This document shows positions 1 through 32,000 of a stretch of 32,000 nt of DNA, one piece after another (within the stretch, counting starts at the first letter, position 1; every line of letters starts with the position of its first letter). The position numbers and the translations under genes were made by a program. The notes beneath the pieces were generated by a model, which had not been told where the DNA came from, searched no databases, and was given only the letters and a program-made list of their open reading frames with translations. Source of the stretch: Pyrodictium delaneyi (GTDB taxonomy: Archaea; Thermoproteota; Thermoprotei_A; Sulfolobales; Pyrodictiaceae); NCBI RefSeq assembly GCF_001412615.1, contig NZ_CP013011.1, positions 1,590,001-1,622,000 of the forward strand, read 5' to 3'.

Positions 1-2434
1 TGGTCTCATAGACTACCTTTACAGCCTCCTCTGGTACTTTGTAGCGGGCCGCGGCCTCTAGGAGTTTCTCACGGAAGGGACGCACCACTTCCAGGAATTC
101 GCCAACTGCTACGACACGGCGGTATACTAGGGCGAAATATGGCTCTATACCACTGCTAGTCCCAGCTATAATGCTTATCGTACCAGTGGGCGCCACGGTG
201 GTGGTGACTGTGTTCCGTGGAGCCTTTGCACCCAGTAGGCGTCCGTAGCTCTTTAACAGCTCCCACGCCGCCTGTGGCATCCATATCGCGAGTGCTAGCA
301 AGTGCCTGGGACTGTTAGCCGCCTTGACTGGATGCAGTTTCAGCGCCTCCCAGACATGACGTCTCTCTACACCAAATACCTCGCTAGCAACCCGCTCTAC
401 TACATACTCTGGCACCAGCTTCACCGCACCGTCGAGTTCTACCCGCTCTTTCGCAGCACCTGCGAGCTTCTCCCTAACATCATCGCTGATCTCTACCTTG
501 TGATAATGAAGCTTCAACCATCCATTCTCGAACCGGGCTACTTCACCAGCCTTCACGAGTGCTGGGGTATGCAGCTCTACCAGTTCTTCAGGCTCACCCT
601 TCTCTAGACACTTCATGCTTCTCCAGTCATACCTCTTACATTCGAACGCTGGGGCATGGCCGAGCTTGGCGCCTAGCTCCCAGCTACGCTTCCAGCTATA
701 GACCTCCAGAGCGGCCATAACTATCATGGTGAAAGCTACCGCTTCATCGCTGTCGTAGGGATAGCCGAGCCTCGCGAGCGCGTCAGCGAGGCCCATTACT
801 CCTAGGCCTATCTTCCTTGTCAGCTTGTTAGCAATATCCTGCCTGGGGTCGGGATGGTTGTTTAGATCAATCACGGCATCCATAGCGTCTATAACTACTT
901 GTACATCATGCATAAACTTGTCTATATCGAACCTCCCGCCCACGATGTACTTCTCGATACTCATGCTGCCGAGGTTACAGCTCTCAAACGGGTATAGTGG
1001 CTGCTCTCCACATGGGTTGGTAGCGTTCACTGCACCAAGCCATGGCGTGGGGCTCCACTTGTTGTGATTATCTATGAATATGAGTCCGGGGTCGCCGCCT
1101 GCCCAGGCATTCTCTACTATCTTCTCCCATATCTTGCGTGCCGGGTAGCGCCACGTATGGGGATTCTTCGTGTCTGGCTGTATCTCCCAGCCCGTGTACT
1201 TGGCTTGCTCTTTGAGGGCCGCTAGCGCCTTGGCCCGAGCCTCTTCTGCTACTTCCTCATAGATATTTAGGTATGGATTGTCTAGCAGCCAGGAATACTT
1301 CTCTACTAGCTTGCCTAGCCTACCACTACCAGTAGCCATAGATACACTGTAGTGAAGCCGATAGATACCTGTCTTGGAGTCGGCACTATATCTTGGATTT
1401 ATCATCCACCACTCCTTGTCCTCTAGCACAGCCTTCATGAAGGCGTCATTGGCGCCCACGCTTATGTTGAAGTTGGTTATGTTTACGTCCTGTAGGGGTG
1501 GCTCCTTGGCTTGTATGAAACCTGCATCTTCTACCGTGCTCCAGCCACCACGTGTTAGCCTCTCCAGCATCTCTTTTACCGCAGTGTCTACCTCGTATTC
1601 ACCATCCCTCTCTATGGCGTCTACTATCTCTTTGAGTTGGCGTAGCAGACTCTGGAGCTGAGGTGGTAATTTGTTCCAGAGTGCTGCCCAGGGGTCAAAG
1701 TCGGGATTGATTATGTCTGGATGCCAGACATGTAGAATACCCATGTTTGCGCCACGTCTCTTGCCACCCTGCTTCACCATCTCCGTAACGACATCGTATA
1801 TCTGAATGAAGCTTAATGGGCCGGAGGCATAGCCACTAGTACCCCTTACTATATCCCAACGAGGCCTTAGCTCGCTGAAGCTGAAGCCTTGGCCACCACC
1901 CCACTTGAAGGTCATAGCTTGAACCGTGGCTGCATCCATTATTGCACGCATGTCATCATAGACCGGGGTCACGTAGCAAGCCGAGAGAGTACCACGGGCA
2001 CCATCAGCGTACATGTTGAAGAGAGTAGGGGAGTTAAACATGAAACGGCGAGCTATGAGTAGCCGGTATAGCTCCTCGGGGTCTACGCGGCTTCGAAAGC
2101 CCAGTGCTACTCTTCTCATCACCATGCTAGGGGTTTCCATAAAGGCCCCATACTCGTTCCGGGTCATGTACCTGGCCATGAGAACACGTATAGCATTATA
2201 CGTGAAGCCCATATCGTCTCTGCATGGCTCGCTATCACGACTCTCAGCGTATGCTTTCACACAATCGGGTAACTCTGCTAGTTTGCCACCATTAGGGGCT
2301 GTCCTGCGATAACTCCTTACAACAATAGGATATATGTCACCTAACAGTAGTTGCTTTGCTTCCTCCTCAGCCTCCGGCCGGTATAGCGATTCCTTGATGA
2401 GTTCTAATTGCTGCTTGTCAGTATTGCCCGCCAC
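1..2434 (-). CDS. nrdJ: Class II (adenosylcobalamin-dependent) ribonucleotide reductase, N-terminal ~811 codons; the C-terminus lies beyond the window start
   Basis: Missing from the ORF track because it runs off the window edge. The minus-strand frame is open from 2485 down to position 1. My translation contains RNR hallmarks: FMFNSPTLFN, LSACYV, GGGQGFSFSELRPRWDIVRGTSGYASGPLSFIQIYD, KQGGKRRGANMGILHVWHPDI, NPCGEQPLYPFESCNLGS and TTVAPTGTISIIAGTSSGIEPYF. There is an in-frame stop at 2486-2488, and the only start-like codon before the conserved part is GTG at 2432-2434. The listed plus-strand ORFs 302-2312 are antisense shadows. Confidence 0.9.
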   Translation of the reverse strand, partial: MAGNTDKQQLELIKESLYRPEAEEEAKQLLLGDIYPIVVRSYRRTAPNGGKLAELPDCVKAYAESRDSEPCRDDMGFTYNAIRVLMARYMTRNEYGAFMETPSMVMRRVALGFRSRVDPEELYRLLIARRFMFNSPTLFNMYADGARGTLSACYVTPVYDDMRAIMDAATVQAMTFKWGGGQGFSFSELRPRWDIVRGTSGYASGPLSFIQIYDVVTEMVKQGGKRRGANMGILHVWHPDIINPDFDPWAALWNKLPPQLQSLLRQLKEIVDAIERDGEYEVDTAVKEMLERLTRGGWSTVEDAGFIQAKEPPLQDVNITNFNISVGANDAFMKAVLEDKEWWMINPRYSADSKTGIYRLHYSVSMATGSGRLGKLVEKYSWLLDNPYLNIYEEVAEEARAKALAALKEQAKYTGWEIQPDTKNPHTWRYPARKIWEKIVENAWAGGDPGLIFIDNHNKWSPTPWLGAVNATNPCGEQPLYPFESCNLGSMSIEKYIVGGRFDIDKFMHDVQVVIDAMDAVIDLNNHPDPRQDIANKLTRKIGLGVMGLADALARLGYPYDSDEAVAFTMIVMAALEVYSWKRSWELGAKLGHAPAFECKRYDWRSMKCLEKGEPEELVELHTPALVKAGEVARFENGWLKLHYHKVEISDDVREKLAGAAKERVELDGAVKLVPEYVVERVASEVFGVERRHVWEALKLHPVKAANSPRHLLALAIWMPQAAWELLKSYGRLLGAKAPRNTVTTTVAPTGTISIIAGTSSGIEPYFALVYRRVVAVGEFLEVVRPFREKLLEAAARYKVPEEAVKVVYET

Positions 2435-2658
2435 AATAGGGCACCCCGGTAGTACTTGTAGGAGGGGGTAGTGTAGCCCTGCCGACTATGAACCCGTGTA
2501 TTACCTCTTCCGCTCAACTGCAGCTGTTATGGTAGATTCTATACACGCGTAATATATGCTGAACAAAGCTAGGACATAACCTTAGTATCACTCGGTCTTA
2601 CCTATGTTTATCCGAGCCTGACAGGGAGACGTTGTCCTATACAAACTCTAGGTGACTG

Positions 2659-3150
2659 CTACATAACATACACTATTATCTTGTCATAGGGTTCTTCTTC
2701 GAAATACACCTTGCGCTTAGCCTGCATATAGAACATCACATCCTTGCTTGTCAACACGAAATAGTCGTAGAGAAAGCTAGCCGGGGTTATCACCGTGAGA
2801 TATCTCTCGAACTCTAAATCGGTGTAGACCACTTCAAAGTTTCCAACATAGTTCCTACCTACTATGTCCACCCGAGGTGCTTCTAGGGGCTTCAGCTCCT
2901 CCGCAAAGCCTATGAAGAGTGTTTTTCTGTTCCTATCCTCAACTTCTCTTTTGTAACTGTATTTGGCTTCTACTACTATGCTCCTAGGCTCGAAGAGCAG
3001 TTCGGCATTAGCAGCTCTAATTTCAAGAGCCTCGTTTGCAACACGTAGCTCTAGTGCTCCTTTACCCCATCGAACGTAGAAGCTCTCGCGCCTGCCCAAT
3101 GCCAGCCTCCCATCCACTATGCTCGTCCAGAGGATCCAAGCTAGCCTCAC
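2659..3150 (-). CDS. Hypothetical protein (163 aa), probably co-transcribed with the upstream KaiC-like ATPase
   Basis: The ORF lies 22 nt downstream of the ATPase gene on the same strand. Its composition is protein-like with mixed alpha/beta character (LELRVANEALEIRAANAELL, then IVVEAKYSYKREVEDRNRK...). I recognise no family. The E-x-K element is suggestive of, but insufficient for, a PD-(D/E)xK nuclease call. Confidence 0.55.
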   Translation of the reverse strand: MRLAWILWTSIVDGRLALGRRESFYVRWGKGALELRVANEALEIRAANAELLFEPRSIVVEAKYSYKREVEDRNRKTLFIGFAEELKPLEAPRVDIVGRNYVGNFEVVYTDLEFERYLTVITPASFLYDYFVLTSKDVMFYMQAKRKVYFEEEPYDKIIVYVM

Positions 3151-3172
3151 ACTAGTATAGTCTTAAGGCTTC

Positions 3173-4000
3173 CTAGCTCTCCTCTTCGCCGTTAGGTATC
3201 TCTAATAGCCTTTGTAGCTCGGCAGCCAGCATTCTTGCAGCAACAGAAGGAGGGAGAGCTGTATCCTCCTTGCGGTATACTGTGGGTGCTTTTACACGCA
3301 TTCCAGCTCCGTCTCTTATTTCTATTTCATGCATTCTAAGGCTGTGCTCTGTTTGTCTCATTTTCTCTATTATCACGTAGCGTCTTAGCTCGCCCCGAAC
3401 GACGGACTTTCTGAACCTTATTATGCCGTCTGCTACATGTTCTATGCCGAAACCAAAGCCTAGGCTCGTCGTGACAGCATACTGGCTTATAAGTAGTGCT
3501 GTAAAGTCCCAGCGGTATAGTACTCTCTTTACAAAGTAGCTATACTTCCTCGCCATAGCGGGCTTGTCAAGCCAAAAGGCTGACATCGAGTCTACCACAA
3601 GGCGGGCACGACCGTAGCCTAGATACCTTTTGGCCTCTATGACTTTGTTTACCAAAGTCTCTACATCAAGCTCGGCAATGCTCCATGGGTCATCACGTTT
3701 ACCCATGAGCGCATCTATTATAACTAGCTTTCCATCACGGATAGCCTTCTCGAAGTCAAAACCAAACATAGCTGCTTGTTTTATTATGCTTTCCTTTGAT
3801 TCCTCAGTTGTCACATAGATATTTTTATCTCCCTGTCTAATACCCTCAGCAATAAAGTGTATTGAGAATATCGTCTTTCCGGTACCAGGCTCTCCAACAA
3901 CAGCTACAAAGAATCCCCGCGGTATACCTCCTTGTATAAGCTTGTCAAAACCAGGTACGCCCGTGGGCAACCGCTCTATCTCAATCTTCAAGGTTATCAC
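3173..4000 (-). CDS. KaiC/RadA-like (RecA-superfamily) ATPase, single-domain archaeal paralog
   Basis: Walker A is GEPGTGKT, preceded by PTGVPGFDKLIQGGIPRG, the typical KaiC/RadA-paralog N-terminus. Walker B-like is RLVVDSMSAF. The 275-aa length fits archaeal RadC/KaiC-like proteins. Confidence 0.85.
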   Translation of the reverse strand: MITLKIEIERLPTGVPGFDKLIQGGIPRGFFVAVVGEPGTGKTIFSIHFIAEGIRQGDKNIYVTTEESKESIIKQAAMFGFDFEKAIRDGKLVIIDALMGKRDDPWSIAELDVETLVNKVIEAKRYLGYGRARLVVDSMSAFWLDKPAMARKYSYFVKRVLYRWDFTALLISQYAVTTSLGFGFGIEHVADGIIRFRKSVVRGELRRYVIIEKMRQTEHSLRMHEIEIRDGAGMRVKAPTVYRKEDTALPPSVAARMLAAELQRLLEIPNGEEES

Positions 4001-4111
4001 ATGCCACCTCTAGACGCTCTAGACTATGACATTGACATATAATTCTCAAAAGAGCCCAATGGAAGCTGGTCCACTCCCCTCGTTAGCTACTCACTGCGCG
4101 GCTAATCTGCA

Positions 4112-4561
4112 CTACTCTCCGGCATAAAACCGAACATCGTTCCTATAGTACGAGCAGTATCCTGTCGCTGTACACGCCTCAACGAAGACTAGCTGCAAGT
4201 CATGACTAGTGCTGGCTAGTTTTGATAGCTTAGAGTCTAGACATTTGTACACTTCACGTACTAGCAGCTCCGCTGTAGCATCCTTGACGCCTAAGACTTC
4301 ATTTAAGTAGACATGATCAAGACTCCTCACACACTCGCCCAAAAACCTCTCGAGTACATAATGGTCTATGACAGTGTTGTCGGCACCCAACGGACCCTCG
4401 ACGCAAACACGCACTCTATAGTCGTGCCCATGAAGCGCGGCTGCCGAGCCACCGAGGCTCTCGACACGGAGTGCAGCCGAGATCCAGACCGATACACAGA
4501 CGCCGAACGGCATCATGCATCCCTTTCCTCCCTTGTCACTATGCCCCCGCCCTGAAGCCAC
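4112..4561 (-). CDS. 6-pyruvoyl-tetrahydropterin synthase / QueD-family (6-carboxytetrahydropterin synthase-like) protein
   Basis: LHGHDYRVRV matches the PTPS/QueD HGH-x-Y motif, and LDHVYLNE plus ATAELLV match the family's LDH..LN and pT.E.la motifs. The real start is probably the ATG-ATG at 4516/4513 (MMPFGV...), because the first 15 codons (MASGRGHSDKGGKGC) are low complexity. Confidence 0.75.
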   Translation of the reverse strand: MASGRGHSDKGGKGCMMPFGVCVSVWISAALRVESLGGSAAALHGHDYRVRVCVEGPLGADNTVIDHYVLERFLGECVRSLDHVYLNEVLGVKDATAELLVREVYKCLDSKLSKLASTSHDLQLVFVEACTATGYCSYYRNDVRFYAGE

Positions 4562-4661
4562 TACGGGGCTGCATTGTTCCTCCAGGCCTTGTTGTGACGT
4601 GGGGCGAGTCTCTTAGCTGCTCGCCCTACCATGTAGTAGAACCAAGCCTTAAGGGGTCGGT

Positions 4662-5153
4662 ATGGCGCTTCCTGGAATATATGCCGCTGCATCGCTACTA
4701 ACCAGCATAGTCCCTGACCAGATACAACCTGCAGGTATAGATCTACGTATAGGAGAGATACATGTTTTTCAAGAGCATGGATTCCTAGGTGTTAGGGGAC
4801 GCAAGATACCTACCTCGAAGCCCTTAGAGCCGGAGGGCGACAAGTGGCTGCTCAAGCCAGGCTACTACAAGATAGTCTTTATGGATGCTATTGCTATACC
4901 TAGTAATGCTGTAGGGATGTGTTTTCCCCGTAGCAGTCTTCTACGTATGGGAGTTATGCTGGGTTGCGCTGTATGGGATCCCGGCTATCGCGGCAGAGGA
5001 GAAGCACTGCTAATAGTCGGGAATCCCCATGGAGTAGAGATAGAAGTTGGCGCTAGGGTAGCACAGCTAGTGTTTATACGGGTTTACCCACAGCTTGGTG
5101 AGAGATATAGCGGTATCTATCAGGGTGAGAGACTAGCGGGAGAGAAGATCTAA
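4662..5153 (+). CDS. dut: dUTP diphosphatase (archaeal dCTP deaminase/dUTPase family)
   Basis: The 163-aa product carries IQPAGIDLRIGE, PRSSLLRMGV, DPGYRGRGEALL and ARVAQLVF, which are typical of the trimeric dCD/DUT family. Its short length fits the dUTPase form. Confidence 0.85.
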   Translation: MALPGIYAAASLLTSIVPDQIQPAGIDLRIGEIHVFQEHGFLGVRGRKIPTSKPLEPEGDKWLLKPGYYKIVFMDAIAIPSNAVGMCFPRSSLLRMGVMLGCAVWDPGYRGRGEALLIVGNPHGVEIEVGARVAQLVFIRVYPQLGERYSGIYQGERLAGEKI

Positions 5154-7259
5154 CACCGTCTCAAAGAATTTCCGTTCACTGCTCTTCTTGGACTTTTTCA
5201 GCAGCTTGGTTACAATCAGCTCGGGTGTCGATCGTGCAAGGTAGTTGTAGCGTGGGCTCCGGTCCACTATAAGGTTGTAGTTCTCGTCTAACCCCTTGGC
5301 CTCTATACCGTCTATCCTTACTTGCCCGCGGATAGCTGGAGGCAGCGCTTCGACAACTTCCTCGGCCAGGTGACTAACTATAACCGCCACCGAGTCCTTG
5401 CTCCTAGCTATAGATGCTGCTATCGCCGCTACTATGCGTGCAGCAGCATGTGCTTCTGTAATCGCCTCTAGCTCGTCTACTAGGAGTAGTATGCGCTTCC
5501 TCTGCGCCTCTTCCACTATAGCTGCCAGCTTCCGTAGCGTCTCCTCTAGGCCTCCGGCGTCCAGCATGCCAGTCGGCTTAGAGATGTAGTAGACCTTGTC
5601 AAAGCCGCCTACCCAGGCCCTGGACGCTGGAACCGGGAGCCCGGCCTGGCTTGCGAGCACTATTTCGCCTATGGTCTTCAACAATGTTGTTTTGCCGCCA
5701 CTATTGGCGCCGGTGAGTAGTATGACTCTCTCACACTGTGTACCTTCCGGCCTATAGGGGGTACATCCAGCCACGTAGCTTACGCGCTGAACCCTAACAC
5801 CTGCTGACAAAAGATTGGCCTCGACAGCCTCTATGAAGCCTACTCCGCTAAAGCTACGGCTAACCTCCGCTATGCAACCACGCTTCTCCACTATGAAGCG
5901 GTGGGCCGCTTGTGCTACATCGAGCCAAGCTAGTATCTCGGCAGCCGATGGTAGAAGTTCAACGAGCTGGCTAAGCCGGGCAGCATATTTTCTCGCGAAG
6001 AGGTAGAGGCTGAGGCCAATCTTCTGCTCTAGGTGTTGGCGCAACTTCTCAATAGGTTCTCGGCGCACTTCTATGGGGAACTGCGGCTTGGGCTCTACGA
6101 CTCCTCTTATGAACTCTCGCTCCTCGGGTTTTAGTCCCAGCATTTCTGCAAGCCTGTTCTCCGCTTCTATGCTCACCTCTTCGAATATCTCGACTAGCTC
6201 GTCTGGGATACGGAAGTAGCCCTCCTCGAGTGCTTGTATTAGGCGCAGGAGTTCTGCGGCGCTTAGTCGTAGCTCGCGTTCCTCGAGGCGGCGTTTAGCC
6301 TCCTCGTTTATCCAGACTTCGAGGTCAGACACTGCAGGTTCTAGGTTCTTTAGGACGAATGAGGCATACTTGTATTCTGGGTCTATCTCGCCCAGCTCGA
6401 GGCGTCTAAGCACCTCTAGGGCTTCCCGGGCCAATGCCACGATCTCGTCCACTATTCCTGGCTGCTTGCCCAAAGCCTCTGCAACACTTACGAGCAGACC
6501 AGGGTTCATCTCATAGATGTTTATAAACGCTTCTATGACTCCCTTGTTCTGCCTAAGGGTCTCGATTACAAGCTCCGGGGCAACAGTGTACATGTCTAGC
6601 TTGTCTATCCCGACTACACCTGGTTTATCAGGCACGTCAACTCTATAAGCTAGAATTATAGCTGAGCTATGCACATCCACATCGTCTAGCGAGTTAGCCT
6701 CTATGATTGTGAGCCCCTCCACCCTGTTGCCAAGCTTGTCCCGGAGCTTCTCGGCGTAGTCCCTTGGGGCTACTACTACACGGTTTACCTTGACTCTCGG
6801 CTTCCGTGGCCACGTTATACGGGAAAGATTCCCGTACAGCCTGGGCCATGTAATCCTGGCTGTGGCTGTTGCATCTACTAGCCTCTTCATTCTGCGCGAC
6901 ACAGCCTCTACTTCTGCCTCGAAGCGGCCAGGGACTGGCGCCAAAGTTGCAACTAGGTCTTTACCCGGCTCCGATACAACACTCTCGATAAACAGCTTTG
7001 TCACAGCCTCAAAGAGCCCGGCTGTGTCCGGAGAGCCTATCACCTCGCCGGGGTCGTACCCTGCTAGTGCTCCGCGAGCTAGTCGCACCAGCCTTACAGC
7101 TCTACGGGTCGATGACAAGGCTTCAGCTATGCTTGCTACCTGTCCCTGCAGCAGTGCTCTTAGCGCCTCCTCCTCGGAGCCAAAGTAGCCTACAAGTTTC
7201 TCGTAGACACGCTCGCCTACACCTGGTATGCCGCGCAGCCGGAGCTGCGTCCTACCCAT
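5133..7259 (-). CDS. MutS-family ATPase without a mismatch-binding or Smr domain (archaeal MutS5/MutS2-like), N-terminal helix-hairpin-helix
   Basis: The C-terminal ABC ATPase has Walker A LLTGANSGGKTTLLK, Walker B ILLLVDELEAITE and a MutS-like SH motif (VIVSHLAEE). The N-terminus LRGIPGVGERVYEKLVGYFGSEEEA is HhH-like. The long middle region is helical and E/R/L-rich. Its 3' end overlaps the dut 3' end by 21 nt (convergent). Confidence 0.85.
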   Translation of the reverse strand: MGRTQLRLRGIPGVGERVYEKLVGYFGSEEEALRALLQGQVASIAEALSSTRRAVRLVRLARGALAGYDPGEVIGSPDTAGLFEAVTKLFIESVVSEPGKDLVATLAPVPGRFEAEVEAVSRRMKRLVDATATARITWPRLYGNLSRITWPRKPRVKVNRVVVAPRDYAEKLRDKLGNRVEGLTIIEANSLDDVDVHSSAIILAYRVDVPDKPGVVGIDKLDMYTVAPELVIETLRQNKGVIEAFINIYEMNPGLLVSVAEALGKQPGIVDEIVALAREALEVLRRLELGEIDPEYKYASFVLKNLEPAVSDLEVWINEEAKRRLEERELRLSAAELLRLIQALEEGYFRIPDELVEIFEEVSIEAENRLAEMLGLKPEEREFIRGVVEPKPQFPIEVRREPIEKLRQHLEQKIGLSLYLFARKYAARLSQLVELLPSAAEILAWLDVAQAAHRFIVEKRGCIAEVSRSFSGVGFIEAVEANLLSAGVRVQRVSYVAGCTPYRPEGTQCERVILLTGANSGGKTTLLKTIGEIVLASQAGLPVPASRAWVGGFDKVYYISKPTGMLDAGGLEETLRKLAAIVEEAQRKRILLLVDELEAITEAHAAARIVAAIAASIARSKDSVAVIVSHLAEEVVEALPPAIRGQVRIDGIEAKGLDENYNLIVDRSPRYNYLARSTPELIVTKLLKKSKKSSERKFFETVLDLLSR

Positions 7260-7412
7260 TGTCCGGCGTCTCCTCCCTAGAGACTACATAGCCCCATACC
7301 TGTGAGCACAGCCCTATAGCCAGCCTACCAACTTCTCCCGGGGTCTTCTACAAAGCTGGTAGGAGCTTGCCCTAATGGTGTTAGTCTAGACACCGTTTTT
7401 ATAGCTGGGTAG

Positions 7413-7973
7413 ATGTCGAAGCGGCCGGGTGAGATAGTGGTGGCGCTTGAGCGTCTAGATGAAGTTGCCAGAAGTCTCGAGGCCATCGCTAATAGGATAA
7501 GAGAGAGTGTAGGACCTGCCGAGAGCCTGCTCGAGAGTCGAGCCAACACTGCTATATATACAGTGTCCGAGACTCTCGACGAGATATCTGCTGCGCTGCG
7601 CAGACTACGCTGCATAGCAGAGGCTAAGGGCACCGAAGGCAAGGTGCTAACAATATGCACAACATGGCGTGTACTAGAACACGACGGTGGTCTGATAGCT
7701 ATCAGAGTAAAGCCCGAGACCGTTATCTCGTTCCGTGATGGCAAGCTGGTATTCCACCGCGGCAACGTGCGTATGGAGGTTGAGGGCCGCAGAGTCAAGC
7801 TCTGCAAGTGGAGCTACTGCAAAGAAATTGACCCGACGAACCGTAAACAAGTAATGGAGGAGCTACCACAGATATTCTACCTGCTGAGAGGCGTAGCAAA
7901 CGCCGTGCACAAGACCTTCGAAGCAACAAATCTCTGTGCCAGGAGGGAGGCACCAGACTGCACCAGGATCTAG
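7413..7973 (+). CDS. Hypothetical protein (186 aa)
   Basis: The composition is protein-like, with an N-terminal helical part, a beta-rich middle and a C-terminal LLRGVANAVHKTF. The opposing ORF 7325-7807 is S/R/L-rich shadow. A TATA-like tttttatag lies at 7396-7404, only ~13 nt before the ATG, so the true start could be the in-frame GTG at 7437. Confidence 0.6.
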   Translation: MSKRPGEIVVALERLDEVARSLEAIANRIRESVGPAESLLESRANTAIYTVSETLDEISAALRRLRCIAEAKGTEGKVLTICTTWRVLEHDGGLIAIRVKPETVISFRDGKLVFHRGNVRMEVEGRRVKLCKWSYCKEIDPTNRKQVMEELPQIFYLLRGVANAVHKTFEATNLCARREAPDCTRI

Positions 7974-8080
7974 CCCCAGTAGAGGGCTGGATTGCATACA
8001 CAAAACACACTATAGGATTTGTAAAGGGATGTTTCCAGCCACTCCCACTACTATTCTTCATACCCCGCGTCATCAAAGGC

Positions 8081-8857
8081 TTGAAGAACTGGAATTCCTA
8101 CATAAGCGCCAACGCTATCAGCATAGACGACGCTATCGTGCTGCGTAACGAGCCATGCCTTTACAAGAGGAAGGTATCACTACTAGCGCCGGATAAGGCT
8201 AGGCTTGAGTCCCCGCTGACAGCTGCAACAAAGCTAAAGAGCTGTAACATGCCTCTATGTAGACGCGCTCTAGAACTGGTAGAACTGATAGAGGGCGTCA
8301 CCGAGCTTGTAGGTGTTACGGGAGGCCTAGCCTATAACCCAACTAATGCCAGCGATATAGATATAGTAGTCTATGGAAGCCGTTTAGATGAGGTTTACCG
8401 ACTGCTTGTAGACCTACGCCAAGACGGTGTAACCACTCCCTACAGAGGACACGGGCACGGCTGGAATAGAGCTGATATCGCCCTCCATAAAACAATTGGT
8501 GAACAGAGAGTTCTCTTCGGCTACATAGGTGGTTCCGAGTACAACGTTAAACTGGTGCCTTGCACACGACCGGAACGCTGTATGCCTGTAAGACTGCTTA
8601 TAGAGAATCTTACTATTAGCGGCATTCTAGAGCATGTATCACCGTATACTATCCCAGCTGTATACCGGCTCATGCTAAGAGAGCCACTTAGGCTCAATGG
8701 TGCTAACTATTCATGGATATATGTGCTGAGCTATAGGCTCCGCTACACAGAGCTGCCATCCGGCATGAAGGCTGAAGTCAAAGGTGTCCTCGAGGAATCC
8801 GAGGGAATTATCAGGATAGTGCCGGATCACGGTGGATACGTAAAACCCTTGTACTAG
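8081..8857 (+). CDS. Pol-beta-superfamily nucleotidyltransferase domain protein with an extra C-terminal domain
   Basis: GVTGGLAYNPTNASDIDIVVYGS matches the G[SG]-x(9-13)-D-x-D minimal nucleotidyltransferase signature. The track start is TTG at 8081. The first ATG is at about 8247 (MPLCRRALELV...) and may be the real start. Confidence 0.65.
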   Translation: MKNWNSYISANAISIDDAIVLRNEPCLYKRKVSLLAPDKARLESPLTAATKLKSCNMPLCRRALELVELIEGVTELVGVTGGLAYNPTNASDIDIVVYGSRLDEVYRLLVDLRQDGVTTPYRGHGHGWNRADIALHKTIGEQRVLFGYIGGSEYNVKLVPCTRPERCMPVRLLIENLTISGILEHVSPYTIPAVYRLMLREPLRLNGANYSWIYVLSYRLRYTELPSGMKAEVKGVLEESEGIIRIVPDHGGYVKPLY

Positions 8858-8931
8858 CCCTTAACACCGCGTAGACCTCGGCAAAGCAGCCCACCCTTTC
8901 TCATGAAACTCCGTGCCAGAGGTGCTCTCAG

Positions 8932-9951
8932 ATGAAGCCACGCATATTCATTACTCGTAGGCTTCCCGGCCCCTGCTTTGAGAAGTTCCTAGAGGAGTTC
9001 GAAGCGGAAGTATGGCCAGAGTGGCAGCATCCACCCTACGAGGTCTTGCTCGAGAAGGCTAGAGAGGTTGATGGTATAGTTTCGTTACTGAGTGACAAGA
9101 TAGATTGCCAGCTTCTAACCGAGGGCGCTAAACACGGTCTTAAGATAGTAGCACAGTACGCCGTCGGCTACGATAATATAGACGTCGATTGCGCTACCCG
9201 GAACGGCATATACGTTACCAACACACCCAGCGTACTGACAGAGGCTACCGCTGAGCTCACATGGGCTCTTATACTTGCCACCGCTAGGAGGATAGTCGAA
9301 GCAGACGCCTATGTTAGGAGTGGTGAGTGGTACCGTAGTGGTACAGGATGGCACCCGGAACTTCTCCTAGGCATGGAGCTGGAGGGTAAGACTCTCGGCA
9401 TTATAGGGTTTGGCAGGATAGGGCGGGCAGTGGCACGTATAGGGGCTAAGGGCTTTGGTATGCGCATCCTCTACTATAGCAGACACCGAGCACCAGAGGA
9501 TGTTGAAAAGGAACTAAATGCCGAGTATGCGCCACTAGACAGGTTACTACGCGAATCTGATATAGTTAGTATACACGTACCATTGACTCCGAAGACCAGA
9601 TACATGATCGGCGAGAGAGAGCTACGTCTAATGAAACCTACAGCGATACTCGTAAACACTGCCCGCGGCGCAGTAATAGATACCAACGCGCTCGTAAAGG
9701 CGCTAAAGGAGGGATGGATCGCTGGTGCCGGGCTCGACGTATTCGAGCAAGAACCATTACCACCAGACCACCCCTTAACTAAGCTTCCAAACGTCGTACT
9801 AGCACCCCACATAGGTAGCGCAACAAGAGAGACCAGAGAGAGAATGACATGCGCAGTACTTGAGAACCTACTAGCCTTCAAACGCGGAGAAGTACCACCA
9901 AACCTGGTAAACCCTGAAGTTGTCGAGAAGCGTAAACCAGGCTTCGACTAA
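8932..9951 (+). CDS. gyaR: Glyoxylate/hydroxypyruvate reductase (D-2-hydroxyacid dehydrogenase family)
   Basis: The protein is near-colinear with the remembered Pyrococcus GyaR: MKPRIFITR..., [35 protein letters not shown] (NAD fold), [39 protein letters not shown] and the C-terminal KRKPGF. Confidence 0.92.
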
Positions 9952-9997
9952 CATCCTTTCCCTCAACCCTTTTCTACGCGTCTTGGAGGAGAATGAG

Positions 9998-10015
9998 TAA
10001 AAATGAAATAAAAGG
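9998..10015 (-). terminator. Candidate oligo-T termination signal after gdhA
   Basis: On the minus strand the 3' flank of gdhA reads ccttttatttcattttta (a T4 and a T5 run) within 35 nt of the stop. Archaeal termination commonly uses oligo-T tracts. Confidence 0.35.
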
Positions 10016-10030
10016 TATAATTTATATAAT

Positions 10031-11299
10031 TTAAAGAAGGCCGCGAAGCTGCATTGCCTCTACTACGCGTTTAACTGCCAATGCGTAAGCAGCATCCCTC
10101 ATCGTATGTTTTCCTGGCTCGAGCTCTCTATGCCAGAACTCCCATAGAGCTATGGAACTTTTAGCCATCTTCTCCTCGAGTCTGCGGCGTGCTTCGTCCT
10201 CGCTTATCCACTTTCCAGTGCGATTGTCTACCCACTCTATGTGACTCATTATGACACCACCCGCGTTTGCAAGTATGTCAGGTACTATGACGACGCCCTT
10301 GCGTGATAGGTATTCGTCAGCAGCTGCTGTGACTGGTCCATTAGCACCCTCTACTATGAGCTTAGCCTTTATCCTAGGAGCATTCTCCTCAGTTATAACA
10401 TCCTCTATGGCTGCTGGTATCAATACATCTACGTTGAGTTCTAGGAGCTCTTCATTCGTGAGCCTTTTCTCGGCCTTATTGAAGTTGGTTACTGATCCGG
10501 TTTTGTTCTTTATCTGCTTTATCTCGTCCGGATTGAGGCCTTTTGAGTAGTATATACCGCCCTTGCTATCGCTTACGGCTACAATTATTGCACCCATCTC
10601 ATGGAGGAATTTTGCAGCGTAATAGCCGACGTTGCCATAGCCCTGTATGGCTACGGTTTTTCCTTCTATTCCTCCCCACATCTTCTTTGCAATTTCTCTA
10701 GTTGCTACGGCTACACCGAATCCTGTAGCTATTATCCTAGTCTCAAAACCCCCAAGGAGCTTGGGCTTTCCAGTTATTACTCCGAACTTGTTTTCTCCTG
10801 TAAGCCTGTAGTACTCATCCATCATCCATGCCATTATCTGTGGATTAGTGTAGACATCGGGTGCGGGTATGTCAGTGTCTGGGCCTATGTATTTGTATAT
10901 ACCACGTATGTAGCCACGTGATAGCTCTTCAAGCTCTCTCTTTGTGAGCATATGAGGGTCTACTTTGACTCCACCCTTGCCTCCACCGTAGGGTAACTCT
11001 GCTAGTGCATTCTTCCACGTCATCATCATGCTCAGCGCTATTACCTCCTCCATGGTTACAGCCGGGTGGAAACGAATACCACCTTTGTATGGGCCTAGAG
11101 CACTGTTGTGCTGACTCCTCCATCCAATGAAGACTTTAACTCTACCATCTTCCATACGTACCGGTATCTTTACCTGAATGACGCGTTCTGGATAGCGTAA
11201 AGCGTTATATGTATCTTCATCGTATCCTAGAAGGTTGACTGCACGATGGAGAATCTTTTCTGCCTCAACAAGAAGGCGGCGCGAATCCATAGAGGACAT
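10031..11299 (-). CDS. gdhA: Glutamate dehydrogenase
   Basis: The 422-aa product carries GPYKGGIRFHP, PYGGGKGGVKVDP, the dinucleotide fold VAIQGYGNVGYYAA and NAGGV near the C-terminus. Confidence 0.95.
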   Translation of the reverse strand: MSSMDSRRLLVEAEKILHRAVNLLGYDEDTYNALRYPERVIQVKIPVRMEDGRVKVFIGWRSQHNSALGPYKGGIRFHPAVTMEEVIALSMMMTWKNALAELPYGGGKGGVKVDPHMLTKRELEELSRGYIRGIYKYIGPDTDIPAPDVYTNPQIMAWMMDEYYRLTGENKFGVITGKPKLLGGFETRIIATGFGVAVATREIAKKMWGGIEGKTVAIQGYGNVGYYAAKFLHEMGAIIVAVSDSKGGIYYSKGLNPDEIKQIKNKTGSVTNFNKAEKRLTNEELLELNVDVLIPAAIEDVITEENAPRIKAKLIVEGANGPVTAAADEYLSRKGVVIVPDILANAGGVIMSHIEWVDNRTGKWISEDEARRRLEEKMAKSSIALWEFWHRELEPGKHTMRDAAYALAVKRVVEAMQLRGLL

Positions 11300-11410
11300 G
11301 TCAGATGTACCCCCTCCATATGCATTATAATATTACATACGCCAGGATTTAACATGCACGTTTAAGTTGTCTAGTGGTACTCCCGAGGGTCTAAATTGTG
11401 GTGAACGTCT

Positions 11411-11863
11411 ATGTATAGAAAGACAGAGTTTAGTCATCTCGTAGAAGGAACAATAGTGATAATCGACCTTGATAGGTTCAGTGAAGTTGTAGAGGAGAGG
11501 GGATGGAGCGAATACAGCCCAAACCCGGCTACAGGGCTTCTAACAAGACTCATAGAGATGTTTGCAAGGAGATGGCAAGGTGTCATTATCTACGGCTTCG
11601 ACGAAGAACGTGGCACCGAGGAAGTAGTTATAGAGATACCGCTAGTTGAACCCGAAGAACTTCTACCGGATCTAGAGAAGATAAAACAAGAGCTAAACAG
11701 TATCGGAGTTGGAATCACCATCGTAGCCCTTAAGGGGTATGTGCTTGGCAAACCTGCCGCAGATAGAAGGGAAGCCTATACAGCTACACCATTTAGGCGT
11801 AGAGCTCTAGCACTTCTAAGAAAGGCTAAACGCCGTGGAGGCAACACGGTGATTATAGCCTAG
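11411..11863 (+). CDS. Minimal GGDEF-like / nucleotidyl-cyclase palm-domain protein (150 aa)
   Basis: IVIIDLDRFSEVV resembles the GGDEF hhhDlDhFKxxND strand. YGFDEERGTEEVVIEIP sits at the GGDEF-hairpin position. The C-terminal ALALLRKAKRRGGNTVI resembles ALYxAKxxGRNxV. The order and spacing fit a single palm domain with no sensor domain. The assignment rests on motifs only. Confidence 0.55.
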   Translation: MYRKTEFSHLVEGTIVIIDLDRFSEVVEERGWSEYSPNPATGLLTRLIEMFARRWQGVIIYGFDEERGTEEVVIEIPLVEPEELLPDLEKIKQELNSIGVGITIVALKGYVLGKPAADRREAYTATPFRRRALALLRKAKRRGGNTVIIA

Positions 11864-11948
11864 CGTCTACATTCAGCTATACGACATAATTATTAGATGA
11901 CAGTGTACTGCTGTCGCTGACCGCACAGCGATACATGTGAGATGTCTT

Positions 11949-13151
11949 TTATGCCTCCTCCACCGTGGTATAGTTTAGCGCTGTATAACTTGGCACACGT
12001 TCCACAGTTTTAACCTCAACGTAGCTGCTACTCTCCGCACTTGGCAGCTTAGCAACTCCTAGGAGCCCTGCAAGCTTAGCTTCAAGCTCATCCGGGGGTA
12101 GCTTCTTCAAAGCCCTTGCAGCTTCATAGAGCTTCGCGAAGGGTTTGCTCGTTCCCCGGTATGTAGCGCCATTACTTGCGACTTCGAGAAGTATCCACGC
12201 GTTGAATAAAGCTCGTGCTTCAAAACTGTTAACAAGACTTTCATGTGTCACGTTAAACAAGCTAGAAGCTTTCTTGACAAATTCCCGATAGATGTCTACC
12301 TCGTTTTCACGCAATGTTGCTGGACCGAAGCGTACTTTTTGTCCACTTATATGGCGTTCACCGAGCCCTGGGACTATTATCTTACCAAAGGCCGCCTTAT
12401 GTCGCCAGGTTTGCGTATCACCGCTATCTATACCAATTATCTTTAAGAGAGGTATCACTGCTGCAGAAGCGAGGCCAAGGGCATGAAGCTTGCCACGCCA
12501 CAACTTACGTAGAAGAGTGAGAAATAGGACTGCCTTGAGCCGCGAACCTTTACCCGATCTTTGCATGAAATGTGGTATCAAACCGCCAACGGCAGCAATA
12601 CACGAGTGCGGCTCATAACTGCGTAGCTGTAGTCGCAGCGACTCGCCTACAGCCATATGGAATACGGGAATTAGTCTTCCTTCCTCTACGAGACCTCGTA
12701 GCGTATTCTTAAGCGACATATAGCTGGATATTGTTCTTGCTATCTTCCGTGCTCTGGTCTCATTATCGTCAAGTGGGCCTGGAGGATAATCCAGGCTTAT
12801 ATAATAGTCTGCATCAACTTCCCTGTAAACCTTTGCTATTTTATAAGTACCCGGATCGATACCTCGTCTAAGAAACTGGTAACCACCACTGTCGATCCAC
12901 AATTCTACGTCATCATTATCTATTCCGAGTAACTTGCGAAGACCCCTCCCACGTACACGACTTAAACCAACCCTTAGTATATCGTAAGCGTTAACCATTA
13001 TCCCAGATACTGGGAGGGTAAGCCATGGATGAGGGACCGCGTTTATAGGCGTTCCTAGAATCAGTTTGAATCCGCCCATGGTAGTGCGCCAAGTGTTAGG
13101 TATTATCAACCACGATGATAGACTAAAGGTATTATCCACAGGAACGAACAT
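11949..13151 (-). CDS. tRNA-guanine transglycosylase (TGT) superfamily catalytic-domain protein without Zn site or PUA domain (ArcS/DpdA-like)
   Basis: Motifs are colinear with remembered archaeal ArcTGT. WIDSGGYQFL matches EVDSGSFQL (catalytic Asp). ISLDYPPGP matches FLDIPTPP. AAVGGLIPHF matches PIGGVVPLL. LHALGLAS...IGIDSGDTQTW matches HLFGAGHP...GVDLFDSASY (second catalytic Asp). No CxCxxC...H zinc motif follows, and the protein ends about 130 aa later without C1/C2/PUA domains. An alternative start is MGGFKL at 13079. Confidence 0.65.
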   Translation of the reverse strand: MFVPVDNTFSLSSWLIIPNTWRTTMGGFKLILGTPINAVPHPWLTLPVSGIMVNAYDILRVGLSRVRGRGLRKLLGIDNDDVELWIDSGGYQFLRRGIDPGTYKIAKVYREVDADYYISLDYPPGPLDDNETRARKIARTISSYMSLKNTLRGLVEEGRLIPVFHMAVGESLRLQLRSYEPHSCIAAVGGLIPHFMQRSGKGSRLKAVLFLTLLRKLWRGKLHALGLASAAVIPLLKIIGIDSGDTQTWRHKAAFGKIIVPGLGERHISGQKVRFGPATLRENEVDIYREFVKKASSLFNVTHESLVNSFEARALFNAWILLEVASNGATYRGTSKPFAKLYEAARALKKLPPDELEAKLAGLLGVAKLPSAESSSYVEVKTVERVPSYTALNYTTVEEA

Positions 13152-13549
13152 TGATATAATAAACCCGAGTTAAAGCATACAACTATAAGTCTTCATCTAG
13201 AGGACATAGCTGTGGGGATGAAGAGGCTCGAAAGGGCAGAGACCCGGCAATAGTGCCGGGTCAACCTATGAAGAGCCGCGCAGCACAGACCCTCCTACGA
13301 ATGCCAATTATTAGACACTTTTACTCACTCCTTAAGCTACACTTAGGAAGCAACTATTGATGAATAATACATTAGAGAACTCAGGTACATGCCGAAGAAT
13401 CCTAGCCTCGAGTGAATCCTATTCTTATTAGCCGCCTACTATGAGACTAATATAATGTGTATGTATGGATGATGACGTTACGCACTCTTAGAGCCCTTTC
13501 CATTCCATAGCTTTCGAGAAAGTCTACAAGGGCGATGAAAGAGGCCACC

Positions 13550-13972
13550 TCACTGACACTCAATTACACATTCGTAGGATGAGTCTTTACATTCTACCCT
13601 AGCTATGACCTCGCCTTTCTCTCCATTCATAATACTCAACCTGGCTGTACCACAGCCTAGCTCCTTAACGACCAGTACATTGCCCAATCTGTTGTCTCGT
13701 TGCTCCTCAAGTACCACATTCCTCAATCCCGCCCCACTATATAATGCGTATATATCCATAGCCAATAGTCTAATGGTGTGGATCATTCTGGCTTTGTCTT
13801 CTCTACATAGCCTCAATCCTATGGATTTACAAGATATTCTCAGCAACGTCTCTATGGGAGAATCATAAGGATCTATATCCGTAGCTCTTCCTGTATTTGC
13901 AGCAGACAATGCTCCTTGCACTGTGACAGCCCTAACACGGGCCAAGCTCGTTTCCACCCTACTTTGGCTCAT
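13550..13972 (-). CDS. Hypothetical protein (140 aa) with C-terminal C-x6-C-x3-C, translationally coupled to the radical-SAM gene
   Basis: Its start overlaps the stop of the upstream radical-SAM gene by 14 nt on the same strand. The C-terminus is ARVECKDSSYECVIECQ. I recognise no family. Confidence 0.55.
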   Translation of the reverse strand: MSQSRVETSLARVRAVTVQGALSAANTGRATDIDPYDSPIETLLRISCKSIGLRLCREDKARMIHTIRLLAMDIYALYSGAGLRNVVLEEQRDNRLGNVLVVKELGCGTARLSIMNGEKGEVIARVECKDSSYECVIECQ

Positions 13973-14726
13973 AGTAGAACCTAGGCTTTAACCCTAGAAG
14001 TTTTAGTCTACGCTTAGCAGGTGAATAGAGTACCAGAGGCTCTACTTCTATGTTCTCAACTATATCGGGTCCTGCAAGCTCAACTAGCTCCTCGATCAAC
14101 TGTGCCCAACACTTCTCAGAACCAAATGCCGCAAACAAAGCTACATGGAAGCTTAGGCCATAGTCGGCTAGATGTTTTACGGCATTAAGGGGGTACTCGA
14201 AAGCTCTAGGCATAGCACCCGTCAGTTTCGTGAATAATTCTGGACTACACGCTTTTATAGAAATACGGACATGTAGTCTATTATACCTGGCTAGGGTTCT
14301 AGCATACTCGCGCCGGGCCCCAATAAGTATACCATTGGTCTCTAGTATGAAGAGCCTATCACTAGTAGACTCAAAATGATCTAATAGTTTTACTAGATGT
14401 TTGAACCCTATAGTTGGCTCGCCTCCTGAAAGCCTCACATATCTATAACCATGAGCCTTGGCTATGCTCTCAAGTCTCTTATAGGCCTCCAGGGGGTGTA
14501 CAAAGAATCCTATCCTGAGATCATCGCGTGGTCTCCCTGTCCAACAAAATGCACAGCGCAGATTACATCCAACTACATCACCCACCGCGCTTCCGCCATA
14601 GAAGCGGCTCCCACGGAAACGATAGTACTTGCGACGAGTACCTTGGAGGACACGCTGCTCTATTAGATCAGCTAGCTTAACTGGGTCAAAACCCCTTATC
14701 TCCGCCTCTTTACTCATCTCAGACAC
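13959..14726 (-). CDS. Radical SAM enzyme (small NrdG/PflA/QueE/RaSEA-like activase-type fold)
   Basis: CNLRCAFCW is the CxxxCxxC cluster motif, VRLSGGEPT is the SAM-binding GGE motif, and ILETNG follows. There is no SPASM or twitch Cys cluster in the C-terminal half. The start is GTG at 14726 or ATG at 14717. Confidence 0.85.
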   Translation of the reverse strand: MSEMSKEAEIRGFDPVKLADLIEQRVLQGTRRKYYRFRGSRFYGGSAVGDVVGCNLRCAFCWTGRPRDDLRIGFFVHPLEAYKRLESIAKAHGYRYVRLSGGEPTIGFKHLVKLLDHFESTSDRLFILETNGILIGARREYARTLARYNRLHVRISIKACSPELFTKLTGAMPRAFEYPLNAVKHLADYGLSFHVALFAAFGSEKCWAQLIEELVELAGPDIVENIEVEPLVLYSPAKRRLKLLGLKPRFYYEPK

Positions 14727-14934
14727 GCCACCGGTATAAGCTATGACAGCATAGTGGCGTTAGTTTGCGCACCTCTAGGGGGCCTTATATATGGGATTCT
14801 AGTTCTGAACACGTAATAATGGATGAGTGAAAGAACCCCGGCGGAGCCTCCGCACTATCAATAAATCTTATGGTACATGCTTAGAGGGCGCGGAGGGATG
14901 AAGAGGTCCTATCCTGACTGACTCACGGTTATGT

Positions 14935-15831
14935 TTACCGTAGTATTATATTGAAGCTTTTCTCTGGTACATTGAACAGTTTGGCTACTACATTACATGG
15001 TGCTGCAAAGAGAAACAACAATGGCGCCTCCGGAGGGTTATTGTGGAAATATAATGTCTGTATATCACCCTTGACTACTACCAGTGATGCTTCATTTAAC
15101 TGTTCATAGATATGCTCGTTCTCATCCCTCATAACTGTCGCTGCATCCGACCCTATGTCTATGACCTCCGACAGAAGGTCAGCTACACCGGTTACCTCCA
15201 GGTCATTTGCTATTACATAATCCTCATATCTTCCACTACGTGCTACCCCGATTACTCCGAGGCCAAGCTCGTCCCGCAAAAGCTTAATGAATATAGAATC
15301 ATAAGGCAGCTCGAATACAGACCCGAACATATAGTATACAATCCCGCCATTCTTCTTCATCTCATATAACTTATCTATAACAATCTTTGTATCATCTCGC
15401 CCTATCTTGTGCGATGATCCTAAGGCAGCTATGTCTACTACTGTAGGCGGCTCTGTCAGCAACTTGTCGGGAGTGTCTAGAGGACGGAAACCTGTGGCAA
15501 GACTAGCCGCCTTTAGAGCATCCGCTATCTTTCTATCAAGAGGTTTGTCTTTTATAGACTCTTCAATTGACTTAGCTCGGGATATAGCCTTGTTTAAGTT
15601 CCGCTGAATTATCTCCTCATATGGGGAGTCGTTACCCACTAGGGTCTTGAGCCTCCTAAACGAGACCGTGGCTAGCTCAGCTACCTCTATGTCTGGACCT
15701 ATGTAGAGATTTACAGCCTCAAGGAGTTCACGGTATATAGCTAGTTTTCTAGCATTATCGTTCTCGCGAGTATCCAGTTCGACAGCTCTCTTGAAGAGTG
15801 TACAAGCCACACAATAAGGTGTTACGTGCAA
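14935..15831 (-). CDS. DUF89 / ARMT1-like (damage-control phosphatase family) protein, apparently degenerate active site
   Basis: The N-terminal MHVTPYCVACTLFKRAVE matches the DUF89 subfamily-I ECxxCxxRQ start. The ~298-aa length and the VVKGDIQTLY position match KGxxNxE. The DNxGE metal motif position reads MFGSVFELPYD. Confidence 0.5.
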   Translation of the reverse strand: MHVTPYCVACTLFKRAVELDTRENDNARKLAIYRELLEAVNLYIGPDIEVAELATVSFRRLKTLVGNDSPYEEIIQRNLNKAISRAKSIEESIKDKPLDRKIADALKAASLATGFRPLDTPDKLLTEPPTVVDIAALGSSHKIGRDDTKIVIDKLYEMKKNGGIVYYMFGSVFELPYDSIFIKLLRDELGLGVIGVARSGRYEDYVIANDLEVTGVADLLSEVIDIGSDAATVMRDENEHIYEQLNEASLVVVKGDIQTLYFHNNPPEAPLLFLFAAPCNVVAKLFNVPEKSFNIILR

Positions 15832-16013
15832 GCACTACACCTTGATCCTGCCGATTCTTACTGTAGTATACCCAGCTAAGAAGTCATTACTCCGGCTGAT
15901 AACATTGAAACTCCATCTTTATTACGCGTAGCCATTTATCTGCTTCATTTGTTGCTCCCTTAAGATTGAATCGCCTAACTGTGAAGGGGCTATCTAAAAA
16001 GAAAACTATCCGA

Positions 16014-16550
16014 CTAGCTCTTGGCCCTATAACGCTCAATGGCCTCTTTTATCCTCCGTTTAGCCTCTTCGGGGCCTAGCCACTCTCGCACTTTAACCCA
16101 CTTGCCGGGCTCTAGCTCCTTATAGTGCTCAAAGAAGTGCTTAATGCGCTCCTTGATAATCTCAGGTAGATCATCCACGCTCTTTATATTCTTGAAGCTG
16201 GGATCCAGCTTATCCTTAGGTACCGCTACTATCTTGCTGTCTGGACCTTCCTCATCCTCCATTACCAGTACTCCTATAGGACGTGCTTCTATGACTGTGC
16301 CTGGCAGAACGGGCTGTGCAGTTATGACGAGCACATCTACCGGATCGCCGTCCTCCTCGAGTGTCCCAGGTATAAAGCCGTAGTTGAACGGATAAACCAT
16401 TGCTGTGTACAGGAAGCGGTCAACCTTTACTACGTCTGCCTTCTCATCATACTCGTACTTTACGTTGCTACCCATGGGTATCTCTATGAACACGTTCACT
16501 ATTTCTGGGGCTTTCTCGCCAGGCCCTAGTCTCTCGTGTATAGATGCCAT
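16014..16550 (-). CDS. ppa: Inorganic pyrophosphatase (family I)
   Basis: The 178-aa product carries [37 protein letters not shown] and DSKIVAVP, the classic family I PPase signature. Confidence 0.95.
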
Positions 16551-16728
16551 GATGTCCCCACCATGTTTCGTACCCTATAGCGAATTGTACGGGTATTAAG
16601 CTGTTAACACGATGTCACAATATAGTATCGTCTATGCCTCACGGCCGTTATTCCTGCTAACAATAACCTGGGTCAGCCTCTTTAGCCCCTCTGGCTCTAC
16701 CATCCCGGCTCCATGGATGGGGATGTAA

Positions 16729-17298
16729 ATGGGCATAGACAAGGAAAAGATTGAACATGCTGTAAGACTAATCCTTGAGGCCATCGGGGAAGACCCAGAC
16801 AGAGAAGGTCTTAGGGATACGCCGAGACGTGTAGCAGAGATGTTCGAGGAGATCCTCGCGGGGTACAAGGATAGCGAAGAGTATACATGGTTCACCGAGA
16901 CTAGCGATCTCGTTGTAGTCTCTGGTATAAGGTTCTATAGCTTATGTGAACACCATATACTACCATTCTTCGGTGTCGCACATGTAGCCTATCTACCAAG
17001 GGGCCGGGTCATAGGACTATCGAAGATCGTGCGCATAGTTAACAAGTACGCGAGAAGGCTACAGATACAGGAACGTATGACACAGCAGATAGCCGAGGAG
17101 GTTTCACGCGCAACTGGTTCGCCAGACGTTATGGTGGTGACAGAGGCTGTACACCTTTGCATGGCAATGAGGGGTGTGAGGACGCCAGCACCGACCGTGG
17201 TTGCAGCTGTTCGTGGCGCATTTGCGACACGGAGCAGCCTTAAGGACGAGGTCTACAGAATTATAGAGCCTCACAGGTTCCGGGGCTTTCCACTTTGA
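16729..17298 (+). CDS. folE: GTP cyclohydrolase I (FolE type IA)
   Basis: Motifs present are [49 protein letters not shown] and RLQIQERMT. The minus-strand ORF 16632-16895 is a shadow. Confidence 0.95.
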
Positions 17299-17735
17299 GT
17301 TCCACGCACTACTTCATATAATGCAATTGCGAGCGAAGCCGCAACATTATAGCTCATCCCTTGTACGACTGTGGGTATTTTTGCCACAGCTTTGGGCTCC
17401 GGTATAGCTTCTACTACGTGTTGTGGTATACCGTAATCCTCAGCACCTATCACGACTACTATTCTTTCATGGCTAAACTCTACTTCATGCAGATACTTTG
17501 TACCATATGTCTCTAATACTACATACATTGCTTCACCTATAGCATTGACAGTTTCTTCCATACTCTGGACTATGTGTAGTCTTGTACGTGCTTTTTGCTG
17601 AAGCATTTCAAGCTTATAGTCTACGCCAGGCCGGGGTATAACGTAGAGGTCAGCCCTGATAGATGCAGCCAGAGCCGCCACGTCATGGAGGTTTTGGGGG
17701 TTCTTGGGATGGTAGAAGATAACGTTGACCTTCAC
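17271..17735 (-). CDS. SPOUT-superfamily (SpoU/TrmH-TrmL-like) RNA 2'-O-methyltransferase
   Basis: The ~154-aa product carries [11 protein letters not shown] and [23 protein letters not shown] (SpoU motifs 2 and 3). The start is GTG at 17735. Its 3' end overlaps the folE 3' end by 28 nt (convergent). Confidence 0.8.
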
Positions 17736-18566
17736 GTGGTAATCACCACCCCTCCATCAATATTTGATGCTGCAGTACTTGCCCGTACACTCTATACTGC
17801 CCTGGGAACAGAGGGGTGGAAGCTAACCATTATAGGTATGGGTAGACGTCTGCCATTGAAGCTGATAAGTGAGGCACGTCTTCCAGTATCCGTAGCATTA
17901 TCAAATGTATCTATGGAGCTTGAAGCAGAGCCCCCTGGACCCGTCTATATTGTCGACAATAGAGGCGAGCCGGCCTGGAACCTAGAACCTCCCAGGACAA
18001 TAATAATAGATTATGGAGGAACCTTCGCTGCAAGCTTTCACGATGCAAAGAGGGTAAGAGGGCTTGGAGCACCGAGCTTAACTTACGAGGCTATTACCGT
18101 ACTCTACGAGTTCTTCGTTCGAAGGAAGAGTTGGAGCCCTGACTACTCTAGTGCGTTCTCGCGGGATATCCGTAGTGGCGTATATCTTGCTAGAAAAGTG
18201 CTAGAGGCTATACAAGTGTTCGACAATTACATCGTACTCGAGCCAAGCGTTATAGCCTTCACTCTACGTAAAGTATACCTTAATAAGGGCTTGCTCGTTG
18301 ATCCCGATACATTCAAGCTCGAAGTAAACGTTGTAGACGGGGCCGTAGAGGAGCATATTACGCTCAAGACGTACTCTATTCGCGGTCTACGCAGCATAGG
18401 AAACATTGAGGTTAAGTTTAACGGCGAAGTGCTTGAAATACATGACCAAGAGGGCATGGCCTACCGGATAGTTATTGACGCATACAGACGTATAGCGTGC
18501 TGTGCATCCGGACTATGTGTTGGCACCGAGGAGGATGACGTCAATATTCCTAGACTAGAACCATAA
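17736..18566 (+). CDS. Hypothetical protein (start uncertain; the open frame begins at TTG 17595)
   Basis: A long protein-like ORF. The first 141 nt of the track ORF overlap the 5' end of the divergent SPOUT gene. In-frame GTG at 17736 or ATG near 17838 are more plausible starts. I recognise no family. Confidence 0.55.
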   Translation: MVITTPPSIFDAAVLARTLYTALGTEGWKLTIIGMGRRLPLKLISEARLPVSVALSNVSMELEAEPPGPVYIVDNRGEPAWNLEPPRTIIIDYGGTFAASFHDAKRVRGLGAPSLTYEAITVLYEFFVRRKSWSPDYSSAFSRDIRSGVYLARKVLEAIQVFDNYIVLEPSVIAFTLRKVYLNKGLLVDPDTFKLEVNVVDGAVEEHITLKTYSIRGLRSIGNIEVKFNGEVLEIHDQEGMAYRIVIDAYRRIACCASGLCVGTEEDDVNIPRLEP

Positions 18567-18584
18567 CCCTGTTTCGCCTAAAGG

Positions 18585-18935
18585 CTATTCGTTCAGTCTA
18601 TCTATTATCCCAAACTGTTGCAATATATCCAAAGTCTCACGTAGACCTCTACGTAGTAGTGTACCAGTTATACGACACGCTGTTAGATATGGTATGTCGA
18701 ACCCTAGATCTACAAGTATGCGTTTAATAACTGCCATACTTGCCTTGTCAAGGCTTATACATAGAGGGCTAGGTTGTGCGGGAACTACAGCCACGACGGG
18801 TCGTTCACCCGCCATATATGCGATGACTAGACATGGACTCTCCCTGCACATCGCTCTATATACTGCTGCAGCTTTGGGAAGTCCCTCCTGCTCCCCGGTT
18901 CTACTACCAGAAGGCCGCCAGACTAGTGGCCCCAT
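18585..18935 (-). CDS. Hypothetical protein (116 aa or shorter)
   Basis: It is more protein-like (…MAVIKRILVDLGFDIPYLTACRITGTLLRRGLRETLDILQQFGIIDRLNE) than the overlapping plus ORF 18694-19002, which is low complexity. Internal Met starts are possible. Confidence 0.45.
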   Translation of the reverse strand: MGPLVWRPSGSRTGEQEGLPKAAAVYRAMCRESPCLVIAYMAGERPVVAVVPAQPSPLCISLDKASMAVIKRILVDLGFDIPYLTACRITGTLLRRGLRETLDILQQFGIIDRLNE

Positions 18936-19160
18936 TGCCTGTCGCCCCTACCGGTTGATCCTCTGCATGCCAGACCTGGCAGATACTATTAGGGCTCACT
19001 AGCAGGCATAGAATATGGGTGCAGATAGCGCTTACTCAGAGAAGCCCTGCTCTACAGCCCTAAAGGGGCCGGTGAGCGGCTCACGCAGAACTGAAAGATC
19101 CCGACGTGATGATGCTCGGGCATAGGCGAGGCCCTTTGATATGGCGGGGAGGATGCGTTT

Positions 19161-19430
19161 ATGCCCCCTAAGTGGCTTACTACAGAAACCCTCATCAAGC
19201 TGGTTAAAAGGATGAGGGAGCGGTGGCCTGATGCAGAAGTTGAACGCATAGTCCAGAAGAGGAGCAAGCAGATCCTCTACATAAGAATCGGAGGAAAAAT
19301 GGTTAAGCTAATAGTATACCGTGATGGAAGGGTAAGAGCCTTCGGGGAGCCTGAAGGCGTTGCCTTGGCTCTAAGAAATATCGCTGAAAGGGTGCTAGGT
19401 GTTGGAGAGCATAGAGCCCCGGAAGGCTAG
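19161..19430 (+). CDS. Hypothetical small basic protein (89 aa)
   Basis: The ORF has balanced composition and its end overlaps the next gene's start by 32 nt on the same strand, suggesting an operon. I recognise no family. Confidence 0.5.
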   Translation: MPPKWLTTETLIKLVKRMRERWPDAEVERIVQKRSKQILYIRIGGKMVKLIVYRDGRVRAFGEPEGVALALRNIAERVLGVGEHRAPEG

Positions 19431-20154
19431 AGAAACACAGAGGCAGAGAATAGACGCCGCTATGGAGGCTCTTTCGAAGCTTCTCCGCGGAAACGTAGTG
19501 AATCGCGGCGAAGCTGTCAAGCTACTGGAGGAGGTGTACAAAGGTAAAGCAGTACAGCCATTGAGGGGCAAAGCATGGCCCGAGGATATATGGGATAAAG
19601 AAATGGCCACACTCTATGTTATAGCCAAATATGCCCTCATGCTCGATGAGGAGAACCCCAAGCTCTTCCACAAACTGTTCGACTATGAGGAGACTCTCGA
19701 GGAAACTGCTAACATAATCAGGGAGCACTCTGTCGAGGAGGCACGTAAACTTGCGTTATTCATGCTGGGCGGTAATGTTGACGATAACACTGTCGCCCGT
19801 CTCTTGAGAGTAATTGCAACAGCTGTGGTAATGGGGTTTAAGAGTGAAGATGAGTTAATAGACTTGTTGCGTAAGCTTAGCAAGGTCTTCCCGGAGCAGG
19901 AGCGCACTGTGAGGAAATATGCACGCTACTTCATAGCGCTTAGAGTCGCACAAGCTATAGCCGCTGGCATGATACGGTCACGCATAGATAAGGAGGCGTT
20001 CAAACAAGCACTAGCAGCTAAGATAGGACTCGAGAAGATAATGCCCGACGATGAGTACATAGCATTCATAGCATCTACAGTTTTCGAGGTCCCCCGCAAA
20101 AGGCTACAAAGGATACTGAGCATAGGGGAAGAAAAAAGAAGAAAGCAGAAGTAG
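19399..20154 (+). CDS. Conserved-looking all-helical hypothetical protein (251 aa)
   Basis: A long ORF with helical, K/E/L/A-rich composition and a basic C-terminal tail (EEKRRKQK). Three antisense shadow ORFs lie on the opposite strand. GTG start. Confidence 0.7.
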   Translation: MLESIEPRKARETQRQRIDAAMEALSKLLRGNVVNRGEAVKLLEEVYKGKAVQPLRGKAWPEDIWDKEMATLYVIAKYALMLDEENPKLFHKLFDYEETLEETANIIREHSVEEARKLALFMLGGNVDDNTVARLLRVIATAVVMGFKSEDELIDLLRKLSKVFPEQERTVRKYARYFIALRVAQAIAAGMIRSRIDKEAFKQALAAKIGLEKIMPDDEYIAFIASTVFEVPRKRLQRILSIGEEKRRKQK

Positions 20155-20263
20155 CATAAAGGGTCAGCCGCGGGTTCATCGCTCATCGCCCCGGAGACCC
20201 GGGGCTTAGCCCCTTGTAAGCCTCATCACATAGCAGCTGGACCAACGGATATTCCGCATTAAG

Positions 20264-21640
20264 TTAAGTGTAATAGTCTAGAGGCTCCTTTCTCTCTATA
20301 CGCTTTACCTCGTCTATTATAGCCTCTACTGCATTCATTAATGCCTCCTCGTCTATCGTCAGTGGCGGCGCTATACGTATCGTGGACACACCTGCACCTA
20401 TGACTAGATATCCGCGCTTGAACAGCCTCATGAGTACTGTTCCGAGCTCCTCTGATGCTGGCTCTTTTGTTTCACGATCCCTAACTAGTTCGACACCTAT
20501 CATTAGACCCTTACCACGCACGTCACCTATCATCTTTGTCTCCTCCATGGCATCCCTTAGGCGTTTAAGCACCTTTTCTCCAAGTCTCTCAGCACGCTCG
20601 CACAGCTTCTCTCTCTTGATGTACTCTATCACTGCTGTGGCTGCTACTGCCGCTACCGGATTACCTCCAAAGGTTGACGCGTGGCCTCCAGGTCTAATAC
20701 TCATGACTCGCTCGTTTCCTACGACAGCCCCTAGAGGCAGCCCATCAGCTATAGCCTTAGCCGTTGCTATGACGTCGGGTTTTACCCCCCAGTGTTCTAT
20801 TGCAAACCATCTTCCGGTCCTGCAGAACCCTGCTTGTACTTCATCCGAGACGAGCAGTATCCCATACCTTCTAGCAAGTTTCTCCAACTCGGGGAAGAAA
20901 TTGTCTGGCGGGACTATGTAGCCGCCCTCACCCTGTATAGGTTCAAACACAAAGGCTGCAACTTCTGACGGGTCAACCAGTTTCCCAAATATCCACTCCT
21001 CAATGTATCCTATAACCATGTCAGCACACTGCCGAGGATCGTCCACAGCAAAGGGGCATCTATACGGATATGGATATGGCGCATGAATTATGCTTGGTAA
21101 GAGGGGAGAGAAGCCAAGCCTCTGAACGGGCTTACTAGCCGTAAGCGACACAGCCCCCATAGTCCTACCATGAAATGCACCAAGGAAGGCTATGATGTAC
21201 TGCCTACGTGTTGAGTATCTTGAAACCTTTATCGACGCCTCTATACTCTCTGCTCCACTGTTTGTAAAGAATACCTTTGCTGGCTTCTCTACAGGTGCTA
21301 TCTCTACGAGCTTCTCGGCGAGCGCGACAGCTTCCTCATAATAGAAGTCGGTTAGACTATAGTGTATCAGTTTACGAAGCTGCTTAGCTGCTGCCTCTAC
21401 GACAAGAGGGTTACTAGAGCCAACGTTTAATACTCCGAGACCCGAGTTAAGGTCAATATACATGTTCCCATCTACATCGTAGACCACGTAATCCTCCGCA
21501 CGCTCAACTACAAGAGGGTACCACCTAGCAAAGCTCTGCATAATATACCGGTGATCCTTCTCTATGACCTTCCTGGCCTTGGGGCCGGGTGGCTCAACTA
21601 CTATGCGTGGATATTTTGGCTTGCTACTCTTACTCTCCAT
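20264..21640 (-). CDS. Class-III pyridoxal-phosphate aminotransferase (4-aminobutyrate/ornithine/acetylornithine aminotransferase family)
   Basis: The 458-aa product carries FTNSGAESIEASIK, LVSDEVQAGFCRTGRWFA, DVIATAKAIADGLPLGA (PLP-Lys region) and STFGGNPVA. Confidence 0.9.
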   Translation of the reverse strand: MESKSSKPKYPRIVVEPPGPKARKVIEKDHRYIMQSFARWYPLVVERAEDYVVYDVDGNMYIDLNSGLGVLNVGSSNPLVVEAAAKQLRKLIHYSLTDFYYEEAVALAEKLVEIAPVEKPAKVFFTNSGAESIEASIKVSRYSTRRQYIIAFLGAFHGRTMGAVSLTASKPVQRLGFSPLLPSIIHAPYPYPYRCPFAVDDPRQCADMVIGYIEEWIFGKLVDPSEVAAFVFEPIQGEGGYIVPPDNFFPELEKLARRYGILLVSDEVQAGFCRTGRWFAIEHWGVKPDVIATAKAIADGLPLGAVVGNERVMSIRPGGHASTFGGNPVAAVAATAVIEYIKREKLCERAERLGEKVLKRLRDAMEETKMIGDVRGKGLMIGVELVRDRETKEPASEELGTVLMRLFKRGYLVIGAGVSTIRIAPPLTIDEEALMNAVEAIIDEVKRIERKEPLDYYT

Positions 21641-21717
21641 TCTCTATCCCAAGTAGACAAGCCCATTATCAGCTTTAAAGACCCAGTCGCTGAACCGGCT
21701 TGCCGGGGTAGTAGAAG

Positions 21718-22032
21718 TTGAGCGGAGAGGCTGCAAAGGTCTATACCGGGTTAATTATAGGCTACAGGCTTGGATCAAACACACAGTATGAGAAGCAGGT
21801 ACTGATAAGGGTTGATGGAATAAACGACTCTAACACCGCTGCACAGCTGATAGGCTGGCGTGTACTCTATCGCGACAATAAGGGTAACGAGTACCGCGGC
21901 AAGATAGTAAGAGTGCATGGAAACAAGGGCGTCGTAGTAGCAGTGTTCAAGCCCAATCTACCCGGCCAGGCTAGGGGAGGCAACGTCTACATATACCCTC
22001 GCGGCGTCCAGCTGGTTTTTGAGACACAGTAG
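21718..22032 (+). CDS. rpl35ae: Ribosomal protein L35Ae (eL33)
   Basis: [34 protein letters not shown] matches the remembered Pyrococcus L35Ae [27 protein letters not shown]. An upstream GYRLGSNTQ block is also present. TTG start. Confidence 0.85.
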   Translation: [104 protein letters not shown]

Positions 22033-22147
22033 CATCGATACAGAAATTCTAGAGCCTAGGGGGATTAGGGAAGAGAGACATCACCTAAACAAATCATGCA
22101 CATGGGCTCCCATTTTCCCCGGGTTATTACCCACTTCCATCCTTTAG

Positions 22148-22591
22148 CTACGACCTTCCAACATCTACATTGATGATGTACTGCGGATGAATATCTCCAT
22201 TAATGTTTAGTTTGCGGAGGTACTGTGCAAGCGCCGATGGCCTGAAATTATCTGCATCAAGTTCATCTGGTTTTACCCATCTAAATCTGAGATGCTCCTC
22301 TCTAGGCTTTATCTCAGTGTTTCCGAGATTGCAGAGGAAGTAGAAACCTATCTCGTGCACTATTCCACTGCGACGTCTGTAGAACGATTCTACTATGAAT
22401 GCTAGCTTTGCTTCACCTATATCAAATATTCCTAGTTCTTCTCTTAGTTCTCTCTGAAGCCCCTGGAGTACAGTCTCCTCAGGCCTCACACGACCGCCCG
22501 GCAGCCGGTAGAAGTCGCCCTTCTTGCTTAGCTGGACGAGGATAAACCCATCACGCATTATTATGCAGCGCGCCGTCACCCTGAATAGCAT
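22148..22591 (-). CDS. Nudix hydrolase
   Basis: The Nudix box GX5EX7REUXEEXGU is present as GGRVRPEETVLQGLQRELREELGI. Confidence 0.9.
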   Translation of the reverse strand: MLFRVTARCIIMRDGFILVQLSKKGDFYRLPGGRVRPEETVLQGLQRELREELGIFDIGEAKLAFIVESFYRRRSGIVHEIGFYFLCNLGNTEIKPREEHLRFRWVKPDELDADNFRPSALAQYLRKLNINGDIHPQYIINVDVGRS

Positions 22592-22704
22592 TATCGAGCC
22601 CCGAATTTAGGGCAAATAGAGCAGACTTGAATATTAATTTACACAATGCATAGGTCTTTCACTCCTGCGAGAAGCTTTACGGTAGGTGTATATGGTGACC
22701 GGGG

Positions 22705-23634
22705 TTATATGCCTGGCACTATTACTGGTGCTTCTACACGGTCTCCTAGCTCTCGCATCTCAGCTGAAAGGATGTAAGCTGACTCGGCATCTTCTACCAA
22801 GGCTATAACATGCTTTCCGTATATGTCTACACCAACTGCTAGTGCCCCCAGTCTGGCTAGCATACCACGTATCTTCTGTAGCCTCTTGATTCCACTTATA
22901 CTGGCTATTTTCTCGCTAAGGGTGTCTATCAGTGTGGGCGCGTCGTCTATGTTATCGTAGACTATCCTCTCGAGGACCCCTACATGGCTATATACTGTCT
23001 CCACGAGCCTTTCGCTGTTTAGTGGTTTTCCAAGCCTGAATATTACTGCCCAGAGACCAGAAATGTCATAAAGCGGCATAGTAGATTCTTCTATCACCGC
23101 GCTACTTCCCTCTAGCGAAGCTATAGCAGTCTCAATGCCCCACATTCTAGCTGATATACTGTTAACTGTCACGGCTCCATCGTTAGCATAAGCGTCGGAC
23201 ACTAGACTACCTAGTATCTCTCCGAGGGCTGGGTTGGAGTAGTATAGCCCCCTACCCCAGACCTTAATTTCTACATCCTCTACTGCTCCCACCGTCCCAA
23301 GGCCACAAGCTTGTGCTATGACTGGCACATCTACCGCTACTGCTACTCCAATGCTAACTATGCGTGGTAGTAGTGTTAGAGTTGCATATGCTTCTACCTC
23401 TATGCACCGAGAGACACCAGTAGCAGTTAGTATAATTCCTGCATGAATAACGTGACTACTCCCTACCGTCCCTATCAAGATCACTCCCCAGTAGCTAGCA
23501 TTAGGTAATGATGTAGAGGCTAGATGTGGAGGGGGTAGTAACACTAGGCGATATACGAGAGAATATACCGCTATAGCCTTATCAGAACAATATATACATA
23601 ACGAGTTTAATGGAAATGCATCAACTATGTTCAT
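22705..23634 (-). CDS. Divergent GHMP-kinase-superfamily-like protein (function unknown; pantoate-kinase-like or phosphomevalonate-kinase-like are possibilities)
   Basis: It lies 42 nt downstream of mvk on the same strand. LIGTVGSSHVIHAG sits where GHMP motif II (PxGxGLGSSAA) would be. The C-terminal RLGALAVGVDIYGKHVIALVED resembles the GHMP C-domain G-A-x-G-x-x-SGxG-x-x-FAL strand. This is a weak, motif-level call only. Confidence 0.45.
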   Translation of the reverse strand: MNIVDAFPLNSLCIYCSDKAIAVYSLVYRLVLLPPPHLASTSLPNASYWGVILIGTVGSSHVIHAGIILTATGVSRCIEVEAYATLTLLPRIVSIGVAVAVDVPVIAQACGLGTVGAVEDVEIKVWGRGLYYSNPALGEILGSLVSDAYANDGAVTVNSISARMWGIETAIASLEGSSAVIEESTMPLYDISGLWAVIFRLGKPLNSERLVETVYSHVGVLERIVYDNIDDAPTLIDTLSEKIASISGIKRLQKIRGMLARLGALAVGVDIYGKHVIALVEDAESAYILSAEMRELGDRVEAPVIVPGI

Positions 23635-23676
23635 CTTCTACGCTTATCTGTCTAGTCTATACTTTCACCCTATGTG

Positions 23677-24630
23677 TTAGACATCACTTGCTACCGAGAG
23701 CCCAGCAGCGCCTAGAGCACCATTATATACCCGGAACCCAAGCTCCCGGAGACTGCTAGCAACATTGTCAGCTCTACTAGACTCTACGAGTGCTATCGCT
23801 GAGCCACCCATTCCAGCCCCAGTGAGCTTTGCCCCTAGAGCACCGTTAGCTCTTGCAACATGAACAGCCTTCTCTAGAGATACATGCGACACACCCATAG
23901 CATTAAGAAGCCCGTGAGCTACATCCATTAGCTCTCCAAGCCTTACAGCATCCCCACTTGATATTGCCTTGAGCGCTTCATCAATTATATTCTCAGCCAG
24001 CTCTAGCATCTCCTTGCCTATACTACCCAGCCGTCTTAGACGCCCAGCAAAGAACTCTACAGCAGAAGCTGTAGACCTGGATACTCCGGTATCTATAACA
24101 AGGATGACAACATCATCAAGTCTCCCCGCGTGTATAGGCTTAAATCCATCGCCGCGTCGATATAGTATGAATCCCCCAAAAGCCGCCACAGTATTGTCGA
24201 CACCGCTAGGCGTACCATGCACCACCTTTTCGCTCTCATAAGCGGCTCTTGAAATAAAATCTGGAGAGACGCTAAGCCCTCCAACACAAGCATAGGCGGC
24301 TGAAGCAGAGACTGCTACAGCTGCACTACTGCCTAGCCCGGCGCCCACCGGTACCTCGGAATCTATAACTATACTAGCTGGCCATAGAACTCTATCACCA
24401 CCCGCTATATATTCAAACGCCTTTTTTAAGTTACAGAATATCCTACACCTTTTAGAGATATCCTCAACGACACCAAGATTCCTGGATTCAACAACTATAC
24501 CTTCATGAAGAGATTCAGCTATAACGCGCGAATATATACCTATAGCGGAAGCTATAGCCCTGCCCCCATGTACTACCCAATGTTCCCCGAAGAGTATGAC
24601 TTTAGCTGGTGCCTTTGCATAACACCTCAA
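23677..24630 (-). CDS. mvk: Mevalonate kinase
   Basis: APAKVILFGEHWVVHGG is GHMP motif I in its MVK form, PVGAGLGSSAAVAVS is motif II, and KLTGAGMGGSAIAL is motif III. Confidence 0.9.
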   Translation of the reverse strand: MRCYAKAPAKVILFGEHWVVHGGRAIASAIGIYSRVIAESLHEGIVVESRNLGVVEDISKRCRIFCNLKKAFEYIAGGDRVLWPASIVIDSEVPVGAGLGSSAAVAVSASAAYACVGGLSVSPDFISRAAYESEKVVHGTPSGVDNTVAAFGGFILYRRGDGFKPIHAGRLDDVVILVIDTGVSRSTASAVEFFAGRLRRLGSIGKEMLELAENIIDEALKAISSGDAVRLGELMDVAHGLLNAMGVSHVSLEKAVHVARANGALGAKLTGAGMGGSAIALVESSRADNVASSLRELGFRVYNGALGAAGLSVASDV

Positions 24631-24969
24631 GGAGCTTGTCCCTTCCCCTAATCCTAGGATACACTACAGCTTGGATGCAGGCCTAATACAAGTCTCGCCA
24701 CAACATGCAATCATGATAATGCTCTATATAACATACTATTGTCTAGCCGAGAACACTACACAAACCAAACAACATATGTTCATGCCGGATATCTAGTGTT
24801 AACCGTGAACTAGCTTTTGTGGCAGCAACTGCCTCTACGACACACGTTTAAAGCAGAGGAGGATGTAAATCTAGAAGTATACAATTGTAGGAAGCAGTCC
24901 TAGGGTGATGAGAGAGGAGTACTGGCGTAAAAAGACGTGAGCGTAGGCTCAAGCTTCAGTCTTAGGAAG

Positions 24970-25158
24970 TTAGCTGCATATTGGGTAGTCGTCTGGTACC
25001 TTGGCGCGGAAGTACTTGCCGGTTTCTGGGCTCTTGAATAGGCCTATCTTTACGCCCTTCCTGCCCCTGGGGGCTAGCTGCCACACCTTGATGGGTACTA
25101 GCTCAACCTCCTTACCAGTAGTCGGGTCACGAACCTTCACAGCCTTCTCACACGCCAT
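24970..25158 (-). CDS. cren7: Chromatin protein Cren7
   Basis: The 62-aa product is near-identical in pattern to Sulfolobus Cren7: [54 protein letters not shown]. Confidence 0.95.
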
Positions 25159-25216
25159 ACACTACACACCTCTCTAGGCTGTCCTCTTTCTCGTGTAGTA
25201 AGTATCTCTTCTACTC

Positions 25217-25225
25217 TTTTATAGG
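25217..25225 (-). promoter_or_regulatory. TATA box candidate for cren7 (minus-strand cctataaaa), with an SD-like GGTG 8-9 nt before the ATG
   Basis: The minus strand reads gCCTATAAAAgagtag...agagaGGTGtgtagtgtATG. The TATA element is about 60 nt upstream of the start codon, which implies a ~30-nt leader carrying a Shine-Dalgarno-like element. Confidence 0.5.
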
Positions 25226-25478
25226 CTTTACGTTTGGGGCCGGTAGGGGAGTTTTCTAGCCCTCCGGCACCCGCTGGGAATACATTTGTATTACCCTGCA
25301 GCCGGGGGCGACTGCTCCACACTAGAGCTAGCCCGGTATTATCACTATCTAGGCTGTATAGGAGATCCTGGAGCCCCTAACACTGCACTCGACAGCCAAC
25401 TGCTCGACCACCGATACATGGGCTACCTGGGAGAGTTTACGCTAAAGCCTCCAGAGCTACCGCAGCTCTTTTACCCAG

Positions 25479-27983
25479 GTGATACGCGGGGGCTGCACTA
25501 TGGGTGCTGAGCCTTCGTCGGCGCCTACCTTTAGACCGAAAATAGAGGAAAAACGTTGGAGCAAAGAGATAGAGAAGGAACTTCTATCAAAATGGAGCAA
25601 GGAGAAGCTATACGAATTCAACCCAGAACGTGAGGGTCCAATTCTCATCATAGATACGCCGCCTCCCTATCCTAGCGGCAAATGGCACGTAGGTGGTGCG
25701 GCACATTACGCACAGATAGACATGATAGCACGCTACTTCCGGATGAAGGGCTGGAACGTATTTGTACCATGGTATGCCGATCGTAACGGCTTGCCAGTGG
25801 AAGTTGCCGTGGAGAAGAAGTACAAGATAGTAGCACACGAAATGGCCAAGACCAAAGAGGGTCGACTGAAGTTCTTGGAGCTATGCAGTAAAGAGCTCGA
25901 CAAAATAGAGGAAGAGCTGGTAAGAATATGGTCCCGGCTTGGCTGCAGTTTCACATACATCCAGAACGGGACAGATAGCCCTGAGTATCGTCGTATAACA
26001 CAAGCTACATTCATTGAGCTGTGGAGACGCGGTCTAATATACGAGGCTGAACGGCCAGTAAATTGGTGTCCACGCTGCCGCACTACTCTTAGCGAAGCAG
26101 AGATAGAGCATCGTGAAGAAGACGCTTACCTCTACTACGTGAAGTGGAAAGTTAAGGAAACCGGCGAGGAGATAGTAATAGCCACCACGCGCCCCGAGTT
26201 GATAGGTGCTGCGAGAGCTGTGGTCTACAACCCCGAGGACGAGCGATACAAGAGGCTCAAAGGACTACACGCCATAGTGCCCATATACGGCTACGAGGTG
26301 CCGATACTAGAGCATCCGGCAGCTAAGCCTGAGTTTGGTACAGGACTTGTAATGGTCAGCAGCTATGGTGACTGGACAGACGTACAGATGCTAAAAGACC
26401 TAGGACTTGAGCCAAAAGTCATAGTAAATTACGATGGCACGCTTAACGAAAAGGCCGGCTTCCTCCAAGGCCTCCCGATAAGAGAGGCAAGACGTCGTAT
26501 AGTAGAGGAACTCGAAAAACACGGACTTATAGAGAAGAAGGAGTCTCTGAGACACAGCGTGCCTATATGTTGGCGGTGCAAGACACCTGTGGAGATCGTA
26601 CATGTACGCGAATATTTCCTGAAGCAGCTAGAGTTTAAGGACAAGCTGCGCGAGATAGCATTAAAGGTTCACTTCCGGCCAGAAAAGCATCGCCGCAAGC
26701 TACTGGACTGGATAGATAGCTTGAAGATGGACTGGCCTATATCACGTACAAGATACTATGGAACCGAGATACCTCTCTGGACGTGCCGTCGCTGCGGCGC
26801 CAAGCTCGTTCCTGAACCCGGCCGCTACTACAGACCTTGGCTGGAAGAACCCCCGTGGGACAAATGCCCGAAGTGTGGAGCACCACGCAGCGAGCTAGAG
26901 GGCGAGAAGCGAGTATTCGACACATGGTTTGACTCTAGTATAAGCGTGCTATACGCATCAGGATACATGAGAAACCCGAGGCTCTTCGAGAGAGCCTTCC
27001 CGCAGAACGAGGAGCTGCCCTACACTATGCGACCCCAGGGACTCGACATCATACGCACATGGCTCTACTTCACTATGCTCCGGGTCTACCAGCTGCTAGG
27101 CAAGCCAGCATTCCGGTGGATACGCGTAACAGGCATGGGGCTTGACCCGACAGGAAGGACTATGCACAAGAGCCTCGGCAACGTGATAGATCCGGAGCCA
27201 TACATAGAGACTTATGGTGCTGAGCCGTTCCGGTTCTGGGCAGCAGCTGCTGCTAGGCTCGGCGATGACTACCGCTTCAGCGAGCAAGTGCTGAAAACCG
27301 GTAAGCTCTTCCTGACAAAGCTGTGGAACATATCCAGGTTCGTATCGAGCTTCCCGAGGCCCGCTGAGGGATACAAGCTTAGGCCTATAGACCTAGCCTT
27401 CCTAGGAGCGCTAAACGAGCTGATAAAGAGGGTAGACCGCTATTATGGAGAAGAGCTAGATGTACACCAGCCCATAAACGAGCTCTACAACTTCACGTGG
27501 AATGTGTTCGCGGCGCACTACATAGAGATAGTGAAGACCCGGGCCTATAACAGAGAGGGCGAGTTCAGCGAGGAGGAGCAGAAAGCGGCCTGGTATACAC
27601 TACACGCCATACTAGATGCGCTACTACGGATGCTAGCCCCGATATTACCCTTCATAACCGACGCGCTGTATCGCAGACTCTACGGCAAGTCTGTACATCA
27701 GCAGCAGTTCCCAGAGCCGAACCCGGAGTGGAGTACTGACTATGCCAAGATGCTAGACAAGATCCTATCCCTCAACAGCGCGGTATGGTCGTGGAAGCGT
27801 AGCCACGGCTACAAGCTGTCGGATAAGGTAGAGGGCTACAAGCTATATGTCAGCAAGGACCTCGAGCCATTCATAAAGGATCTGTCATACATGCATAAAA
27901 TAGAGATAGTTGTCAAGGAGCCACCGCCTGGCGCAGAGAAGCTAACCGACGACGTCTACATAGCCAAAGCACAACCAAGCTAA
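25479..27983 (+). CDS. valS: Valyl-tRNA synthetase
   Basis: It has class Ia features: the HIGH region PPPYPSGKWHVGGAAHY, the KMSKS region GRTMHKSLGN, the CP1 zinc knuckle WCPRCRTTLSEAEIE, and the editing-domain block ATTRPELIGAARAVVYNPEDERY, which is characteristic of ValRS. The ~830-aa size fits. The start may be ATG at 25500 (MGAEPSS). Confidence 0.88.
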   Translation: MIRGGCTMGAEPSSAPTFRPKIEEKRWSKEIEKELLSKWSKEKLYEFNPEREGPILIIDTPPPYPSGKWHVGGAAHYAQIDMIARYFRMKGWNVFVPWYADRNGLPVEVAVEKKYKIVAHEMAKTKEGRLKFLELCSKELDKIEEELVRIWSRLGCSFTYIQNGTDSPEYRRITQATFIELWRRGLIYEAERPVNWCPRCRTTLSEAEIEHREEDAYLYYVKWKVKETGEEIVIATTRPELIGAARAVVYNPEDERYKRLKGLHAIVPIYGYEVPILEHPAAKPEFGTGLVMVSSYGDWTDVQMLKDLGLEPKVIVNYDGTLNEKAGFLQGLPIREARRRIVEELEKHGLIEKKESLRHSVPICWRCKTPVEIVHVREYFLKQLEFKDKLREIALKVHFRPEKHRRKLLDWIDSLKMDWPISRTRYYGTEIPLWTCRRCGAKLVPEPGRYYRPWLEEPPWDKCPKCGAPRSELEGEKRVFDTWFDSSISVLYASGYMRNPRLFERAFPQNEELPYTMRPQGLDIIRTWLYFTMLRVYQLLGKPAFRWIRVTGMGLDPTGRTMHKSLGNVIDPEPYIETYGAEPFRFWAAAAARLGDDYRFSEQVLKTGKLFLTKLWNISRFVSSFPRPAEGYKLRPIDLAFLGALNELIKRVDRYYGEELDVHQPINELYNFTWNVFAAHYIEIVKTRAYNREGEFSEEEQKAAWYTLHAILDALLRMLAPILPFITDALYRRLYGKSVHQQQFPEPNPEWSTDYAKMLDKILSLNSAVWSWKRSHGYKLSDKVEGYKLYVSKDLEPFIKDLSYMHKIEIVVKEPPPGAEKLTDDVYIAKAQPS

Positions 27984-27987
27984 ACAC

Positions 27988-28014
27988 GGAGTTGACTCCT
28001 CATTCCCTTTTTCC
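27988..28014 (+). terminator. Candidate terminator after valS: short hairpin ggagt-tg-actcc followed by cccTTTTTcc
   Basis: A 5-bp inverted repeat at 27988-27999 lies directly after the TAA stop (27981-27983). A T5 tract follows at 28008-28012. Confidence 0.45.
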
Positions 28015-28157
28015 AGCATACACGGTCCACCTCAAGGCACCGCCGACACAATCCATGATCTACAATCTATCTTGTTATCTTGTCTAGGACTGCAGAGGCC
28101 TAACTGCAACCAGCCTAAGCCTAGAAGAAGCTCAAAATGCACGAGTAGAGACAGTTC

Positions 28158-28215
28158 GGGGGATGACTGAAGCCGAGCAGCTGATAGAGTGATGTATCGG
28201 ATTTCGGCTGACCCC
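28158..28215 (+). ncRNA. Candidate box C/D sRNA (58 nt)
   Basis: The layout is GG-GGGAUGA(C-like)-14 nt-CUGA(D')-UAGA-GUGAUGU(C')-12 nt-CUGA(D)-CCCC. The D and D' boxes are exact and C' differs by one base. C has G instead of U at position 2. The ends are G-rich and C-rich. It lies in a 491-bp ORF-poor gap. Weaknesses are the 14-nt first spacer and the lack of a clean 3-nt K-turn bulge next to a terminal stem. Confidence 0.4.
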
Positions 28216-28474
28216 ACCACCTCAGAAGCATGCTTAAACAGAGCCAGTACTGATCCTACTACTCCTGGACCCGCGACGCCCGGGGAGAGACCGCCAAGGC
28301 TCAGCGGCGGACTGTGACCCCGGGTCTCCCGGCCTTCAACCCACCCCCTTCTCATTTCTGCACTCAAACCACCGACCAAAGCCACCCATTGACATGAAAT
28401 GAAGGCAGGAGGAGCTAAGGGAGCTGGTTATAGCTCCCCCTGAGCAAGGGCTTGATATTGCCCGGTGATACTAC

Positions 28475-29089
28475 ATGGCGATAGACCGGGATCGGGTTCA
28501 GAAACTTGACAAGATGCTTGCTGCACTAAAGTCTACACCACGTACAGGGTGGATGCTTCGCGGAGTTCATGCAGCTATAGCTGAGAGTATAGCCGAACAC
28601 ATGGCCGAATCAACAGTACTAGCACTTGTAATCGCTGAGAAACTAAGAGAGAACGGCGTAGAAATTGACGTGCTTAGGGCGGCAACTATTGCCGCTGTAC
28701 ACGACCTATCTGAATCAGTAATAGGAGACATTGTGAAACTAACTGCAGATGCTATAGGAAAGGAGCGCAAAGAGCAGCTCGAACTAAACGTAGCTAAGAA
28801 CACGCTTGGGGACGACAACATGCTCTATGCATTGATAAAAGAGTACATTGAACAGACAACTCCTGAAGCACGTGTGGCCAAACTGGCGGAGATTCTGTCG
28901 ACTCTTCTACAAAGCTTACGTTATATTATGCAAGGATATAGAGGTGTATCAGAGATTGCTTGTTCATCAGCACGCGCTATAAAGAAGATGATAGAAAACG
29001 CTAGCTGGCTAGCTTCGGTAAGAACCATCGTCGAGGACTATGTGAATGAGGGCCTTAAGGCATGCAATAACCCAAATACTTTAATATAG
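28475..29089 (+). CDS. HD-domain phosphohydrolase, YfbR/HDDC2-like 5'-deoxynucleotidase family
   Basis: TPRTGWMLRGV...ESIAEHMAESTVLALVIA...AAVHDLSESVIGDI matches the R-x-GW...ES-x-AEH...HDL-x-E-x-x-GD signature. Confidence 0.85.
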   Translation: MAIDRDRVQKLDKMLAALKSTPRTGWMLRGVHAAIAESIAEHMAESTVLALVIAEKLRENGVEIDVLRAATIAAVHDLSESVIGDIVKLTADAIGKERKEQLELNVAKNTLGDDNMLYALIKEYIEQTTPEARVAKLAEILSTLLQSLRYIMQGYRGVSEIACSSARAIKKMIENASWLASVRTIVEDYVNEGLKACNNPNTLI

Positions 29090-29744
29090 AAGAATGAGTA
29101 GTCAAGGAACGCCATTCATTACATTTGTTCATTAAGAGAATAGAAGCATTGCAAGTATTACATTGACGAGCTGCCCCTACTTACATCTTGTTGTCAAGAA
29201 ATAGTACTTATGTTTAGTATACTATCCATGGTGTGCCAAAGACTAGTCATTTGGTAACAGGCGATAGCCAGCGGGCACTCATTGCAACAACTGGTTTTCC
29301 TGACACGACTCTACTAGTATCGTTAGACTGTAGTACTATATATTGTATGAGCATGATACTTAATAACTATTGGCTGTCTTAGTGTTCGTCAGGTTACAAG
29401 GATGTTAGTTGATATGCCCGTCTCTTAATGTAGAGACAGGCGATAGACGTAGAAGACGGATACCGGGAAAGAGTAGCACTGCTTCGGGTCTATCTTGGGG
29501 TCAATGTATTTATGACTTGTGTATACGAGATGTCGGAGGGGCATGATCTAAGAATTGTGGCTGGGCATACTAGAGCTAATGTATATACTAGCATATTAAT
29601 TATATTGCCGAACTTTTGGTAGGCTCTAACATATGTAGGGATTAATCTAAATGTTAGTTGAGTGAAGTCCACAGGTATGTGAAAACCGATATTATTTAGG
29701 TATTACTTTAACCAATTGTGTATAAACAAGTATGTTTTAACGGT
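29090..29744. other. AT-rich (roughly one-third GC where counted) 655-bp region without a convincing ORF; contains short internal direct repeats
   Basis: My count for 29101-29160 gives 20/60 G+C, against ~50-60% in flanking genes. acaggcgatag occurs at 29258 and 29437. atgttagttga occurs at 29403 and 29652. The only ORF listed is a 60-aa minus-strand one (29490-29672) of doubtful composition. Confidence 0.6.
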
Positions 29745-30413
29745 TTAGAATGTATCATGTATAGTGTTTGATATGATTTCGTTTGTGAGTCGAGTCCCTT
29801 TCTGTGCCCACTCTATAGCGTGGATAGGAGATATAGACTGGACTACTGCACCTAGTCGTCTGGCTAGAAGTGACAACGCGTAGAGGAGTAGAGGGACAGT
29901 TCCCCAAATCCGCTTTCCTGTAAGCTTTGCTAGAAGCTTCTTGTAACGTGTCGCAAGAAAGTTTGCCAGCTTTTGTTTAGCCTCATTACCGTTTGCCGCG
30001 TAGAATATTCTAGACTTTATAGCTAATCTTTTCGCGCCACGAGTTAAGCCCAGAGGTGATATGTAGAGATAAGCCACATCTGCAGTATTGAAATATTTGC
30101 CCCTAAGCTTATCGAGGAAATGCTGCAGCCTCTTTATCCTAGTGGAGAACTGTGATGGTGACGTAGGTCTGGATTCTTGTGTTGATACGTATATGGCTAC
30201 TACTAGGGGGCTTGACCCAGGTATATCTATGACTACTATATGCAACCTCATATCGCTCGAGCTATGGACGGATACAGGCTTTACTACATGCGCCGCTCCT
30301 GATGCTTCAACCACCTTCGCTATGTGACGTGCTCCCCCGAGCAGAGGGAGAAGTATCTTGTTAGCTTCCGCTAGCGCTCTTGCCTTGCGCTCTTTGCTAG
30401 TCACTATCGTCAA
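29745..30413 (-). CDS. Hypothetical protein (222 aa), orphan-looking
   Basis: The ORF is protein-like, with a basic/helical N-terminus, a beta-rich core (HIVVIDIPGSSPLVVAIYVSTQES) and a hydrophobic helix (WGTVPLLLYALSLLARRLG). I recognise no family. It is flanked on both sides by unusually long non-coding DNA. Confidence 0.6.
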   Translation of the reverse strand: MTIVTSKERKARALAEANKILLPLLGGARHIAKVVEASGAAHVVKPVSVHSSSDMRLHIVVIDIPGSSPLVVAIYVSTQESRPTSPSQFSTRIKRLQHFLDKLRGKYFNTADVAYLYISPLGLTRGAKRLAIKSRIFYAANGNEAKQKLANFLATRYKKLLAKLTGKRIWGTVPLLLYALSLLARRLGAVVQSISPIHAIEWAQKGTRLTNEIISNTIHDTF

Positions 30414-30548
30414 TGACGTTCACCGTTTTGGCGAAGATTAGTACCCTAGCCTCGTGCTCCTGGGAATAACTTGAGTTCAGCCAGAACTATTGAGAATTGA
30501 TTACACAGGTACCGGACAGGAAGAGGAAGGCTCCACTTACTGCTGAGC

Positions 30549-30683
30549 TGTTACAGGGTAGTACGTAAGAGTGTTAACGCCTCTCCTGTCCAGGGATAGA
30601 CCTGTGGAGAGAAGGCAGGCAATAAGAGAGCCGTAGCATTGGTGTGTAACCTCTGCCTGACAGGGTTAGTGTTACAGGGTAGT
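30549..30683 (+). repeat. Exact 14-nt direct repeat tgttacagggtagt (30549-30562 and 30670-30683), plus a degenerate third copy tgacagggttagt (30658-30670)
   Basis: Read directly from the sequence. The expected number of chance 14-mer repeats inside a 488-bp region is about 4e-4. Confidence 0.8.
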
Positions 30684-30707
30684 CTGATGCTAGAGCAGCT
30701 AGACTCT

Positions 30708-30780
30708 GGGTGGTGACGAGTGGACCACGGGGTGAGCCCCTCTCAAGGGGCGGTGAAGACGACCCTGCATCGCTGAACCC
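30708..30780 (+). ncRNA. Candidate box C/D-like sRNA (73 nt) with an internal hairpin linker
   Basis: The layout is GGGU-G-GUGACGA(C, U5>C)-12 nt-GUGA(D', C1>G)-17-nt linker containing the CCCC-UCUCAA-GGGG hairpin-GUGAAGA(C', U5>A)-13 nt-CUGA(D)-ACCC. The 4-bp terminal stem GGGU/ACCC abuts the D box. It leaves exactly one nt plus GU before the GA of the C box, which is correct K-turn geometry. The boxes are degenerate, so this is tentative. Confidence 0.35.
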
Positions 30781-30901
30781 CTGTGAGTTCAGTTGATATG
30801 CGGCAGTAGTGTAGCAGCCTCGCTTGGTGCCTACACTTCGTCTTCGAATCCATTACGTTATTAGGACGTCCAGTCGAAAGGAAGGGTAGGGGAGGGTTAT
30901 C

Positions 30902-31810
30902 GTGGATGAGGAAGTGGTTAAGAAGTATATAGAGGCTGGACGTATTGCGCGAATAGTTCGGGACGAGGCTGCTAAACTCATAGAGCCCGGTAGAAGCGTC
31001 CTCGAAGTATGTACATATGTTGAGAACAGGATTAGAGAGCTAGGTGCAGCTCCGGCGTTTCCCTGTAACATATCTATCAACGAAATTGCTGCACACTACT
31101 CACCAGTGGTCGGGGATGAGACGTCTATCCCCGAAGGCGCGGTAGTAAAGCTTGACATAGGCGTTCACGTTGATGGATATATAGCTGATACAGCAGTCAC
31201 GGTCACGCTTGATGAAAAGTGGGCACAGCTTCTAGAAGCTGTAGAGGATGCGCTTGCAAGAGCTATAGAGCTTGTAAAACCTGGTGTGAAGTTCGCCGAG
31301 GTAGGTAGAGCTATAGAGGCTGCAATCAAGAACAAAGGGTTCAAGCCTATAACTAACCTTGGAGGTCATAGTTTGGCTAGGTACACTATACACGCAGGAG
31401 AGAGTATACCTAACGCCTATGACGCCTTGGTCCGTGGAAAGTTCTCATCAGGCAAGGCATATGCCATAGAGCCATTTGGAACCAATGGGGCTGGGCTAGT
31501 GTATGAAGGCGAGCTAGTCACTATCTATGCCTTAGTACGTTCGAGTCTCCGGCGTAGACTTGACCCCCGAACTAAGCGTATACTTGAGGCAGTCAAGGAA
31601 AGGTTCAAGACACTACCCTTCAACGAGAGATGGCTCACAGACGTTGAGGAGGATGTTGAGGTGCTTAGGAGGAGCCTAAGGAAACTAGCCCGCATGGGGT
31701 ATTTAGTACAGTATCCCGTACTTATTGAGAGGAACCATGGCATGGTTGCCCAGTTCGAGCATACAATAGTAATTACGGACAATGGTGAAGTGATAGTTAC
31801 AACTAAGTAG
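30902..31810 (+). CDS. map: Methionine aminopeptidase, type 2 (archaeal)
   Basis: The protein is colinear with remembered Pyrococcus MetAP: PAFPCNISINEIAAHYSP, KLDIGVHVDGYIADTAVTV, GFKPITNLGGHSLARYTIHAG, AIEPFGTNGAG and VAQFEHTIVIT. GTG start. Confidence 0.95.
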   Translation: MDEEVVKKYIEAGRIARIVRDEAAKLIEPGRSVLEVCTYVENRIRELGAAPAFPCNISINEIAAHYSPVVGDETSIPEGAVVKLDIGVHVDGYIADTAVTVTLDEKWAQLLEAVEDALARAIELVKPGVKFAEVGRAIEAAIKNKGFKPITNLGGHSLARYTIHAGESIPNAYDALVRGKFSSGKAYAIEPFGTNGAGLVYEGELVTIYALVRSSLRRRLDPRTKRILEAVKERFKTLPFNERWLTDVEEDVEVLRRSLRKLARMGYLVQYPVLIERNHGMVAQFEHTIVITDNGEVIVTTK

Positions 31811-31899
31811 GCTCCTAGGACTTGAGGCTGTAGGCCCAGGGCGCTCTAAATATAGAGTGGCTTAGGACAGGCAGCCTACTCATGAGGGTCTGAGGTGCG

Positions 31900-32000
31900 A
31901 TGTCGGTAAATACGACGATGCCTTTCATTAGCTCTTCATCGGATCTCGCTACATGGATAATAGCGATAAGCATCTTAGTCTCAACTGTGTTATCTATCCT
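31900..32000 (+). CDS. Possible 5' end of a membrane protein gene (runs off the window)
   Basis: ATG at 31900 is preceded by gaGGTGcg, and the frame stays open to the window end. The translation MSVNTTMPFISSSSDLATWIIAISILVSTVLSI ends in a hydrophobic, TM-like segment. Only 33 codons are visible. Confidence 0.3.
   Translation, partial: MSVNTTMPFISSSSDLATWIIAISILVSTVLSI

Follow-up and report, generated by a model that had tools for sequence, protein, structure and literature searches.

A stand-alone TGT-fold enzyme, probably of DpdA type, encoded within a lineage-specific juxtaposition of units in the Pyrodictiaceae

STSV2_15, STSV1 ORF18 and their homologues in the rudivirus SIRV have been classed as DpdA (Hutinet 2019, Cui 2023), and in the STSV2 genome dpdA is followed by arcS2, which encodes a DUF5591-only protein. 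dCDG is present in STSV2 DNA at a low level (0.04% of G), and DNA has been only inferred to be the target of the STSV2 DpdA. Bacterial DpdA requires the ATPase DpdB (PMC10164549). Full-length archaeosine synthase (ArcS) is missing from most Crenarchaeota, and in some archaea its N-terminal (TGT-like) domain or its C1 domain is separately encoded (PMC10516641, PMC5485725); the ArcS of Euryarchaeota requires a radical-SAM partner (PMC11298593). ArcTGT reportedly functions when its PUA domain is missing, and a multisite form of the enzyme is known (Sabina & Soll 2006, PMC4770233).

A window of 32,000 nucleotides (the whole stretch of DNA analysed), chromosomal DNA of a Pyrodictium-like archaeon, contains four minus-strand ORFs (15831-14935, 14726-13959, 13972-13550 and 13151-11949), all present as the preliminary description had listed them and flanked by housekeeping genes. 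The features of the region are:

11949-13079, minus strand: gene of a predicted TGT-fold, DpdA-like guanine transglycosylase (376 aa from the ATG at 13079; the 400-aa ORF extends to 13151)
13101-13162, minus strand: TATA-like A/T-rich boxes upstream of the TGT-like start (TTTATTATAT at about 13153-13162; GATAATA at about 13101-13107)
13212-13295, plus strand: C/D-box sRNA-like gene, antisense to the cluster, with a layout kept in related loci
13469-13556, plus strand: possible second C/D-box sRNA, overlapping the orf140 stop codon (AUGAUGA / CGUUACGCACUC ... GAUGAAA / GAGGCCACCUCA / CUGA)
13550-13972, minus strand: orf140, gene of a small fast-evolving protein with homologues in the same position in relatives
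13959-14726, minus strand: gene of a compact radical-SAM enzyme with the cluster motif CNLRCAFCW (PF04055, E 3.7e-18)
14935-15831, minus strand: DUF89/ARMT1-like gene of the damage-control phosphatase family (PF01937, E 8e-31)
16729-17298, plus strand: GTP cyclohydrolase I (FolE) gene (PF01227, E 6e-67; above the cut-off of the NCBIfam FolE subfamily model)

The favoured reading, held with moderate confidence, is that the region brings together independent units that are neighbours only in this lineage, and that the TGT-like gene encodes a DpdA-type 7-deazaguanine transglycosylase with DNA as its most probable target. The units would be the DUF89 phosphatase-family gene; the gene of a PflA-like radical-SAM protein with that of the fast-evolving 140-aa protein; one, perhaps two, antisense C/D-box sRNA genes with a promoter-like element; and the gene of the stand-alone TGT-fold enzyme, transcribed separately. 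Among these units, the TGT-fold enzyme alone has a credible link to 7-deazaguanine. The GTP cyclohydrolase I, correctly identified at the outset, is a possible source of 7-deazaguanine precursors and is given as context only. The protein at 4112-4561 that had been called PTPS/QueD-like does have the PTPS fold (PF01242, E 1.7e-15), but the QueD label is unsafe because it reads AALHGH in place of the QueD motif, Cx3HGH.

Translation of the TGT-like gene almost certainly begins at the ATG at 13079, which encodes Met25 in the 400-aa ORF, because most homologues open with MGGFKL and the model is disordered over residues 1-25; the protein is therefore 376 aa long and the upstream gap 470 nt. It has no match in Pfam or to the NCBIfam ArcS and DpdA models, and a weak one to NCBIfam TgtA (E 6.7e-5, 21.5 bits; cut-off 350). 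The AF2 model (pLDDT 84.8) has the TGT fold, and its best Foldseek match is ArcTGT (1iq8, E 5.6e-12). Residues D87, D121, H165 and D245 (ORF numbering) are invariant in 28 family members, and in 49 broader relatives the D/D pair is invariant and the H and D are at least 90% conserved; the four align with Asp95, Asp130, His181 and Asp256 of DpdA, and the catalytic residues align with Asp95, Asp130 and Asp249 of ArcTGT. Judged by sequence and predicted structure, the protein is a genuine but divergent TGT-fold enzyme with its catalytic Asp/Asp/His/Asp set intact. It lacks a CxCxxC zinc motif, PUA or C-terminal domains and a PCx3KPY motif, as had been reported, and its description as stand-alone and non-canonical, neither ArcTGT nor ArcS, is upheld: it belongs to a zinc-less clade of the TGT superfamily, previously uncharacterised and widespread in Thermoproteota.

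Sequence comparison places this clade nearest, among described proteins, to the DpdA of crenarchaeal viruses (STSV1/2 and rudiviruses). BLASTP aligns the window protein with the whole of STSV2_15 (E 5e-37, 30% identity, 273 aa); tblastn against 50,697 phage and virus records ranks the Sulfolobus viruses STSV1/2 first (E about 1e-28); and an HMM of the family scores STSV2_15 at 189.5 bits, an ArcTGT fragment at 42.8 and a bacterial DpdA fragment at 17.6. With this homology, and with the pairing of TGT-like and DUF5591 genes in other archaea, the link to 7-deazaguanine and DpdA first suggested for this gene is the best reading. Elsewhere, a HerA-like DUF87 ATPase gene lies within 6 kb of the TGT-like gene at 19 loci (directly adjacent at 18, in several orientations and orders) and is accompanied by NurA at two; the HerA association was not found at the TGT-like loci of Pyrobaculum, Thermoproteus or the Pyrodictiaceae. 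DUF5591-only proteins that retain the PCx3KPYx2S motif and lack PUA adjoin TGT-like orthologues at 6 loci and are nearby at 3 more, and a stand-alone DUF5591 is encoded elsewhere in the genomes of a Pyrodictium sp. and Pyrolobus.

The DUF5591 association does not separate a DNA from a tRNA substrate, because split forms of ArcS exist, and the TGT-like protein might be the N-terminal part of such a split synthase, converting preQ0-15 tRNA to archaeosine with the stand-alone DUF5591 (C1) protein encoded elsewhere and perhaps a radical-SAM protein. This is unlikely, although it draws on the ArcS-motif DUF5591-only proteins (adjoining orthologues at no fewer than six loci, and present in Pyrodictiaceae genomes), the separate domains and the scarcity of full-length ArcS in Crenarchaeota cited above, and the seemingly vertical inheritance of the TGT-like gene in housekeeping surroundings. 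The window protein itself has no ArcS match, its broader relatives match TgtA in 49/49 cases (best 1.9e-40) and ArcS in 20/49 (best 2.4e-10), the DUF5591 partners lack a PUA RNA-binding domain and are similar to viral ArcS2, and the HerA, NurA and virus associations point to DNA. The invariance of the full transglycosylase catalytic set also argues against a split synthase, since a scaffold for amidino- or lysine-transfer would not obviously need it. The intact catalytic residues, ArcTGT as the best solved structural match, the PUA-independent and multisite ArcTGT precedents mentioned above and the housekeeping genes around the TGT-like gene would suit a second RNA-guanine transglycosylase, working without PUA-type domains and inserting preQ0 either away from G15 or into another RNA. 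Such a role is very improbable: the family is much nearer to viral DpdA than to ArcTGT, HerA/NurA neighbours recur, and extra copies of the TGT-like gene occur in ORFan-rich surroundings in one Pyrobaculum MAG. To our knowledge crenarchaeal tRNA has no further reported site of deazaguanine, which also counts against it. In the Pyrodictiaceae the TGT-like gene has the appearance of a vertically inherited core gene with housekeeping surroundings, and no ATPase, nuclease or DUF5591 gene is adjacent to it; a core-gene setting without DNA-type neighbours would fit an RNA-modifying role as well.

The 398-bp non-coding gap said to precede the TGT-like gene is free of ORFs for 398 nt after orf140, but it measures 470 nt with the corrected start and is not simply non-coding, for it contains an sRNA-like gene and TATA-like boxes. 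The columns of these boxes are conserved in four aligned sequences (the window, a P. delaneyi MAG, P. occultum and Hyperthermus), and they would constitute the promoter element of the TGT-like gene. The sRNA-like gene consists, in order, of GGGG, a C box (AUGAAGA), a 12-nt guide (GGCUCGAAAGGG), a D' box (CAGA), a hairpin, a C' box (AUGAAGA), an 11-nt guide (GCCGCGCAGCA), a D box (CAGA) and CCC. The window shares this layout, and near-invariant guide cores, with 15 related Pyrodictiaceae loci; the loop between the guides varies, and most loci are able to form a hairpin there from differing sequences. The C/D-box pattern occurs once in the window, where 0.01 occurrences are expected by chance, and the fold z-score of the gene is -3.6; an Rfam search gave no family at gathering score. 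The three closest relatives conserve box and guide segments at 13469-13556, which makes a second C/D-box sRNA possible there; this candidate has poor D' and C' boxes and folds no better than shuffled sequences. Given at least one antisense sRNA gene and the promoter-like element in the spacer, the TGT-like gene is probably transcribed as a separate unit.

The preliminary description had interpreted all four genes as one non-canonical 7-deazaguanine module, in which the radical-SAM protein would act in the manner of RaSEA or QueE on the base handled by the TGT-like protein, with the DUF89 and orf140 proteins as accessories. The genes are co-directional, the 14-nt overlap of orf140 with the radical-SAM stop is real, FolE is three genes away, euryarchaeal ArcS offers a precedent for a radical-SAM partner, and the order DUF89, radical-SAM, (orf140), TGT-like is kept at 14-18 Pyrodictiaceae loci (Pyrodictium, Hyperthermus, Pyrofollis and MAGs); nevertheless a single module is improbable. 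Radical-SAM, DUF89 and FolE genes lie beside the TGT-like gene only where the TGT-like protein is at least 54% identical, and there, on sufficiently long contigs, the whole block is collinear (~17 kb). The adjacency is missing in Pyrolobus and at loci L017, L021 and L026, locus L025 has lost the radical-SAM gene and still has DUF89 and the TGT-like gene, and 0/63 TGT-like loci under 52% identity have it, so that gene order is confined to one collinear Pyrodictiaceae block and is lost in Pyrolobus, in several other MAGs of the family and at all distant orthologue loci. Between the TGT-like gene and the radical-SAM/orf140 pair lies the 470-nt spacer with its antisense sRNA gene and promoter-like boxes. 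That the radical-SAM and TGT-like genes stay adjacent in several Pyrodictiaceae genera could still be the sign of a functional link specific to this lineage.

The radical-SAM family is about 30 times the size of the TGT-like family (2028 matches, over Thermoproteota, Korarchaeum and Nitrososphaerales, versus 59 with the same tool), and its orthologues in Pyrolobus, Ignicoccus and three other lineages have unrelated neighbourhoods. The best NCBIfam matches of the window protein (MoaA, ScmF, PflA and NrdG) are far under their cut-offs. Its identification as QueE or RaSEA is not supported: the match to the QueE model (3.7e-5) does not reach the cut-off, no RaSEA model is among the profile matches listed, and the AF2 model (pLDDT 94.8) has pyruvate formate-lyase activase as its best Foldseek match (TM 0.68), none of the 50 best being QueE. 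On three points named beforehand as able to count against the module, gene order is not kept in relatives, the radical-SAM protein falls in an unrelated generic group with a PflA-like core, and the four genes are indistinguishable in composition from the rest of the window. GC and GC3 of all four are within 1.6 SD of the window's 29 genes and their codon-usage distances are usual for genes of that length, so the distinct composition earlier suspected for the TGT-like gene is not borne out. The radical-SAM gene and orf140 are probably translationally coupled. P. delaneyi (47%), P. occultum (41%) and Hyperthermus (38%) have orf140 homologues in the equivalent position, weaker ones (29-32%) occur in three MAGs, and none was detected in Pyrofollis; the protein has no match in Pfam, NCBIfam or PADLOC and no DUF5591 motif. 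The DUF89 protein scores 107.8 bits against PF01937 (cut-off 25) and far under the cut-offs of the NCBIfam damage-control phosphatase models, and its gene adjoins the radical-SAM gene only within the Pyrodictiaceae collinear block. PADLOC matched the radical-SAM protein only weakly, to generic viperin models, and gave no defence-system model for the TGT-like, orf140 and DUF89 proteins.

For a DpdA-type enzyme, the reaction would be a base exchange of the TGT/DpdA type, most likely of guanine for a 7-deazaguanine, and, as relatedness to the viral proteins suggests, most probably in DNA. Asp87 would be the general acid/base, the guanine edge would be recognised by Asp121 and His165, and attack of Asp245 on C1' would give a covalent ribosyl-enzyme intermediate. 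The inserted base may be preQ0 or CDG from the archaeosine pathway of the cell; afterwards it may be modified by a DUF5591 (ArcS-core) protein that Pyrodictiaceae genomes encode at another locus, and the HerA-like ATPase of other lineages may act as an ATP-dependent helper, as DpdB does for bacterial DpdA. If this is true, hyperthermophilic archaea may place 7-deazaguanines in their own DNA.

Compared with ArcTGT/TgtA (PDB 1iq8), its best solved structural match (profile E 9e-10), the TGT-like protein has aligned catalytic Asp residues, but it is only 15-16% identical in the structural alignment, falls far short of the family cut-off and lacks the zinc site and the C1/C2/PUA domains. As in the ArcS-RaSEA complex, a radical-SAM gene is near and a DUF5591 (ArcS C1) protein exists in the same organism family, whereas the C1 motif, the PUA domain and an ArcS profile match are lacking, the radical-SAM protein has only generic matches, with no RaSEA model among those listed, and the adjacency is kept in one lineage only. 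The TGT-like protein resembles bacterial DpdA (Dpd system, PDB 7ui4) in being a TGT-fold TIM barrel without PUA and in having three Asp and a His, where ArcTGT and bacterial TGT have Gln at the His position, although overall similarity is marginal (profile E 0.028) and the window contains no ParB-like DpdB, DpdC or DpdD-K restriction genes, nor does PADLOC find any; the ATPase gene adjoining TGT-like genes in some archaeal lineages recalls dpdB beside dpdA, but is of HerA/FtsK type and not ParB type. Unlike viral DpdA, an anti-restriction gene, the TGT-like gene is chromosomal, in a conserved collinear housekeeping position, appears to be inherited vertically across the Pyrodictiaceae and has no adjacent DUF5591 in the window, and its product has about 85 additional aa, in an N-terminal strand region and a C-terminal tail. 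The likeness of the two proteins comprises the common motifs DSGGYQ, LDxP, PVxH and DSxDTxxxRxKA and the shared lack of a CxCxxC zinc motif and a PUA domain, and in other archaea a DUF5591-only gene stands beside the cellular TGT-like gene just as STSV2_16 (ArcS2) follows STSV2_15.

The preliminary description had read four consecutive minus-strand genes as a non-canonical 7-deazaguanine module. Their positions stood in a six-frame ORF list, as did the 14-nt overlap between the radical-SAM gene and orf140, a 140-aa ORF, and profile searches bore out most of the gene labels:

14935-15831, minus strand: DUF89/ARMT1-like gene (PF01937, E 8e-31)
13959-14726, minus strand: radical-SAM gene (PF04055, E 3.7e-18)
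13550-13972, minus strand: orf140
11949-13151, minus strand: 400-aa ORF, resembling guanine transglycosylases of the TGT fold (TGT-like gene)
16729-17298, plus strand: GTP cyclohydrolase I gene, folE (profile match E 6e-67)
4112-4561, minus strand: gene of a PTPS-fold protein (profile match E 1.7e-15)

The doubtful label is that of QueD for the PTPS-fold protein, which has AALHGH at the site of the QueD motif, Cx3HGH, and which, judged by this sequence, may not be an enzyme of the preQ0 pathway. The distinct composition that spot counts had hinted at is not seen when all genes are considered: none of the four deviates by more than 1.6 SD from the window's 29 genes in GC or GC3, and their codon usage is likewise unremarkable. 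The remainder of the window is housekeeping in character (glutamate dehydrogenase, pyrophosphatase, a class-I aminoacyl-tRNA synthetase, an aminotransferase, a GHMP kinase and dCTP deaminase), and the closest relatives belong to Pyrodictium (84% to a P. delaneyi MAG, 79% to P. occultum). With GC, GC3 and codon usage ordinary and housekeeping genes on both flanks, a genomic island or foreign DNA can be dismissed; PADLOC identified no defence-system model for the TGT-like, orf140 or DUF89 proteins, and for the radical-SAM protein gave weak generic viperin matches. GC falls to 0.41-0.43 at 28500-30500, compared with 0.49 window-wide, over an HD-domain gene, a 650-nt ORF-poor stretch and a 222-aa ORF without a family match, and no notable repeats were found there. 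Two plus-strand ORFs also lack a family match: a 323-aa ORF (17595-18566), which overlaps a SpoU-methylase gene on the opposite strand by about 140 nt and is present in all collinear relatives at 36-67% identity, and the gene of a 150-aa protein (11411-11863), convergent with the TGT-like gene and found near it in at least ten Pyrodictiaceae loci, including those in which a FeoB gene separates the two.

The order of the four genes is a property of close relatives. P. occultum, Hyperthermus butylicus, Pyrofollis japonicus and one related metagenomic contig are collinear with the window along the whole stretch, sharing the order class-III aminotransferase, SpoU, FolE, pyrophosphatase, DUF89, radical-SAM, (orf140), TGT-like and glutamate dehydrogenase, and the collinearity extends to dCTP deaminase and the PTPS gene wherever the fetched locus is long enough. 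Pyrolobus fumarii, of the same family, has its TGT-like gene between an aconitase-family gene and that of ribosomal protein L35Ae, with the radical-SAM orthologue (P0110) elsewhere, beside genes of arginine/lysine biosynthesis. In a survey of one genome per species (110 loci returned, 80 kept), a radical-SAM, DUF89, FolE or pyrophosphatase gene lies within 10 kb only where the TGT-like protein is at least 54% identical to that of the window; three loci (L017, L021 and L026) lack these neighbours, as do all loci under 52% identity, and one locus (L025) keeps the DUF89 and TGT-like genes with the radical-SAM gene missing. The radical-SAM family is also much larger (2028 matches compared with 59 for the TGT-like protein by the same tool), reaches Korarchaeum and the Nitrososphaerales, and has unrelated neighbours for five members from other lineages. 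Since the adjacency is limited to close relatives, and the radical-SAM family is broader and its contexts unrelated, it is attributed to shared ancestry of a collinear segment and not to a conserved functional link. Thus a four-gene 7-deazaguanine module is not supported, the window itself holds no sign that the radical-SAM, orf140 or DUF89 proteins take part, and the case warns annotators against taking collinearity among close relatives for an operon.

All listed NCBIfam matches of the radical-SAM protein are generic and far under cut-off (MoaA, E 1e-13, 51 bits against a cut-off of 325), the best QueE model scores 23.5 bits (E 3.7e-5) against a cut-off of 260, and no specific family emerges from NCBIfam profiles across 35 family members. 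The predicted structure (pLDDT 94.8) has pyruvate formate-lyase activase (PflA) as its nearest fold in Foldseek (TM 0.68), followed by SuiB, NifB, spore-photoproduct lyase and viperin, with no QueE structure among the top 50 matches; no PDB match was obtained by sequence. Profile cut-offs and fold together rule out QueE, which would have completed a FolE-QueD-QueE set. RaSEA likewise has no supporting match among the best matches listed: its model, the existence of which is taken from the NCBI product name in PMC7465815, does not figure among the 25 best NCBIfam matches (of 40) of the radical-SAM protein, which are all generic with E at least 1e-13, nor does it figure among the 25 families to which most of the 35 family members match. 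orf140 is a genuine gene that evolves fast, its product being 47-29% identical between relatives where the radical-SAM protein is 74-63% identical; it was undetected in Pyrofollis and has no family match. The 14-nt overlap suggests that it is coupled to the radical-SAM gene. It is not a degenerate DUF5591 protein, as neither the motif nor the profile matches. The DUF89 protein matches PF01937 over residues 4-290 (107.8 bits, gathering score 25) and does not reach the NCBIfam equivalog models (46 bits against 440); nothing links it to deazaguanine.

Outside the Pyrodictiaceae, the radical-SAM gene adjoins, in three unrelated lineages, a gene for a conserved Cys-rich protein of about 290 aa, which contains an HhH-GPD-like segment, GPK(V/L)ADAYLLF, and weakly resembles OGG and EndoIII (E about 0.007). 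Genes for such proteins occur at the following positions of fetched loci:

L102, 5762-6658: HhH-GPD-like protein of about 290 aa
L103, 2840-3739: HhH-GPD-like protein of about 290 aa
L104, 3979-4830: HhH-GPD-like protein of about 290 aa
L017, 7012-7938: HhH-GPD-like protein of about 290 aa

This repeated neighbour hints that the radical-SAM protein acts on nucleic-acid bases or in repair. In one Pyrodictium MAG an HhH-GPD-like protein is encoded 1.1 kb downstream from the TGT-like gene. Between the TGT-like and HhH-GPD-like genes of L017 lies a 384-aa gene that is not a radical-SAM gene; its product, hydrophobic throughout by inspection, looks like a membrane transporter.

Upstream of the TGT-like gene, a 398-nt stretch free of ORFs does precede the 400-aa ORF, as had been claimed. 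However, the true spacer is longer and is not empty: homologues mostly start with MGGFKL, ORF residues 1-25 are disordered in the AF2 model, and conservation at the DNA level reaches up to ATG 13079, so the coding sequence almost certainly spans 11949-13079 (376 aa), leaving a spacer of 470 nt that conceals a conserved sRNA-like gene. No Rfam family and no tRNA (ARAGORN) was found in the window, which disposes of a riboswitch, tRNA or known RNA in the gap. Alignment of four genera revealed blocks in the spacer that are better conserved than the adjoining orf140, and two candidates were recognized:

13212-13295, plus strand (antisense to the cluster): C/D-box-sRNA-like gene, recognized by layout and conservation
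13469-13556, plus strand: weaker second candidate C/D-box sRNA gene, overlapping the orf140 stop codon

Consensus C/D-box sRNAs have a C box RUGAUGA, a D box CUGA, internal D' and C' boxes, guides of about 12 nt and a terminal stem. The first candidate consists of a terminal stem GGGG/CCC, a C box AUGAAGA, a 12-nt guide GGCUCGAAAGGG, D' CAGA, a hairpin, C' AUGAAGA, an 11-nt guide GCCGCGCAGCA and D CAGA. Box order and spacing agree with the consensus plan in the window and at 15 related Pyrodictiaceae loci, all of which share this layout; the guide cores, GCUCGAAAGG and CCGCGCAGCA, are near-invariant, and the D'-C' loop is 6 to 33 nt long, with a hairpin of differing sequence possible in most loci. 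The generic C/D-box pattern occurs once in the window (0.01 expected), and the RNA folds better than shuffled sequences (z -3.6). Its boxes are the variants RUGANGA and CNGA, which depart from the consensus at base 5 of C and base 2 of D and nowhere else; these two bases form the U-U pair of the kink-turn. Because of these deviations, membership in the archaeal C/D-box sRNAs is plausible, not proven. The expected targets of its guides would be CCUUUCGAGC and UGCUGCGCGG. The second candidate has canonical C (AUGAUGA) and D (CUGA) boxes but poor internal boxes, and is kept only in the three closest relatives. Between the first candidate and ATG 13079 are conserved A/T-rich boxes, TTTATTATAT and GATAATA, probably the TGT-like gene's own promoter; because these promoter-like boxes separate the conserved block from the start codon, the block is better explained as an opposite-strand sRNA than as a 5'-UTR element.

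The TGT-like protein has no Pfam match, PF01702 included, and scores 21.5 bits against the TgtA model (TIGR00432; cut-off 350), yet its AF2 model, built with 28 homologues (pLDDT 84.8, pTM 0.82), has only ArcTGT and bacterial or eukaryotic TGT among its top 50 Foldseek PDB matches (E 5.6e-12 to 5e-9), ArcTGT being first. The predicted fold thereby places it in the TGT superfamily, and a search with the family profile recovers ArcTGT (E 9e-10) and bacterial DpdA (E 0.028). Four residues, D87, D121, H165 and D245 (numbered on the 400-aa ORF), show no variation among 28 members of the family; they belong to the motifs DSGGYQ, LDYPP, PVFH and DSGDTQTWRHKAAxGK, and fall in the profile alignment on Asp95, Asp130 and Asp249 of ArcTGT and on Asp95, Asp130, His181 and Asp256 of DpdA, with ArcTGT having Gln at the position of H165. 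In DpdA, Asp95 is the proposed general acid/base and Asp256 the proposed nucleophile, mutation of either having abolished guanine exchange, and Asp130 and His181 were modelled as hydrogen-bonding to the base (PMC10164549). The zinc site CxCxxC...H is absent, the segment after the nucleophile Asp, PGLGERHISGQKVRFGP, having no Cys motif; there are no C1, C2 or PUA tRNA-binding domains, the protein stopping after a helical cap with its C-terminal 28 residues disordered; and the features of ArcS (PUA, NF040592, and the DUF5591 C1 domain with PC-x3-KPY-x2-S-x2-H) have no match, the DUF5591 motif being found instead in separate proteins at other loci. Profiles, alignment and model thus agree with the earlier reading that zinc site, PUA/C1/C2 domains and ArcS motif are lacking, and cut-offs and domain composition likewise with its view that the protein is no textbook ArcTGT, ArcS or DpdA. 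The bacterial DpdA model NF041059 is not matched at E <= 0.1, and is matched weakly by 34 of 49 broader relatives; no ParB-like gene is nearby, and PADLOC gave no match for it. An exhaustive profile search returned 1180 cluster representatives at E <= 1e-3; among those further removed, many keep CxCxxC and match PF01702, TgtA, DpdA and, more weakly, ArcS. As the zinc motif is kept by many of these distant relatives and is absent here, the protein belongs to a zinc-less sub-clade of a large unnamed branch of stand-alone TGT proteins. No canonical ArcTGT was found in the fetched loci, in which only the TGT-like family itself matched.

Searches of viruses brought out closer kin. By tblastn against 50,697 phage and virus records, crenarchaeal viruses came first, STSV1 and STSV2 at E about 1e-28, then a spindle-shaped virus, then rudiviruses. 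BLASTP aligned STSV2_15, named DpdA by Hutinet 2019 and Cui 2023, at E 5e-37 with 30% identity over 273 aa, the entire viral protein, taking in the zinc-less segment and the C-terminal helices. The family HMM gives STSV2_15 189.5 bits, compared with 42.8 for an ArcTGT fragment and 17.6 for a bacterial DpdA fragment, a score that would rank it among the best 30 or so representatives of a 1.8-billion-protein library. STSV2 DNA contains dCDG at 0.04% of G, its presence in virion DNA being all that was reported (PMC10516641).

When all ORFs within 6 kb of 86 orthologue loci were clustered, the commonest neighbour outside the Pyrodictiaceae block was a HerA-like ATPase of about 520 aa (PF01935, E 1e-36), found at 19 loci of Vulcanisaeta, Caldivirga, Thermoproteaceae MAGs, Desulfurococcales MAGs and one Aenigmatarchaeote, lying either upstream in the same orientation, 1-83 nt away, or in divergent or convergent orientation. 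In Thermoproteales the TGT-like/HerA pair stands alone amid metabolic genes, and in two loci, both island-like, a NurA-domain protein joins HerA:

L034, 3568-10837: HerA-like, NurA, PAPS-reductase-like, DUF5591, unknown and TatD proteins, divergent from the TGT-like gene
L070, 2593-11178: DUF5591 and TGT-like genes, convergent with those of NurA, a HerA-like protein and a 1420-aa protein without a Pfam match

A canonical herA-mre11-rad50-nurA repair operon does not account for this neighbour, NurA being present in only two loci and the Thermoproteales pairs lying amid metabolic genes; Pfam annotation of selected neighbours in seven HerA-bearing loci found no Mre11 or Rad50. The second recurrent neighbour is a DUF5591-only protein, in which the C1 motif of ArcS, PCx3KPYx2S, is intact and a PUA domain is lacking; its gene is directly adjacent in six loci (of Njordarchaeota, Aenigmatarchaeota, Bathyarchaeia, a Nitrososphaerota MAG and a Thermoprotei MAG) and lies in the vicinity at three others. 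The DUF5591 proteins of Pyrodictiaceae (Pyrodictium sp. P0405 and Pyrolobus P0414) are encoded near cdvABC, unlinked to the TGT-like gene. One Pyrobaculum MAG has three TGT-like copies (L052, L055 and L067), two of them amid short ORFs without relatives in other loci; the extra copies may be integrated viral or mobile genes.

A guanine/7-deazaguanine base-exchange enzyme, which would replace guanine with a 7-deazaguanine base, is suggested by the fold and intact catalytic set, by the specific relationship to viral DpdA and by DUF5591 and HerA/NurA proteins as repeated neighbours. DpdA itself was recognized in this way, from a paralogue of tgt that had no PUA domain and was linked to genes of DNA metabolism (PMC5699537); by analogy, the same reasoning favours DNA as the substrate here, and the HerA-type ATPase might play the part of DpdB. 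A split, minimal archaeosine synthase that acts on tRNA is the main rival. It has precedent in the literature, the N-terminal and C1 domains of ArcS being encoded separately in some cases; however, the TGT-like protein of the window matches no ArcS profile, its family keeps the transglycosylase residues invariant, and the DUF5591 partners lack PUA. Base exchange in DNA could be extended to a fuller scheme, on balance doubtful. In it, many Thermoproteota, including Pyrodictiaceae growing near 100 C, would use a vertically inherited cellular DpdA-like enzyme to write dPreQ0, dCDG or dG+ into the DNA of their chromosomes, the inserted base would be tailored by a stand-alone ArcS-core protein and, in some lineages, a HerA-type ATPase with or without NurA would serve as an ATP-dependent helper or restriction arm.

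7-Deazaguanines in DNA have so far been known from bacteria (the Dpd system), phages and archaeal viruses. The open literature searched, of incomplete coverage, yielded no report of 7-deazaguanine in archaeal cellular DNA and no paper on cellular crenarchaeal DpdA-like genes or their association with HerA. If true, the scheme would describe the first cellular archaeal 7-deazaguanine DNA modification system and a likely source of the DpdA genes of crenarchaeal viruses. A chromosomal, conserved and catalytically intact relative of viral DpdA in hyperthermophiles makes DNA 7-deazaguanine directly testable in cultured organisms, carriers already in culture being Pyrodictium occultum, Hyperthermus butylicus, Pyrolobus, Vulcanisaeta and Pyrobaculum. 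This relative also suggests an origin for the dpdA and arcS2 of crenarchaeal viruses, and a HerA-type ATPase may be an analogue of DpdB. The locus is ordinary in its organization, yet points to the possibility of 7-deazaguanine in the chromosomal DNA of hyperthermophilic archaea.

Among known systems, the TGT-like protein differs from ArcTGT in falling under the TIGR00432 cut-off and in lacking the zinc site and C1/C2/PUA domains, from ArcS in lacking C1 (DUF5591) and PUA, and from the bacterial Dpd system in having neither an NF041059 match nor DpdB or DpdC partners. With the DpdA of STSV and rudiviruses it shares full-length homology, and in STSV2 the gene of STSV2_15 is followed by that of STSV2_16, a DUF5591-only "ArcS2"; the TGT-like gene is a cellular member of the DpdA/TGT superfamily, of the crenarchaeal-virus type.

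Follow-up and report, generated by a model that had tools for sequence, protein, structure and literature searches.

The window analyzed in this study, a 32,000-nucleotide stretch of the Pyrodictium delaneyi chromosome, contains a minus-strand gene whose product was confirmed, by profile comparison and a predicted structure, to be a TGT-fold protein with a (beta/alpha)8 barrel and a TGT catalytic core. Hyperthermophilic archaea carry this gene as a conserved part of their chromosomes; it is not viral, and its product is best explained as a member of a viral-type DpdA branch without the zinc site, the N-terminal lid and the PUA domain. The reading that we prefer from these comparisons, at about even confidence, is that the protein is a chromosomal archaeal DpdA, which would exchange guanine for preQ0 or CDG in DNA.

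The open reading frame at 11949-13151 (minus strand) codes for 400 amino acids and contains all of the TGT-like blocks quoted in a first-pass annotation of the window. Most homologs start at MGGFKL and do not possess the 24 residues upstream of it, and a TATA-like GATAATA (13101-13107) lies 22-28 nt upstream of the ATG at 13079; thus, the first 24 codons are probably untranslated. The real start is probably this ATG, giving 376 amino acids, and the region 13080..13151 is probably a promoter rather than coding sequence. This region also carries two copies of the direct repeat GTKGATAATACCT (13098-13110 and 13127-13139). The protein is basic (51 K+R versus 37 D+E), and its mature form contains one cysteine, C184. 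Residue numbers refer to the 400-aa frame throughout, despite the probable start at M25. The features of the gene are as follows.

11949..13079, minus strand: coding sequence of the putative DpdA-like TGT-fold transglycosylase, 376 aa from M25 (open reading frame, homolog starts, fold and family)
13080..13151, minus strand: in-frame upstream extension of the frame, absent from most homologs (sequence and direct repeat)
12876..12893, minus strand: DSGGYQ motif, with D87 as predicted general acid/base (Asp95 of ArcTGT and DpdA) and Y91 as predicted base-stacking aromatic residue (Phe99)
12789..12791, minus strand: D121 in the LDYPP motif, predicted base-recognizing aspartate (Asp130)
12657..12659, minus strand: H165 in PVFH, aligned with DpdA His181 (residue 201 of the tagged 7UI4 chain) and ArcTGT Gln169
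12573..12587, minus strand: GGLIP pocket strand, corresponding in alignments to GGVVP of ArcTGT and GGMVP of DpdA
12414..12428, minus strand: DSGDT motif, with D245 (12417-12419) as predicted nucleophile (ArcTGT Asp249, DpdA Asp256)
12321..12404, minus strand: cysteine-free segment RHKAAFGKIIVPGLGERHISGQKVRFGP, a beta-hairpin after the nucleophile with conserved basic residues R250, K252 and K257
12204..12275, minus strand: zinc-subdomain remnant, KKASSLF against CxCPxC of the sister group and F316 against the His ligand (alignment with P0205, P0209 and P0226)
11952..12047, minus strand: disordered, poorly conserved C-terminal tail, residues 369-400, with pLDDT below 50 and variable in the alignment

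A profile of 28 homologs matched the P. horikoshii ArcTGT structure 1IQ8 with an E-value of 3.6e-10 over residues 48-256. The AlphaFold model, a check that the first-pass annotation had suggested, reached a pLDDT of 84.5 and a pTM of 0.82, and Foldseek matched it to ArcTGT (E=5.5e-12) and to bacterial and human TGT (about 1e-10), with a probability of 1.0 for all. A Pfam search with the single sequence gave no match even at E<=10, the TGT model PF01702 included, so the significance of the similarity rests on the profile and structure searches; the same model does match some family members and a zinc-bearing sister group. The TGT core that the first-pass annotation had read from the sequence is therefore upheld at the level of the superfamily fold, and its similarity to TGT is significant by HMM profile.

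Moreover, the residues D87, S88, G89, G90, D121, P123, H165, G189, H223, G226 and D245 were invariant in all 88 family members, and HMM alignment to 1IQ8 and 7UI4 placed D87, D121 and D245 at Asp95, Asp130 and Asp249/256. The residue roles assigned to DSGGYQ were taken from published work (PMC10164549). At the position of H165, histidine was found in 88 of 88 family members, four of four viral proteins and six of six sister-group proteins, and glutamine in three of three ArcTGT sequences; this conserved histidine (DpdA His196/His181 position) has been described as a DpdA signature (PMC6884629). The GGLIP pocket is hydrophobic and of the preQ0 type, without a Glu235-type switch. Both catalytic aspartates had been recognized before from the sequence, and their conservation was borne out, while the nucleophile had to be reassigned to D245, the second aspartate of GIDSGDT, and not D242, which is variable (aspartate in 57 of the 88). 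Taken together, the protein is best explained as a catalytically competent guanine/7-deazaguanine base-exchange enzyme, with its activity deduced from these conserved residues.

No zinc site, N-terminal lid or C1, C2 and PUA domains were found in the protein by alignment, Pfam or the structure model; the lid is likewise absent from DpdA. As the first-pass annotation had noticed, the segment after the nucleophile contains no cysteine, and the ligand positions are replaced: CxCPxC...RAxHNA of the sister group aligns to KKA-SSL...RALFNA, with F316 in place of the His ligand. Cysteine frequency after the nucleophile was at most 2% across the family, and the hairpin segment is also present in the DpdA proteins of STSV2 and MiCath. 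Zinc loss is a trait common to the viral DpdA type and not peculiar to the P. delaneyi protein. The proposed helical C-terminus was correct as far as about residue 364 in the AlphaFold model, and the tail at 369-400 is disordered. A frameshift or a PUA remnant was rejected: more than 80 orthologs share the same end, and the next downstream frame lies on the opposite strand. T. acidophilum ArcTGT is devoid of the zinc motif, and ArcTGT retains activity after deletion of its PUA domain (PMC4770233), so the missing zinc site and PUA domain alone are no evidence of a non-tRNA substrate.

By sequence, the closest relatives of the protein are viral DpdA proteins and not ArcTGT. The STSV2 DpdA (STSV2_15) shared 30% identity over 273 aa (E=5e-37), and tblastn found matches in 70 phage or virus records, including STSV1/2 at 9e-29 and SIRV rudiviruses at about 1e-9. 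The best structural match in BFVD was a rudivirus SBRV1 protein (gp19; E=1.4e-15, TM 0.80). In addition, the protein matched PHROG 887 at 3.5e-10 and the DpdA of phage MiCath at 3e-11 over 260 aa (24% identity); the latter, gp62 of a Pseudomonas phage, is annotated as a queuine tRNA-ribosyltransferase and is treated here as a DpdA because it is homologous to the phage 9g/CAjan type. Its gene stands beside QueE, QueC, QueD, FolE and DNA polymerase genes. The viral and phage relatives are also cysteine-free with the same histidine as H165, and for the zinc-bearing sister group the PADLOC DpdA model gives a match at 3.9e-15. Thus, the link to DpdA drawn by the first-pass annotation is real, whereas its argument from the missing tRNA-recognition module does not stand by itself, and a DNA substrate is only deduced. 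Previous studies have demonstrated that DpdA is required for 7-deazaguanine in phage DNA and that the phage DpdA family inserts preQ0 into DNA (PMC6884629). Furthermore, STSV2 DNA contains dCDG, and phage ArcS2 together with DpdA2 gives dG+ in DNA (PMC10516641).

The family occurs in cells of about 110 archaeal species, including Pyrodictiaceae and Thermoproteales, with a tree that largely tracks taxonomy and with three copies in one Pyrobaculum MAG. A scan of IMG/VR yielded only distant rudivirus-like relatives (23-27% identity), so the Pyrodictiaceae clade is cellular. The clade as a whole escapes the current Pfam and PADLOC models. In at least nine loci, STSV2 included, the gene is tightly adjacent to a DUF5591/ArcS-core gene, and in about 20 loci a HerA-like ATPase gene is adjacent (PADLOC HerA, 8.7e-49); one locus lies in a defense-like island with PLD nuclease, NurA, HerA and Mrr_N. 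An Nre gene, as well as HerA and NurA, is found near the family gene in some relatives, an ABC-type ATPase gene adjoins it in Pyrobaculum and Thermoproteus loci, and a SpoU-class RNA methyltransferase gene lies within 1-4 kb in two distinct gene arrangements. Some members carry the JGI annotation 7-cyano-7-deazaguanine tRNA-ribosyltransferase. No canonical ArcTGT was present in any flank examined; an apparently length-limited search with the P. horikoshii ArcTGT catalytic fragment gave, among the matches listed, only short or partial TgtA and none from Pyrodictiaceae. A search for stand-alone DUF5591 in Pyrodictiaceae gave three matches only, and a literature search on tgtA of Hyperthermus or Pyrodictium found nothing useful.

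In Pyrodictiaceae the gene is embedded in conserved housekeeping synteny and is flanked by neither HerA nor DUF5591, nor by a nuclease or restriction partner; Rfam and tRNA scans of the window found nothing. A separately encoded partner, which had also been suggested, thus applies to relatives with DUF5591/ArcS-core or HerA-like neighbors, whereas the P. delaneyi window has no adjacent one. Two neighboring genes are listed for context only.

13959-14726 (within 13550..14726), minus strand: upstream radical-SAM gene, overlapping a 140-aa frame at 13550-13972
16729..17298, plus strand: GTP cyclohydrolase I (FolE), 3.6 kb away (Pfam 6.4e-67, NCBIfam 1.2e-69)

The radical-SAM gene and the 140-aa frame are syntenic within Pyrodictiaceae only, and any functional link to the transglycosylase is hypothetical. 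QueE usually has an N-terminal QGEG-type motif, which was not seen in this radical-SAM product. Its best match was MoaA (50 bits), with QueE models at about 1e-5 or weaker; given these weak generic matches, with no QueE or archaeosine-synthase model above threshold, an identity as QueE or as RaSEA, the radical-SAM partner of ArcS, was not supported. It is also unrelated to the radical-SAM gene adjoining the homolog at locus L010. The neighboring 140-aa and 150-aa frames showed no similarity to ArcS2 and were rejected as diverged forms of it. FolE catalyzes the first step toward 7-deazaguanines, and a PTPS-family gene 7.4 kb away is without the QueD cysteine.

According to the mechanism proposed here, D87 would protonate the leaving guanine, as judged from homology to TGT and DpdA, and D245 would attack C1', yielding a covalent intermediate of enzyme and nucleic acid. 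A host-made 7-deazaguanine (preQ0, possibly CDG) would sit between Y91 and L191, where D121 and H165 would recognize it, and its attack on C1' would complete the exchange. The substrate would most likely be DNA. In related lineages, an adjacent ArcS-core (DUF5591) protein may further process the inserted base or an adjacent HerA-like DNA ATPase may assist, while in Pyrodictiaceae the enzyme would work without an adjacent partner.

DNA is favored because the similarity to viral DpdA is full-length, H165 corresponds to DpdA His181, the lid is missing, and relatives have HerA and DUF5591 neighbors; the modified bases reported for STSV2 and for phage ArcS2 with DpdA2, the PADLOC match of the sister group, the basic character of the protein and the nearby FolE point the same way. 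This reading is weakened by the housekeeping synteny in Pyrodictiaceae, the taxonomy-following tree and the missing defense partner, by a family profile that prefers ArcTGT 1IQ8 over the bacterial DpdA 7UI4 (3.6e-10 versus 0.021), and by the SpoU-class gene that stays close in both arrangements. A partnerless gene in such synteny, with a tree that follows taxonomy, is more typical of housekeeping RNA modification than of defense, and the ArcS-core partners would fit the synthesis of tRNA archaeosine just as well. The main alternative, possible if somewhat doubtful, is that the protein is an RNA-guanine transglycosylase, either a minimal, non-orthologous ArcTGT inserting preQ0 at tRNA position 15, with DUF5591, QueF-L or GAT-QueC finishing archaeosine in those lineages, or an enzyme that modifies a further 7-deazaguanine site of tRNA or rRNA. 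Such a role would suit a core, vertically inherited chromosomal gene of Pyrodictiaceae and Thermoproteales that in relatives repeatedly pairs with the catalytic core of the tRNA enzyme ArcS, that has a SpoU-class gene nearby in both arrangements, whose best match among solved structures is ArcTGT, and some of whose members bear tRNA-ribosyltransferase names; moreover, the PUA domain and zinc are dispensable for ArcTGT activity (PMC4770233). It is opposed by the HerA-like DNA ATPases and the defense-island context of relatives, by the three copies in one MAG, and by the report that all Archaea possessing G+ have arcTGT homologs (PMC5485725), which would make this gene a second TGT-family gene. 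Identity as ArcTGT itself was rejected: the protein scored 21.5 bits against a TIGR00432 (ArcTGT/TgtA) cutoff of 350, has histidine instead of the ArcTGT glutamine, and aligned to a crenarchaeal-type ArcTGT fragment over 92 residues only (E=2e-5). These points, next to the full-length alignment with viral DpdA, also weigh against the RNA reading.

Base exchange could also serve other ends, namely the replacement of damaged purines in DNA at extreme heat or the salvage of 7-deazapurines from free nucleotides or nucleosides. TGT enzymes are able to swap guanine for guanine (PMC11298593), the gene is of housekeeping type in organisms growing at or above 100 C, and HerA with NurA, Nre and the ABC-type ATPase occur nearby in the relatives named above; these hints from neighborhoods are weak and could be plain synteny, the superfamily offers no precedent, the DUF5591 pairing argues for a nitrile-bearing preQ0 substrate, and the pocket contains the residues by which guanine and 7-deazaguanine are recognized, so we judge repair or salvage improbable. 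A catalytically dead structural or regulatory subunit, like eukaryotic QTRT2, is very improbable. The highly divergent sequence without a Pfam match and the loss of the zinc subdomain, which mediates TGT dimerization, would agree with it, yet the catalytic and base-binding residues are all invariant in 88 sequences with identity to the P. delaneyi protein down to about 31%, which indicates selection on catalysis.

DNA containing 7-deazaguanines has been described for phages, for archaeal viruses and for bacterial Dpd defense islands, and we came across no earlier description of a DpdA-type gene conserved on the chromosomes of archaeal cells. As a speculative and rather unlikely extension of the DNA reading, chromosomal DNA of Pyrodictiaceae and many Thermoproteales may carry a vertically inherited, housekeeping 7-deazaguanine (preQ0, CDG or G+) installed by a solitary virus-type DpdA without a restriction partner, or the enzyme may perform base-exchange repair, and crenarchaeal viruses would then have taken their DpdA from this ancient cellular lineage. 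Such a base could protect the guanine N7 or the glycosidic bond at or above 100 C or shield DNA against virus or host nucleases. Should DNA be the substrate, a hypermodified genomic base would be present in organisms that are among the most heat-tolerant known, with a bearing on DNA stability at extreme heat, on virus-host conflict in Crenarchaeota and on the origin of viral DpdA; should it be RNA, the enzyme would either replace ArcTGT as a non-ortholog or act on a 7-deazaguanine site still to be discovered. Cultivable strains for nucleoside mass spectrometry exist in Hyperthermus butylicus, Pyrodictium occultum, Pyrolobus fumarii and Pyrobaculum oguniense.

Compared with known systems, the protein has the catalytic-domain fold, the equivalents of Asp95, Asp130 and Asp249 and a preQ0-suited GGxxP pocket in common with ArcTGT 1IQ8. 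In contrast to ArcTGT, it is without the lid, the CCCH zinc site and the C1, C2 and PUA domains, has histidine for Gln169 (NATIQ/PVQGG), and shares 16% identity. ArcS, an enzyme of the same pathway, is related to TGT in its N-terminal region, differs from ArcTGT at the Asp95, Ser96 and Phe99 positions (PMC4770233), and is defined by a DUF5591 C1 domain (PC-X3-KPY-X2-S-X2-H) and a PUA domain, neither of which is present in the P. delaneyi protein. ArcS identity, and with it the ArcS-like amino-acid transfer raised in the first-pass annotation, was rejected: the protein matches neither DUF5591 (PF17884) nor PC-X3-KPY and keeps the transglycosylase aspartates, and a DUF5591 HMM built for this analysis found nothing within the window.

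The S. Montevideo bacterial DpdA (7UI4), from the Dpd restriction-modification system, has Asp95, Phe99, Asp130, His181 and Asp256 at the places of D87, Y91, D121, H165 and D245, and both proteins are without the N-terminal lid and the PUA domain. The bacterial enzyme differs in its CXCX2CX22H zinc site and large insertions (Ins8 helical domain), and it requires DpdB and ATP and belongs to a dpd island (PMC10164549), whereas no dpdB, dpdC or dpdD-K was found within the window, where PADLOC also found nothing and its DpdA model did not match the protein. The BREX-related capture (BRC) systems combine HerA/FtsK with a TGT module proposed to mark DNA (PMC12839542), and some Thermoproteales and other relatives likewise pair the TGT-like gene with a HerA-like ATPase; the P. 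delaneyi locus has no HerA at all, and PglZ, BrxC-like, STAND and DUF4007 genes were not seen in the flanks of the relatives examined.

MiCath gp62 shares the cysteine-free post-nucleophile region, the histidine and an RAxxNxW helix with the P. delaneyi protein. Phage DpdA genes lie inside FolE-QueD-QueE-QueC clusters near replication genes, whereas the P. delaneyi gene has, at a distance of up to 8 kb, just FolE and one doubtful gene of the PTPS family. STSV2 pairs its DpdA with ArcS2, which is not adjacent to the P. delaneyi gene. The DpdA proteins of crenarchaeal viruses (STSV2_15, STSV1 ORF18, SIRV2 gp13/ORF310 and SBRV1 gp19) have the same TIM barrel, the motifs DSGG(Y/F)Q, LD.P, P.xH and xSxD(T/S), the cysteine-free hairpin and the helical C-terminus, without lid, zinc site or PUA domain, as in the P. 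delaneyi protein. These viral proteins are virus-encoded and shorter (290-310 aa), whereas the P. delaneyi gene is chromosomal and conserved and codes for a longer C-terminal tail.

The gene studied here encodes a transglycosylase-fold protein of the DpdA-like type, and its probable product is shorter than the open reading frame (ORF) called:

11949-13151, minus strand: TGT-like ORF, 400 codons
11949-13079, minus strand: TGT-like coding sequence, 376 aa, with the probable start ATG 13079 (M25)

In the homolog alignment, most homologs start at the equivalent of M25 (MGGFKLILGT), and GATAATA, a TATA-like element, is found 22-28 nt ahead of ATG 13079; thus, the actual protein probably has 376 aa, coded by 11949-13079 (residues are numbered here by the 400-aa ORF). 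Directly upstream of this start, GTKGATAATACCT occurs twice, 29 nt apart (13098-13139), and its proximal copy is the source of the TATA-like box. The pair could be a promoter or regulator-binding site and accounts for the spurious 24-codon N-terminal extension of the ORF. Moreover, a perfect 9-bp GC-rich hairpin (GACCCGGCA/TGCCGGGTC, 4-nt loop, 13241-13262), for which no Rfam match was found, lies in the 400-bp gap between a 140-aa ORF and the TGT-like gene and may be a terminator-like element between two transcription units.

The window protein had no Pfam match even at E<=10 and no TGT match in a single-sequence comparison with solved structures, and its sole curated match was the ArcTGT model TIGR00432 (21.5 bits vs a cutoff of 350). 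With a family profile built from 28 homologs, the E-value was 3.6e-10 for Pyrococcus horikoshii ArcTGT (1IQ8) and 0.021 for bacterial DpdA (7UI4). The AlphaFold model made from the same alignment was confident (pLDDT 84.5, pTM 0.82), and Foldseek placed it with ArcTGT (5.5e-12) and with bacterial and eukaryotic TGTs (approximately 1e-10). Together with the invariant aspartates and the single cysteine of the mature protein, these results bear out the first-pass annotation of a TGT-type core without a zinc site.

Conservation of the active site was scored on an alignment of 88 members of the zinc-less family, in all of which D87, S88, G89, G90, D121, P123, P162, H165, G189, H223, G226 and D245 are invariant. 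In bacterial DpdA, Asp130 and His181 read the base, Phe99 and Leu236 stack, and Asp95 and Asp256 form the catalytic pair (PMC10164549). With the 7UI4 chain numbering corrected for a 20-residue tag offset, the HMM alignments matched D121, H165, Y91, D87 and D245 of the family with Asp130, His181, Phe99, Asp95 and Asp256, respectively, and D87, D121 and D245 with Asp95, Asp130 and the nucleophile Asp249 of ArcTGT. The GIDSGDTQTW block quoted in the first-pass annotation does contain the nucleophile, but since D242, the first Asp of GIDSGDT, is variable among the 88 members, the nucleophile is the second Asp, D245. Because the catalytic and base-contacting residues are all invariant across very divergent sequences, there is good support for the prediction that the enzyme is active in base exchange, and a non-catalytic protein is highly improbable. 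The position of H165 is occupied by His in the 88 family members, in four of four viral proteins and in the sister group, and by Gln in ArcTGT sequences (Gln169, within NATIQ or PVQGG). Hutinet et al. named a conserved His as a DpdA feature (PMC6884629).

An exhaustive profile search showed that the nearest sister group keeps the zinc site CxCPxC...RAxHNA. At these positions, the 88-member alignment reads KKA-SSL...RALFNA, where F, V or I takes the place of the His ligand; the lack of zinc characterises the clade and is not an oddity of the window gene. The C-terminus is helical up to approximately residue 364 in the AlphaFold model and disordered beyond. A frameshift that hides a PUA domain was excluded because over 80 orthologs share this C-terminal end point and nothing PUA-like follows the ORF in the window. 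The sister group (P0203-P0326) is a large metagenomic set of short TGTs (350-400 aa) with an N-terminal lid, the CxCPxC...H site and the base-binding His but without PUA. As this group keeps lid and zinc and matches both PF01702 (up to 5e-29) and the PADLOC DpdA model (3.9e-15), the zinc-less clade, comprising the window protein and the DpdAs of crenarchaeal viruses, appears to be a reduced lineage that branched off on the DpdA side of this superfamily, although among solved structures its profile matches ArcTGT better than bacterial DpdA.

Kinship to viral proteins was evident in several comparisons. Tblastn against phage and archaeal-virus genomes returned the Sulfolobus viruses STSV1/STSV2 (E=9e-29), SIRV rudiviruses (approximately 1e-9) and Pseudomonas phages (approximately 1e-4). 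The BLASTP match to STSV2_15 (30% identity over 273 residues, E=5e-37) spans the cysteine-free segment after the nucleophile through the RSLVNAW helix, and gp62 of Pseudomonas phage MiCath (260 residues aligned, E=3e-11), encoded beside QueE, QueC, QueD, FolE and DNA polymerase genes, is likewise cysteine-free there. The alignment with a crenarchaeal-type ArcTGT fragment covered only 92 N-terminal residues (E=2e-5). The top structural match among viral proteins, a 'queuine tRNA-ribosyltransferase' of rudivirus SBRV1 (E=1.4e-15, TM 0.80), outranked every solved TGT. Hutinet et al. treated these STSV, rudivirus and phage proteins as DpdA homologs and reported that DpdA is essential to put 7-deazaguanine into phage DNA (PMC6884629). 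In a rough neighbour-joining tree, the viral proteins were nested among cellular Desulfurococcales sequences.

All 59 database homologs belong to hyperthermophilic Thermoproteota, including Pyrodictium occultum (79% identity), Pyrofollis, Hyperthermus and Pyrolobus. A scan of 185,579 species, one genome each, yielded 110 relatives (best match a P. delaneyi MAG, 84%) in Pyrodictiaceae, in other Desulfurococcales (Ignicoccus pacificus, Ignisphaera, Thermodiscus, Acidilobaceae), in Thermoproteales (Pyrobaculum oguniense, Pyrobaculum sp. WP30, Vulcanisaeta, Caldivirga, Thermoproteus, Thermocladium) and, in a few cases, in Njordarchaeota, Aenigmatarchaeota, Bathyarchaeia and Nitrososphaerota. At E<=1e-3, 1214 cluster representatives came out of the exhaustive profile search, of which 122 passed E<=1e-30. 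Since IMG/VR held only distant rudivirus-like relatives, the Pyrodictiaceae clade is cellular; furthermore, the window shows synteny to the chromosome of Hyperthermus butylicus, which places the locus on the chromosome of a Pyrodictiaceae archaeon. One Pyrobaculum sp. MAG (21I_056.bin.4) carries three family copies on three contigs (L051, L054, L066), which suggests that the gene has been duplicated or is mobile in Pyrobaculum.

Genes of the window that bear on the context are as follows:

4112-4561, minus strand: PTPS/QueD-family (COG0720) gene, AxxxHGH in place of the QueD CxxxHGH
5133-7259, minus strand: 708-aa protein, only MutS domain V and an AAA domain matched, adjoining a dCTP deaminase-like gene
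11411-11863, plus strand: 150-aa ORF, convergent with the TGT-like gene, conserved in 10 Pyrodictiaceae loci
13550-14726, minus strand: radical-SAM gene (255 aa, CNLRCAFCW cluster motif) and 140-aa Cys-rich ORF, overlapping by 14 nt
16729-17298, plus strand: FolE, type IA GTP cyclohydrolase I (E=1e-69)
17271-17735, minus strand: short SpoU-class methyltransferase; Pyrolobus-type counterpart at 9959-10417 of locus L002

Conserved neighbours in Pyrodictiaceae are the radical-SAM gene overlapping the 140-aa ORF, an ARMT1-like phosphatase, a pyrophosphatase, FolE and the SpoU-type methylase. The radical-SAM/140-aa ORF pair is kept upstream of the TGT-like gene in 12 Pyrodictiaceae loci; its radical-SAM protein matched no curated radical-SAM family above threshold, the QueE and archaeosine-synthase models included. 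The context differs in Pyrolobus, where of these neighbours the SpoU-type methylase alone was found to stay close. This methyltransferase (42% identity between Pyrodictium-type and Pyrolobus loci) lies 1-4 kb from the TGT-like gene though the rest of the neighbourhood differs, which may be coincidence or may point weakly to a connection with RNA modification. FolE is the only firm 7-deazaguanine-pathway gene of the window; according to reviews, most archaea use FolE2 or MptA instead. As the PTPS-family protein lacks the QueD-signature Cys, its role as CPH4 synthase in preQ0 synthesis cannot be taken for granted. The 708-aa protein may be an archaeal MutS-like ATPase, and the 150-aa ORF, ending in RRGGNTVIIA, had no Pfam match.

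Neighbouring ORFs were clustered for 80 loci. In at least nine, and in STSV2, the TGT-like gene is closely flanked by a gene for DUF5591, the catalytic core of ArcS, identified by NCBIfam archaeosine synthase alpha matches (1e-16 to 1e-20) and a PC..KPY motif. A HerA-like ATPase gene (Pfam DUF87 6e-35; PADLOC HerA 8.7e-49) adjoins in approximately 20, chiefly in Vulcanisaeta, Caldivirga and Thermoproteaceae. Three loci have both partners, and L007 lies within a defence-like island with PLD nuclease, NurA, HerA and Mrr_N. For HerA plus TGT modules of BREX-related capture systems, a DNA-marking role has recently been suggested (PMC12839542). In the rough tree, the DUF5591-linked lineages L010, L032 and L033 were closest to the Pyrodictiaceae clade; in the fetched flanks of the Pyrodictiaceae loci themselves, no HerA or DUF5591 gene was found. 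In four Vulcanisaeta assemblies (L045, L047, L060, L080), the HerA-like gene just upstream of the TGT-like gene is broken into 2-3 ORFs, either pseudogenes or assembly frameshifts, with the TGT-like gene itself intact. In Pyrobaculum/Thermoproteus, an ABC-type ATPase gene lies approximately 40 nt from the TGT-like gene in 11 loci and a Trm112-like zinc-ribbon ORF approximately 0.9 kb away in nine (examples at L040 3515-4390 and L052 7252-7671), which could reflect synteny or a transport/salvage link.

Whether the enzyme would act on DNA or RNA was weighed from these data. We give about an even chance to a DNA-modifying DpdA: viral DpdAs are closest over the full length, the His signature is present, lid and RNA-binding domains are absent, and relatives are paired with HerA-like DNA ATPases and ArcS2-type partners. 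ArcS2 with DpdA2 produces dG+ in DNA (PMC10516641). Against DNA, the Pyrodictiaceae locus is housekeeping-like, vertically inherited and without a restriction-type partner, an ArcS-core partner fits tRNA archaeosine synthesis equally well, and ArcTGT can do without PUA and zinc (PMC4770233); an RNA or tRNA transglycosylase is the less likely main rival. All Archaea having G+ are reported to encode arcTGT homologs (PMC5485725); in a search for canonical tgtA, the matches listed were short or partial proteins, none of them from Pyrodictiaceae. Some other use of base-exchange chemistry, in repair or salvage, is unlikely. Of the earlier interpretation, the data bear out the link to DpdA but not ArcS-like chemistry, and DNA is so far a presumed substrate.

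STSV2 encodes only DpdA and an ArcS-core protein (ArcS2), and its DNA contains 149 dCDG per 10^6 nt (PMC10516641). The architecture of viral DpdA is identical to that of the window protein, so the protein type itself is already known. Within the literature searched, a widespread, conserved chromosomal family of this viral-DpdA type in hyperthermophilic archaea appears undescribed, and its Pyrodictiaceae form is a solitary gene in a housekeeping context.
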